NCBI GenBank assembly: GCA_031385045.1
Contig: JANNBC010000031.1
Coordinates: 1 to 54,018, forward strand
Origin: a bacterium
Lineage (GTDB): Bacteria > Bdellovibrionota_C > UBA2361 > CALJRW01
Reading direction: 5' to 3'
Length of the DNA stretch: 54,018 nucleotides
This document shows, in pieces, positions 1-54,018 of this stretch. Below the pieces are notes generated by a model. That model was not told the origin of the DNA. It did no database searches and saw only the letters and a program-made list of their open reading frames with translations. Numbering within the stretch: the first letter of the stretch is position 1; each line of letters starts with the position of its first letter. Position numbers and translations under genes: made by a program.

Positions 1-141
1 GCGTCCTCATGGAACACTTGGGGGAATTACACCTCAGATGTTTGTGGATAAATGCTTACAGAAAAAACTTTGCGCTTGAAGATGGAGAAAAACTATGCGA
101 ATCTATCATTAATACTGGCTCTAAAACGCGCGGCTACGCCA
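1..141 (+). mobile_element. 3' end of an IS3-family insertion sequence (transposase C-terminus and probable right inverted repeat)
   Basis: Frame 2 (2-79) reads RPHGTLGGITPQMFVDKCLQKKLCA*, matching the RPH(S/G)xLGxxTP tail of IS3-family transposases. The sequence then runs to ...CTGGCTCTAAAACGCGCGGCTACGCCA (141), ending in the CA typical of IS3 ends. Truncated by the window edge. Confidence 0.7.
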
Positions 142-173
142 GGTAAAAGCCAATCAAATAGGCAAATTTTTGT

Positions 174-391
174 ATATACTAAAACCCATTAGGTATTACC
201 GAACTGCTATGAAAAATGCGAATCGCATTTTTAGTTAACTGGGCTTTAGTATATTTGTTTTCCCCAGCTAAAATGCTTATAAAATAAGCATTTTAGCCTG
301 AGCGACCCCCTTGGGTCGCTTCAAGCGCTTCGCGCTTGATATACTAGGCGACTAATTTTAGAACAGTAATTTCTAATGTTGCCTAGTATAT
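174..391. repeat. Cluster of palindromic MITE/REP-like elements with ATATACTA...TAGTATAT ends
   Basis: Inverted repeats ATATACTAAAACCCA/TGGGCTTTAGTATAT (174-254) and ATATACTAGGCGAC/GTTGCCTAGTATAT (339-391), with internal hairpins at 267-297, about 300-320 and 321-339. Segment 247-375 recurs at 25644-25771 and 173-192 recurs exactly at 53876-53895. Confidence 0.75.
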
Positions 392-468
392 TCTTGGTTT
401 TCAAATTTTTGTAATGCATAATTACTATCAAGTAAGGCCAAGTTTATCCCTATATCATACTTAAGTAG

Positions 469-1494
469 ATGCTTTTAGACAATAAAATAGTAAATCTAAT
501 TAGAGCAATTCAAGGTTATACTTCAGACCAGGAGCAACTAAGAACTTTTTTTATTAAAAATAAAATAACTTCTTTAGCTAATCAGATCTTAAAGATTGAT
601 CATTCAGTCCTACTTCTCGCTGACGCTGAGAAAGCTCAGTTATTAAATGAGTTACTACTAAGCAAGTTTAATTCCGTAGCAAGTCTGCTCAGAGAGCAGA
701 AATTAAATTTTATTCCTCTTAAGGGTCTACACTTAATCTATCAATTACCGGAGTATGGAAAAATTCGTGATATTAAAGATATTGATTTATTAATAGAAGG
801 CCAAGATTTAGCTAAAGCTATTCAAATCTTAACTACAAATGGTTGGAGTGCTAAATTCCCATCAACACAGCAGAAGCAAAAATTAGAGCTATTTGTGAAT
901 CATTCTGTCACATTAATGGAAACTGTTTCTGGGATTGAACTCGATCTTCATTGGAAGCTTGCGGAAGGCTTTGTCTGTGACTATGTTTTAAGCAAGGAAT
1001 ATCTTGCAGCAAGTAAGTATGATAATCAAGATAGATATTCATTTCCCTGTTGGGAATACCAAATACTTTTTATCATAGTTCATAGTTATAAAAATCGCTG
1101 GCAACAACTACAAGCCTTTATTGACTTATATTTGATTATGTCTAACCATCAAATTGATTTTGATAAATTAGCTAGCCTAGTAAATAAATATAATATCTCT
1201 CTAATCTATCAAGAGACTATGCAGATAATGGATTTACTATTTGGTCTTAACTTGAGTAGCCAGCAATTAGCCTTAGATATTCCCAAAGCTTTAGAGAAAA
1301 TTAATAAACTTAAAAATATTTCTGATGTAAAAATGATTACAACTTATATATTTGGTTTTAATAAGATAAAGTTTATGGCACTTCGATATCTATTGCCATT
1401 TGGGCCTGATCTCCAGTCTAAGCAAAATCTTATTTTTATTTTTTTACGCAAATATCATCGATTGTTTATCAAGCTAAGTAAATTAAATTTTTAG
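469..1494 (+). CDS. Nucleotidyltransferase family protein (NTP_transf_5-like, the type found in lasso/HprK-related clusters)
   Basis: Motifs PLKG, RDIKDIDLL and ELDLHW. Confidence 0.8.
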   Translation: MLLDNKIVNLIRAIQGYTSDQEQLRTFFIKNKITSLANQILKIDHSVLLLADAEKAQLLNELLLSKFNSVASLLREQKLNFIPLKGLHLIYQLPEYGKIRDIKDIDLLIEGQDLAKAIQILTTNGWSAKFPSTQQKQKLELFVNHSVTLMETVSGIELDLHWKLAEGFVCDYVLSKEYLAASKYDNQDRYSFPCWEYQILFIIVHSYKNRWQQLQAFIDLYLIMSNHQIDFDKLASLVNKYNISLIYQETMQIMDLLFGLNLSSQQLALDIPKALEKINKLKNISDVKMITTYIFGFNKIKFMALRYLLPFGPDLQSKQNLIFIFLRKYHRLFIKLSKLNF

Positions 1495-1517
1495 TTCCCG
1501 TTAACTCTATTTTAGCA

Positions 1518-1546
1518 TTGACTCAAAAAATATCGTTAACTATTCT
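1518..1546 (+). promoter_or_regulatory. Putative sigma70 promoter of the methyltransferase gene
   Basis: TTGACT-N17-TATTCT, followed by GAGGA upstream of the ATG at 1574. Confidence 0.45.
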
Positions 1547-1573
1547 GTTTGAGGATTTAATAATTTATACTAA

Positions 1574-2245
1574 ATGTTCTGGAAAATTCGACTGTTAATT
1601 GAAAATTTAATTAATAAATCTCTGTTTTTTATTGGCAGCTACACTGCTGGGTTACCACAAATGCTACTCCAACGCTTTAACTTAAAGCTACCGAGTAGAG
1701 AGCACCTAGTCTTACTGGCCTTATCATCTAATTTTAGAGGTCAGGGAGTAGAGATTGGAGTTTATCAAGGTGACTTCTCTAAGAAAATTTTGGAATATAC
1801 AAAGCTTGCTAAGTTGTATTGTGTGGATCCATGGCGGGAGTTTGATTATCTAGAATATGTAGATATGGCGAATGATAATCAGCTAGTTCAAGATCAAAGA
1901 TATGAAGTTACTAGAAAGAAGTTAGAGTTATTCACTACTCGTTCAGAGATTATTAGAGATATTTCAGAAGCTGCAAGGGTAAGGTTTGATAATGAGAGCT
2001 TAGATTTTATATATATTGATGCTAACCATAGTTATGAGGGATGCCTGCAAGATTTACAAATGTGGTGGCCAAAATTAAAGGTTGGTGGATTGATGGCTGG
2101 TGATGACTATACAAACACCGATAATGGAGTAACCAAGTATGGTGTGAAGCTAGCAGTTGATCAATTTTTTCAAAATCATAAATTGCATACCACATACAAG
2201 TCAGGGAAAGTTCATTGGCCTAATTGGTATGTATTCAAGAAGTAA
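1574..2245 (+). CDS. Class I SAM-dependent methyltransferase (Methyltransf_24-like)
   Basis: VEIGVYQG motif I, DFIYIDANHSY, and WPKLKVGGLMAGDDY. Confidence 0.85.
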   Translation: MFWKIRLLIENLINKSLFFIGSYTAGLPQMLLQRFNLKLPSREHLVLLALSSNFRGQGVEIGVYQGDFSKKILEYTKLAKLYCVDPWREFDYLEYVDMANDNQLVQDQRYEVTRKKLELFTTRSEIIRDISEAARVRFDNESLDFIYIDANHSYEGCLQDLQMWWPKLKVGGLMAGDDYTNTDNGVTKYGVKLAVDQFFQNHKLHTTYKSGKVHWPNWYVFKK

Positions 2246-2383
2246 TGCTATCTATCTAAAATTGATTCTTAATAAATATTAATATGGGTCTTTACCATAA
2301 AAATTATTAAGATTAACCTAGGTTGCAAGTTACTAACCAGCTTATTGATAAAATAACAGTAACATTTCTAGATAAAATTTTTC

Positions 2384-3475
2384 ATGCTTAAGTCTCGAAT
2401 TGCTATTGTATTAGATAGGACAGATCCCAGAGGTACAGGTGCCGCAAGTCATATGATTTTGAACTCTTTAGAGAGTTTTAATTCAGAGCAGTTTGAATAC
2501 TTCTTTTTAACTTCAGTGCTTGGCAAGATTTCTGAAAAATTAACCTCTAGTAAGTTTTGTGTTAAATATATTAAGTCCTCTATCTCGGAGGTATCTAATC
2601 CCATTCAATTTGCGATTAGTGTCTTTAAGGCAATTTACTGGTTTAAATTATCTAGAATTAAATTAGTTCATTTCTATTCTGATCATTACCGAGATCCCTT
2701 TTTCATTGCGGCAAAAATTCTTAACTTAAAAAAAGTTATTCATATTCATGGGTATTCTCAAGACCCCAAAAATGCTTGGTTGCAATCTGCTGACTGCTTT
2801 ATTTTCAATTCTAATTTAACTAAAAAAAATCCTAGATTCCAAGAGATTTCAGAGCATAGGAAAAGAGTTATTCATTATGGAATTAATCCGAAAAATTATT
2901 TTTTTGATCCATCATTTGCCAATGGTAGTAAGTTAGTTATTGGGAATGTCTCGGCAATTCACCCAGCAAAATGTTTGGAAGATTTTATTAAAATTGCCAA
3001 GCTTGTAAATGAAGAATGCTCCGTGGAGTTCTGGATTGTCGGAATTGTTCAATCCGAGGAATATTTTTTGAAACTTAAGTCTTTAGTTAAGGAATTAAAA
3101 CTGGAGCAGATTATTAGATTTACTGGCGAGCAAGAAGATTTAAAGCAGATATATAATTGTCTCGACTTACTGATTCACACTGCTGAGTGGGAGCCGTTTG
3201 GGATTATTTATCTAGAAGCTGCCTTAGCTCGTGTTCCAGTTATTGGTAATTATCCTGGGGGAATTGTTGATATTGCAACAGATGGCCAAGAATTATTACT
3301 TTACCAATTTGGTGATGTCGAACAAGCGGCTAATCTGGCATTAAAATTAATGGCGGATTCAAGGTCTTTAAAAAAACTTACTGATAATTTTTACAAGAAA
3401 GTTGTAAATGAGAATTCAGCTGAAGGATTTCAAAAAAAACTAGAATCCCTTTATCTGGAACTTCTGGGTGAGTAA
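2384..3475 (+). CDS. Glycosyltransferase family 4
   Basis: GT-B ExFGxxxxEA motif (EPFGIIYLEA). Confidence 0.85.
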   Translation: MLKSRIAIVLDRTDPRGTGAASHMILNSLESFNSEQFEYFFLTSVLGKISEKLTSSKFCVKYIKSSISEVSNPIQFAISVFKAIYWFKLSRIKLVHFYSDHYRDPFFIAAKILNLKKVIHIHGYSQDPKNAWLQSADCFIFNSNLTKKNPRFQEISEHRKRVIHYGINPKNYFFDPSFANGSKLVIGNVSAIHPAKCLEDFIKIAKLVNEECSVEFWIVGIVQSEEYFLKLKSLVKELKLEQIIRFTGEQEDLKQIYNCLDLLIHTAEWEPFGIIYLEAALARVPVIGNYPGGIVDIATDGQELLLYQFGDVEQAANLALKLMADSRSLKKLTDNFYKKVVNENSAEGFQKKLESLYLELLGE

Positions 3476-3496
3476 AAAGTTTTGCTGGAATTGGAG

Positions 3497-4378
3497 TTAG
3501 TTTTGTTCTGCGAAGGTCAGTAAGTCAGAATTGAGTAAGTTCAAATTGACATCAACTAAATTGCTATAATTTAACTGAATAACTTTACTTATTGAAATTA
3601 ATTTATTTAACTCTAGGAATAAGTTTAATTGCTGAATACTATCATGGGGGCTTAGTTTAATTAGCTCTGTTAAAATTCTTTGATAAATCTCTTCAGTCTT
3701 TGGATTTAGAATCTGGTATTTTCCGTTAGAGATTGAATCTGTTCGATTAAGACAAACAAAAATATTCTGATTGCTATTAGCGTATTGTTGAAAGCTTGTT
3801 AATGGAATTGGAAAAACATCTTTTGATCCAGATTGATTTAATAATCTGATGCCTGGGTAGGATGATAATATTTTTACCTTTTCCTCACTCTGATTAATAA
3901 TTAAGTAATCATCACAAATAAATTTACCAAGGGGGTAAAGCATTTTAACTAAAGTAGATTTGCCTGAGCCAGATTTACCAATTAAAATAATATTAAAGTC
4001 TTGATAAGAATAGGCAGAGGCATGAAGAACTAAATTTTTTAAACTTAAAAATAGGGGAATTACTTGATCCGTTAAGAGGTGTAGGTAATGATAATCTTCT
4101 AGTACTCTTTGTTCGCAAAAGATTGTTTTACCAGAGATTTCAAAAACAATTAGCTCTGGATATTCAAGATAATAACTATTTTCTACGTGGTAAAAATTTA
4201 AGCGCGGTGTTAGATCTTCATTTAGCCAAGAGTAATAGGGTTTAAGTGTTTCTGGCTTAGAAATTGTTTTAAATTTTAGTTTTAAATTTGAATCTGTTAA
4301 GTCTAAATCTTGGGTTACTAGATAATTAATTTCAAATTGTGAATTAATTGTTAGGTTAGCTAGGCGGTAGTTATGCAC
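3497..4378 (-). CDS. HPr kinase-related P-loop kinase (HprK-related / lasso-peptide kinase type)
   Basis: LHASA, then Walker A GKSGSGKSTL, then the DD pair (FICDD). Confidence 0.8.
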   Translation of the reverse strand: MHNYRLANLTINSQFEINYLVTQDLDLTDSNLKLKFKTISKPETLKPYYSWLNEDLTPRLNFYHVENSYYLEYPELIVFEISGKTIFCEQRVLEDYHYLHLLTDQVIPLFLSLKNLVLHASAYSYQDFNIILIGKSGSGKSTLVKMLYPLGKFICDDYLIINQSEEKVKILSSYPGIRLLNQSGSKDVFPIPLTSFQQYANSNQNIFVCLNRTDSISNGKYQILNPKTEEIYQRILTELIKLSPHDSIQQLNLFLELNKLISISKVIQLNYSNLVDVNLNLLNSDLLTFAEQN

Positions 4379-4417
4379 GGAATAGAGCCATGTTGGGAGA
4401 CTGATTAAAAACTAAAC

Positions 4418-4624
4418 TTAGTCGTTACATTCTGGTGGTATAGTTCCCCCATTCATCGCCGCGCTAACACATTCCGCGGACTGTGTTAATGAATCTTTAT
4501 TGGCTTGACCAAAATAGGTTACAGCTCCAATACAAGCAACCGCAATTAGAGACACAAGCAACACATACTCTAGCAGTGAGGCGCCAAGCTCAGTTTTTAG
4601 TTTATTAACTATATTAAAACTCAT
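4418..4624 (-). CDS. flp: Flp family type IVb pilin
   Basis: Prepilin motif ELG|ASLLEY followed by a hydrophobic helix; 68 aa. Confidence 0.85.
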   Translation of the reverse strand: MSFNIVNKLKTELGASLLEYVLLVSLIAVACIGAVTYFGQANKDSLTQSAECVSAAMNGGTIPPECND

Positions 4625-4693
4625 CAGAACATTATATCCAAAAATTTAATTTTTACCATTCGTTATTTTTAAAGTTATTTAATTAAAATTAAC

Positions 4694-6544
4694 TTAATTT
4701 TCTCCAAATTTTATTCTGTTAATTCGCAAATATCCACTAGCCAGCTCGCTTTGAGAGCTTAAACTTTCTGCATTAAGGGTTAATTGATGCCTTCCTTTAG
4801 TTTTTACACGTAAGGTGGTTCGAAAACGATTATTTCTAAGTCTTAAATCTTTATTAATAATACTACCAAGAGTTAGCCATACTCGGGAGATACTTGCACC
4901 AGTTACCCTACAAGATATGCGCACTGGTTCATTTCTTAGCAATCTTCTTTTGGAAACTATTAAATCTGAGATAACAATTTGACTAACATTTCCAATATCT
5001 GGTGGTAGTTCTGGTTCTAGAGTTGAGTTATTAAGAGCATAAGCGCCAATTGTGCTATTTGATGTTCTAGTTTCAGCTCCCCGATCAAAATTTATTTCAT
5101 TCACTAAATTTCCGACTGGTGCCAGTGGAGTAGTGGGACGATCGCCACCAGTAAATGCTGAAATTGATAATGGAGTGATTGTAAATAAATTACTGGAGAG
5201 TGTGGGCCTAAAGTCCAGCGTTTCTGGGCTAATAAATTCTGGCTCTAAAATATTAATATAATTATCACTAAGTATCTGTGTTTCGTTACATGTGGTGTTA
5301 CTGGGTACACAACCATCACTTCCACCAATACCAAGCGGTTTTTCGGTAGATCCATTCCAAAAGATATTATTTTTTATGACTAAATTTTCATCGCTCTTAA
5401 CTGGATTAGGAATATTACTTCCAGCAATAGCAGTTCTTGAGCCATAGACTGCTAAGTGTTGCCACTGGCTTTCAACACCTTCAGGATTGTAGATTATATT
5501 ATTAAAAAAGTAGATATTTTTGTTAGGAATTGGTTGAGGAGTAATTGAGGCATTGCTTGGTCCCCAAGCTCCAAGTGAAACTCGATTAGCGCAAGCGGTG
5601 TTACTTCCATCGCAAGAACGTTCACCAAAAACAAATTCAACTAAGTGGGATCTAAGGCCGACATGGTACAGAGTGTTAAAAGCCATTAAGATATTATATC
5701 CACCATTGACCCCTAAACCTGCACCCTCAGTGTGGTGAATGATATTATTAAAAACTTTAATATCATAGGCTTCATAGTGAAGCCAAGGACTTTCCATAAA
5801 TTCTAAACCAGTCCCTTGCCCCGTAGTTAATCCACCAGTGCCGCAATCAAAAATATTATTACCAGCAATTGTTAAATAAGCTGAACCACCTTTGACATAA
5901 ATACACCAGTCACTGGCATTAGAAATTGAGTTATTGATGATATGACCATTTTGAACGGCAACTAGATCGATTGCATTATCATCGGCTCCGCGAATGATGG
6001 AGTTCTCTAAATAAAAATTCTGTGATTGGTTCATTTTTAAAGTTTCATGAGCCTCTCTATCTCCACCATCTAAAATAACCATCCGGAGTAATGTGGTATC
6101 ACATTGTTCACAATGAAAGGAGTCTCCCGCTGTGATAATATTAATACCAAGTAAATAAAAGTATCTTAAGTTAAAAGCGTTGATATCACGCGAAAATGTA
6201 ACAGTTCCAACTCCATCAACGGCCTCTAAAATAATTGGGTTTTCAAAAGTTCCAAGGCGATTCTCCCAATAATTAGGAAGTGTATCTTCGTTATAGTCTC
6301 CCGTTTTAATTTTTAGATGATATCCTTCTGTTAAAGTTGTATTAATGGGAATTCTATTCCAGGCAGCAGTCACAGTTTGTAGGGCATCTGCCTCTGTGGC
6401 TCCAGAATTAGTGTCATCCCCATGGACCTGATCAATCCAAATAGTTTGAACATTTGGAGAGCCAATATCAAAATTTTGCGGTGTAGTAGATTGAGCTAAA
6501 GTTGAACTAGCAAAGATTAATAGAAATAGAATGAATTTTATCAT
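4694..6544 (-). CDS. Secreted right-handed parallel beta-helix (pectate-lyase-fold) protein
   Basis: Signal peptide, a GDDTNSG...ALQTV N-cap motif, N/I/G-rich beta-helix repeats and a basic Ig-like C-terminus. Confidence 0.7.
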   Translation of the reverse strand: MIKFILFLLIFASSTLAQSTTPQNFDIGSPNVQTIWIDQVHGDDTNSGATEADALQTVTAAWNRIPINTTLTEGYHLKIKTGDYNEDTLPNYWENRLGTFENPIILEAVDGVGTVTFSRDINAFNLRYFYLLGINIITAGDSFHCEQCDTTLLRMVILDGGDREAHETLKMNQSQNFYLENSIIRGADDNAIDLVAVQNGHIINNSISNASDWCIYVKGGSAYLTIAGNNIFDCGTGGLTTGQGTGLEFMESPWLHYEAYDIKVFNNIIHHTEGAGLGVNGGYNILMAFNTLYHVGLRSHLVEFVFGERSCDGSNTACANRVSLGAWGPSNASITPQPIPNKNIYFFNNIIYNPEGVESQWQHLAVYGSRTAIAGSNIPNPVKSDENLVIKNNIFWNGSTEKPLGIGGSDGCVPSNTTCNETQILSDNYINILEPEFISPETLDFRPTLSSNLFTITPLSISAFTGGDRPTTPLAPVGNLVNEINFDRGAETRTSNSTIGAYALNNSTLEPELPPDIGNVSQIVISDLIVSKRRLLRNEPVRISCRVTGASISRVWLTLGSIINKDLRLRNNRFRTTLRVKTKGRHQLTLNAESLSSQSELASGYLRINRIKFGEN

Positions 6545-6648
6545 GTAGTTACAAACGATGGTCAGCGAATCTAAAATTAATTACTAAATTAAATGCATCC
6601 AATTCGTCTAAGTATCGGCAATTACTCTAAAAAACTTAATAGTTTCCT

Positions 6649-8185
6649 TTATTTGATAGTTACTAAGTCCGAGATAAGGGGATGTAGGCGACAATTAAAG
6701 TTCGCGCATTGGTAAACCCAGATATGGCGGTCAGGGTAATAGGCCAGAAGTAGCTCATCTGCCTTAGGACCCATGGAGCGGGCATAAATAATTTTTTGCT
6801 GATCGATTGGTGCAAAATTATAAACGATGTCTTCACTAGAATGTTTGTTCGCAGGGTATTTAACTAATATCAAATGATTGCCCCCAACTTTCTCAGTTTC
6901 AGCAGTAATTTGAGACCAGGTATCGGTAACTACTAGGTTGCGTTCGGAATGCTTTGAGTAAGCATGGAAAAAAGATTCACTCATAGCTAGCAAGAGGCAG
7001 GCATAAAAGATCCATAATTTATTATTTTGTTTTGATTTTTGGTAGGCAACTTGTAGTTGCGAAATAATAATAATTAAATTTAACGCAATAATTGGATTAG
7101 CGTAATGGGCATGAGTCGCAAGAACTGGCACTAAACCAAAGAAGTAAAATCCTGAAGAAATTAAAATTAAGATTTTAAATTTAAAATCATTTAGTAAGGC
7201 ATAGCTAAAAAATAATAAAAGTAATCCAATCGAAGGAAGGAAATGAATGAAAACTTTTTTAAACTTGTCAGCTTCAAACATGTATAAATCTGACCAAGTA
7301 TCCAAGTAGGATTTAAAGTAATCATTACGACCAAGATGTAGGCTTTCCATAATTGGGTGATTAAATTGAATTGGCTTGGGCGGAGGAGAAAAAATGAAGG
7401 GACGCATAAAGCCGTAAGTTTTTTCATAGATTAGGTAGGCTGATTCCCAGGGGTTTCCAGTACTTAGATAATTATAAATCAAAATAATACTTGCACCCAA
7501 TAAGCCTGCCAATGTTAATGGTAAAAGAAATTTTTTTACCAAGGTTATAAAAGATCCATTTCGGAAGGACTGAAATATCAAAATTAATGTTGGAATAATA
7601 ATTGTAATTAATCCTTCAAAGGGGCGAGCTAGGCAGACTAAGATTGCACCAAGACTAAAGAGTAGCGAATATTTAAGTGAGTACTGATCTAATAACCGAC
7701 CAAAGCTTCCAAAAATTAGAAAGCTTGCCATAAAAGCACCCACACTGCCCATAAAGCTTAGAGCGGTGTCGTTGATTAACGTTGGGTGAATTGCCAAGAA
7801 TAAGCTGCCAATTAAAGCCCAGTTGTCTTTTACATAAGCTTTTAAAGCCCAGTAAGCTAAGCTAACTGATAAAGCATAGACCAAAGATTGGTTTTTGGAA
7901 GAGTATCTGGCCAAGGGCTAAGATAATACTTTGCAGTGGAAGATATTTAGAACAATATGCTGGCTGACTAATTAGCATAAAACTTTCAAAGTGTTGCCAG
8001 AAAGGATGTTGTTCCGCACAAATTTTTCCTTGGCTAAGTAAATCTGCTCCAATTAAATAGGAAAATTCGTCATAGAGAGTTGGTACTGGATTTATTAATA
8101 AAGCTAAGGTTAGATTGATTGCTAGGGAAGTAATAAATAATAAAAAGTACACTAAGCGCTGATTCAGTTTTTCGGCAGCAATCAT
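6649..8185 (-). pseudogene. Frameshifted polytopic GT-C/ArnT-like membrane glycosyltransferase
   Basis: The N-terminal ORF (7862-8185; TM helix, DEFSY, SKY) and the C-terminal ORF (6649-7914; multi-TM) overlap in different frames and read as one protein, with the shift near 7865-7890. Confidence 0.7.
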
Positions 8186-8976
8186 TTGGCGACCTTTTCA
8201 CTAAGCTTTTTTATTCTATATTTAGTATCTGGATGAGTTTTTAGAATATTTAAATCTAAAAATTTATGATTTGTAGATAATTTGTTTTCAATTTGAAGGA
8301 TAGATTGAAATGCTTCCACTGCACCAAAAGATGAGTGGTAAACCTTGTTTAATAATTCTAATCCAAATTGATCGGCATTTAATTCTTGTCTACGAGAGAA
8401 GCTTAAATCAAGTAAATCGTTTAGACTGGAAGCAATCGGAACTTCACTTCCGCCAACTGTTATTGCCGAATAAATAACTAGAATTAAAGCACTTTTGGAG
8501 AGCCTTTGCAGATAGTCTCGATTGACCTGGTGGCCAATTTCATGTCCTAAAATCATGGCAATTTCTTGCTCACTCTTTAATTCTTCTAGTAATCCAGTAC
8601 CAATGATAATAATTCCTCCAGGAAGGGCAAAAGCATTAACCAAATCATTGCTATTAATAATACGTAATTCCAAGCTTTGAAGCTGTGGATCGACATTTTT
8701 TAATTTAGCAAAAATATTTTGGATTTGCTCTTCTTGCTGATAAGGGACTGATTTACTTTCTGCTTGAAAATTCTTAGCAAATGATTCGCCTAATATTTTA
8801 CCAAAATTAATTGGCGCAAAGGAAATTATAATCCCGAGGCTTAAATAAACAAAGACAATACTTATTAAGATGAAGATTATTAAACTCAGGATAATTTGAA
8901 ACGATTTAGCAATGAGTGACTCCGTACTAACATTATGATTTTTGCTAGGGATTTTTGCCTGATAAGGTATTTGCAC
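8182..8976 (-). CDS. M48 family metallopeptidase
   Basis: NAFALPGG, HEIGH, E..AD and THP motifs. Confidence 0.9.
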   Translation of the reverse strand: MQIPYQAKIPSKNHNVSTESLIAKSFQIILSLIIFILISIVFVYLSLGIIISFAPINFGKILGESFAKNFQAESKSVPYQQEEQIQNIFAKLKNVDPQLQSLELRIINSNDLVNAFALPGGIIIIGTGLLEELKSEQEIAMILGHEIGHQVNRDYLQRLSKSALILVIYSAITVGGSEVPIASSLNDLLDLSFSRRQELNADQFGLELLNKVYHSSFGAVEAFQSILQIENKLSTNHKFLDLNILKTHPDTKYRIKKLSEKVAK

Positions 8977-8978
8977 TT

Positions 8979-9422
8979 TTAATTAACGCGATATAAAGCT
9001 GTTCCATAAACTAGGACTTCCACACAAGCGACAGAATTATTAGTAGATTTACCAATAGAAGCAGTTTCAATCCTAGTATTAATGATAAAGTCAGCTTCAG
9101 GACAGGATTCTTTTAATCTTAAAATTGCCTCACGCCTTGCTCGATCTAGCAGAGTTTCATAGCTAACTACTTTACCCCCAATTAAATTAGAAATATTGGC
9201 AACAAATTTTTTAAAATAATCAATTGAAATGACAACATTAGCTGAAACTAATTCTCCGTGAAAACCTTGATAAATTGGATTAGCTTTTTTTCCAAAGGAG
9301 ACTAATGGTCTTTGGATTAGATCTGCTTCTCGTTTTTGAATCGAACGATAGTGTTTCCGTTCGTTCAATGTGCCAAAAATTAGGCCAGTAAAAAAAAGCA
9401 CAACTAGGATAATAAATTCCAT
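8979..9422 (-). CDS. YbjQ family protein (with N-terminal TM helix)
   Basis: GGKVVSYETLLDRARREA...YGTA. Confidence 0.85.
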   Translation of the reverse strand: MEFIILVVLFFTGLIFGTLNERKHYRSIQKREADLIQRPLVSFGKKANPIYQGFHGELVSANVVISIDYFKKFVANISNLIGGKVVSYETLLDRARREAILRLKESCPEADFIINTRIETASIGKSTNNSVACVEVLVYGTALYRVN

Positions 9423-9424
9423 TT

Positions 9425-9739
9425 TTATTCTATAAGTACAGCTGTTCCATAAACATAAAGTTCTGCTGCACCAACAGCGACAGAAGATGTTGAGAAGCGC
9501 ACGTTAATCACGGCATTCGCTCCTAAATCTTTAGCTTCAGCAATCATTCTTTCGGTAGCTTCTACTCTTGATTCACTAAGTAGCTCAGTGTAAGCCTTTA
9601 GCTCTCCACCAACAATGTTTTTTAAACTAGCAAAAATATCTTTTCCAACATGCTTTGCCCTAACAGTACTTCCAGACACAAGGCCAAACATTTGGACAAT
9701 TTGTTTCCCAGGAATAAATTCGGTATTAGTAATCTGCAT
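9425..9739 (-). CDS. YbjQ family (UPF0145) protein
   Basis: GGELKAYTELLSESR...GANAVINVRF...YGTAV. Confidence 0.9.
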   Translation of the reverse strand: MQITNTEFIPGKQIVQMFGLVSGSTVRAKHVGKDIFASLKNIVGGELKAYTELLSESRVEATERMIAEAKDLGANAVINVRFSTSSVAVGAAELYVYGTAVLIE

Positions 9740-9775
9740 ATTATTATCTTGAAATTATCAGGTTCTTTACGGCAA

Positions 9776-11338
9776 TTAGCTCTGAGCTATTTCTAACCCA
9801 ATCAGGTTCCAATTAACAAGTAGTTGTTTAGAGGAACGATTTTTAGGATGCATAAGCTCATTAAAAGATTGCAGATTAATAATATCTTGGAATCTATCTA
9901 GTGCTTTAGTCCTAACTTCCAGAAGTTCTGGCTGTTGAATGTAAGCCAGAAAAGTTTCGGAGAAATCTGCTTTTTTCGCTTGAGTCCAATGTGAGCCAAG
10001 AGAATCCCTCAGCTGTAATTTTAAAAAGTTTTTTTTCGTTAAATCGTTAATACTTAAATTAAGAGCGAAGGCAATCATTTCTTTTCTTAAAAAAGGGTGA
10101 CTTCGATAGACCTGTTGAGATTTAGCTACTAAACAAGCTGATTCCAGATACTCTGAGAAATCAGGTGAAAACAATTGTTGTAGAAGTGCTAATTGATGGT
10201 TTTTAATATCACTAGGAAAACTTTCTTGTCTTTGATTCCAATGAGATAAGAAATTACATTCAGCATCAATAGTTAACCAAGGAAAAACTCTTTTCCTAAA
10301 TATTTTCCTAAGCTTAAAATCATTCAGTAGCTTAGATTTCAAGTGATCGATAGAAGAAAATTCTTTTTTAACTTTCCAAAGATTAAATAATTGATCTCCA
10401 CCAAAGCCATCAACTAGTACTTGATAATTTTTTGAGTTAAAAATTTTAAGATAAGCAAGAGAACTTAAACTGTTAGGATAATCAGGAAAATAGGCTAGCT
10501 TATTTGATAGTTGTTGGAGGCCAAGGAGATCAATTACCTTAAAATTCGATTTAGAATTATAATGTGGTCTTAATTGAAGAAAATTATTAATTTGTGTTGT
10601 CTCATCACAGATAAATTCTGGAAATAGGATTGAGTAAGATTTTAGAGATTCAGAACCTAATAGTTTCCAGCAAGTATCAGCTAGGGTCATGGAATCTAGC
10701 CCACCACTAAGTTCACAATTCACTAAAGGTCTGTATTGTTTCATCTCCTGTTGCAAAATTTTTGAAAAACTAGAGCTCGTAGATTTTAAATTTAAAAGAT
10801 CAATTGGTTGAATTTTATTTTTTGATTTAATTTGATAATCTTGAAATTCAATAATCTGACCTGGCAAGACTTTCAAAATATTTTCCCAAAGAGTTAACTC
10901 TGTGCTTGAGAATTCACCAGTTAAATATTCTAAAACTTTTAGTTCCGATAATTCTTTGGTAAGTTTTAATTCTTTAAAGCTTAAAAAACTATCTGAAATA
11001 ATTAATTCTTGTTCTGTTAAGTAATAATATAAGGTTTCAGTTCCAGGAAAATCACGAGCAATTAAGATTTGTTTTGTCTCGGAATTAAAACTTAAGATTG
11101 CTGCTTCTTGTCCAATTAGAAAATTAGGGTCTTTGTTTTGTAGAAGTTGTAAATTAGAATTTTCCAAAAGTTTGATAAGCGGGGAATTAACTACTGAAAT
11201 AATATTAGAGTTCTGACCTACGGGACGTTCGCTGAAAAGTAATGTGCTTTGATCTTGATAAACTGGCGATTCGTCCTTCGCTAGGATCTTTTGCCAATAT
11301 GGAACTCTTGTGGAATGAATAAATAAAAAACTGTTCAA
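9776..11338 (-). CDS. Asparagine synthase-like lasso cyclase (C protein)
   Basis: SGGLDS PP-loop, GFGGDQLF and HPF motifs. It lacks the N-terminal MCG(I) catalytic Cys of glutamine-hydrolysing AsnB and lies directly downstream of a PqqD gene. Confidence 0.75.
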   Translation of the reverse strand: MNSFLFIHSTRVPYWQKILAKDESPVYQDQSTLLFSERPVGQNSNIISVVNSPLIKLLENSNLQLLQNKDPNFLIGQEAAILSFNSETKQILIARDFPGTETLYYYLTEQELIISDSFLSFKELKLTKELSELKVLEYLTGEFSSTELTLWENILKVLPGQIIEFQDYQIKSKNKIQPIDLLNLKSTSSSFSKILQQEMKQYRPLVNCELSGGLDSMTLADTCWKLLGSESLKSYSILFPEFICDETTQINNFLQLRPHYNSKSNFKVIDLLGLQQLSNKLAYFPDYPNSLSSLAYLKIFNSKNYQVLVDGFGGDQLFNLWKVKKEFSSIDHLKSKLLNDFKLRKIFRKRVFPWLTIDAECNFLSHWNQRQESFPSDIKNHQLALLQQLFSPDFSEYLESACLVAKSQQVYRSHPFLRKEMIAFALNLSINDLTKKNFLKLQLRDSLGSHWTQAKKADFSETFLAYIQQPELLEVRTKALDRFQDIINLQSFNELMHPKNRSSKQLLVNWNLIGLEIAQS

Positions 11339-11339
11339 A

Positions 11340-11618
11340 TTAGCTAAGTTTGATTAAACCATTAAGTTCTAGCTCTTTAATTAGTTCTAGTAGATCCGAT
11401 TTTAATTCTTCTTCAGGAATCAAAAAATTATCTTTAAGCATTGCGAGAGCTTGCTCAATATTGTTACTTGTAATCAAGGCTTGGTACATCTGGAATGCAG
11501 TAGAATTAAGACCATAATAATTCTCATTATTTAAGTTTAAGGCGACTGCCGATTGGTTAATCTCAGTAATATGAGTACCAGGAATAGCTGTAACCTTACT
11601 TGATAATTTAATACTCAT
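11340..11618 (-). CDS. PqqD-family RiPP recognition element (lasso B1)
   Basis: AVALNL...YYGLNSTA...DLLELIKELELNGLI pattern. The likely start is the ATG at 11618; the ORF is open to 11666. Confidence 0.85.
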   Translation of the reverse strand: MSIKLSSKVTAIPGTHITEINQSAVALNLNNENYYGLNSTAFQMYQALITSNNIEQALAMLKDNFLIPEEELKSDLLELIKELELNGLIKLS

Positions 11619-11862
11619 ATTTTTATCTGGCGGAAGTAGAACACCATAGTTGTTGTTTTTAGGCATTCAAACCTGGCTTTAGCCAGGATTTGAAAAGCCC
11701 GAGTCCAAAAAATAATTTCCTTAACGGAAATTTTTTTGGACTCTCTATAGCAAGTTTTGGATAATTCTAATACTTTCAACTTGTACGAGTTAGGGGGGAC
11801 AAGCGACTTTTAGTATAGTAACATTAAAATACACTCTGTACTACTGGCTTGTCACTATTTAC

Positions 11863-12288
11863 ATGTTTAGTAAACGTTCACTAATGTTTAATTCTTTTAA
11901 AATTTTGATGAAATTTCCTAATCGAGGAATGCTACTCCAGATACTACTGGTCGCAATGCTTGTAAAACTTCTACTCCTTGTTATTTCATATCAACGAACA
12001 GTTAAGATCTGTCGATTTCTAAGTCACGCTAACCTGCGCTATCAGCTAACTTTCTTAGAATTGCAGGAATTAAGCTATCGAATAGCAGCGACTTTTGCTA
12101 TTTTTAATCACTGCTTAGTCTGGTCTTTAGCTTTATTTACAGTTTTTAAAATAACTTTTCCTGAGCTAGCGATTAAGATTGGAGTTAATCAAGAAGCTGG
12201 TTTTCAAGCTCATGCTTGGATTGAAAATCAAGGCCAAATCATAGACCTTAGCCAAAGTAACTTTCAAGAAATTTATTGTGAAAATTAG
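11863..12288 (+). CDS. Lasso peptide B2 leader peptidase (transglutaminase-like)
   Basis: CLVWSLA, IGV and FQAHAWIE with catalytic Cys/His. Start codon uncertain. Confidence 0.85.
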   Translation: MFSKRSLMFNSFKILMKFPNRGMLLQILLVAMLVKLLLLVISYQRTVKICRFLSHANLRYQLTFLELQELSYRIAATFAIFNHCLVWSLALFTVFKITFPELAIKIGVNQEAGFQAHAWIENQGQIIDLSQSNFQEIYCEN

Positions 12289-12375
12289 ATGCAGGCCTTT
12301 TTGGAAAAACCTTATCGGTATTTATTTTACTATAAATTGCTCGTTGCAATTTGTACCAATTTTGGAGGGCACTAA

Positions 12376-13707
12376 ATGTTAAGAGCCTCCTTAGTGATCA
12401 TGTTAACATTTTTTGGTTTAACGGCGAGCCTTTTTAATCCCTTTTGGGGAATGTTGCTTTATAACTGGTATTCATTTTTTTCACCCTTAGAATTAACCTA
12501 TGGAATATTAGAAGGATCCCGCTTGTCGCTAATTGCTGGTGCAGTTTTTATTGTGACAACATTTCTGCACAATCAAAAATTATTTACATTTAATGCGCTT
12601 ACCTGGCTTGTTATTCTTTTTTTAGTTCATGTCATCTTATCGATGGCCTTTCAGTATAATCAAACTTGGGGTTCAGTCTTTAGCTCCAGTGAATTTTTGA
12701 TTAAAAGTATTTTAGTCGCAATTATTAGTCCGATCGTAATTATTAACCGTGCGTACTTGAAATACTACATTGCATTTATTGCTGTAGTGATTAGTTTCCT
12801 AGCTTTTTATTATGGTGTTTTTGGACTGTTAGCTGGTTCACAATCAATTAGTGGTACTGGGAGAATTGGTGATAATAATGTTTATGCTGCAGTTTTAGTT
12901 GGAGCGCTACCAATAACTATCGGTTTATTTTTTGCATACAAGCCTTGGTACTGCAAGCTTGCTAGCATTACACTTTCCTTGGGTACCTTACTTGCAATCA
13001 TGATGACCTTTTCTCGTGGTGGGTTTTTGGCTTTATTGACTGTTACAATCCTATTAATTCTTAAAATTAAAATTAAGCTCTTAATCCCATTTTTATTGAT
13101 GGTTGGGATTATTGGATATTACGTATATGACAGCAATCAAATCGTTAGCTTAGAACAGTATTCCTTTGATCGTGATTTTCAATCTAATAATCCAGTTCGT
13201 CAAACGATAGATTCTTTCCAGGCTAGGATGTCAACCTTGCTAAATAAGCCAGAAGAAGATGAATCTGGTAAATCACGAATTCATTTTTGGAAAGTTGCCT
13301 GGTTAATGGCCCTAGATAACCCGATTTGGGGGGTTGGTATTGAGCAGTATCGGGATCGATTTCATGAATATGATTTCACAGATGGACAGTATGGTGAAAG
13401 CCGTGCAGTGCATAGTTTATATTTTCAACTAATAGCTGAAATTGGTTTTGTAGGTTCCATTATTTTTTCATTAATTATTATTTGTTGTTTTAAATATTTT
13501 TATTCTGGCTTAAAAAGTTTACGAAAATTAGATGATCAAGATAACTTAGCAAGCTTGGTTAGTTTTGTACCAATTGGCTTAGTTGGTTTTCTAACTGCTG
13601 GTATTTTTGTCAATTCATTTCACGCTGAAGTTATTTGGTTTTATATTACAGTGGCAATAGCTCTTAAAAAATTAACTAGGGAGACAGATGAAGCTATTAT
13701 TAATTAG
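12376..13707 (+). CDS. O-antigen ligase-like O-glycosylation ligase (exosortase/PEP-CTERM-associated type)
   Basis: Multi-TM; GDNN, TFSRGG, PIWGVG and HSLYFQ..AEIG motifs. Confidence 0.8.
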   Translation: MLRASLVIMLTFFGLTASLFNPFWGMLLYNWYSFFSPLELTYGILEGSRLSLIAGAVFIVTTFLHNQKLFTFNALTWLVILFLVHVILSMAFQYNQTWGSVFSSSEFLIKSILVAIISPIVIINRAYLKYYIAFIAVVISFLAFYYGVFGLLAGSQSISGTGRIGDNNVYAAVLVGALPITIGLFFAYKPWYCKLASITLSLGTLLAIMMTFSRGGFLALLTVTILLILKIKIKLLIPFLLMVGIIGYYVYDSNQIVSLEQYSFDRDFQSNNPVRQTIDSFQARMSTLLNKPEEDESGKSRIHFWKVAWLMALDNPIWGVGIEQYRDRFHEYDFTDGQYGESRAVHSLYFQLIAEIGFVGSIIFSLIIICCFKYFYSGLKSLRKLDDQDNLASLVSFVPIGLVGFLTAGIFVNSFHAEVIWFYITVAIALKKLTRETDEAIIN

Positions 13708-14845
13708 CCCTAACTATCCATTTCCAAAAGATAAAGGTGACCGAATTAGGATTAATGGCCTACTGCGTATTCTGCAAGCATTAGATTATGAAATTGATTT
13801 AATTTGCCTTGATGCTCGAGGAAAAGTTTTAAGTCAGGAACTACACATCAGTAACCAGGAGATTTATCAAATTAAAAAACTACCTGTTTGGATTCGAATG
13901 ATTAAAAATTTATTCTTGGGAAAAAGTTTTACAAGTGCACATTATTATAGCCATGGTTTTCTTTCCTCACTTAAGCAGAAGCTAGATTCTAATAATTACG
14001 AAATCATTTTTGTTTGCTCTTCAGCCTTTGATTATTTACTTCCGATATTAAAAAATTATCAAACTAAAGTTATCTGGGATTTAATTGATTTTGATTCCTT
14101 AAAGTGGGCTAAATTTGCTTTGACTAGTTCCAGAATTAAATTATGGCTTTATCAAAGAGAGGCTCGTCTCATTAAGCAAGCCGAAAAAGATATTATTAAA
14201 TTTGCAAGTTATGTTTCTGTAATTAGCCAGCGCGAAATAGATCGGGCTAATTTAAATAAAGAAGAAATCGAAAAAGTTTTTATTCTACCTCAATTAATCG
14301 AAGCTTGTGCTTTTCACTCTGAAAAAGTTGATCCACCACAAATAATTTTCTCTGGTCAAATGGATTATTTACCAAATATTGAAGCTGTAAAGTTTTTTGA
14401 TCAAGAGGTGATGCCATTAGTGAAGCAACAGCATCCTGATATCATATTTAAAGTTGCTGGTCGTAATCCAAGTGCTGAGTTGATTGCCAGTGCTAAACAT
14501 ACTTTTTTTACTGGTGAAATTGAGGATATGGCTTCTGTCAATAGCAAGTCGCGGATTGCCGTTGTTCCTTTGAAATCAGTATTTGGAGTTCCAATTAAGG
14601 TTTTAGATGCCATGTCGCTGGGCCTTCCAGTAATTGCAACAACCGATGTCGCTAAAACGATTGAAGCAAAGGATGGCGTGGAACTTTTAATAGCAAATTC
14701 TGCGATGGAGTTTGTTAGTCAGATTGATTTACTGTTAAGGGATCAGGAACTTGGCCTAAGGATTGCTCAAAATGCTAAGTCATTTATCGAAAACAAATTT
14801 AGTTTAAGAGTAATTAGTACTTTACTGAAGTCAAAACTAGAGTGA
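13688..14845 (+). CDS. GT4 sugar transferase (PEP-CTERM/XrtA-system type)
   Basis: YPFPKDKGDRIR N-terminus; DFDSLKW, GQMDYLPN and KVLDAMS motifs. Confidence 0.8.
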   Translation: MKLLLISPNYPFPKDKGDRIRINGLLRILQALDYEIDLICLDARGKVLSQELHISNQEIYQIKKLPVWIRMIKNLFLGKSFTSAHYYSHGFLSSLKQKLDSNNYEIIFVCSSAFDYLLPILKNYQTKVIWDLIDFDSLKWAKFALTSSRIKLWLYQREARLIKQAEKDIIKFASYVSVISQREIDRANLNKEEIEKVFILPQLIEACAFHSEKVDPPQIIFSGQMDYLPNIEAVKFFDQEVMPLVKQQHPDIIFKVAGRNPSAELIASAKHTFFTGEIEDMASVNSKSRIAVVPLKSVFGVPIKVLDAMSLGLPVIATTDVAKTIEAKDGVELLIANSAMEFVSQIDLLLRDQELGLRIAQNAKSFIENKFSLRVISTLLKSKLE

Positions 14846-15469
14846 TTTTTTTGTAAGCCAGGAATAGCCAGTCTGCCACATGATTTGAAGATCTAAGCCT
14901 AAGCTTCTATTTTGAATATATTCTAAATCTAGAATAATTTTTTCAGCGGGATTATGAGATACCCTCGGGTGGATTTGAGCTGGTCCAGTAATTCCAGGAT
15001 TAACAGCGAGACGTTCTACCCAATTATTGATTTTTAAGGAATTTTCATGGTGAAAATGAGGAATTTCTGGCCGTGGGCCGACAAAATTCATCTCTCCTTT
15101 AATAATATTAAATAATTGTGGTAATTCATCGAGTTTTTTTCTTCTTAGAAATTGACCAATCGGAGTAATGCGATTGTCAGTATAGGACTCACAGATAAAC
15201 GGTCCAGAGTTTGTAACTCCATCATACATTGTTTGAAATTTATAGATTACAAAGTGTTTACCATCTTTCCCTACTCTAATTTGTTTGAATATTGGGTTCT
15301 TGATTCCGGTCGAAAGTAAGACTAGGTAAACTGCCAATAAGGCTGGACTAAAGATGATTAATAGAAGGATTGCAAGGGAGATATTCCAAATAGTACTTAG
15401 ACAATTAGGCCTTTTAATACTAATATTTGGATCAGCATCGGTCTTTATTTTGGTAGCCAAATTTGTCAT
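14837..15469 (-). CDS. Bacterial sugar transferase (priming phosphoglycosyl transferase)
   Basis: FKQIRVG, KFQTM, LDELPQL, VGPRPE and PGITG motifs. Confidence 0.9.
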   Translation of the reverse strand: MTNLATKIKTDADPNISIKRPNCLSTIWNISLAILLLIIFSPALLAVYLVLLSTGIKNPIFKQIRVGKDGKHFVIYKFQTMYDGVTNSGPFICESYTDNRITPIGQFLRRKKLDELPQLFNIIKGEMNFVGPRPEIPHFHHENSLKINNWVERLAVNPGITGPAQIHPRVSHNPAEKIILDLEYIQNRSLGLDLQIMWQTGYSWLTKKSL

Positions 15470-17268
15470 ATTTTCAATTATTTAACATATTTTTCCGCTT
15501 ATTTAAACAAGCAAAAATACGTCGACGACTACTAGTGGGAGGAATCTTCTTTATTCTCTTAGCATCAGTCTTTCAGATGCTAGGACTTGGGCTAGTGATT
15601 CCAGTTTTAAATGCCTTAGTAGATGAAACTAAGTTCTACGGTATTGTGACTGCTCCAATTATTGGGTCTGTAATTCGCCATTTGCCCTTTGAGCCTAGTA
15701 ATCACAATATTTTTCTTTTAATGGTGGCAATTATTTTTTTGGCAGTAGTCTTAGAGAATATCGCCTTATTGCTTGGTCGATATTATTCCACTGTCGTGGA
15801 TCGAGAGTTTAATTACCAGCTTCGAGCACAAATTTTTGAGAAGTTTATTAATGTTAAACGTTCTTTTTTTGCTGAACAGAAAGCTGTCGAGCTTAATACA
15901 GTCTTAACTAACTTTCTGGGATCGGTTTCAAGAACAAATAATAATATTAACAATATTCTCATTCAACTATTTTTTTCAGTAATATTTTTATTTATGATGT
16001 TTATGATTTCTTGGCAATTAACCATGATTGCTTTGATCTTATTACCAATAATTCATGTCGTAACTAATTTCTTTATTAAGAAAATTGAAATTTCAGCTCA
16101 AGGTGCTGAGCAAAATCTGTTAGATATTAATAATCATGTTGATAATGTATTTAGGAATATTGGATTAGTGCAACTAAGTTGTAATCAAGAAAATGAAATA
16201 AAAAAGTTTTCTGGAAATAATTCTTTATTAGCAAATAATTTATCAAATGCGAGGTTGCGGGGATATTACGTTCCAGCAATAGTTGATGTCTTTAATGCTG
16301 CTGGGTCGTTATTGGTAGTGACTGCTAGTATCTTTATCTTTTTAACTTTTTCTAGTTACTCTTTAGGTCGCTTACTAGTGTTTTTTGTTAGCTTAAGACG
16401 CTTTGTCAGTAATATTCAACAGCTTTCTGGTACATACGTTCAATCTGTTGCCGAACTTCCCATGTTAAGAAAAGTTATTGCCTATTTAGATTATCAAGAA
16501 TTAGATCCTATTATTGATGGCACAAAAATTTTTACTAAAATAAATAATGGAATAGAATTTAGACAAGTAAATTTTGCTTATCAGGAAAAGAATCAAACGA
16601 TTAATAATGTAAATTTATTTATTCCGGCTAATAAAATTACTGCAATTGTTGGACCAAGTGGTGCAGGAAAAACTTCCTTAGTTAATTTAATTCCTCGTTT
16701 TTATGATGCACAAGCTGGCGCAATTTATGTTGATGGTGTTGACATCAAGGAATTCCAATTAGCTAGTTATCGCCGAAAAATTGCTATTGTTAGTCAGCAG
16801 GCAATGCTTTTTAACGATACTATTAAAGCAAATATTACTTATGGACTAGGAGATGTAAGTAATGACCTTTTAAATAGCTCGTTAGAGCAGGCACAGTTAA
16901 AAGACTTAATTTTGAAGCTGCCTCACGGGCTTGAATCTCAAGTTGGTACTCAAGGAGCCTATTTTTCTGGTGGTGAAATTCAAAGACTCTGTATCGCGCG
17001 GGCAATTATTGCTAATCCAGAGATTCTAATTTTAGATGAGCCGACAAGTGCGCTTGATGCGGAAACCGAGCGCAACTTAGAACTTGCCATGAAATCAATT
17101 TTACCTAATCGGACTGTAATTATTATTGCTCACCGTTTAGTTACAATTAGAAATGCTAATCAGATAATCTTTTTAGAAGATGGAGAGATTAAGGAAGTTG
17201 GTACTTTTGAAGAGTTAATGAGTAAAGGTGAACGCTTCGCTCAATACTGTAAACTACAAAATCTCTAG
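15463..17268 (+). CDS. ABC exporter, fused permease and ATPase (MsbA/PglK-like)
   Basis: N-terminal TM domain, GPSGAGKT, FSGGEIQR and LDEPTSALD. Start codon uncertain. Confidence 0.9.
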   Translation: MSYFQLFNIFFRLFKQAKIRRRLLVGGIFFILLASVFQMLGLGLVIPVLNALVDETKFYGIVTAPIIGSVIRHLPFEPSNHNIFLLMVAIIFLAVVLENIALLLGRYYSTVVDREFNYQLRAQIFEKFINVKRSFFAEQKAVELNTVLTNFLGSVSRTNNNINNILIQLFFSVIFLFMMFMISWQLTMIALILLPIIHVVTNFFIKKIEISAQGAEQNLLDINNHVDNVFRNIGLVQLSCNQENEIKKFSGNNSLLANNLSNARLRGYYVPAIVDVFNAAGSLLVVTASIFIFLTFSSYSLGRLLVFFVSLRRFVSNIQQLSGTYVQSVAELPMLRKVIAYLDYQELDPIIDGTKIFTKINNGIEFRQVNFAYQEKNQTINNVNLFIPANKITAIVGPSGAGKTSLVNLIPRFYDAQAGAIYVDGVDIKEFQLASYRRKIAIVSQQAMLFNDTIKANITYGLGDVSNDLLNSSLEQAQLKDLILKLPHGLESQVGTQGAYFSGGEIQRLCIARAIIANPEILILDEPTSALDAETERNLELAMKSILPNRTVIIIAHRLVTIRNANQIIFLEDGEIKEVGTFEELMSKGERFAQYCKLQNL

Positions 17269-17270
17269 CC

Positions 17271-18368
17271 ATGCGCAAGTTACTCTACATTGTTCATAGT
17301 TTAAATGTTGGTGGAACTGAAATCTTAGTTGCAAATCTGGCCAAAGAATTCGCTAAGGATTATCAAGTAGCAATTTTAGCACTAGACTCTATTGGTAAAA
17401 TTGGAGGCGACTTAAGTAATCAAGAGATTTCAATTTTCTGTATTAAGCGTCAACCTGGTTGGAAGTTAAGTAACTTTCTAAAGCTTTTTAAAGTTCTTCG
17501 AGATTTTAGTCCTGATCTAATTCATGCTCACCAGTATACTCCGTTTTTCTTTGCCGCAGTTGCTAAGACTTTTTTGCAAACAAAAGCCAAAATAATTTTC
17601 ACAGAACATGGTCGGCACTATCCGGATAAGGTCTCAGTTAAACGACAATTTGTGAACCAGTTGCTTTGGAAACAAGCCGCTAGTGTGACGGCAGTCTGTG
17701 CCTTTTCAGCTAAAGCTTTAGAGAATAAGGAAAAATACCCGGGGAAACCACTAGTCATTTATAATGGTATCAATGTGGAAAATCTCCCCTCCAGTATTAA
17801 TCTTCGAAAGGATTATAATCTAGGAGCTGATGCTATTTTAGTAGTTTACTTGGGAACATTTAGAACTGTTAAAAACCCTCGCTTGTTAGTTGAAGCTATG
17901 GCAATAGTTGTTAAGTCGAATCCCAAAGTATTTGCAATTATGATTGGCGATGGAGAGCAGAAAGAAACATTACTGGAGTTGATTGCCAGATTTTCCTTGG
18001 AAAGTAATATAATTTTACTAGGTGAATTACTTGACGTTTCACGCTATTGGTCAAATTTTAATTTTTTTGTTCAGCCGTCACTTTCCGAAGCACATTCTTT
18101 AGCTTTATTAGAAGCCATGAGTCAGGGTCTTCCAGCGATTGTGACTAATGTTGGAGGAGCTCCTGAAGTAATTAATAATAATCAGAATGGATTCTTAGTT
18201 GATTCTGAAGATGTTCAGGGTTTGGCCCAGAGAATCTTGATGCTGGCAGAAGATTTAGAGTTACAAAAAAAGCTAGGTGAGCAGGCGAAGAAAGATTACC
18301 AAGAAAAGTTTACTTCAGCAGTTATGCTTGATAATTATAAAAAGTTATATTTAAAATTATTGAGCTGA
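17271..18368 (+). CDS. Glycosyltransferase family 4
   Basis: GGTE, TEHG and SEAHSLALLEAM motifs. Confidence 0.9.
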   Translation: MRKLLYIVHSLNVGGTEILVANLAKEFAKDYQVAILALDSIGKIGGDLSNQEISIFCIKRQPGWKLSNFLKLFKVLRDFSPDLIHAHQYTPFFFAAVAKTFLQTKAKIIFTEHGRHYPDKVSVKRQFVNQLLWKQAASVTAVCAFSAKALENKEKYPGKPLVIYNGINVENLPSSINLRKDYNLGADAILVVYLGTFRTVKNPRLLVEAMAIVVKSNPKVFAIMIGDGEQKETLLELIARFSLESNIILLGELLDVSRYWSNFNFFVQPSLSEAHSLALLEAMSQGLPAIVTNVGGAPEVINNNQNGFLVDSEDVQGLAQRILMLAEDLELQKKLGEQAKKDYQEKFTSAVMLDNYKKLYLKLLS

Positions 18369-18369
18369 A

Positions 18370-19911
18370 ATGAAGATAACTAGTGATGACTTACTTTTCG
18401 CTGATAAGCCATCGGGGATATCTACCCATAGTCCAGATGTTAACATTTTAGGTTTTGTAGAATATCTCTCTAAGCAGTTGGCAGAAAAACTATATGTTTG
18501 TCATCGCCTAGATAAGGATACTTCGGGGGCAATTGTTTTTGCAAAATCCAAAGAGGTCGCTGCTGAAATTGCTGAATTATTTGAAAAGCATCAAGTTCAT
18601 AAAACTTATCGATTTGTTACTGATCGTAAACCACAATTGCCAGCTGAAATTTTGATTGAAACTGAAATTCTAAAAATCGGTAATAGTTATCTTTCCAAAA
18701 AATCCACGACTCCAAATTCTAAAACAGTCTTTAATAAAAAATTAGAACTAGGAGAATTCACTATTTGGGAAGCATTTCCAGAAACAGGTAAGACTCATCA
18801 AATTCGCCTTCATGCCAAAGAGTTAGGAATTGAAATCTTAGGTGATACAGAGCATGGGGGCTCATTCTTTCCGCGACTAATGCTTCACGCTAGCAATTTG
18901 TCATTTCAGATCAGGGGGAAGGATCTAACATTTAGTGCTCCTGTCCCCGAATCTTTTAGCTCAATCCAGATTCTTACTGATCAAGTATTAGCGCAGTATT
19001 TTACTTGCCTAGATCGCCGCCGCCGACTTTTTGATTTCCAATCTGATTCGACCAATACTATTCGGATCATTCATAATCAAGGGTGGGGAATGTCTGCCGA
19101 TTTACTCGGAGATTATTTGTGGTGCTATTGGTATGATCAGCGATTGCCTGGAGAGTCTGATCTAGAAAGAATTAAGAAATTAGCGAATAGTATTGGTGTC
19201 AAAGGTTGGAAAGTGCAGTTGATGGAGAATAGAGGTGTCGCTCCAGTAGCAGTGCATAGCTTATCAACCATTGATTGTGCAGATTGGCTTGGATTAGAAA
19301 ACCAAGTTAAGTATATTTTTAAAAGAGAACAAGGATACTCTCCAGGCTTATTTTTAGATCAAAGACAAAATCGTGCTTGGGTCAAAGCTCATAGTCTGCA
19401 AAAGAAAGTTTTAAATCTTTTTTGCTATACCGCAGGATTTAGTGTTTGCGCAGCCTTAGGAGGAGCATTCGAGGTCGTTAGTGTTGATACCAGTAAAGCA
19501 ACCTTAGACTGGGGACGAGATAATTTTATTGTTAATGAATTAGATCCTAGTAAGTACGAATTTTGGGCAGCAGATGCTCGGTATTTTATAGCAGGAGCTA
19601 AGAAAAAGAATCGTCAGTTTGATTTGATTATTTGTGATCCGCCCTCTTTTGCTAGAAATAAACAAGGTGTTTTTAAATTAGATCGAGATTTTCAGGATCT
19701 CTTGCAAGAACTCTATGAAATCTTAAGTCCGCAAGGAAGAATTTTATTTTCTCTAAACCTGGAGAAATGGAACTATCAAAAATTCCAAGAAGAGATCCGT
19801 CAGACTAAATTACCAGGCCTGCGAATTGAAGCTTCCCCAATTAGGGATCTAGACTATGAATTGCCAGGAGAAGAACTTGTGATGAAATCTTTATTTATTG
19901 TGAAAAGCTAG
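18370..19911 (+). CDS. RluA-family pseudouridine synthase fused to an RlmI/RlmK-like SAM methyltransferase
   Basis: KPSG, HRLDKDTSG and TGKTHQIR in the N-half; GLFLDQR, LNLFCYT and DPPSF in the C-half. Confidence 0.85.
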   Translation: MKITSDDLLFADKPSGISTHSPDVNILGFVEYLSKQLAEKLYVCHRLDKDTSGAIVFAKSKEVAAEIAELFEKHQVHKTYRFVTDRKPQLPAEILIETEILKIGNSYLSKKSTTPNSKTVFNKKLELGEFTIWEAFPETGKTHQIRLHAKELGIEILGDTEHGGSFFPRLMLHASNLSFQIRGKDLTFSAPVPESFSSIQILTDQVLAQYFTCLDRRRRLFDFQSDSTNTIRIIHNQGWGMSADLLGDYLWCYWYDQRLPGESDLERIKKLANSIGVKGWKVQLMENRGVAPVAVHSLSTIDCADWLGLENQVKYIFKREQGYSPGLFLDQRQNRAWVKAHSLQKKVLNLFCYTAGFSVCAALGGAFEVVSVDTSKATLDWGRDNFIVNELDPSKYEFWAADARYFIAGAKKKNRQFDLIICDPPSFARNKQGVFKLDRDFQDLLQELYEILSPQGRILFSLNLEKWNYQKFQEEIRQTKLPGLRIEASPIRDLDYELPGEELVMKSLFIVKS

Positions 19912-19916
19912 CTTGT

Positions 19917-20474
19917 TTATTGTTTAATAAAGACTTGAATATTTAGTATCCGATCTTTAGCCTTAAGTTTCGAAAGGACATCAATACCTTTAATAACTTT
20001 ACCAAAGACCGTAAATTGTCCGTCCATGTGTGGTGCATCAGCAAGTAAAATTCTAAATTGACTGCTATGAGAATTACGATCGTGACTAACATCTAAAAAA
20101 TCTGGCTTACGAACCATGGAAAGTGATCCAAGTTGATGTTTATGCTCGTTAAATTCTGCTGGAATTGTATATTTGGGACCACTTGCTGGATCAGAATTGG
20201 CCGCACCAGTCTGGGCTAGGTATCCTTCTTGGAAAATATGAAAAGGTGAATTCCGATAATAGTTTCGATCGGCCAAGTATTTAAAATTAGCAACGTGCCA
20301 AGGGGCATCTTTGGGGTATAAACGAACATAGAGTTGTCCAGCAGTAGTATTAATTATTGCCCCGCGAATTTTTTTTAATTCATTGGCACTTGGTAGTGGA
20401 AATGGTGGTTCTGCCCAAAGCTGATTACCAAGTAAAATTAAAATCAAAAAAATAGTTCTTAATAACTTATCCAT
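19917..20474 (-). CDS. Cyclophilin-type peptidyl-prolyl isomerase (exported)
   Basis: Signal peptide; APWHVANF, SQF and DGQFTVFGKV motifs. Confidence 0.85.
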   Translation of the reverse strand: MDKLLRTIFLILILLGNQLWAEPPFPLPSANELKKIRGAIINTTAGQLYVRLYPKDAPWHVANFKYLADRNYYRNSPFHIFQEGYLAQTGAANSDPASGPKYTIPAEFNEHKHQLGSLSMVRKPDFLDVSHDRNSHSSQFRILLADAPHMDGQFTVFGKVIKGIDVLSKLKAKDRILNIQVFIKQ

Positions 20475-20480
20475 TATCTA

Positions 20481-22700
20481 TTATAGTAAATCTTGTGGAT
20501 CTAAATCTAAACTAAACCTAATCTTTTTGTTAGTAGTCTTTTCGTTCTGAAAAAATTTCATAATTAGTTGTAATTGGGAGGTGCTTTTAGATTTACAAAG
20601 ATAGTGCCAGCGATAATGCTTTCGAACTTTAGCAATTGGAGCTGTGACCGGCCCAAGTAAACTAAGTTGTAAATTATTTGTTTCAATTAGTTTAATTAAC
20701 CTTGGTTGTAGCTTTTGTAGGTACTTAGGAATTGCGGCTTCATCTTCAGAACTAATTACAATTCTTAGGATTTTACAAAATGGTGGATAATTTAAAGCTT
20801 TTCTTGTTTGAAGTTCTTCATTAACAAATCCCAGGTAATCGTCATTTTGAGCAAAGGCAATGCTGGGGTGCGCCGGTTGGCGTGTTTGAAAAAAAACTTT
20901 TCCTGGAAGATCTCCGCGCCCTGCTCGTCCCGCAACTTGAGTTAGTAACTGAAAGACTCTTTCGCTAGCACGAAAGTCGGGAAAATTTAAGCCAACATCA
21001 CAGTCAATTACTCCAACTAAGGTTACGTTTGGTAAATCATGTCCTTTGGCAATCATTTGAGTACCGATTAAAATATCAATTTTGTTTTCACGTGCCTTTG
21101 TTAAGATTGTTCGGTATTCACTGGATGATTTAACCAGGTCGCGATCTAATCGAGCGATTTGTGCGCTTGGAAATAAATCGCTTAACTCTTGATCGATTTT
21201 TTCTGTTCCTGATCCGCGAAGTCTCCAGCCTGCTAGGGGATGCTCTAAGACTTTAGTTTTTTTACAAGCTAGGCAACGATCGAAAATTGCCGATTGGTAT
21301 CCGCAAGCATGACAAAGAAGTAATGTCTTATGTTGATAATAAGTCAGGGTCAGATCGCAATGCGGGCATTTTATAGATGCATTACAACTTTCACATTCTA
21401 AGTACGAAGCAAATCCACGACGGTTATAGAGAATAAAACTTTGTTGATGATTTTTTAAATTGAAGGCAATTTCTTCAGCAAGTTGTTTGGAGATATTAGT
21501 AGAGGCAAAATCCTTCTTCTTAAGTTTAGCAAGATCAATGATCTTAATTTGATTTTCTCGAGCACTACTATGTTTCTTTCTAAGCTTTAGGATCTGATAC
21601 TTATCAAGTTTAAAATTATAAATAGATTCTAGTGTTGGAGTAGCAGAACCTAAAACTACTGGACAGTTGCAAAGTTGAGCGCGCTTTACTGCCAGATCGC
21701 GACCGTGATATCTAAAATTATCAGACTGTTTATAAGAACTATCATGTTCCTCATCGACAATAATCAATCCCAGATTGGGAACAGGAGCAAAGACTGCCGA
21801 TCTGACTCCAATCACAACTTGAATTTCACTATCCAAAAGACTTTGCCAAGCATGCCAGCGATTCTTTGCACCTAGATCGCTGTGTAGAACGGCAAAGTTT
21901 GTTTTTAATCGACTAGCAAAACGATCAATTAGTTGAGGAGTTAGAGCAATTTCTGGAACTAGTAGCATGACTCCCTTGTTCTGAGCGATAGCTGTTTCAC
22001 AAAGGTCTAAATAGACCTCAGTCTTGCCACTTCCAGTAACCCCAAATAACAAAAAGGCTTGGAATGAACCAGCAGTGAGTGATTCATTGATTGCCTTAAA
22101 GGCTTTTGTTTGATCGGGGTTTAATTCAATCAGTTTTTCAGGGTATGCTTTGGCATACTTGGCACCATCAAAAATTGTCTTTTGTTTTTCATGACTAATC
22201 TTAATTACTTTATTCTCAAGTAACTTTTTTAAAATAGGTCGAGCGGTTGGAAAAAGTTTTAAGAGTTGTTCTTTACTTACTGGAACAGAGTGCTCTTTTA
22301 AGAAATCAATAATTCTTACTTGGGTTTTACCCTTAACTGCTACCTCTTCCGAATTTAGTTCAATAAACGATTTGATTTTAGAAGCAGAGTAACTGGGAAT
22401 AATTTGTGGTAAAATTCTGCTTAAGCTTTCTTGGTAATAGTTAGTCATCCATTCGATAAACTTGAACTGTTCTGAATTTAAACATTGATGACTGACAGTA
22501 TCATCAGGAATAATTTTTAGTTGATAGTTTGCTCCTAGTTCTGCTGAGCAATTCATTTCTAAGATGATGCCTTCTTTTAATCGTCCCCGAAAATTGACGT
22601 TAAGGCGTGATCCCACAGCTAGAGACTTAGCAAGTTGATCGGAAACCTGATAAGAAAAGGGCATTTCAAAGGGGTAGATGGCGAGTTTAACTATCTGCAT
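20481..22700 (-). CDS. priA: Primosomal protein N'
   Basis: GVTGSGKTEVY, VPEIALTPQ, DEEH, four CxxC pairs and GTQMIAKG. Confidence 0.95.
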   Translation of the reverse strand: MQIVKLAIYPFEMPFSYQVSDQLAKSLAVGSRLNVNFRGRLKEGIILEMNCSAELGANYQLKIIPDDTVSHQCLNSEQFKFIEWMTNYYQESLSRILPQIIPSYSASKIKSFIELNSEEVAVKGKTQVRIIDFLKEHSVPVSKEQLLKLFPTARPILKKLLENKVIKISHEKQKTIFDGAKYAKAYPEKLIELNPDQTKAFKAINESLTAGSFQAFLLFGVTGSGKTEVYLDLCETAIAQNKGVMLLVPEIALTPQLIDRFASRLKTNFAVLHSDLGAKNRWHAWQSLLDSEIQVVIGVRSAVFAPVPNLGLIIVDEEHDSSYKQSDNFRYHGRDLAVKRAQLCNCPVVLGSATPTLESIYNFKLDKYQILKLRKKHSSARENQIKIIDLAKLKKKDFASTNISKQLAEEIAFNLKNHQQSFILYNRRGFASYLECESCNASIKCPHCDLTLTYYQHKTLLLCHACGYQSAIFDRCLACKKTKVLEHPLAGWRLRGSGTEKIDQELSDLFPSAQIARLDRDLVKSSSEYRTILTKARENKIDILIGTQMIAKGHDLPNVTLVGVIDCDVGLNFPDFRASERVFQLLTQVAGRAGRGDLPGKVFFQTRQPAHPSIAFAQNDDYLGFVNEELQTRKALNYPPFCKILRIVISSEDEAAIPKYLQKLQPRLIKLIETNNLQLSLLGPVTAPIAKVRKHYRWHYLCKSKSTSQLQLIMKFFQNEKTTNKKIRFSLDLDPQDLL

Positions 22701-23086
22701 ATTAAAACCATGTTTTACTAGTCAGCATAGTCGCGGAGCTTGAGAAGTAAAAAAAATATCTTTGATCATTGTCTACTGTTGAAGTGCACACTCTGTTTGG
22801 GCAGCGTAGATCACTAAAACTTTTCCTAAAAAACTTATTACTACATGCTTATACAGGCAACTGTGCAAGCGTCAAAAACATATTTCTCCCAATGTTAAAT
22901 TATTAACTGTTGCAACTAATTATAACAGATTAGAATCATACTTAAAGGTTAGGTAGTGAATTACAAATTTCCTTTAGATCGCTAGCTTTGCTGAGGTAAG
23001 TTGTTGAATTTACTAGTGAGCCTATGTTGGCTGTTGGGTGATTAGCCAGATATTAAATTGGAATGACTTTGTTATTCCTAAATTAT

Positions 23087-23113
23087 TAAAGATTTACGAA
23101 TTGCTGGCGATAT
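23087..23113 (+). promoter_or_regulatory. Sigma28-like promoter upstream of pilM
   Basis: TAAA-N15-GGCGATAT versus the FliA consensus TAAA-N15-GCCGATAA. Confidence 0.45.
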
Positions 23114-23159
23114 AAATTGCTAATTATTGTCAGTTATAATTTATAAGAATATTAATCTC

Positions 23160-24245
23160 ATGAGTATTAAAGATTTATTAGTCCCTAAAGAACAGTTGGT
23201 GGCTCTGGATATTGGTTCCGGTAATATCAAGATGTTGGAAATTGATGTTAGCGGATCTAAACCACACCTAACTAAACTATCAATTGTAAATTTCAATGAT
23301 AACGTTTTCAATAATAATATTATTGTACAGAAAGAAATTGTCTCGGAGGCAATTAGTTCGCTTTATAAAGATAATGAACTTAAAAAATTAAGAGCTAATA
23401 TCTGCGTACCTGGACCAGCAGCCTTGATGAAAAAAATTAGAATTCCTAAAACTAAAGCTGCCGCACTGCGCGAGCAAATTATGTTAGAAGCAGCTAGTAT
23501 TTTACCAGGTAGCATAAAGGATGTGATGATTGATTATCACATCTTGGATACAAGCCAAGAAAACTCTTATGACGTCTTAGTCGTTGCTGTTAAAAATGAA
23601 GTTGTAGACAGCTATCTAATGTCTTTAGAGGGTGCTGGTGTTGACACTGCGGTTGTTGATATTGATTATTATGCAATTAATAATGCCTTTGAATTAAATT
23701 ACCCGGAGTTAAAACAAGAGCTGATTGCAATTATTGATGTTGGGAGTCGCTTCTCTAATATTATTTTGCGACAGAATGACGAGATTCTATATGCTGGAGA
23801 TGTTTCTATTGGGGGACAAGAGTTAACGGATGAACTAGTTAATCGGTTTGACTTAGAAAAATTTGATGCTGAAAAATATAAGTTTGACTATCGGAATATT
23901 AAAGATGAGCAGTTACAGAAGAAGATAGTGGAGTTTCTTTCTAATAAAGTTGCTAGTCTAGCTAAAGATTTTTCTCGCCAGTTAAATTTGTTCTGGGGTT
24001 CTTCTGGTGCCGAAATGAAAATCAATCAAATTTTCTTAACAGGTGGAGGAAGTTTAATTAGTGGATTTAAGCAAGCGTTAGAAAGTGTTTCTGGTACAGA
24101 TGTCTATTTGTTTGATCCATTTCGAGTAATGGAAATTAATTTAGATATTGATGAATCCTCCTTGGCAGAATTAGCGCCATTGTTTACTGTTGCCGTAGGT
24201 CTAGGAATTAGACAAGCCGGCGATCGAATTAAACCTAAAAATTAG
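23160..24245 (+). CDS. pilM: Type IV pilus assembly protein PilM
   Basis: Actin-like LDIGS, IDVGS, LTGGGS and AVGLGIR motifs; first gene of an M-N-O run. The ATG at 23160 is preferred over the TTG at 23127. Confidence 0.92.
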   Translation: MSIKDLLVPKEQLVALDIGSGNIKMLEIDVSGSKPHLTKLSIVNFNDNVFNNNIIVQKEIVSEAISSLYKDNELKKLRANICVPGPAALMKKIRIPKTKAAALREQIMLEAASILPGSIKDVMIDYHILDTSQENSYDVLVVAVKNEVVDSYLMSLEGAGVDTAVVDIDYYAINNAFELNYPELKQELIAIIDVGSRFSNIILRQNDEILYAGDVSIGGQELTDELVNRFDLEKFDAEKYKFDYRNIKDEQLQKKIVEFLSNKVASLAKDFSRQLNLFWGSSGAEMKINQIFLTGGGSLISGFKQALESVSGTDVYLFDPFRVMEINLDIDESSLAELAPLFTVAVGLGIRQAGDRIKPKN

Positions 24246-24253
24246 AAGCAGTC

Positions 24254-24988
24254 ATGATTAAGATTAACTTATTAGGTGATACCACCAAAATTGACCATAC
24301 CAATCGCTTTCTGTTGTTTGGCTTTTGCACAATCCTGCTTTTAAGTTTGGTGGTTTGTTATAAATTATATAACCAAACACAATTAGAGATTACTCAACAC
24401 AATTTAAAATTAGCTAGTTTGAAAGAGCAGCTTTCCACTCTGGAAAAAAGAACGAGGGTAGTTAAGGATTTAGAAACGAAAAAAACAGAGATCCGAGGAA
24501 AGTTACTTGTATTAGCAAAGCTACGAAAAAATCGGATGGGACCGGTTAAAGTGCTTGATGATTTAAATATATCATTACCAGAAACTGTTTGGCTGCAATC
24601 GGTTAAGGAGGGTGAAGGAAATACTCTAGAGCTTAAGGGCCGGGCACTTGATAACCAAAACATCGCCTTGTTTATTAAACAGATCCAAGAGTCAAATTAT
24701 TTTACAAACGTTGACTTAAAGGAATCTAAGCAGGTTTATTTCTCTAAGAAGACCGGAGCTTTTAGCGCCTCTCCTGATGAATCAACTCGTGACGGCACGG
24801 GCAAGTTCTCTAGTCGGAATAAAGATGTTGTTAGAAGTGGTGCGATTTCTGAAGCAAACGTTCGTGTTAAGGAATTTATTATTATGGCAGAATTTAGTTA
24901 TGCTGGTTTAGTGGATGTTAGAAAAGATGATGTTGCAGAGGGAGAAGAAGTTGAATTTCCTGAATTAGCGGAACTAGAGGATTTATAA
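24254..24988 (+). CDS. pilN: Type IV pilus assembly protein PilN
   Basis: MIKINLL motif, TM helix, coiled coil and PETVWL. Confidence 0.92.
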   Translation: MIKINLLGDTTKIDHTNRFLLFGFCTILLLSLVVCYKLYNQTQLEITQHNLKLASLKEQLSTLEKRTRVVKDLETKKTEIRGKLLVLAKLRKNRMGPVKVLDDLNISLPETVWLQSVKEGEGNTLELKGRALDNQNIALFIKQIQESNYFTNVDLKESKQVYFSKKTGAFSASPDESTRDGTGKFSSRNKDVVRSGAISEANVRVKEFIIMAEFSYAGLVDVRKDDVAEGEEVEFPELAELEDL

Positions 24989-25022
24989 TTTCCGTTTTTA
25001 GTTAAGAGTAATAGATAAGAAG

Positions 25023-25646
25023 ATGAAAAAATATCTCGATAAATTGGCTAATTTACCTATGATTCAAAGGATCGGTTTAGGTTTGGTCTTGATTCTTTTG
25101 GTAATGGCTGGGTTCTGGCAGTTTCTTTACACCGATTTAAATATTAAAAGCTCGGAGCTTGAGCAGGAAGTTGAGAATTTAGAGACAAAAATTGTTCAAG
25201 AACGAAAAATTTCTCGTAATTTAGAGAAATTTCAAGCAGAAGCAAAAGAGCAAGATGAATTGTTAGCGAATGTTTTAAGGGAACTTCCAGATCGTAAGGA
25301 GATTGAAGGTTTTTTAAGATCTATTTCAGTCTTGGCGATTGATACTGGATTAGAAGTCTTGGAGTTCACTCCACTTCCAGAAGAGAAAATTGATTATTTA
25401 GCAAATTTACCAGTTGATATTAAATTAGAAGGGACCTTTCATCAGCTATTAACTTTTTTTGATGAAGTTGCTCACCTACCACGAATTGTGAATATTGATA
25501 AGGTCAGTCTTAATGTCTTGAAAGAGGCTGGTGAAGAAATCGTTTTACAATTTAACTGTCGAGCAACTACCTTTCGCTATCTTGATGAGTCAGAACGTCC
25601 TGTGCAGGGTGAAGAAGGTGAACAAAATCGCCGTCGTCGACGATAG
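25023..25646 (+). CDS. pilO: Type IV pilus assembly protein PilO
   Basis: TM helix, coiled coil, LPDRKEI and GTFHQL..F...LPRIV. Confidence 0.92.
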   Translation: MKKYLDKLANLPMIQRIGLGLVLILLVMAGFWQFLYTDLNIKSSELEQEVENLETKIVQERKISRNLEKFQAEAKEQDELLANVLRELPDRKEIEGFLRSISVLAIDTGLEVLEFTPLPEEKIDYLANLPVDIKLEGTFHQLLTFFDEVAHLPRIVNIDKVSLNVLKEAGEEIVLQFNCRATTFRYLDESERPVQGEEGEQNRRRRR

Positions 25647-25771
25647 TATATTTGTTTTCCCCACCTAAAATGCTTATCAAATAAGCATTTAGCCTGAGCG
25701 ACCCCCTCGGTTCGCTTCAAGCTCTTCGCGCTTGATCTACTAGGCGACTAATTTTAGAACATTAATTTCTA
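25644..25771. repeat. Second copy of the hairpin-rich element at 247-375
   Basis: About 8 differences over 129 nt by manual alignment; begins at the pilO TAG stop. Confidence 0.9.
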
Positions 25772-25803
25772 GGATATTACGTTCCAGTGTTGTTGAAGGG
25801 AAC

Positions 25804-27165
25804 CTAGTTCTTGGGTTCGTTATACTTTTCCAATACTGGAATGTTATAGAGCCTTTTGATCTCTAAAAATTTTTCCTCAATGTGTCCTTCATACCACTTT
25901 TGATCCCACCAGCTAAGTGGATTAGTTTGGTATCCAGAAATTAAAATCTCTAGACCATAGCCAATTTTGCGAGCTAGTCCAGTTTGTCCCGCAATCCCAA
26001 TCTCTAACCCCTTTTCTACTAGCTGACCTTCTTCGGCGACCAATTGATCGAGGTGTGAGTACATCGAGCTAAGGCCTAAGCCGTGATTGATGATAATTGT
26101 TTTCCCTCGGAGTGGTAACTCTCCCGCAAAGATTATTTGTCCTTTTTGCAGAGCTATTACAGGTTGTTCAGCTTTTGTATTTAAAAAGAATCCGGGAGAT
26201 CTTATTTCAATAAACTCTTGAGTATCAACTGAAAATTTTAAACTATCATGATAAGCAAAATTAACGACTCCTTCTGCTTGCAAAAAACTACCTGACCAAA
26301 GCATTTGACCTGATGCTACTTGAGCAAGGACATTTTTAATCTGTTCTTGTTCTAATTGCAGCAACTTGCTGTAGTTTTGAGCAACTTCTGAAACATTTTC
26401 AGAGGCCGTTGCTGTTAAGAAAGTCTTTAGAAAAGTGGGTTCCACTTTAATTTTTTGGAGACCAAATTTTCTGGTCATTAAATTAAACGTGAATCCAGCA
26501 GATACTTTATTTCCACTTTGATCAATCGCAACCAAGCGAGGCGGAGAGGTGTCTTCTGAGTCAATAGAAAAAAATGCAATAAATAAATTAGGATCTCGAA
26601 AGGTCACATCAACTAATCTAGCGGGGAATCCTTGATAAAATTTATTGCCTTGTTGCACCCCTGAATTTGCTAGAAATTTATCAGTTGCTTGGTAAAAGAT
26701 TGGCTCAACTCCTCCTAGCATTGTGTTGTGTTGAGCGGAGACAGCTTTAATTTTAGGAGCATCGTAATCAAGCGTTGCTGAGAATTTTTTTTTATTAAAA
26801 TTACTAAAATAACTGCGATCGAAGACTCTTAGTTCAAAATCAATTTTACCTTGTGGAAAATTAAACTTTGTAAGATCAACTAAGATTGTCTCTTCAATTG
26901 ATTTTTCACCGGTTAGACTTTTTTTGAAAATATCATTTAGTTTATTACGATAGATTACGCGCAGTGAAAATCCGGAAAGACCTGACAAGTGATCACTAAG
27001 TTTAATTTTTAGTTGGTAGGGATCTTTGTTTAATCCTGATGGCGGATTAATAATTTCAATCGTGGGACCTTCCCGATCTAATAAATAGTTAGTACCACCA
27101 AGATAAGCTAAGCTTGTCAAGGCGGTGACTAGGATTAATAAAAGTAGCAGTAGAATTTTATTCAA
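25804..27165 (-). CDS. M23/LytM family peptidase-like protein, probably degenerate
   Basis: C-terminal GKTIIINHGLGLSSMYSHL...GQTG...NP..W and an N-terminal membrane anchor; no clear HxxxD motif. Confidence 0.8.
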   Translation of the reverse strand: MNKILLLLLLILVTALTSLAYLGGTNYLLDREGPTIEIINPPSGLNKDPYQLKIKLSDHLSGLSGFSLRVIYRNKLNDIFKKSLTGEKSIEETILVDLTKFNFPQGKIDFELRVFDRSYFSNFNKKKFSATLDYDAPKIKAVSAQHNTMLGGVEPIFYQATDKFLANSGVQQGNKFYQGFPARLVDVTFRDPNLFIAFFSIDSEDTSPPRLVAIDQSGNKVSAGFTFNLMTRKFGLQKIKVEPTFLKTFLTATASENVSEVAQNYSKLLQLEQEQIKNVLAQVASGQMLWSGSFLQAEGVVNFAYHDSLKFSVDTQEFIEIRSPGFFLNTKAEQPVIALQKGQIIFAGELPLRGKTIIINHGLGLSSMYSHLDQLVAEEGQLVEKGLEIGIAGQTGLARKIGYGLEILISGYQTNPLSWWDQKWYEGHIEEKFLEIKRLYNIPVLEKYNEPKN

Positions 27166-28072
27166 AGTCGATATTTTGGTAATTGTCTTTTAGAAATGTC
27201 TTGAGCTTATCTTTCACTTGATTTTCAATTTGTCGGACTCGCTCTACACTGATATTTAATTGATCAGCTAACTCCTGTAAAGTTTTTTTGTTATCTTGCA
27301 AGAGTCGCTCTTGTAAAATAACACGTTGGTTATTATTGATTGAGGTCGCAAATTCACTCAAAGCCTTTTTGATTAGAGCATCGAGCTCTTCTCTTAGCAA
27401 CAGTTGCTCCGCATTAGGAGATTGGTTGGCTAAGACGGCATGATGATCACTGTTTTCATCATCTGCTAATGGCGCATCTACTGAAAATTCTGAGTTACCC
27501 ATCCTTTGTTGCATCTCAATAACTTCGGATTCTTTAACATTTAGTTTTTCAGCTAAGAGTTTAGGGGTAGCCGAAAATCCTTCTCTTTCTAATTTGGCTT
27601 TCTCTTTACTTAGATTAAAAAACAGTTTTTTCTGAGCCTGGGTAGTCCCGATTTTAACCATTCTCCAATTGGCTAAGACATATTTGATAATATAGGCTTT
27701 AATCCACCAGGAAGCATAAGAGGGTAAGCGCACGCCCCGATTGGGATCGAAATTTTTAACAGCTTCCATCAGTCCAATATTGCCCTCTTGGATTAGATCC
27801 AACATATTTTTGGCAACTTTTTGATATTCTCTGGCAATTTTCACTACTAGCCAGAGGTTAGAAGAAACTAGTTTATAAGCTTTTTGTAGGTCACCATCTT
27901 TTAAGAAATTAAGTGCTAGGTCTTTTTCCTCCTCTGCCGTTAACCTTGGAAGCTGACTAATTTCTCTTAAATAAGCTTTTAGTGGGTCATAAGGTACAAC
28001 TTGGTTACTACTAGAGATAGGCTTATGAGGATTTTTAGAAACAACAGGGCTTAAATTTTTCTCTTTAACCAA
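27158..28072 (-). CDS. rpoH: RNA polymerase sigma factor, RpoH (sigma32) family
   Basis: DLIQEGNIGL, the RpoH box QKKLFFNL and ERVRQIE. Confidence 0.88.
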   Translation of the reverse strand: MVKEKNLSPVVSKNPHKPISSSNQVVPYDPLKAYLREISQLPRLTAEEEKDLALNFLKDGDLQKAYKLVSSNLWLVVKIAREYQKVAKNMLDLIQEGNIGLMEAVKNFDPNRGVRLPSYASWWIKAYIIKYVLANWRMVKIGTTQAQKKLFFNLSKEKAKLEREGFSATPKLLAEKLNVKESEVIEMQQRMGNSEFSVDAPLADDENSDHHAVLANQSPNAEQLLLREELDALIKKALSEFATSINNNQRVILQERLLQDNKKTLQELADQLNISVERVRQIENQVKDKLKTFLKDNYQNIDFE

Positions 28073-28388
28073 TTTTATAATATCCAGTTAGGTAAATTTT
28101 TGACACAAATTGGAACACCCTGTGATCGTTTTTTGGCAATAATTATCTTATAACTCTAAATGCGTATTTTATCCAAAGTCGACCTAAGTTTTGCTTCTAA
28201 AGGCATAATTTTATAATCTTGTTTTACAAACATCGATTGTCTAACTAGCTGTTTTTATTTAAATTTTTATGAAATTTTGGCACTTGATCGAAATAATCCA
28301 AGAAAAAGTCATGTTCACTTAGTGATTAAGGCCAAGGTTCCCCAGAATGAAGATATTTAACTAAAAATTGCATCAAAATAGTAATTGC

Positions 28389-28437
28389 TGACAAATTTTG
28401 TCAAAGGAACTCAAGAAAAATCATCCTTTGACGATAA
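28389..28437 (+). promoter_or_regulatory. TGACAAA-T-TTTGTCA operator plus sigma28-like promoter upstream of pilB
   Basis: Perfect inverted repeat at 28389-28403; TCAA-N15-GACGATAA at 28411-28437. Confidence 0.55.
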
Positions 28438-28478
28438 CTGCTATGGCTTAATGCATAAGGTTCTTTAGGTTTAAATTA

Positions 28479-30191
28479 ATGTCCTCAACTCGAATCGGTG
28501 AATTACTGGTTAAAGCAAATGTGATTACCCAAGAGCAGTTTCAAACTGTGCTGGCGGAGCCATCCTTTCAAGAGAAATTTATTGGAACCTTACTAGTTGA
28601 AAAAGAGTTCATGACTGAGCATGATTTTGTTGATGCCCTAGCCTCACAATATGGGATGCCTGTAGCTGAAATCGAAGAGCTAGAATTAGATCAAACATTA
28701 CTTAAATTAATTCCTGAAAGCCTAGCTAATAAGCACGGATTACTTCCAATCGTTAAGACTGAAAAATTTTTAACTGTGGCGATGTTCGATCCATCGAATG
28801 TTAATGCTTTAAATGAAGTTAAATTTATCACCGGACTGGATGTGCAGGTTACCTTATCCTCCGAAAGAGCAATTAAAGCGAAACAAGAAAATATTAGTAA
28901 AAGTAAAAATCTAAATCTCTCTGAGATTATGGGAGATTTAAACGAAGAAGAGCTTCAAGAATTAGAAGTTGTCGAAGAAGATGAAATAAATCTAACTGAG
29001 TTAGAAAAAGCTTCTGAAGATGCTCCTGTAGTAAAATTAGTTAATGCGATTTTGCATGACGCCATGAAGCGTAAAGCCTCAGATATTCATATCGAACCTT
29101 ATGAAAAAAGTTTTCGTGTTAGATTTCGAATCGATGGTGTCTTGCAAGAGATCATGAAGCCACCCATAAAATTAAAAAATGCGATGACTTCTAGGTTGAA
29201 GATTATGGCACGATTAGATATTTCAGAACGTCGATTACCACAGGATGGTCGTATTAAATTAAAATTACCGGAAGGCCGAGGGGAGATGGACTTTCGAGTA
29301 AACGTGTTACCGACATTATTTGGCGAGAAGGTTGTAATGCGTTTATTAGATAAATCAAATCTCCAATTAGATATGACAAAACTTGGGTTTTTCCCAGAAC
29401 AATTAGCTGATTTTAAAAGTGCAATTGGTAAACCACATGGAATGGTTCTTGTTACGGGACCAACAGGTTCTGGTAAGACAACAACACTTTATTCGGCATT
29501 ATCCGAGCTTAACCAAGTTGGTACAAATATTAGTACCGCGGAAGATCCAGTTGAATTTAACTTACCTGGAATTAATCAGGCTCAGATGCATGATGATATT
29601 GGATATAACTTCGCATCTGCGCTTCGTGCATTTCTTCGACAGGATCCAGATATTATCATGGTGGGGGAGATTCGTGATTATGAAACTGCCGAGATCGGAA
29701 TTAAAGCTTCACTTACCGGTCACTTAGTTTTATCTACGTTACACACTAACTCTGCTCCTGCTACGGTGAGTCGACTTTTAAACATGGGTGTTGAACCATT
29801 TCTTGTAGCCTCTTCCTTAAGTGTTGTAGTTGCTCAAAGACTTGGTCGGAAAGTTTGTGCAGGATGTTCGGAGCCTGATCCCGATCGAAATATTCCAGTT
29901 TTAATGGCAGCTGGTCTTAGTGAGCAAGAGGCCAAAACTTGTAACCTGCGACGTGGTGCTGGTTGTGATGTCTGTGGCAAGACTGGATATAAGGGTCGAA
30001 TTGCCTTCTATGAAGTTATGTTGATCACAGAACCACTAAAAGAATTCATTCTAAATGGCGCTTCTTCCATTGAGTTAGGGCGAGAAGCAGAGCGTAATGG
30101 GATGATAAGTTTAAGAAGATCCGGTTTATTACATTTAATGCAAGGTGGAACTACTTTAGAGGAAGTACTAAGGGTAACTACAGTTGATTAA
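28479..30191 (+). CDS. pilB: Type IV-A pilus assembly ATPase PilB
   Basis: MshEN-like RIGELLV, ASDIHIEP, GPTGSGKTT, LRQDPD and Cys zinc motifs. Confidence 0.95.
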   Translation: MSSTRIGELLVKANVITQEQFQTVLAEPSFQEKFIGTLLVEKEFMTEHDFVDALASQYGMPVAEIEELELDQTLLKLIPESLANKHGLLPIVKTEKFLTVAMFDPSNVNALNEVKFITGLDVQVTLSSERAIKAKQENISKSKNLNLSEIMGDLNEEELQELEVVEEDEINLTELEKASEDAPVVKLVNAILHDAMKRKASDIHIEPYEKSFRVRFRIDGVLQEIMKPPIKLKNAMTSRLKIMARLDISERRLPQDGRIKLKLPEGRGEMDFRVNVLPTLFGEKVVMRLLDKSNLQLDMTKLGFFPEQLADFKSAIGKPHGMVLVTGPTGSGKTTTLYSALSELNQVGTNISTAEDPVEFNLPGINQAQMHDDIGYNFASALRAFLRQDPDIIMVGEIRDYETAEIGIKASLTGHLVLSTLHTNSAPATVSRLLNMGVEPFLVASSLSVVVAQRLGRKVCAGCSEPDPDRNIPVLMAAGLSEQEAKTCNLRRGAGCDVCGKTGYKGRIAFYEVMLITEPLKEFILNGASSIELGREAERNGMISLRRSGLLHLMQGGTTLEEVLRVTTVD

Positions 30192-30412
30192 ATGGGTAAA
30201 TTTGTAGCAGTTTTTTTATGCTAAAACTTTAGTTTAGGAATAAACTTGGCGAAACTAAACTGCTGATAATTATAAGAAATTATAATTAAGAAAGAATTTT
30301 TTTGGTAAAAGATAAATTAAATTTTCTTTTACCAAGTGTAATTTTGATTTTTAAATATTTCAGATTTGGCTTACCCCAATTTTTGAAATCACTATCATAG
30401 CGGAGAACAAAT

Positions 30413-31633
30413 ATGGGAAAGTTTAAATGGGAAGGTACCAGTCCATCAGGTAAAGCTGTTAACGGTGTTATTGAGGCAAATAATAAGCAAGAAGCTTTTA
30501 ATTATCTTAAGAAGCAACGAATCACGCTAGATTCTTCCAAGGTAACGGAAGTGGAAGCTGGTTTTAACATGGAGCTTAAGATTCCTGGCTTTGGTCCAAA
30601 AGTTAAGCCACGTGATGTAGTAATTTTTACAAGACAGTTTGCTACAATGATTGATGCTGGTTTGCCATTAATCAAAGGTATCGAAATTATTGCTAACAGT
30701 AGTGAGAATCCAGCGTTCAAGAAAAGTTTAATGGACGTTAAGAACAATGTGGAAACAGGGATGACCTTAGCGGATGCCATGGCTAAACAGCCAAAAACAT
30801 TTGATGAGCTTTATTCCAACATGGTTAGAGCTGGGGAGAATGGTGGTATTCTTGATATCATTATGGAACGACTCTCGATCCAGATGGAAAAATCTATGAA
30901 GTTAAAACGTGAAGTTAAAACTGCAATGATTTACCCCAGCGTTGTAGTTTCAGCAGCCTGTATTGTAACCTCTGTACTTTTGATTTTCGTAATTCCAACC
31001 TTTGCCGAGATGTTCTCGGGGTTTGGTTCTGAATTACCAATGCCTACACAGATCGTTATTAATTTGTCGAACTTCTTTGTTGCCAATTGGTATTTGATTT
31101 TTGGTGGAGTTGGATTGTTAATGTATTCCTTCTTTAAATCCTTGGCTACTCCTCGGGGACAGGAAGTTTTGCACCCAATCTTTTTAAAGCTTCCAGTCTT
31201 TGGAGATATCATTCGGAAGGTAGCAGTTGCTAGATTCACACGAACTTTGGCTACGATGTTAGCATCTGGGGTGCCAATCTTAGATGCCTTAGCAATCTGT
31301 GCCAAAACTTCTGGTAATAAGGTTGTTGAAAATGAGATCTATCAGACAAGACTATCAATCTCTGAAGGTAAATCGATGATTGAACCACTGCAAGACTCAA
31401 GTATCTTTCCTCCAATGGTAGTTTCGATGATTGAGGTCGGTGAAACTTCGGGTTCTTTAGATGCGATGTTAATTAAAATTGCTGATTTCTATGAAGAGGA
31501 AGTGGATAACGCGGTCGGTGCAATGAAACAATTAATCGAGCCAATTATGATTCTAGTTTTGGGAACTGTTATTGGTGGATTGGTAATTGCGATGTACTTA
31601 CCGATCTTTAAAATGGGATCAATTGTTAGCTAA
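30413..31633 (+). CDS. pilC: Type IV pilus platform protein PilC (T2SS F family)
   Basis: FTRQFATMIDAG, AMIYP, GETSGSLD and AMYLPIF. Confidence 0.95.
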   Translation: MGKFKWEGTSPSGKAVNGVIEANNKQEAFNYLKKQRITLDSSKVTEVEAGFNMELKIPGFGPKVKPRDVVIFTRQFATMIDAGLPLIKGIEIIANSSENPAFKKSLMDVKNNVETGMTLADAMAKQPKTFDELYSNMVRAGENGGILDIIMERLSIQMEKSMKLKREVKTAMIYPSVVVSAACIVTSVLLIFVIPTFAEMFSGFGSELPMPTQIVINLSNFFVANWYLIFGGVGLLMYSFFKSLATPRGQEVLHPIFLKLPVFGDIIRKVAVARFTRTLATMLASGVPILDALAICAKTSGNKVVENEIYQTRLSISEGKSMIEPLQDSSIFPPMVVSMIEVGETSGSLDAMLIKIADFYEEEVDNAVGAMKQLIEPIMILVLGTVIGGLVIAMYLPIFKMGSIVS

Positions 31634-33622
31634 ATGAAAAGCGAGAAACTTCAAAAAGCATTATTGTTCGAAGAGGGAACTACTCTGTTGTTATACATCA
31701 GAATAGTTACTCTTTCGATCATGTTGTTCTTGGCTTCTTATAATCACTTCGTCTACGGAATTACCTCGGAAAGTTTGTTTGTTGGTGTTGCCATTTTCTT
31801 TGGTATCACAGCAATTAGCGGGATATATTTATCACATTTTAATGCTGGGCAGTGGTATGCCACAATTGAAATGTTTTTTCATACACTTTTAATTTCATTA
31901 ATCATTTATAATACTGGCTTAGCTGTGAGTCCTTGGTTAGTTTTATATCTACCACTGGTTATGGCGGCTTCAATTATTAACGATCGAAGTTATGGAATTT
32001 TAATCGGGATGGTTTGTGTCACAACTTACCTCCTAATGATCCAAAACCAGTTAAATACTTGGATTGAAATATCGGTTTTAACTAAACCAGTTGCAATTCC
32101 ACCTCAGGGTTTAAATGCTCAATTCTTGGGATTAATATCCTCGATGGTTTTAACTAGTGTGGCAGTTTCTTATCTGAAAAGACATTTGTCGAATAAGAAT
32201 TTGGAGTTAAGTAAAGCACGACGAGATTTAGAATTATTATCATCTGAAGAATTAGCTTTATTAGATAGTGTGGATCTAGGCATTCTCTTTCATGATCGTT
32301 ATTTCAAGCTACTTAAGGCTAATGAATGTGCTAAGAGGATCTTAAATATTGAAGACCACGAAGTTCATGAAAAACTATTACAAAACATTATCCCGCAATA
32401 TCAAGAATTATTTAAACAAGATGACTCACATCGAGAAGTAAAGATTATCAGTAATCACGAAACCAAAGAGTTAAGTCTTAAGTTTAAATTGGCAAAATAT
32501 AAAAATGGTAATCAGTTATTAATTTTCCAAGATATTACTGAATATCTTAAAGCTAAAAATCAAGTGGAGCAGCAGAATCAATTTGCTCGTTTGTTAGCAA
32601 CCAATAATGATTTAAAAAATATGAACTTTGATTTTAATGATCATTTTGTCGGAGAAACTTCCGAAATGAAAACTATCTTTGATACAATTATTAAGGTGGC
32701 ACCGTCTAACGCGAATGTCTTGGTTTATGGGGAATCTGGTACCGGAAAAGAATTAGTTGCTCGGGCAATTCATAGCTCAAGCCCAAGAAAAGAAGAGATT
32801 TTTGTCGCTGTAAATTGTGGCGCAATTCCTGAAAGTTTGATTGAGTCTCAGCTGTTTGGTCATCGTAAGGGCTCCTTTACTGGTGCTACTGCAGATTTTA
32901 AGGGTTATTTTGAACAAGCAACTAGCGGGACTATTTTTCTTGATGAGATTGGAGAACTGCCCGTTCATTTGCAGACAAAATTATTGCGAGCTATTCAAAC
33001 TAGAAAAATTCGACCTGTAGGTAGTGAAAAGGAAATTGATATCGACGTGCGAATAGTTGCAGCAACAAATAAAAATTTAGAAACTTTAATTGCTGAAAAT
33101 CAATTTCGAGAAGATCTTTACTATCGACTAAATGTAATTGGAATTGCATTACCACCACTAAGAGATAGAAAGAAGGATTTGCCATTACTGATTAACTTTA
33201 TTATCAAGAAATTTGCGTTTAGTGAAAATATTGTAATCCCACCGGAGACTCTAGAGTTACTAAGTAATTATAATTATCCAGGTAACATTAGAGAGTTAGA
33301 AAATATTTTAGAACATGCTATCGTTATCGGTGGTAGTACAATTCTTCCTGAGCATTTGCCAGCTTCTTTAAGTAGAGCGGCACAAAGCTCATCAATTATT
33401 GCTGCGAGCCAAGCAACGGAAACAAGTATCTTGGAATCCGCGCATATTTTATTTGATGAAGAGTTCAGCTTAGATCATCATTTGGCCAAAATTGAACGGC
33501 AGTATTTAGAATCTGCTTTAGATGAGTCTCAAGGGGTTAAAACTAAAGCAGCTGAATTGCTAGGAATGAACTTCCGTTCGTTTCGTTATCGTCTTCAGAA
33601 GTTTGGCTTAAGCCAAGATTAG
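31634..33622 (+). CDS. Membrane-anchored sigma54 activator: PilS-like TM and PAS-like region fused to a PilR-like AAA+/HTH
   Basis: About 6 TM helices, a PAS-like segment ending in FQDITE, then GESGTGKE, GSFTGA, FLDEIG, FREDLYYRL, PGNIREL and the HTH AAELLGMNFRSFRYRL. No H-box, HATPase or receiver domain. Confidence 0.85.
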   Translation: MKSEKLQKALLFEEGTTLLLYIRIVTLSIMLFLASYNHFVYGITSESLFVGVAIFFGITAISGIYLSHFNAGQWYATIEMFFHTLLISLIIYNTGLAVSPWLVLYLPLVMAASIINDRSYGILIGMVCVTTYLLMIQNQLNTWIEISVLTKPVAIPPQGLNAQFLGLISSMVLTSVAVSYLKRHLSNKNLELSKARRDLELLSSEELALLDSVDLGILFHDRYFKLLKANECAKRILNIEDHEVHEKLLQNIIPQYQELFKQDDSHREVKIISNHETKELSLKFKLAKYKNGNQLLIFQDITEYLKAKNQVEQQNQFARLLATNNDLKNMNFDFNDHFVGETSEMKTIFDTIIKVAPSNANVLVYGESGTGKELVARAIHSSSPRKEEIFVAVNCGAIPESLIESQLFGHRKGSFTGATADFKGYFEQATSGTIFLDEIGELPVHLQTKLLRAIQTRKIRPVGSEKEIDIDVRIVAATNKNLETLIAENQFREDLYYRLNVIGIALPPLRDRKKDLPLLINFIIKKFAFSENIVIPPETLELLSNYNYPGNIRELENILEHAIVIGGSTILPEHLPASLSRAAQSSSIIAASQATETSILESAHILFDEEFSLDHHLAKIERQYLESALDESQGVKTKAAELLGMNFRSFRYRLQKFGLSQD

Positions 33623-33874
33623 GCTAAATTGCCTTTGGAGGCCTAAGTCAATTAAAGATTATCTCTGCAAATATCTGGCTTGTCCGATCATTATCTATAA
33701 CAATGTTTGGAAAAGACATTTTTTATCTATTCATAATCCTATATTACAGTTAAATTGATTAGGAATCTTAATGATACTGCATTAATTATGATATTTTTAA
33801 TGTTAGAATTAGCAATGGAGTTTATCAAGATTCCCAAGGATAGCATTCTGACTTAAAATTATAGTGCTATCAGA

Positions 33875-33916
33875 GACAAAATTTGTCAGATTCTTGGTTA
33901 TTGACAATTATTGTTA
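33875..33916. promoter_or_regulatory. Tandem palindromic upstream activator sites for pilA
   Basis: GACAAAATTTGTC (33875-33887) and TGACAATTATTGTTA (33902-33916), about 75-115 bp upstream of the -24 box. Confidence 0.55.
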
Positions 33917-33989
33917 CTGAAAATTGAACACAAATCGGTTCATTTTCTGTAATTATGATTTTATTTTAGTTTTTAAGCTGCCCTGAGTC

Positions 33990-34006
33990 TTGGCATGTTT
34001 ATTGCA
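33990..34006 (+). promoter_or_regulatory. Sigma54 (-24/-12) promoter of pilA
   Basis: TTGGCATGTTTATTGCA closely matches YTGGCACG-N4-TTGCW with exact GG-N10-GC spacing. Confidence 0.85.
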
Positions 34007-34121
34007 TAAACTATTTTAGGTTTTTTTGAAACATATTCATAGTTTGCTTCATCGAATACCTTTAATAATATACAAAAACTTGTTTACTTAGGTTTACAGT
34101 TTAACTTTTTTGGAGAAAACA

Positions 34122-34487
34122 ATGCGTAAAGAGAGTGGATTTACATTAATCGAACTTCTAGTGGTAGTTGCTATTATCGGTATTCTAGCTGCAATCGCTA
34201 TTCCTCAGTTCCAAGCATATCGTCAACGTGGATATGATTCTGGTGCTAAGTCTGACTTAAGAAATGCTGCAACTGCAGAAGAAGCTTATTTCATTGACTT
34301 TGATACATATGCTACTTGTGCCAATGCTGCTGCATGTACAACTGCCTTAGCTGGACTTCAGTCAGTATCTGCTGGTGTTGGTCTTGCAATGACAGGAAGC
34401 ACAACTCAGTTCTCAGGAACAGGAGCTTCTGCTAGTGGATCAGGATCTACATTCAGATGGAACTCTGGTAACGGTGGATTGTACTAG
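34122..34487 (+). CDS. pilA: Type IVa major pilin
   Basis: [30 protein letters not shown] before the ATG at 34122; has its own sigma54 promoter and terminator. Confidence 0.92.
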
Positions 34488-34505
34488 TACAATTAAACCC
34501 GTAAG

Positions 34506-34533
34506 AAGCTGGGCTTAGTCCCAGCTTTTTTTT
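34506..34533 (+). terminator. Rho-independent terminator of pilA
   Basis: AAGCTGGG-CTTAGT-CCCAGCTT hairpin running into a T tract. Confidence 0.85.
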
Positions 34534-34759
34534 GGCTTAAAATCTTGTCCGGCCTAGATTTCAAATATGAATTTATACTATGACCGAGCGTTTGCAACGA
34601 AGTTGCAATTGGCTTAGTCCCAGCTTTTTTTTTGCCTAAATTTCGTGCGGCCAAGATTAAAGTGTTCATATTCATATGCCCGACTTGTCCGCCATAACTC
34701 GCAGAGCATCGGCGGAGCGTTTACGACAAAGTTACAATTGGTAATGTTCTAACTTTTTT
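34512..34759. repeat. Degenerate tandem duplication downstream of pilA
   Basis: GGCTTAGTCCCAGCTTTTTTTT at 34512 and 34611; GAGCGTTTGCAACGAAGTTGCAATTGG (34586) versus GAGCGTTTACGACAAAGTTACAATTGG (34715). Confidence 0.7.
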
Positions 34760-34783
34760 AGTCGGCAATTACAGTAGTCTTCC

Positions 34784-36352
34784 TCAATCTTTATCGGAAT
34801 CTTCCTTAGTCACATTATGATTTTCCAAGAGTGGAACTTGTCCCTGTTTGGCTAGATAGTATTTTTGGACTAGATCATTAATGATTGGATCTTCAGGATT
34901 TAATGCTAGATATTTGTTAGTCCAATATTCAAAACCTCGCCAATTTCCAGCCATTAAGTAGCTGTAGATCATCTTTTGGGAGGCGACTATAAAACTAGGA
35001 TCTCTAAATAGTGCTTCTTTATAAAAAATAATTGATTTTTCGTATTCCTCGATTAATTGAAACTCATTTCCTAAATTAAAAGGAGCCTTGGGAGAGGCTG
35101 AGTTGTCGATCATTGTTTGGTGAAAAAGAGAAATATTGTTTTTCCAGATTGGTAACCTTAAATTTGTATGGACTAAGAGTACTACAAAGTAGATTGTCAG
35201 TACTAAAGTTCGATGCTTAGGAATCTTAAGTAAGAAGGAAACAATAATTACTATCAGCCCAATACTTGGTGTATAAGCCAAGCGATCAGCCATAAATGTT
35301 CCAATTGGTACTAACAGGTTAATAGTTAGGCTGAAGGTTATTAAAAACCAGAACCCCCAAAAAGCTAAATCCTTTTTTTTGTAAGTATTAAAAGCAACTA
35401 ATCCCAAAAAAATACTAGCAAGTAGCATCGCCGAATATCCTGGCCAAGATGATAGGATGTCCGTAAAATATTTATAGGGTAAGGAGTAATCAGCAGAGAG
35501 ACTAAGTGGTAAGATAATCAGTCTCAAGTATTCTCCCAGAAGATAGATCGCAGGCACTAAGCGAGAAGAGAGATTAAGGTGAAATAATGGATTTTCAACT
35601 AGGTAGGTGGAATGTGGTGCCTTAGTTAGAAAGTTGTGATCCAAGGTAAGCTTTCTAAGTAAAATATAGCTACCGACAATAATTACTAAGATAGTAAAGG
35701 AAGTAATTAATGTACGCTTAGCCGGTTGCCCCTGTTGCTTGAGAAAGATTAGATAGATGATCGGGCAGATGCCAACTAGGGTAATCGCTGATTCTTTAGC
35801 AAGGAAAGCTAAGAATAAAAATAATCCAAATAGAAGATTTCTAATTAAAGTAGGTTTTTCCAGAAGTTGATAGAAGTTGATTAGCCCCAGAAGTCCAAAG
35901 ACGCAAACTAAGATTTCCGAGCGATTGTAAATATTGGCAATTGCTTCAATATGTATAGGGTGTACCAAAAAAATCATGGTACTAACAAAGGCTAAGCGAT
36001 AATTCTTAGAAATAGTCAGGATAAATTTGTAGACCGTGAGTGTTGCAATTCCGTGCAGGATAATATTACTTATGTGGTAAGATATAGGATTCATTCCAGA
36101 AATTAGGAAGTTTAGCTTAATGCTGAGCATCGTTAGTGGGCGATAGAGGTCGCCCGGGTTAGTTGGTAAGGCAAATACTTGGAGAATTTCCCAAATATTT
36201 AAATTCTTAGAAATATAAGGATTCATAATCACCAGTCCAATATCATCATAGGTGAATTGGTAGGTGAGGCTTGGTAAGAAGATTAAAGTAACAAGCGAAA
36301 AAAGATAGATTTCCGGGAGATACTTTTGGAAAATAAATGGCTTTACTGACAT
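34784..36352 (-). CDS. TMTC-like GT-C membrane glycosyltransferase with C-terminal TPR
   Basis: FTYDD, YRPL, VHPIHIEAI, AKE, LSADY and DRLAYTPS motifs plus a TPR tail. Likely start is the ATG at 36352; the ORF is open to 36424. Confidence 0.75.
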   Translation of the reverse strand: MSVKPFIFQKYLPEIYLFSLVTLIFLPSLTYQFTYDDIGLVIMNPYISKNLNIWEILQVFALPTNPGDLYRPLTMLSIKLNFLISGMNPISYHISNIILHGIATLTVYKFILTISKNYRLAFVSTMIFLVHPIHIEAIANIYNRSEILVCVFGLLGLINFYQLLEKPTLIRNLLFGLFLFLAFLAKESAITLVGICPIIYLIFLKQQGQPAKRTLITSFTILVIIVGSYILLRKLTLDHNFLTKAPHSTYLVENPLFHLNLSSRLVPAIYLLGEYLRLIILPLSLSADYSLPYKYFTDILSSWPGYSAMLLASIFLGLVAFNTYKKKDLAFWGFWFLITFSLTINLLVPIGTFMADRLAYTPSIGLIVIIVSFLLKIPKHRTLVLTIYFVVLLVHTNLRLPIWKNNISLFHQTMIDNSASPKAPFNLGNEFQLIEEYEKSIIFYKEALFRDPSFIVASQKMIYSYLMAGNWRGFEYWTNKYLALNPEDPIINDLVQKYYLAKQGQVPLLENHNVTKEDSDKD

Positions 36353-36994
36353 GTAGATTTTAGCAAACCCCAAAAGCAAAAAAGCGAATCTAGTCGCATT
36401 AAAGTAAAGCCATGGTGAGAACATTTTTCAAAACCATTGGGTGGCGACTCACGGATTTAGTATATCAAGCCAAAGATGCTTTTACCAGCTAGCATAACTT
36501 ATTGGTCCCCCGAAAGTGGATCAATAATACAAATCAATAAATTTTAGGTCTGTTTGGAACAAAGCTATTTTGGTACATTTGTTTATGGAATAGACTTGCC
36601 CATTCGGCATTGATTGTTCCTTGTTTGTTTTAATTCTAAATAGAATACTTTTTGAGTTAAATTCGACTGCTAGTGGCCAGTTTTTGGTTCAAGACCAGAT
36701 CCGTTTAAGGTATTTTTTAGAAAAGATAATTTATTTCGAATTATCTTAACGCAAGTTTCGTCAAATATGATGTTATACTTGAGTTAAACTCAAATCTAGC
36801 GCGCTAGATTTTTTATTTATGTTTATTACTGGTGCAGAATGAAACTATGTTCATTCTCTAAATAATAAATTAGGTTTAGCCTCATAATGAGAAAGCTAAA
36901 CTTTAATAAAATATGAGTAAGTTTTATTCTGTATCAGTGAAACTCTAATCTTAAAGATTAAGAATAATTTTTGCTGAATTAAAATTAAATAACT

Positions 36995-37885
36995 GTGTAT
37001 AAATTATTAATCAGTTCCATTCTGTTATTCTTGTGTATTCATTCCTATCAGGAGTTAGAGGTTAAAAATTTACCACCTCAACTTGGTGCTGAGCAGGAAT
37101 TACTGTATTTTCCTAAAGGTGAGAACCTGCGGGCGGCTTCTTTTGGATTTCAAAACGTTTTATCTAATTATCTTTGGTTTCAAACAGTAAACTACTTTGG
37201 CAAGCATTATCGCATGGACCAAAATTATTACTGGTTAGCACATATGTGCAATGTGATTACGGATTTAGATCCATATCATAAAGAGCTGTATGAGTTCTGC
37301 TCTTATTTGGTCGCTTGGGAAAATAAAAATACAGAAGCAGGACAAAAGCTTCTATCCAAAGGAATTGAGTTTAATCCGGATTATTGGAGATTTTATTATC
37401 TCCGTGGAATGAATCATTTAATGTTTGATAAAAACGAAGCAGCAGCTCGGGATGACTTTATTGCCGCCTCGAAGGCTCCTGATGCGCCATTCTTTGTTAA
37501 TTCTTTAGCAACAAAACAAATTGCTAACTTAAATAATCCAGAAACTGCAGTAAGTTTTTTAATTGAAATGATCCAAAATGCTAAAGATGCTAATCAGAAA
37601 GCCGCCTTGCAGGGACATTTAAAGAAGACACTTAACGAGATTGCTATTGTTAAGCTAGAAAAGTATCGCGATCAATATAAAGAAAAGTTTGGAGAGTTAC
37701 CGAAGTCGATTAAAGATTTAAGAACAGTTGGTGCCTTAGATACTGAGCTGCTTGATCCTAACGGTGAACGATATCGGATTGATGAGAAAGGGGAGATTTC
37801 ATCTAATCAGATTAAAGAACGAATTTATTTATTAAAACCTAAAGAAGAAAAAGTAAAAGAAGAAAAAAATGAACAAAGCAATTGA
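36995..37885 (+). CDS. TPR-like pilus accessory protein (Myxococcus PilG / Geobacter XapA-like)
   Basis: N-terminal anchor, W...NYFG, TDLDP and DPNGERY motifs; sits after pilA and before an ABC pair. Confidence 0.6.
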   Translation: MYKLLISSILLFLCIHSYQELEVKNLPPQLGAEQELLYFPKGENLRAASFGFQNVLSNYLWFQTVNYFGKHYRMDQNYYWLAHMCNVITDLDPYHKELYEFCSYLVAWENKNTEAGQKLLSKGIEFNPDYWRFYYLRGMNHLMFDKNEAAARDDFIAASKAPDAPFFVNSLATKQIANLNNPETAVSFLIEMIQNAKDANQKAALQGHLKKTLNEIAIVKLEKYRDQYKEKFGELPKSIKDLRTVGALDTELLDPNGERYRIDEKGEISSNQIKERIYLLKPKEEKVKEEKNEQSN

Positions 37886-38807
37886 ATTTAAAAATTTTTC
37901 TTATGCTTACCAAAGTGACTGGACTTTTTTAAAAAAGACCTTTGTTAATGGTCTAAATTTAGAAGTTCAAGAGGGAGAGTCATTTGGCTTTCTGGGTCAC
38001 AATGGTGCGGGCAAAACTACTTCCATAAAATGTTTAGTGGGCTTAACTAAGCCAACTAAAGGGGAAGTGTTAATCTTTGGTAAGAGCTCTAGAGATCACA
38101 CGGCGCGCCAGGATATCGGTTTTTTACCAGAGCAACCGTATTTTTATGATAATATTAAAGCTGCTGAAGTAGTAGAAATGGCCGCAGTTTTAAAGGGATT
38201 ACCATCTTCTCAGATTAAAAGTGAAGTTGCTCGAGTGCTCGCTAAGGTTAAGATTGATCATAAGAGCAAGTCTAGGCTTAGGAATTTATCAAAAGGACAG
38301 GTGCAAAGAGTTGCAATGGCACAGGCCTTAGTTGGGAATCCAAAGATTTTAGTTTTAGATGAGCCTTTCTCTGGCTTGGATCCAATAGGTCGTAAGGAAT
38401 TTGCTGATTTATTGTTTGAAGCTAAAAAAAGCGGCACTACAATTTTTATTTCTTCGCACATCTTAAGTGATATCGAATTTCTTTGTGATCGCGTGGCAAT
38501 TATGGCTCAAGGATCTTTACAGGGCGTCTTTGATTTAAAAGATTTGCCTCAAATTCTACCTGGGCGGTATTCTTTGAAATTAAAGAATTATGCACAAGTC
38601 GAAAGTCAGCTGTTAGCTTTAACTAACAACTTCAACAATCAGGATAAATTTTTATATTTAAATTTTGAGCAAAAAGAAGTTGCTGAGCAGGCACTAAGGC
38701 TTTCTGTTGACTCAGGAGCGTTAGTGGAGGAGTTCCGATTTGTCCATGGAGGATTAGAGGAATTATTTTTACAACAAACTAACAAAGCTAAGGAGTTAGG
38801 AAAGTGA
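37869..38807 (+). CDS. ABC transporter ATP-binding protein (PilH-like)
   Basis: GHNGAGKTT, LSKGQ and LDEPFSGLD. Confidence 0.9.
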   Translation: MNKAIEFKNFSYAYQSDWTFLKKTFVNGLNLEVQEGESFGFLGHNGAGKTTSIKCLVGLTKPTKGEVLIFGKSSRDHTARQDIGFLPEQPYFYDNIKAAEVVEMAAVLKGLPSSQIKSEVARVLAKVKIDHKSKSRLRNLSKGQVQRVAMAQALVGNPKILVLDEPFSGLDPIGRKEFADLLFEAKKSGTTIFISSHILSDIEFLCDRVAIMAQGSLQGVFDLKDLPQILPGRYSLKLKNYAQVESQLLALTNNFNNQDKFLYLNFEQKEVAEQALRLSVDSGALVEEFRFVHGGLEELFLQQTNKAKELGK

Positions 38808-39577
38808 GAAAAGTTTATATTTTAGCCAAAAATACCTTTCGAGAATCAATTCGCAGCAAGATTTTGTATAGCATTGTATTGTTTGCGATTTTAGTTGTAG
38901 TGGCATCATCCATCTTTGGGCTAGTAACTATTGGTGACAAGGTTAAAGTATTAAAAGATTTTGGCTTGTTTGCTTTAAATCTTTTTGGTGTTGCCTATGT
39001 GGTGATTACTGGTTCCGCTCTACTCTTTAAAGAGCTTAGTCGAAAAACAATTTTTAATATTTTAGCTAAACCAATTCGTCGTTCAGAATTTATCTGGGGT
39101 AAATTTCTAGGAATGTTAATGACTCTATTCTTAATGTTAGGAATGATGAGCCTCGCCCTAATGGTTTTCTTATACTTTTATAGTACCAAGGTTGATTATA
39201 ATTTGATGCTCGCAAGTTATTCTGTATTTCTACAAGTAATGATGGTGTGCTCGCTAGTAATTTTACTGTCTAGTATTTTTGTAACTCCATTTTTAAGTGG
39301 GGCAATAACCTTTGGTCTGTTTTTAATCGGCAGGTCCTCTGAGGTGATTTTACAATTGATTGAATCATTCAAACTTCAAGGGATATCAGAATATATTTTT
39401 AAAACTATTTATTATCTGTTACCTAACTTAGCTGCGGTTGATATTAGTAATAAAGTAGTTCATAATTTCCCAGTACCAGCAGAGGTTTTGATTTGGAATT
39501 CAGTTTACGCTATCGGGTATGCAGCTTTAGCAATCATCCTTGCCAGTCATTTTTTCTCTCGCCGAGAGTTCAATTAG
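38804..39577 (+). CDS. ABC-2 type permease (PilI-like)
   Basis: AKNTFRE, LAKPIRR..F..GKFLG and FSRREF; multi-TM. Confidence 0.85.
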   Translation: MRKVYILAKNTFRESIRSKILYSIVLFAILVVVASSIFGLVTIGDKVKVLKDFGLFALNLFGVAYVVITGSALLFKELSRKTIFNILAKPIRRSEFIWGKFLGMLMTLFLMLGMMSLALMVFLYFYSTKVDYNLMLASYSVFLQVMMVCSLVILLSSIFVTPFLSGAITFGLFLIGRSSEVILQLIESFKLQGISEYIFKTIYYLLPNLAAVDISNKVVHNFPVPAEVLIWNSVYAIGYAALAIILASHFFSRREFN

Positions 39578-39595
39578 AAGTTAAAATAAATATTT

Positions 39596-40660
39596 ATGAA
39601 TAAACAATCCAAAGAGTTCTTATACAAGTTACTGACTACCCCCTCTGTTTCTGGCTACGAGGTTCCAATTCAAAGAGTTGTTAAGGATTATATTACGCCT
39701 CATGCCGATACTGTAGAAGTTGATTTACATGGCAACTTAGTTGCCGGATTAAATGTTAAAGCTAGCAAAAAAGTAATGTTGGCAGGGCACTGTGATCAGA
39801 TTGGCTTTATGGTTCGTTATATTTCTAAAGACGGCTGTTTACATGTTGCGCCAATCGGTGGAATTGATTTTGGTGTGGTGCCTGGTTCTAAAGCTACTGT
39901 GCACACAAAAAACGGGCCAGTTAATGCTGTTTTTGGTCGTCGTCCAATTCATCTTCAAGATAAAGACGATCGTGCGGTAATGAAATTAAGTGAGAAGTAT
40001 TTTTGGTTAGATGTTGGTGCAAAAGATCAGGAAGAAGCTGAGAAGATGATTGGAATTGGAGATCCAGTAACTTATCATCTTAATGTTACTGAGCTTGCTA
40101 ATAATCTAATTGCGGGCCCAGGCATGGATGATCGTGTCGGTTGTTATGTGGCAATTGAAACTCTAAAAGAATGTAGTAAGCGTAAATTAGCAGTCGCGCT
40201 TTATGCCGCTAGTACGGTTCAAGAAGAAGTTGGCCTTCGCGGAGCGATTACAGCTGCCTATAGTGTAAACCCAGAAGTGGGACTGGCGATTGATGTGACT
40301 CATGCGACGGACAATCCAGGTGCTAATGATTTAAAAGATACAACTATCGCTATAAATGGTGGCCCAACAATTAGTCGTGGTTTAAATACTAATCCAGTAG
40401 TGGAGCAAAGATTACTTGCCGCTGCTAAGGATGCTAAAGTTAAGACTCAAGTTGACCTTTATCCAATGCCAAGTGGAACAGATGCTTCTGCAATACAGTT
40501 AAGTCGAGGTGGTACGGCTACGGCTTCTATTGGAATACCTTGTCGTTATATGCATACGAATGTTGAGGTGGTCTCGCTTCAAGATATTGATAACACAGTG
40601 AAATTACTCACAGAATTCATTTGTAAGATTCAGGCTAAGACTGACTTCCGTCCGCTCTAG
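39596..40660 (+). CDS. M42 family metallo-aminopeptidase
   Basis: PSVSGYE, GHCDQIG, DDRVG, QEEVGLRGA, GTDA and RYMH. Confidence 0.92.
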   Translation: MNKQSKEFLYKLLTTPSVSGYEVPIQRVVKDYITPHADTVEVDLHGNLVAGLNVKASKKVMLAGHCDQIGFMVRYISKDGCLHVAPIGGIDFGVVPGSKATVHTKNGPVNAVFGRRPIHLQDKDDRAVMKLSEKYFWLDVGAKDQEEAEKMIGIGDPVTYHLNVTELANNLIAGPGMDDRVGCYVAIETLKECSKRKLAVALYAASTVQEEVGLRGAITAAYSVNPEVGLAIDVTHATDNPGANDLKDTTIAINGGPTISRGLNTNPVVEQRLLAAAKDAKVKTQVDLYPMPSGTDASAIQLSRGGTATASIGIPCRYMHTNVEVVSLQDIDNTVKLLTEFICKIQAKTDFRPL

Positions 40661-40708
40661 GGAAGTGGTATACTTATCTGCCTTTGTTGGGGAGCTTGAT
40701 TCCTTTTA

Positions 40709-40897
40709 GGCTGGGATTTATTGCGGGCAACCCGCCTTCCCACTTTGTGCTATGGCGTGGTAAATTGTCAGTTTTTTATGCTTCGTGGAATTACTTGCCG
40801 GGGATTTTTTCTCTTTTTGGGCTGGGATTTATTGCGGGCAACCCGCCTTCGCACTTTGTGCTACGGCGTGGTAAATTGTCAGTTTTTTTTTGCTTCG
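40709..40897. repeat. Two ~77-bp direct repeats (period 111 bp)
   Basis: 40709-40785 and 40820-40897 are near-identical; each contains CCGCCTTC(G/C)CACTTTGTGCTAYGGCGTGG. Confidence 0.9.
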
Positions 40898-40917
40898 CAA
40901 AGTTTTGTACAATTTAT

Positions 40918-41142
40918 ATGAAAAATAAACAGACTATTCTTTATACGTTGTTGGGGATCATGTTTGGGATTGTTATTGGGATGATCACAATTAGTTCCGC
41001 AAGTGCTGTTGATATGCAGGCAGATCCATATGGGCAAGTTACAAGTTGCCATGAAGAGAAGAAAGAGTGCGAGGAAGGCAAGGATTGTAAATGTGTTCTG
41101 GCTAAATCGACCTGTACAGAATCTCAAAGCTGTGGGATGTAA
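40918..41142 (+). CDS. Small secreted six-cysteine protein (74 aa)
   Basis: MKNKQ, a hydrophobic core and an ASA cleavage site; the mature part has 6 Cys. The upstream ORF extension is only translated repeat. Confidence 0.6.
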   Translation: MKNKQTILYTLLGIMFGIVIGMITISSASAVDMQADPYGQVTSCHEEKKECEEGKDCKCVLAKSTCTESQSCGM

Positions 41143-41169
41143 GCTGTCCTACGAATTTCCTCTAGGTTC

Positions 41170-41547
41170 TTAGTTAATAATCTTAGTTGGACGATTATTC
41201 TCATCTACTGCAACCATTAATACCTCAGCTGTCGTTACTTGATCCACTTGTGAAGAGTTATTATGTCGTTGAGCTTCTACTGTAACACGAACCATTACTG
41301 AGGTATTTCCTATTTTTACTGTCTCTGTGTAGAAATTAACGGCATCTCCCACAAAGACAGGTGCTACGAAATTAGCTTCTTTGAACAGCTTTGTTACAAA
41401 TTTTTGATTCGCAATCAGTGTGGCATGTTGCGCCGCAGCTAGATCCACTAAGCTTAATATGTGGCCTCCAAAGATATGACCCATATAATTAGTGTCACGA
41501 GGTAACATCACTGTACGAATTGCTAAAAATCGGCTATTTCTGTTCAT
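41170..41547 (-). CDS. Acyl-CoA thioesterase (hotdog fold, YciA-like)
   Basis: PRDTN..GHIFGG..LSLVD, PVFVGD and GNTS. Confidence 0.9.
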   Translation of the reverse strand: MNRNSRFLAIRTVMLPRDTNYMGHIFGGHILSLVDLAAAQHATLIANQKFVTKLFKEANFVAPVFVGDAVNFYTETVKIGNTSVMVRVTVEAQRHNNSSQVDQVTTAEVLMVAVDENNRPTKIIN

Positions 41548-41680
41548 TAATTTAAGTAGTTATAGTCGTTTTAAGGTAAGTTATTTCTGGTAATTCCGAT
41601 AGCCCTCTTGAAAATCAAGTATTTTATACCTACTAAATATTGATAACTAGAACGATCTAGATTTAGCCTAATATATTCAC

Positions 41681-44395
41681 ATGTTAAATTCAGTTTTTAA
41701 AAAAGTATTTGGAACGTCTAATGACCGCTTCCTTAAAACACTAGCTCCAACTGTTGCCAAGATTAATGAGCTTGAACCACAGTTTGCAAAATTAAACGAT
41801 CAGGATCTTCGTCGTCATACCTTAGTTTTTAAGGAGCGTTTAGCTCGTGGGGAAACCTTAGAGCAAATTTTACCAGAAGTCTTCGCGGTTGTTAGACAGG
41901 CAGCACAAAGAACCCTTGGCATGCGACACTATGACGTACAGTTAATTGGTGGAATGGTTTTGCATCGAGGTATGATTGCTGAAATGAAAACTGGGGAAGG
42001 TAAGACCTTGATGGCTACGCTTCCTGTTTATCTAAATGCTTTAAGTGGTAAAGGCGTTCACGTTGTAACAGTCAACGACTACTTAGCTAAGCGTGATGCT
42101 GAGTGGATGGGGCAAATTTACAACTTCTTAGGAATGGATGTTGGTGTGATCTATTCAGGTATGCCCGAGGAAGATAAGCGCAGTGCTTATCAGGCTGATA
42201 TTACTTATGGCCAGAATAATGAATTTGGGTTTGATTACTTAAGAGATAATTTAAAGTTTAGTAAAGAAGATTTAATGCAACGAGGGCATAACTATGCACT
42301 TGTTGATGAGGTCGATTCAATCTTAATTGATGAGGCTCGAACTCCATTAATTATTTCTGGCCCAGCAGAGGATTCTTCAGCGCTATATTCAAAAGTTAAT
42401 AAGATCATTCCAAAACTTCAGATCGATCTAGACTATGAGATGGATCTAAAAACTAAGAATCCAACATTAACGGAAGCAGGAATCGCTAAGGCCGAAGAGT
42501 TGTTAGCTGTCGAGAACTTATACGATCCAACTGAAATCGAAACTCTCCATCACGTTAATCAAAGTCTGAAAGCTTACAATACAATGCACCGGGACATCGA
42601 TTACGTTGTTAAGAATGGACAGGTAATTATTGTTGATGAATTTACAGGTCGTTTAATGCCTGGCAGGCGCTGGTCTGATGGTTTGCATCAAGCTATTGAA
42701 GCCAAAGAGGGCGTGAAGATTGCTCGTGAAAATAGAACACTTGCTTCGATTACGTTCCAAAATCTATTTCGAATGTATGGCAAGCTTTCTGGTATGACTG
42801 GAACAGCAATGACTGAGGCTGCAGAGTTTAAGACAATTTATAACTTAGATGTTGCTGTGATTCCTACAAATCTTCAGCTTGCTAGAAAAGATATTGTTGA
42901 TGTCGTTTATCGCACAAATCGCGAAAAATACGATGCAGTCATTGAAGAAATTGTTGAGGCAAATTCCAAGGGGCAGCCAACACTTGTGGGAACGACAAAC
43001 ATTGAGCAGAGTGAATTACTTTCTAGTCTTTTGGTGCAAAAATCTATTCCCCACCATGTGCTTAATGCTAAACATCACCAAAAAGAAGCCGAGATTGTGG
43101 CTCAAGCTGGAAGATATTCTGCTGTGACTATTGCTACTAACATGGCGGGTAGAGGAACGGATATTGTACTTGGTGGTAACCCAGAACATTTAGCAAGTTC
43201 TAAAGCAAAAAAAGGAACGCCAGAATACGAAGATGCTTTAGTCGAGGCTAAGGAGATCTGCGCCAAGGAAAAACAAGAAGTATTAGCCGCTGGAGGACTC
43301 TACATTATTGGAACAGAACGACACGAGTCGAGGCGAATTGATAATCAGTTAAGAGGTCGTGCTGGACGACAGGGAGATCCAGGTAGATCACTTTTTTATA
43401 TCTCATTAGAAGATAACCTGATGAAACGCTTTGGTGGCGATCGCTATCAAGAGTTAATGAAGAAGATGGGTTGGAAAGAGGGTTTAGCCATCGACAGTCG
43501 AATCATTAGTAAGACTATTGAGAATGCTCAGGCCAGAGTTGAGCGATATCACTTTGAAAGTCGTAAGCAAGTAACTGAGTATGATGATGTACTGAATAAA
43601 CAGAGAAAGGCTATTTATAATCTTAGAAGTAAAGTCTTAGATGGGGTCGACCTTCGTAGTGAAGTTTTGCTAATGATTGATGATCTATTAGAAGATACCG
43701 TGCTGGCTGTTTGTTCTGAAGATCAAAAGCCAAACCTGTGGGATTTATCCTTACTTGAAGAGCGCTATAAATTTTTATTTAATCACGAAGTTATCATCCC
43801 TCAGAAAATCAAAACTGATCAGCAAGCGATCTTTGATCATTTAAGAAATGAAGCTAAAGATTACTATAAAGCAAAAGCCTTAAGTCAGCAGGCAGTAATG
43901 GATGAGTTCTTAGCTGATAATCAAAGTTTAAATTTCAATTTGTCTTTGACCGAAGCTGGTAAAGTTTTTGATTTTAAATTTACAACTGTGGAACAAGAAA
44001 CAGTTCTAGAACTACTTGATCAAAACTGGAATAGTCATTTACAACAAATGGATTTTTTACGTGAAGGTATTGGGCTTCGGGGTTATGCCCAGCAAAATCC
44101 GCTGCATGAATACCAAAAAGAAGGTTATGGATTATTCACTGTCATGCTGGATAAGTTTAAAGAAGAAGTCGTTCGTAAGCTAGCCTACTTTGATGCCGAT
44201 CACCTACAAAAATTAATTCAGCATTTTATGGCTGAACACCAACGCCGCGAAGAAATCCAACGTCAGATGGAATTAGCTGGAGTTGAAGATAAGGCTGACG
44301 AAGATGGTAAGATCACTTCCTTTCTGCCAAAAGATCCAGAAGAGGCTCGCGCTAAGTTGCAGGAGCGAAAGAAAATGCGGAAGAAAATGAGATAG
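41681..44395 (+). CDS. secA: Preprotein translocase subunit SecA
   Basis: EMKTGEGKT, DEVDSILIDEARTPLIISG and QLRGRAGRQGDPG. Confidence 0.98.
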   Translation: MLNSVFKKVFGTSNDRFLKTLAPTVAKINELEPQFAKLNDQDLRRHTLVFKERLARGETLEQILPEVFAVVRQAAQRTLGMRHYDVQLIGGMVLHRGMIAEMKTGEGKTLMATLPVYLNALSGKGVHVVTVNDYLAKRDAEWMGQIYNFLGMDVGVIYSGMPEEDKRSAYQADITYGQNNEFGFDYLRDNLKFSKEDLMQRGHNYALVDEVDSILIDEARTPLIISGPAEDSSALYSKVNKIIPKLQIDLDYEMDLKTKNPTLTEAGIAKAEELLAVENLYDPTEIETLHHVNQSLKAYNTMHRDIDYVVKNGQVIIVDEFTGRLMPGRRWSDGLHQAIEAKEGVKIARENRTLASITFQNLFRMYGKLSGMTGTAMTEAAEFKTIYNLDVAVIPTNLQLARKDIVDVVYRTNREKYDAVIEEIVEANSKGQPTLVGTTNIEQSELLSSLLVQKSIPHHVLNAKHHQKEAEIVAQAGRYSAVTIATNMAGRGTDIVLGGNPEHLASSKAKKGTPEYEDALVEAKEICAKEKQEVLAAGGLYIIGTERHESRRIDNQLRGRAGRQGDPGRSLFYISLEDNLMKRFGGDRYQELMKKMGWKEGLAIDSRIISKTIENAQARVERYHFESRKQVTEYDDVLNKQRKAIYNLRSKVLDGVDLRSEVLLMIDDLLEDTVLAVCSEDQKPNLWDLSLLEERYKFLFNHEVIIPQKIKTDQQAIFDHLRNEAKDYYKAKALSQQAVMDEFLADNQSLNFNLSLTEAGKVFDFKFTTVEQETVLELLDQNWNSHLQQMDFLREGIGLRGYAQQNPLHEYQKEGYGLFTVMLDKFKEEVVRKLAYFDADHLQKLIQHFMAEHQRREEIQRQMELAGVEDKADEDGKITSFLPKDPEEARAKLQERKKMRKKMR

Positions 44396-44953
44396 ATGAT
44401 TATTGAAACAGAAAAGCTTATTCTTCGGCCAGTAGAATTATCTGATGCTGAAAGTATTAGGCTTAATGTTAATAACATCAATATCTCACGCTATTTAACC
44501 GTTGTGCCTTTTCCCTATACAGAATCTGATGCTACTTGGTGGGTAAATAATTGTGTTTCAGAAAGAAGCTCTAAAGAAAAAATAACTTTTGCTGTTGTGA
44601 TTAAACCAAGCTCCGATGTCGTTGGGCATGTTTCTTTTTATGGGATTAATTTAATACATAAGACTGCGGAAATAGGTTATTGGCTTGGTGAGTCTTACTG
44701 GAGGAGGGGGTATATCTCCCAGGCGGTTCGAGCTATTTTGCCGTATGCTTTCAAAGAACTAGATTTTCGCCGGCTATCGATTCGTGTCTTTGCAGAAAAC
44801 CAAGCATCAGCGTTGCTAGCTCAGAAATTAGGATTCCAATTTGAGGGCTTGCTTCGTCAGGCTGTTACATGTTGAGCTACAGGCAAAGTTCATGATGAGA
44901 AAATTTTTGGATTACTTCGTGAGGATTGGATCTGCTCTTCGCCGGAACTGTAA
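44396..44953 (+). pseudogene. RimJ/RimL-type GNAT acetyltransferase interrupted by an in-frame TGA
   Basis: AEIGYWL and N.AS...KLGFQFEG motifs. After the TGA at 44873-44875 the same frame continues ATGKVHDEKIFGLLREDW to TAA at 44953. Confidence 0.75.
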
Positions 44954-44995
44954 AAAAGGCTTGCTTAATTCCGTTTTTTTAGTAAAATTGGAATT

Positions 44996-46126
44996 ATGTA
45001 CGACAGAAATCTGAAAATAATACCAAATCAAAGCTATTTTCTGCTTGGTCCTAGGGGAACTGGCAAGTCTTCATGGTTAAGAAGCGAGTATCCTGAGTCT
45101 GATTATGTCAATCTTTTGGTTGATAAGACTTACACTGAACTCTTAGCAAATCCTGATCGCTTGGAAACTTATATTAATAATCCAACAAAAGTTATTTTAA
45201 TTGATGAAATTCAAAAAGTTCCTAGCCTACTTAATACTGTTCATCGTTTAATTGAAGAAAAGAAATATAATTTCTTATTAACGGGTTCTAGTGCTCGGAA
45301 GTTGCGATCTAAGGGGGTTAATCTTTTAGCCGGTCGAGCTTATAGTAAAAATTTTCATCCATTAACTACGCTAGAGCTAAGGTCCGATTTTAATTTGAAC
45401 TTTTCTTTAGAATTTGGATTTTTACCAGCTATTTTTTCTGAGCCAAGCCCTAAGGATTATTTACAGAGTTATGTTGCTACTTATTTAAAAGAGGAAGTTT
45501 TGCAGGAAGGGTTAGTTCGTAATTTGTCAGGTTTTGCTAGATTTTTAGAGGCTGCTTCTTTCTCGCAGGGATCGGTTTTGAATATTACTAATGTTGCCAT
45601 GGAGTGTGCGGTGGAGAGAAGAGTAGTGAGTAACTATTTTAGCATACTGGAAGATTTACTGATTGCTTTTAGGCTTCCAGTCTTTTCAAGGAAGGCTCAA
45701 CGAAGACTTATTACCCATCCTAAGTTTTATTTTTTTGATTGTGGCGTTTATCGTTCGATTCGACCACTTGGGCCATTAGATAATAATTCTGAAATCGAAG
45801 GTATTGCTTTAGAGACTCTTGTTCTTCAACAGCTTAGAGCAATTAACGATAATCAGAATCTGGGATATGAGATATTTTTTTGGAAAACTAGGGAGAGGCA
45901 GGAGGTTGACTTTGTGCTTTACGGAGAGAATGGCTTTCATGCTATTGAAGTTAAAAGATCTGCTACTTACCGCGCTTCCGATCTTAGTGGCTTGAAATTA
46001 TTCAAGGAGGATTATCCGCAAGCTAAAGCATATTTATTATATCTTGGTAGTGAAGTACGAAATGAATCTGGTATAACAATTATGCCAGTAACTAAGTTTC
46101 TAAATGAAATTGTAGGATTGATTTAG
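44996..46126 (+). CDS. AAA+ ATPase with C-terminal DUF4143/nuclease-like domain
   Basis: GPRGTGKS, IDEIQK, LTGSS, LAGR, KFYFFDCG and EVDF...IEVK. Confidence 0.85.
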   Translation: MYDRNLKIIPNQSYFLLGPRGTGKSSWLRSEYPESDYVNLLVDKTYTELLANPDRLETYINNPTKVILIDEIQKVPSLLNTVHRLIEEKKYNFLLTGSSARKLRSKGVNLLAGRAYSKNFHPLTTLELRSDFNLNFSLEFGFLPAIFSEPSPKDYLQSYVATYLKEEVLQEGLVRNLSGFARFLEAASFSQGSVLNITNVAMECAVERRVVSNYFSILEDLLIAFRLPVFSRKAQRRLITHPKFYFFDCGVYRSIRPLGPLDNNSEIEGIALETLVLQQLRAINDNQNLGYEIFFWKTRERQEVDFVLYGENGFHAIEVKRSATYRASDLSGLKLFKEDYPQAKAYLLYLGSEVRNESGITIMPVTKFLNEIVGLI

Positions 46127-46677
46127 ATTGGTCTTATTAGCTTAGAATCAATTGGTTCGCCCAGTAGTTCAGGAAGTTCTGGTCTTGGTTGAGTGCCACC
46201 ATGGCTTGGTAAAATTGGTTGGCGCGAATTATTAATATTCTCTTGAAGTTTTATTAAGGCATCAAGGACCGTCTCTGGTCTTGGTGGGCAACCTGGGATG
46301 TACATATCAACAGGGATAATTTTATCAATTCCAGCAACAGTTGTGTAGTTATCATAGAAGCCACCAGAGGAAGCGCAAGCACCAAAGGCTACTACATACT
46401 TTGGCTCAGCCATTTGTTCGTAAACACGAAGTAAAACAGGCGCTAGTTTGTGATTTACAGTTCCAACAACCATTAATAAATCTGATTGTCTGGGAGTAAA
46501 TCTTGGAAGTGCGGCTCCAAAACGATCAGTATCATAGTGGGCACAACTAACAGCCATATACTCCATTCCGCAACAAGCAGTAACGAAAGGATAAGTGAAT
46601 AGGGAATACTTACGAGCCCAGCCAATTGCTGAATCTAATTGTGTGTGAAAAAAACTAATTCCTTCTGGAGCTTTCAT
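46123..46677 (-). CDS. nuoB: NADH-quinone oxidoreductase subunit B
   Basis: TACCGME, PRQSDL, GACASSGG and PGCPPRPE. Confidence 0.92.
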   Translation of the reverse strand: MKAPEGISFFHTQLDSAIGWARKYSLFTYPFVTACCGMEYMAVSCAHYDTDRFGAALPRFTPRQSDLLMVVGTVNHKLAPVLLRVYEQMAEPKYVVAFGACASSGGFYDNYTTVAGIDKIIPVDMYIPGCPPRPETVLDALIKLQENINNSRQPILPSHGGTQPRPELPELLGEPIDSKLIRPI

Positions 46678-46808
46678 AATCGATTTTAATTTAGAGCAAT
46701 CTCAATAATAGCAATCCTTCGTTGCTTACACAGCTTACAGAAGTTATGACGAACGAGAAAGCTATGGAGGACACATTTTTTTCTATTTATTTAAATAAAT
46801 AGAAAAAA

Positions 46809-46884
46809 TGGCACGCCAGGAGGGACTTGAACCCCCAACCCTCGGATTTGGAATCCGATGCTCTACCAATTGAGCTACTAGCGT
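46809..46884 (-). tRNA. tRNA-Trp (CCA)
   Basis: The reverse complement ACGCTAGTAGCTCAATTGGTAGAGCATCGGATTCCAAATCCGAGGGTTGGGGGTTCAAGTCCCTCCTGGCGTGCCA folds as a cloverleaf with anticodon CCA and an encoded CCA end. Confidence 0.95.
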
Positions 46885-47054
46885 AGATTTTAGCTATCAA
46901 CCATAGGTTGATAGCTAAAATCTACCACGCCGAAGCTAAGAAATTAAAATTAGTTAATTTCTTAGTAAGCGAAGGCGGTTTGTTGTGAAATGCCTAACCT
47001 GAAGCATAAAAACAAATTATATTTCTCAACCCTCCTTCGCCAAGGCTTCGGAGG

Positions 47055-47108
47055 GTACTAAACTTTACACTCATAAACTTTAAAGTTTATGAGTGTAAAG
47101 TTTAGTAC
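47055..47108. repeat. Perfect 54-bp spacerless palindrome
   Basis: GTACTAAACTTTACACTCATAAACTTT|AAAGTTTATGAGTGTAAAGTTTAGTAC. Confidence 0.95.
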
Positions 47109-47419
47109 TTTTTCACACTTGGATCAACTTGATCGGACCAAGCCAAAATGCCACCTTTTAGGTTATGAACATTAGTAAAGCAAGCTACTCGTTCCAAGTA
47201 TTCCGTTGCTCGACCACTTCGTCCACCACTCTTACAATATACGATAATTTTTCGATCTTTAGGAACGGTAGGGATGTTGTTTGGTAATGTGCCAAGTGGA
47301 ATTAAATTTCCACCAATATCAGCTACCAGTTTTTCAGACTCTTCGCGAACATCAATTAGCACAAAATCTTCAGCATTATTTTGCATGCCTTTTAATTCTT
47401 TTGGAGTAATTTCTTTCAT
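47102..47419 (-). CDS. Rhodanese-like domain protein
   Basis: LIDVRE, YCKSGGRS and NLKGGILAW. Confidence 0.9.
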   Translation of the reverse strand: MKEITPKELKGMQNNAEDFVLIDVREESEKLVADIGGNLIPLGTLPNNIPTVPKDRKIIVYCKSGGRSGRATEYLERVACFTNVHNLKGGILAWSDQVDPSVKKY

Positions 47420-47429
47420 AGTATTTAAT

Positions 47430-48224
47430 TTAAATAACAGCTTTCATTACTTGAAACTGACCAGCGTTTGAAATGATTTGTCCAATTGCTAGCTGCGGGT
47501 CATGTTGAAAGATGACCATGTATTTTTCTTTAATAGCTTCGTTAATAAATTTTTGCTTTTCTTCTAGTAAGACCTCAGCATTGATCTCATAGGACATGTG
47601 ATAGGCCAGACTTAAGTGGTGCGATGTCGGAATCAGATCGCTAACGAAAGCTATTGTTAGGCGATTAGTTTTGATTTTTAACCATTGTAATCCACGAGTA
47701 TGTCCGTTAGAAATTTGTGTTGTAATTCCAGGGATAATTTCCTTTTCGCCAATAATTAGATTTAATTTTTGCTTACGAAGAAAATCAAGATCGTGTGCTT
47801 CGTAGGCATTGTTTTCTTTAAGGCTAGGCTTCAGAGCTTCTTCCCATTGTTGCTTTTGAATGTGATAGCGTGCTTTTGGGTATGTTGCTTTTTGTTGATT
47901 ATGATCAATGCTGAATAATCCACCAGTATGATCGAAATGCAGATGAGTAAGTATTATATCGGTAATTGTCTCCGGGTTTGGAACTTCATGGCGATCCTCA
48001 ATGGCATAACGTTCCTTAATTTTTTCCGAGAAATTACTACCCATTCCTAGATCAATAATGACTCGACGATCGTTAGTTTCAATTAGCAAAGTGTTTGAAG
48101 CCATTAAAATACGATTTTGTTGATCGGCGGGGCAAAGTTTTGACCAGACAGGTTTTGGTACTGGGCCAAACATTGCACCACCATCAAGCTTAAAGTTTCC
48201 AAAATTATGCAAACTAATTTTCAT
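47430..48224 (-). CDS. MBL-fold metallo-hydrolase (YtnP-like)
   Basis: LDGGAMFG, THLHFDHTGG and GHT. Confidence 0.9.
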   Translation of the reverse strand: MKISLHNFGNFKLDGGAMFGPVPKPVWSKLCPADQQNRILMASNTLLIETNDRRVIIDLGMGSNFSEKIKERYAIEDRHEVPNPETITDIILTHLHFDHTGGLFSIDHNQQKATYPKARYHIQKQQWEEALKPSLKENNAYEAHDLDFLRKQKLNLIIGEKEIIPGITTQISNGHTRGLQWLKIKTNRLTIAFVSDLIPTSHHLSLAYHMSYEINAEVLLEEKQKFINEAIKEKYMVIFQHDPQLAIGQIISNAGQFQVMKAVI

Positions 48225-48235
48225 TTATTTTAATT

Positions 48236-49018
48236 TTAATTAAGTTGCTTTAAAGGTAGGCGAAAAAAATTAATCGTATTATTATAGATTATCTTATTAG
48301 ATTCTGGTGTCGATAAGTTTTTTAATTCAGCCAGTTTTGTCGCAGTTTTTGCAATATAACCTGGGCGACACAATTTTCCACGATATGGCTCTGGCGCTAG
48401 GTAGGGGCCATCTGTTTCTAACATTATTTGTTTGATTGGAATATCTTTAACGGCATTTCTAGCTTTTTCGGCATTTTTAAAAGTAATTACGCCTGGGAAG
48501 GAAACCATAAAGTTAATTTCAGCTAGTCGCTCCGCAAAAGCAGCATCTTCGCTAAAGCAGTGAAATACTCCACCAACTAATTTAGCTTCCATTTCAATTA
48601 GAATTTTTAAGCAATCTTCGGCCGCATCACGAGAATGAATGACTAAGGGTTTCTTGTATTCATGCGCTAATTCGATTTGTTGACGAAAGACTTTAATCTG
48701 ATCTTTGGCATTCTCTTTTTGATAATAATAGTCGAGACCAGTCTCTCCGATTGCTACTACTTTAGAATGCTGAACTTGATCTTTAATTGTTTCAATTTCA
48801 ATTTTACTACTAACTTCTAGTGGATGGATTCCAACTACGGCATAAATATTATGATGAGTCTCGGCAAGCTTTACTGATTCTTCTGCAGAATCTAATCCTG
48901 CCCCTGCGCCAATATTGATAAACGCACGAACACCTGCCTCCTCAGCTTCGCCTAGAAGCTCTGATAGGCTTTCCCGATATTCTTGGCTAATGAGGTGAAT
49001 GTGAGAATCAATGATCAT
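48236..49018 (-). CDS. tatD: TatD family hydrolase
   Basis: DSHIH, GIHP, IGETGLDY, HCF and ETDGPYL. Confidence 0.92.
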   Translation of the reverse strand: MIIDSHIHLISQEYRESLSELLGEAEEAGVRAFINIGAGAGLDSAEESVKLAETHHNIYAVVGIHPLEVSSKIEIETIKDQVQHSKVVAIGETGLDYYYQKENAKDQIKVFRQQIELAHEYKKPLVIHSRDAAEDCLKILIEMEAKLVGGVFHCFSEDAAFAERLAEINFMVSFPGVITFKNAEKARNAVKDIPIKQIMLETDGPYLAPEPYRGKLCRPGYIAKTATKLAELKNLSTPESNKIIYNNTINFFRLPLKQLN

Positions 49019-49020
49019 AA

Positions 49021-49395
49021 CTATCTAACTCGGGCTCCTAGTGGGGCATCCTTTGATGGTGCAAGTAAAATGATATCATCAATACCATCAGCTGCTAGCA
49101 ACATGCCTTGAGATTCTTCGCCCATTAATTTCGCAGGTTGTAAGTTGGCAATAATAATAATCTTACGACCAATTAATTCTTCTGCCGAGTAGTGCTTAGC
49201 AATTCCCGCTAAGATTTGTCGTTTACCAAGTTCTTCACCAAGGGAGACTTGAAGTTTTAAAAGTTTATTAGACTTAGGAAGGGGTTCAGCCTCAAGGATC
49301 TCGGCAACTCTAAGTTCTACTTTGGCAAAGTGATCAATTGAAATTAAATTTGATTCTTTAGGTGTTTCCACCGGGGTTGTATTTTCAGTTTCCAT
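49021..49395 (-). CDS. Stand-alone MetRS C-terminal tRNA-binding (beta/Trbp111-like) domain
   Basis: ISIDHFAKVELRV, KLLKL, RQILAGI and ANL.PAKLMG.ESQGMLLAA. Confidence 0.88.
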   Translation of the reverse strand: METENTTPVETPKESNLISIDHFAKVELRVAEILEAEPLPKSNKLLKLQVSLGEELGKRQILAGIAKHYSAEELIGRKIIIIANLQPAKLMGEESQGMLLAADGIDDIILLAPSKDAPLGARVR

Positions 49396-49451
49396 CGATA
49401 AATTCTAGCCTAGAAATGGTTTTTTGTCATTCTTTAGCAAAGGATTTTGGG

Positions 49452-50405
49452 TTAGGGGATTAGGTACTCGTCTAGATTGCTATGCTCTAAATCCATACTA
49501 GAGTCAGCAAAGATGGCACTCAGAAGGCTAACGGCATGAAGGTTACGTTGAGTAATATAGTATTTAGTTAGTAGGATATTGTTAAGTAATATGGCAATTT
49601 TATGCTGTTGTTCTGGCCCCTTGGGGAGTAGCATCTGCTGTCTTAGGATAAGTTCTGTAAAGAATAGAAAATCGATTAAATCTTCTCTTTCTTTTGTTAG
49701 CGGTTTGATTATTTCGGTAAGTGCCTGAACTTTACCAGCGAATAAGTCAGTTAAAAATGTTTTAGTCATCTTCCAGAGATCTGGCTTAGTCAAAATCTGC
49801 CTAATGCTTTTTAAGCTTCCTGAGGCATAAGGTAAAATATTTGTTAGATTTATTTCGCTGGGAATGTCTATGTTTAAACTGCCGCTATTGATAATTTCAG
49901 AAATCTCAGAGGTAGACAGATCTGCTAAATAATAAGTCTGAGATCTAGATCTGATTGTAACTGGTATGAAAGAAGGATTAGCAGAGATTAAAATATAATA
50001 GGTATTGGGACGAGGTTCCTCTAAAGACTTTAGTAGAATATTACTACTAGTGATTGATAGCGATTCCGCATTATCAAAAATCAATACTCTTGCTTGGCCA
50101 CCAAATGCTTTTAGTGAGAGTAGATTGATAATCTGACGAATCGATTCCGCACTTACTTGCTCTTTCTCTTGACAGTCTAGTTGGTGAAAATCAGGATAGT
50201 TTCCTGCAAGGAATGGAAGACAGTTAGTGCATTCGCCACAACCACCATAAACTTTGTTAATGCAAATTAAGGATTGAGCAATTTCGTTTGCTACTAATCT
50301 TTTTCCAATTCCAGCAGTTCCCGCAAGCATCATAGCGTGTGGTAGCTTATTTTCTTGGTGTAGTTTACTAAAAATTTTGCGGATGGCTTGATGACCAATA
50401 ATCAT
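49452..50405 (-). CDS. holB: DNA polymerase III delta' subunit
   Basis: HAMML.G..GIGK, zinc Cys cluster, LLKSLEEP and TIRSR; follows tmk. Confidence 0.9.
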   Translation of the reverse strand: MIIGHQAIRKIFSKLHQENKLPHAMMLAGTAGIGKRLVANEIAQSLICINKVYGGCGECTNCLPFLAGNYPDFHQLDCQEKEQVSAESIRQIINLLSLKAFGGQARVLIFDNAESLSITSSNILLKSLEEPRPNTYYILISANPSFIPVTIRSRSQTYYLADLSTSEISEIINSGSLNIDIPSEINLTNILPYASGSLKSIRQILTKPDLWKMTKTFLTDLFAGKVQALTEIIKPLTKEREDLIDFLFFTELILRQQMLLPKGPEQQHKIAILLNNILLTKYYITQRNLHAVSLLSAIFADSSMDLEHSNLDEYLIP

Positions 50406-51076
50406 TTCACTGTTTTTATTTGAAGAAGATATAAATCTAATATTTTTTTAGTACTTTTCCACACCTGATCGGCGCTTTGAGAAGCATCTAGGATGATAAA
50501 TTTTTCTGGTAAAGATTTGGCTTGCTTTAAGAAGCCTTGGCGAATCTTTTGATGGAAACTTAGCTCTTCTTCCTCAAAGCTATCACGATCTTTATCACTT
50601 TGGCGATTTCTTTGTAGTCCGATCATTGGATCTAGATCTAGTAGCAGTACTAAATCAGGTTTTAATCCTTCAATTGCTAGTTGGTTAATTATGTTAATAC
50701 TTTTAAGATTTATTTTTCGTCCATAACCTTGAAAGGCTGTCGTTGAGTAATAGTAACGATCGGAGATTACTAGCTTATTTTTTTTTAGCGCTGGAAGAAT
50801 GATCTTGTTAACATGATAGTTGCGATCGGCTGCAAATAGAAAAAGTTCAGATAGGGCTGGAAGTTTTTCTGTATTATTTAAAACTAATTCTCTCAGGTCC
50901 TTTCCTAAGCTTCCGCTTCCTGGTTCTCTAGTAAGTAAATATTGCTTGTTCTTAGATTTGAGATACTTGGAGATTTTTTTTAATAGGGAACTTTTCCCAG
51001 CCCCATTCACCCCTTCTAAGACAATAAAACCAGAGGGCTTCTTAAGTGTTTTAATCTGCGAAGTCTTAACCAGCAT
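50402..51076 (-). CDS. tmk: dTMP kinase
   Basis: EGVNGAGKS, TREPG and DRYYYSTTAFQG. Confidence 0.95.
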   Translation of the reverse strand: MLVKTSQIKTLKKPSGFIVLEGVNGAGKSSLLKKISKYLKSKNKQYLLTREPGSGSLGKDLRELVLNNTEKLPALSELFLFAADRNYHVNKIILPALKKNKLVISDRYYYSTTAFQGYGRKINLKSINIINQLAIEGLKPDLVLLLDLDPMIGLQRNRQSDKDRDSFEEEELSFHQKIRQGFLKQAKSLPEKFIILDASQSADQVWKSTKKILDLYLLQIKTVK

Positions 51077-51437
51077 AAAGTTCCAAGGCGTATTGAATCT
51101 GGTTCATGGTATATGGTTTAGTGATATAATAGTCCGCACCGTGCTGGTAGCCTTCCATAATATCGTCATCTTGATCTTTAGCAGTGACCATTACTACTGG
51201 AATCTTAGCTAGGTGCTTTAATTTTTTAAGTTGTTCCAAGAGTTGGTAACCATTCATTCCTGGCATCATTACATCCAGAAGGATAATTGAAACATTTAGA
51301 TCAGCTGCTTTCGCCATGCAGGCTTGCCCCGATTCAAACTCAATCGGATTATAACCAAGAGTTTGTAACATCATGGATAATAAGTGACGGGCATCTGCAT
51401 CATCTTCGACAACTAGGACATTTTTTTTAGTAGGCAT
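51066..51437 (-). CDS. Single-domain response regulator
   Basis: VVEDD, LDVMMPGMNG, TA and KP. Confidence 0.92.
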   Translation of the reverse strand: MPTKKNVLVVEDDADARHLLSMMLQTLGYNPIEFESGQACMAKAADLNVSIILLDVMMPGMNGYQLLEQLKKLKHLAKIPVVMVTAKDQDDDIMEGYQHGADYYITKPYTMNQIQYALELYAG

Positions 51438-51538
51438 AAAAAAAGTATAACAATAAAAATAAAAAGTTTACAGCCTGTTTTATGTAATAAATTGTCATAG
51501 AAAACAAAGATAAGGCGTAATTTTTGTTTTTTTCTAGG

Positions 51539-52459
51539 CTAAAATCCTTTAGCAAGTCCTAGGACTGTCTTAATATAAGGCTCACTTTTATTATACTTCC
51601 AGACTACGTCATGTTCTGAGACTTTGCCCCAGCCATGAGAATGAAAATAGTTGGCAACAGAGGCAATTGCATCCGCCTTAGAATATAGCGAGCGACGACC
51701 ATCCCCATCAAAATCAACGGCATAATTTAAATAGGAGCTAGGTAAAAATTGAGGCCAACCAAAAGCACCAGCCGAAGATCCTAAAAAGTTAAAGGGGTCA
51801 ATATTGCTCACGGCACAAATATCTAGTGTAGCGATAATTTCAGGTAAGAAGGTGCTTTCTAAGTATTGAGCACGACTGACTACTTGTTCCCAAGTTACCT
51901 TATGATCATCTTTTTTTAATCGAATTAGGTTTTCCTGGAGATTTTTTGGATCACTAATATTTGCTAGGCGTGACAAGCGATAGACAATTACTTCTTTGCC
52001 GGTGTTTTTCCCAAAGTAAGATTCCACTAATAGAATTGCCGTAATGATTTCCGCTGGAACTTGGTATCTGCTAGTTACTTGATCAAAGATTTTCTGATTT
52101 TCATTAATAAACTGTCGGCCTAAATTGAAATTTTTTTTACTTTGAAATCCTTGATAAATATCATGAGGTTCTCTAGGCTTTAAGCTAAAAGTAACTGGTT
52201 CGAATTTTGGAATTTTGGGATTAGCATAAATATTAATTACTTCTTTCTCTGGTACGCCTTCTTGCAGTAATCTAGAGGCGACATATTCCCATCCTTTGAA
52301 ATTATAACCCTTGGGAAGAGCTGGCAAAGTTCTAACTTTGCTTTCATAGCTGAGAGTTGTATTTTTAGCCTGAATTATTTCCTGTTTGGTGTATTGGGCG
52401 CAGGCTTGTTGTGTGAGTATGATTAAACTTAATAAGAATATTTTTCGAAAATGAATCAT
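51539..52459 (-). CDS. Lytic murein transglycosylase (MltB/SLT_2 family)
   Basis: VES.FG, GSSAGAFG.PQFLPSSY, VDFDGDG and SVANY. Confidence 0.9.
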   Translation of the reverse strand: MIHFRKIFLLSLIILTQQACAQYTKQEIIQAKNTTLSYESKVRTLPALPKGYNFKGWEYVASRLLQEGVPEKEVINIYANPKIPKFEPVTFSLKPREPHDIYQGFQSKKNFNLGRQFINENQKIFDQVTSRYQVPAEIITAILLVESYFGKNTGKEVIVYRLSRLANISDPKNLQENLIRLKKDDHKVTWEQVVSRAQYLESTFLPEIIATLDICAVSNIDPFNFLGSSAGAFGWPQFLPSSYLNYAVDFDGDGRRSLYSKADAIASVANYFHSHGWGKVSEHDVVWKYNKSEPYIKTVLGLAKGF

Positions 52460-52469
52460 GTCTTGATGT

Positions 52470-53483
52470 TTAGGATAAAGAATTAATTAGGTCATGAAAA
52501 ATAACTTCTCCTCCCAGTGATTTATTTTTTAATTTACTATCGGCTAGGACAAGTGCTTTTAAGTCTTTAATTAATCCTTTTAAGTCTTTTTGGGAAGCGA
52601 TGGAATATTGTTTATTAAAAATCCAAGATGACATTTTAAGTGCTGCTTGGATTTGATCCTGACGGTATCCTTGATTGCGCAGCGAGGCTATTAAGTAATA
52701 ATTGAGATAATTGCTTTGAAGTAAGGCAGAAAGATACAATGCTTCTTTTCCTTCCGATAAGGCCTTACTGACAAGTTTTTGCGCTTGCAGTTTATTGCCG
52801 GAAGAGATTGCTTCTAGCCAAGCGTACTCGTACACGGAAAGCTCACTTGGAAAAAGCTCTTCAAGCATAGTTAAGGTCATTTTTTGTCCGTCAGCAAAGA
52901 GTTCTAGCATATCAATTTTTGCTAGTGCTGACTCGGAGGAAAGCTCACAGGTTTGAGTAAGTTGTTCAATAACCTTGGGATCGGCATTTAAGCTTCGGGA
53001 ATTAAATTCTTGTTTCACCCAATTTCGAAAATTGGCTAGATCAAAGTCAAGTAATTGGATTATAGATTGCTGAGCTTTAAATTGTTTCATTAACCGACTA
53101 GTGCTTAGTAGATTGGTACCTAAGAAAAAATAAAAATTATAGGTATCTTTTTGTTCTATTAAAGCGACCAGTAAATCGGTTTGCTTAGCCGTTACTTTTT
53201 CTAGTTCTTCGATTAGAAAAATTTGTTTCTTTGAGAAAAAAGACCGAACATTAGATTCAAAAATAAAACTTTTAAGATCCTGCTCTTTAGCCTGAGTTAA
53301 TTTAATTCTCTTAATATCAAATTGCCATTTTTGATCGACTTGAAGTTTTAAGCCTTCAGCGATCTTAGTTAATGTGCGTTCTCGGCGAATTCGATCTGTT
53401 GCTAGGATGGCGATATAGCGAGGAGGCTCTGATTCTGATAAGAGCTTTTTAATTTGTTCGATGGGGGAAGATTTCGCGGACAT
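52470..53483 (-). CDS. holA: DNA polymerase III delta subunit
   Basis: Size, SFF motif, and a HolA-like C-terminus (ADSKLK); divergent. Confidence 0.7.
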   Translation of the reverse strand: MSAKSSPIEQIKKLLSESEPPRYIAILATDRIRRERTLTKIAEGLKLQVDQKWQFDIKRIKLTQAKEQDLKSFIFESNVRSFFSKKQIFLIEELEKVTAKQTDLLVALIEQKDTYNFYFFLGTNLLSTSRLMKQFKAQQSIIQLLDFDLANFRNWVKQEFNSRSLNADPKVIEQLTQTCELSSESALAKIDMLELFADGQKMTLTMLEELFPSELSVYEYAWLEAISSGNKLQAQKLVSKALSEGKEALYLSALLQSNYLNYYLIASLRNQGYRQDQIQAALKMSSWIFNKQYSIASQKDLKGLIKDLKALVLADSKLKNKSLGGEVIFHDLINSLS

Positions 53484-53715
53484 GGAGATAGCATAGCTTA
53501 AGATTATGGGGAAGAAAAAGGGGAGAGTGAGATTGAGTGTTAAGTAAAATAGAAAATGCGATTAGAGATTGGTTGAGCGTGATTTACGCTAGAGGGGGCT
53601 ACCAAATAACTCTTGATGTATATTGGGATTCTGATCGGCATTGCGACTAAGGTAATGCCCAGCTATTTTCTACGAAAATAGCTATGCACTTTTATTTCGC
53701 TAGGCGAAATAAAAG

Positions 53716-53788
53716 TGCCCAGAGGCGGGATCGAACCGTCGACACAAGGATTTTCAGTCCTTTGCTCTACCGACTGAGCTATCTGGGC
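53716..53788 (-). tRNA. tRNA-Phe (GAA)
   Basis: Reverse complement GCCCAGATAGCTCAGTCGGTAGAGCAAAGGACTGAAAATCCTTGTGTCGACGGTTCGATCCCGCCTCTGGGCA; CCA not encoded; one A-C mismatch in the T stem. Confidence 0.95.
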
Positions 53789-54018
53789 ACATTTTATAGC
53801 TTGGATATCTAGCAAATTTCTGGGTTAGTTACAAGTTTTGTAATCGTTTTGGTCATTTATTTGCAAAAATTACCTTATATACTAAAACCCATTAGAGACT
53901 CTGTTAATAGTCAATAAAAAAACAATTAAATGTTTTAAATATGTTGAGTTAAATATCGGTCACTAGACCATTGTTTTCCGTCCCGCACCATCGCATTTAA
54001 AGTAATTAGTAGCTTTCT

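What the first reader, a model, noticed from the sequence alone, without database searches (positions are those of the whole stretch)
31634..33622. PilS and PilR collapsed into a single membrane-bound, phosphorylation-free sigma54 activator
Seen: one 662-aa ORF occupies the pilS-pilR position between pilC and pilA. It has about 6 TM helices and a PAS-like segment ending FQDITE plus a short helix, then goes straight into an intact AAA+ (GESGTGKE, GSFTGA, R-finger) and a PilR-like HTH. The H-box, ATP-binding kinase domain and receiver are all absent, and the join falls about where the PilS H-box would begin. The downstream sigma54 promoter and palindromic sites are intact. Known: PilS/PilR is a two-component system controlling pilA from a sigma54 promoter in Pseudomonas, Myxococcus and Geobacter, and Pseudomonas PilS senses pilin through intramembrane contacts. 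Inference: this is a one-component pilin sensor in which membrane pilin directly controls assembly of a tethered activator.
Basis: partly seen in the sequence, partly recalled or inferred. Interest (0 to 1): 0.85.

Follow-up and report, generated by a model that had tools for sequence, protein, structure and literature searches.

The report
Membrane-bound PilS-PilR fusion pilin activator
One gene joins the membrane sensor half of the pilus kinase PilS directly to the gene-activating half of its partner PilR, with the phosphate relay gone; it is kept across most of an uncultured bacterial phylum and likely switches the pilin gene on from the membrane, probably by sensing spare pilin.

Summary
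Gene 31634-33622 encodes six membrane helices, a PAS domain and a helix homologous to PilS up to about 10 residues before the phospho-His, then an intact sigma-54 AAA+ domain and HTH that group with PilR. No kinase or receiver domain is found. It is neither a private deletion nor an assembly error: the same fusion follows pilC across a Bdellovibrionota-labelled uncultured phylum (54 of 96 genomes by profile; 28 of the misses are one genus), and occurs in 3 of 251 genomes of another phylum. A sigma-54 promoter precedes pilA in 34 of 34 loci, and a GACA-N5-TGTC site in 29 of 34. PilS's pilin-contact arginine is kept (98%), and variants that lost PAS mostly keep the coiled-coil register (7 of 10). 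Pilin sensing and activation are inferred, not shown. The closest precedent is Rsp of Neisseria gonorrhoeae, a PilS/PilR chimera described as a remnant with a disputed role. I found no characterised integral-membrane sigma-54 activator in ten literature searches. The scan reported this fusion before on other DNA (at least nine notes). Verdict: real, new variant of a known kind.

The parts
31634..33622 (+). PilS-PilR fusion gene, 662 aa
31682..32179 (+). six-helix PilS-type membrane domain (about residues 17-182), with Arg23 (31700-31702), the counterpart of PilS Arg24
32180..32269 (+). cytoplasmic helix continuing TM6 (183-212), hydrophobic period about 102 degrees (heptad-like)
32270..32536 (+). 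PAS domain (213-301), lost in several relatives
32537..32641 (+). post-PAS helix (PilS-derived to about residue 321) and short variable linker: the PilS/PilR joint
32642..33391 (+). sigma-54 AAA+ domain with lid; Walker A, GSFTGA, Walker B, R-finger and sensor II intact
33470..33604 (+). Fis-type HTH of PilR type
33875..33887 (.). palindrome GACA-N5-TGTC, predicted activator site, 116 bp before the promoter
33903..33915 (.). second copy of the palindrome with one mismatch
33991..34005 (+). sigma-54 -24/-12 promoter motif of pilA
34122..34487 (+). pilA, type IVa pilin (listed ORF 34110-34487); E5 and P22 present
34503..34530 (+). terminator-like hairpin after pilA
30413..31633 (+). pilC; its stop abuts the start of the fusion gene
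28479..30191 (+). pilB
28390..28402 (.). exact GACA-N5-TGTC palindrome before pilB, no sigma-54 motif beside it; possible feedback site on the pilB-pilC-fusion operon

Best explanation
The gene is an in-frame fusion of the PilS sensor half (six membrane helices, PAS, signalling helix) to the PilR output half (AAA+ and HTH) that lacks kinase and receiver, and it likely works as a membrane-tethered sigma-54 activator of pilA that is probably switched off by spare pilin in the membrane. Shown: the domain order, the origin of both halves, conservation across a phylum, intact catalytic motifs, and a conserved promoter and palindrome before pilA. Inferred: the protein dimerises like PilS; pilin bound to the membrane domain turns the coiled coil that runs from TM6 through PAS to the joint and holds the AAA+ domains apart or in an inactive dimer; when pilin is drawn into pili the AAA+ domains assemble into a ring on the GACA-N5-TGTC sites, with the DNA brought to the membrane, and open the sigma-54 promoter. 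The off-by-pilin polarity is borrowed from P. aeruginosa PilS. I put about 0.85 on 'activates pilA from the membrane without phosphorylation' and about 0.55 on the whole chain with pilin as the signal.
For: Origin of N-half: 6TM_PilS hits 25 of 31 family members at E<=0.05, best 6.9e-17; of the 150 listed hits of the N-half in 1.84 billion proteins, 33 are fusions, 97 PilS-type kinases and 20 fragments or unclassified; profile match to a pilS from a pilS-pilR-pilA locus, 99.85%, 314 columns. Origin of C-half: 15 fusions fall with PilR rows against 16 other activators (support 89; inner clade 97). Conservation: 54 of 96 phylum genomes give a strong N-half match, three more show it by locus; in other orders 26 of 28 fetched pilC loci show the fused gene, 1 is cut by a contig end, 1 lacks it. 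Motifs intact in 54-56 of 56 full-length fusions. Window versus G001: 74 synonymous and 22 non-synonymous codon changes in the membrane domain. Promoter motif in 34 of 34 pilA upstream regions (control mean 0.2), palindrome exact in 21 and within one mismatch in 29 of 34 (control 0.15 and 3.7), and in 0 of 6 loci of lineages without the fusion. In G000 all 3 strict palindromes lie before pil genes, and the only 2 of 38 pilin-like ORFs with a sigma-54 motif both have one. The same palindrome occurs before pilA in 3 of 7 ordinary pilS-pilR loci. Arg23 is kept in 98% of 49 fusions and of 99 PilS-type kinases and matches P. aeruginosa Arg24, reported as needed for the pilin contact. PAS-less members keep a TM6-to-joint distance of 41 or 48 residues in 7 of 10. 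rpoN is in the genome (motif).
Against: No experiment shows activation, pilin binding or polarity. The conserved Arg is also present in the genome's RegB-like kinase, and a PilS membrane profile scores the window protein (39.6 bits) hardly above that kinase (37.4; family median 56.8), so the Arg may be structural. Pilin E5 and P22 are general type IVa features (own knowledge). The window protein has E79/H83 where the family has Q/D. Four of 6 loci from lineages without the fusion keep the sigma-54 motif before pilA, so another activator can serve it or the motif is a relic. In G106 a pilin follows the fusion after 37 bp with no room for a promoter, and G156 shows neither motif before its pilin. 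The count of 3 palindromes equals the chance expectation of 3.3: only their placing is informative. Three of 10 PAS-less members do not fit the register (one at 51, two poorly aligned). Kin are not independent samples.
Confidence: 0.55

Rival explanations
1. It activates pilA from the membrane but reads a signal other than pilin, such as a lipid-soluble molecule, envelope state or the neighbouring PilC platform.
For: The membrane bundle's best structural matches are 6-helix anchors of the diguanylate cyclase ImcA (8wcn, Z 13.3, rmsd 4.0, 184 aligned) and membrane adenylyl cyclases (Z 12.9, 11.8), so the fold serves other inputs (Z near 13 can be a common arrangement for helical bundles). The RegB-like kinase has a related domain. 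PilR in P. aeruginosa also answers cues other than pilin (PMC6058289). The gene is always coupled to pilC.
Against: Residues shared with PilS along TM1-TM5 are kept, and the target is pilA, for which feedback by pilin is the known logic.
Confidence: 0.22
2. It is a constitutive activator: the deletion removed the receiver's brake, and the membrane part is kept only as an anchor or for localisation.
For: PAS was lost repeatedly (6 changes on the tree, at least 2 forced); the N-half is much more variable than the AAA+ half; the linker at the joint is disordered and variable.
Against: Purifying selection on the membrane domain, buried charged residues kept and a preserved helical register after PAS loss are more than an anchor needs. 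No member without the membrane part was seen after pilC in the fetched loci.
Confidence: 0.12
3. The activator is released by regulated proteolysis, and only the soluble AAA+/HTH part reaches the DNA.
For: A low-confidence linker (324-335) lies just before the AAA+ domain; ring assembly by a membrane-bound dimer is sterically demanding (inference); proteolysis controls some membrane-bound regulators (titles in the reference list of PMC10269533).
Against: The linker has no conserved sequence; register conservation fits mechanical coupling better.
Confidence: 0.08
4. It is a remnant like Neisseria Rsp, or an assembly error or private deletion, without activator function.
For: Rsp is a PilS/PilR chimera reported not to control pilE (PMC6528607) or to repress it (PMC10269533). 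Some lineages lost the gene.
Against: Phylum-wide conservation at 35-45% identity, intact ATPase and sigma-54 contact motifs, rpoN present, promoter and operator conserved, contigs cross the joint.
Confidence: 0.03

Closest known systems
PilS-PilR two-component system (P. aeruginosa; Nps-Npa of commensal Neisseria; pilC-pilS-pilR-pilA loci such as L103, L138, L196)
   Same: Same 6TM-PAS-helix sensor half, same AAA+/HTH half, same place after pilC, sigma-54 promoter before pilA, same palindrome in some ordinary loci.
   Different: One protein; no HisKA, HATPase_c, phosphatase motif or receiver, so the known route (pilin turns on PilS phosphatase, PMC13170266) cannot operate.
Rsp of Neisseria gonorrhoeae (Carrick et al. 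2000, seen only through citing passages)
   Same: A chimera of the PilS membrane part and the C-terminal part of PilR (PMC10269533; PMC6528607).
   Different: Rsp is described as a remnant in a species that transcribes pilin with the housekeeping sigma factor, and its role is disputed. The passages name only the DNA-binding domain; I could not check whether Rsp keeps the AAA+ domain. The family here keeps AAA+, rpoN, promoter and operator across a phylum.
One-component sigma-54 activators with PAS or GAF input (NifA, PrdR, TyrR-like; D. vulgaris set in PMC4641369)
   Same: Sensor joined directly to AAA+/HTH, no phosphotransfer.
   Different: Those passages describe PAS/GAF inputs; here the input is a six-helix membrane domain taken from a kinase. 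All NCBIfam scores are under their cut-offs.
Transmembrane transcription regulators (ToxR, CadC and others; survey PMC10269533)
   Same: Membrane-bound one-component regulators that act on DNA from the membrane.
   Different: Those bind DNA without an ATPase ring; the string 'sigma54' is not in the passages searched or in the survey's nine supplementary files.

Membership tests
PilS-PilR two-component system | PilS-type six-helix membrane domain with TM1 arginine | tested here: met
   the window protein alone is under the Pfam cut-off
PilS-PilR two-component system | histidine kinase core (HisKA with phospho-His, HATPase_c) | tested here: not met
   absent; found in control PilS proteins
PilS-PilR two-component system | receiver domain on the activator | tested here: not met
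   absent; found in the control PilR
PilS-PilR two-component system | PilR-type AAA+/HTH next to pilC and pilA with a sigma-54 promoter | tested here: met
PilS-PilR two-component system | senses membrane pilin | not testable with these tools
   needs an experiment
Bacterial enhancer-binding proteins (sigma-54 activators) | AAA+ domain with Walker A/B, GAFTGA-type loop, R-finger, sensor II | tested here: met
Bacterial enhancer-binding proteins (sigma-54 activators) | upstream palindromic site about 80-190 bp before a -24/-12 promoter, and rpoN in the genome | tested here: met
   (sequence motifs only)
Bacterial enhancer-binding proteins (sigma-54 activators) | ATP-driven activation of transcription | not testable with these tools
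   needs an experiment
Transmembrane transcription regulators | DNA-binding domain and membrane helices in one chain | tested here: met
   (predicted helices)
Rsp-type remnant | chimera without activator role in a lineage that no longer uses sigma-54 for pilin | tested here: not met
   motifs, rpoN and promoter are kept; Rsp's own sequence was not examined
RegB/RegA-type system | 6TM kinase without PAS, small receiver-HTH partner | tested here: not met
   the fusion has PAS and AAA+; the family profile scores PilS-type kinases at a median of 167 bits and the RegB-like protein at 56

The most novel reading that the evidence does not exclude
A family of integral-membrane sigma-54 activators in which pilin binding inside the bilayer mechanically gates assembly of the AAA+ ring, with no phosphate and no diffusible messenger; it was fixed at the root of one uncultured phylum and arose again in other lineages by the same deletion between pilS and pilR, so the PilS sensor output can drive either a kinase or an ATPase ring.
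Probability: 0.45. Interest if true: 0.85.

Novelty: new variant of a known kind. Interest (0 to 1): 0.72.

Why it matters
It would be a worked case of a textbook two-component system collapsing into one membrane protein, an idea raised in the survey of membrane-bound regulators on the example of Rsp, but here with the ATPase, promoter and operator intact across a phylum. It separates pilin sensing from phosphorylation, which makes the question of what motion PilS passes on directly testable in a simple reporter, and it asks how an AAA+ ring can assemble and loop DNA while anchored in the membrane. Natural PAS-less variants give a ready series for testing coiled-coil register.

Tried and rejected
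Assembly error or private deletion: rejected. Complex prediction of the membrane domain with the pilin helix gave no verdict (score 0.01, controls not run) and is not used. No RNA holder was listed. The search for longer relatives (721-2055 aa) gave only PAS kinases. A look-up of cluster names could not be made, so taxon labels rest on the Atlas and on the record title of L117, whose phylum search returned this phylum's own loci. Multiple origins: the best trees separate the outside fusions from the main clade, but one clade is not rejected (AU p 0.285; p 0.097). The metagenome scan found 24 loci, all ordinary pilS or pilR, no fusion. Foldseek on the whole model returned only AAA+ structures. 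The sigma-70 scan was at chance level. One tree script timed out and two stopped on pattern errors. Kilmury and Burrows 2016 is not held; Carrick 2000 was not read. PMC6978683 passages held nothing on this design.

Full report
1. Observation. The window holds pilB (28479-30191), pilC (30413-31633), a 662-aa ORF (31634-33622) and a type IVa pilin (34110-34487, likely start 34122). Pfam places Sigma54_activat, lid and HTH_8 in the C-half and gives only weak PAS_8 and 6TM_PilS hits in the N-half; HisKA, HATPase_c and Response_reg are not among the hits at E<=1, while control PilS and PilR proteins show them clearly. AlphaFold2 models (mean pLDDT 79.9 whole, 88.4 N-half) show six membrane-length helices, a long helix to 212, PAS, a helix 302-328 and a loose linker. 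Contigs of run X1 (possibly the source) span the stretch, and a contig from another study crosses 32404-32652 unchanged.

2. Distribution. The N-half matched 36 of 61 relatives; the fetched loci show the fused gene directly after pilC (two loci are frameshifted, one hit is an unrelated PAS kinase). To avoid choosing by the feature, I searched pilC in 81 genomes of the class and fetched 28 of the 29 other-order pilC loci: 26 show the fused gene, 1 is cut by a contig end, 1 lacks it. Class and phylum coincide in the samples drawn. A family profile over 96 genomes at least 85% complete gave a strong N-half match in 54; three more (G007, G033, G063) have divergent forms seen by locus; 28 of the misses are genus g10. 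Its sister genus keeps the gene (G106), so absence there looks like loss; five tested genomes without it have no PilR-like match above 48% but five such genomes keep rpoN. No ordinary PilS kinase appears among the 150 listed matches (214 weaker ones unlisted); such kinases score a median of 167 bits with this profile. The lineage carries the label Bdellovibrionota: the nearest Atlas cluster and the record L117, whose phylum search returned this phylum's loci. A second Atlas cluster of like architecture is labelled Binatota; I did not examine Binatia genomes.

3. Origin of the halves. 6TM_PilS hits 25 of 31 members. Among the 150 listed hits of the N-half, 97 are PilS-type kinases, 33 fusions and 20 fragments (classes by motif and local profile). 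An alignment of 49 fusions and 99 kinases shows shared Arg23 (98%/98%), Gln79, Asp83 (96%/99%), the TM3-TM4 loop and PAS residues, with homology ending about ten residues before the phospho-His. The published alignment puts P. aeruginosa Arg24 in the same context (PMC6528607 supplement, part 1 of 3). The AAA+/HTH half groups with PilR proteins from pilS-pilR loci against 16 other activators. The membrane domain alone does not separate PilS from RegB-type kinases for this divergent protein; PAS, the helix and gene order do.

4. Target. In 34 pilA upstream regions from lineages with the fusion (first pilin of each locus held at that time), a -24/-12 motif occurs in 34, an exact GACA-N5-TGTC in 21 and a one-mismatch form in 29; Markov controls give 0.2, 0.15 and 3.7; six loci of lineages without the fusion have no palindrome but four keep the promoter motif. 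In G000 the strict palindrome occurs three times, as many as chance predicts (3.3), yet all lie before pil genes: pilA, a second pilin on C55 with its own -24/-12 motif, and pilB. Before pilB a one-mismatch site occurs in 23 of 47 loci (control 4.0), mostly without a sigma-54 motif, which hints at feedback on the operon. Exceptions found later: G106 (37-bp gap to its pilin) and G156 (no motif).

5. Mechanism. The catalytic and sigma-54 contact motifs are intact in 54-56 of 56 full-length members. In P. aeruginosa, pilin in the inner membrane acts on PilS and lowers pilA expression through its phosphatase (PMC13170266 passages; PMC6058289 passages), and Arg24, pilin E5 and P22 are reported to matter (PMC6528607 passages). 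With kinase and receiver gone, the signal can only pass mechanically. The helix after TM6 has a heptad-like period, the PAS-to-AAA+ distance is 36-44 residues in 44 of 45 measured members, and 7 of 10 PAS-less members join TM6 to the post-PAS helix at 41 or 48 residues, one heptad apart; PAS loss needs 6 changes on the tree, at least 2 forced. I therefore infer a dimeric coiled coil that gates ring assembly, off when pilin is bound. The dimer, the polarity and the ligand are inferred. The membrane bundle resembles the six-helix anchors of ImcA and adenylyl cyclases, which leaves another ligand open.

6. Other origins. P0076, P0244 and P0150 and three of 251 genomes in the phylum of L100 (record label Thermodesulfobacteriota; G140, G146, G156, G+C 33-68%) have the same design after pilC, with halves closer to ordinary PilS/PilR and different joints; that search scored only 4 candidates per genome at a strict cut-off, so the count is a floor. 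The best tree separates them from the main clade, but one origin is not rejected (p 0.285; p 0.097).

7. Known work. Ten searches (open-licence papers only) showed no report of this family or of a characterised integral-membrane sigma-54 activator in the listings. The one precedent is Rsp of N. gonorrhoeae, a PilS/PilR chimera said to repress pilin in one paper and to have no role in another (passages of PMC10269533 and PMC6528607); the original paper was not seen. Of PMC10269533 I also read the first part of the Results and searched its nine supplements: 72 regulators with HTH_8, no 'sigma54' string. PMC4641369 passages describe one-component activators with PAS or GAF input. The names pilT, RegB/RegA and NtrC-like are given from motifs and recall, not from a family search. 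The scan's own notes report this fusion on other genomes; they are unchecked and not counted as support.

8. Verdict. Real, conserved, and not a member of the PilS-PilR two-component family by definition, though it works in its place. New variant of a known kind; interest 0.72; pilin sensing about even odds until tested.

Noticed in passing
G000 whole genome: 38 ORFs carry a class III pilin-like signal by motif, scattered over many contigs, in a 2.8-Mb genome; only two have a sigma-54 motif upstream.
   Followed up: partly
G000:C55:6373-6977: A second pilin gene with its own palindrome and -24/-12 motif lies between an integrase-like gene and mobile-looking ORFs; probably a second target of the fusion.
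   Followed up: partly
G000:C24:120067-122538: A RegB-like 6TM kinase and RegA-like regulator are separated by a pilin-like ORF.
   Followed up: no
window 28479-31633: No pilT between pilB and pilC, unlike ordinary pilB-pilT-pilC-pilS-pilR loci (L103, L112, L128, L196); an rpoH-like sigma factor and M23 peptidase sit divergently before pilB in most relatives.
   Followed up: partly
L094, L095, L097, L098 (genus g10): This genus lacks the fusion and the palindrome but keeps the sigma-54 motif before pilA; which activator serves it is unknown.
   Followed up: partly
L038:6393-8464: In G020 the fused gene is split by a frameshift inside PAS; assembly error or secondary split not decided.
   Followed up: partly
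L180, L201: pilR lies before pilS in these metagenome contigs, the reverse of the usual order.
   Followed up: no
window 18370-19911: One ORF joins an RNA pseudouridine synthase domain to a SAM methyltransferase.
   Followed up: no
window 34784-39577: After pilA: a TMTC-like membrane protein with TPR on the minus strand, then a TPR-like protein, ABC ATPase and permease that follow pilA in many relatives (PilG/H/I-like by recall).
   Followed up: no
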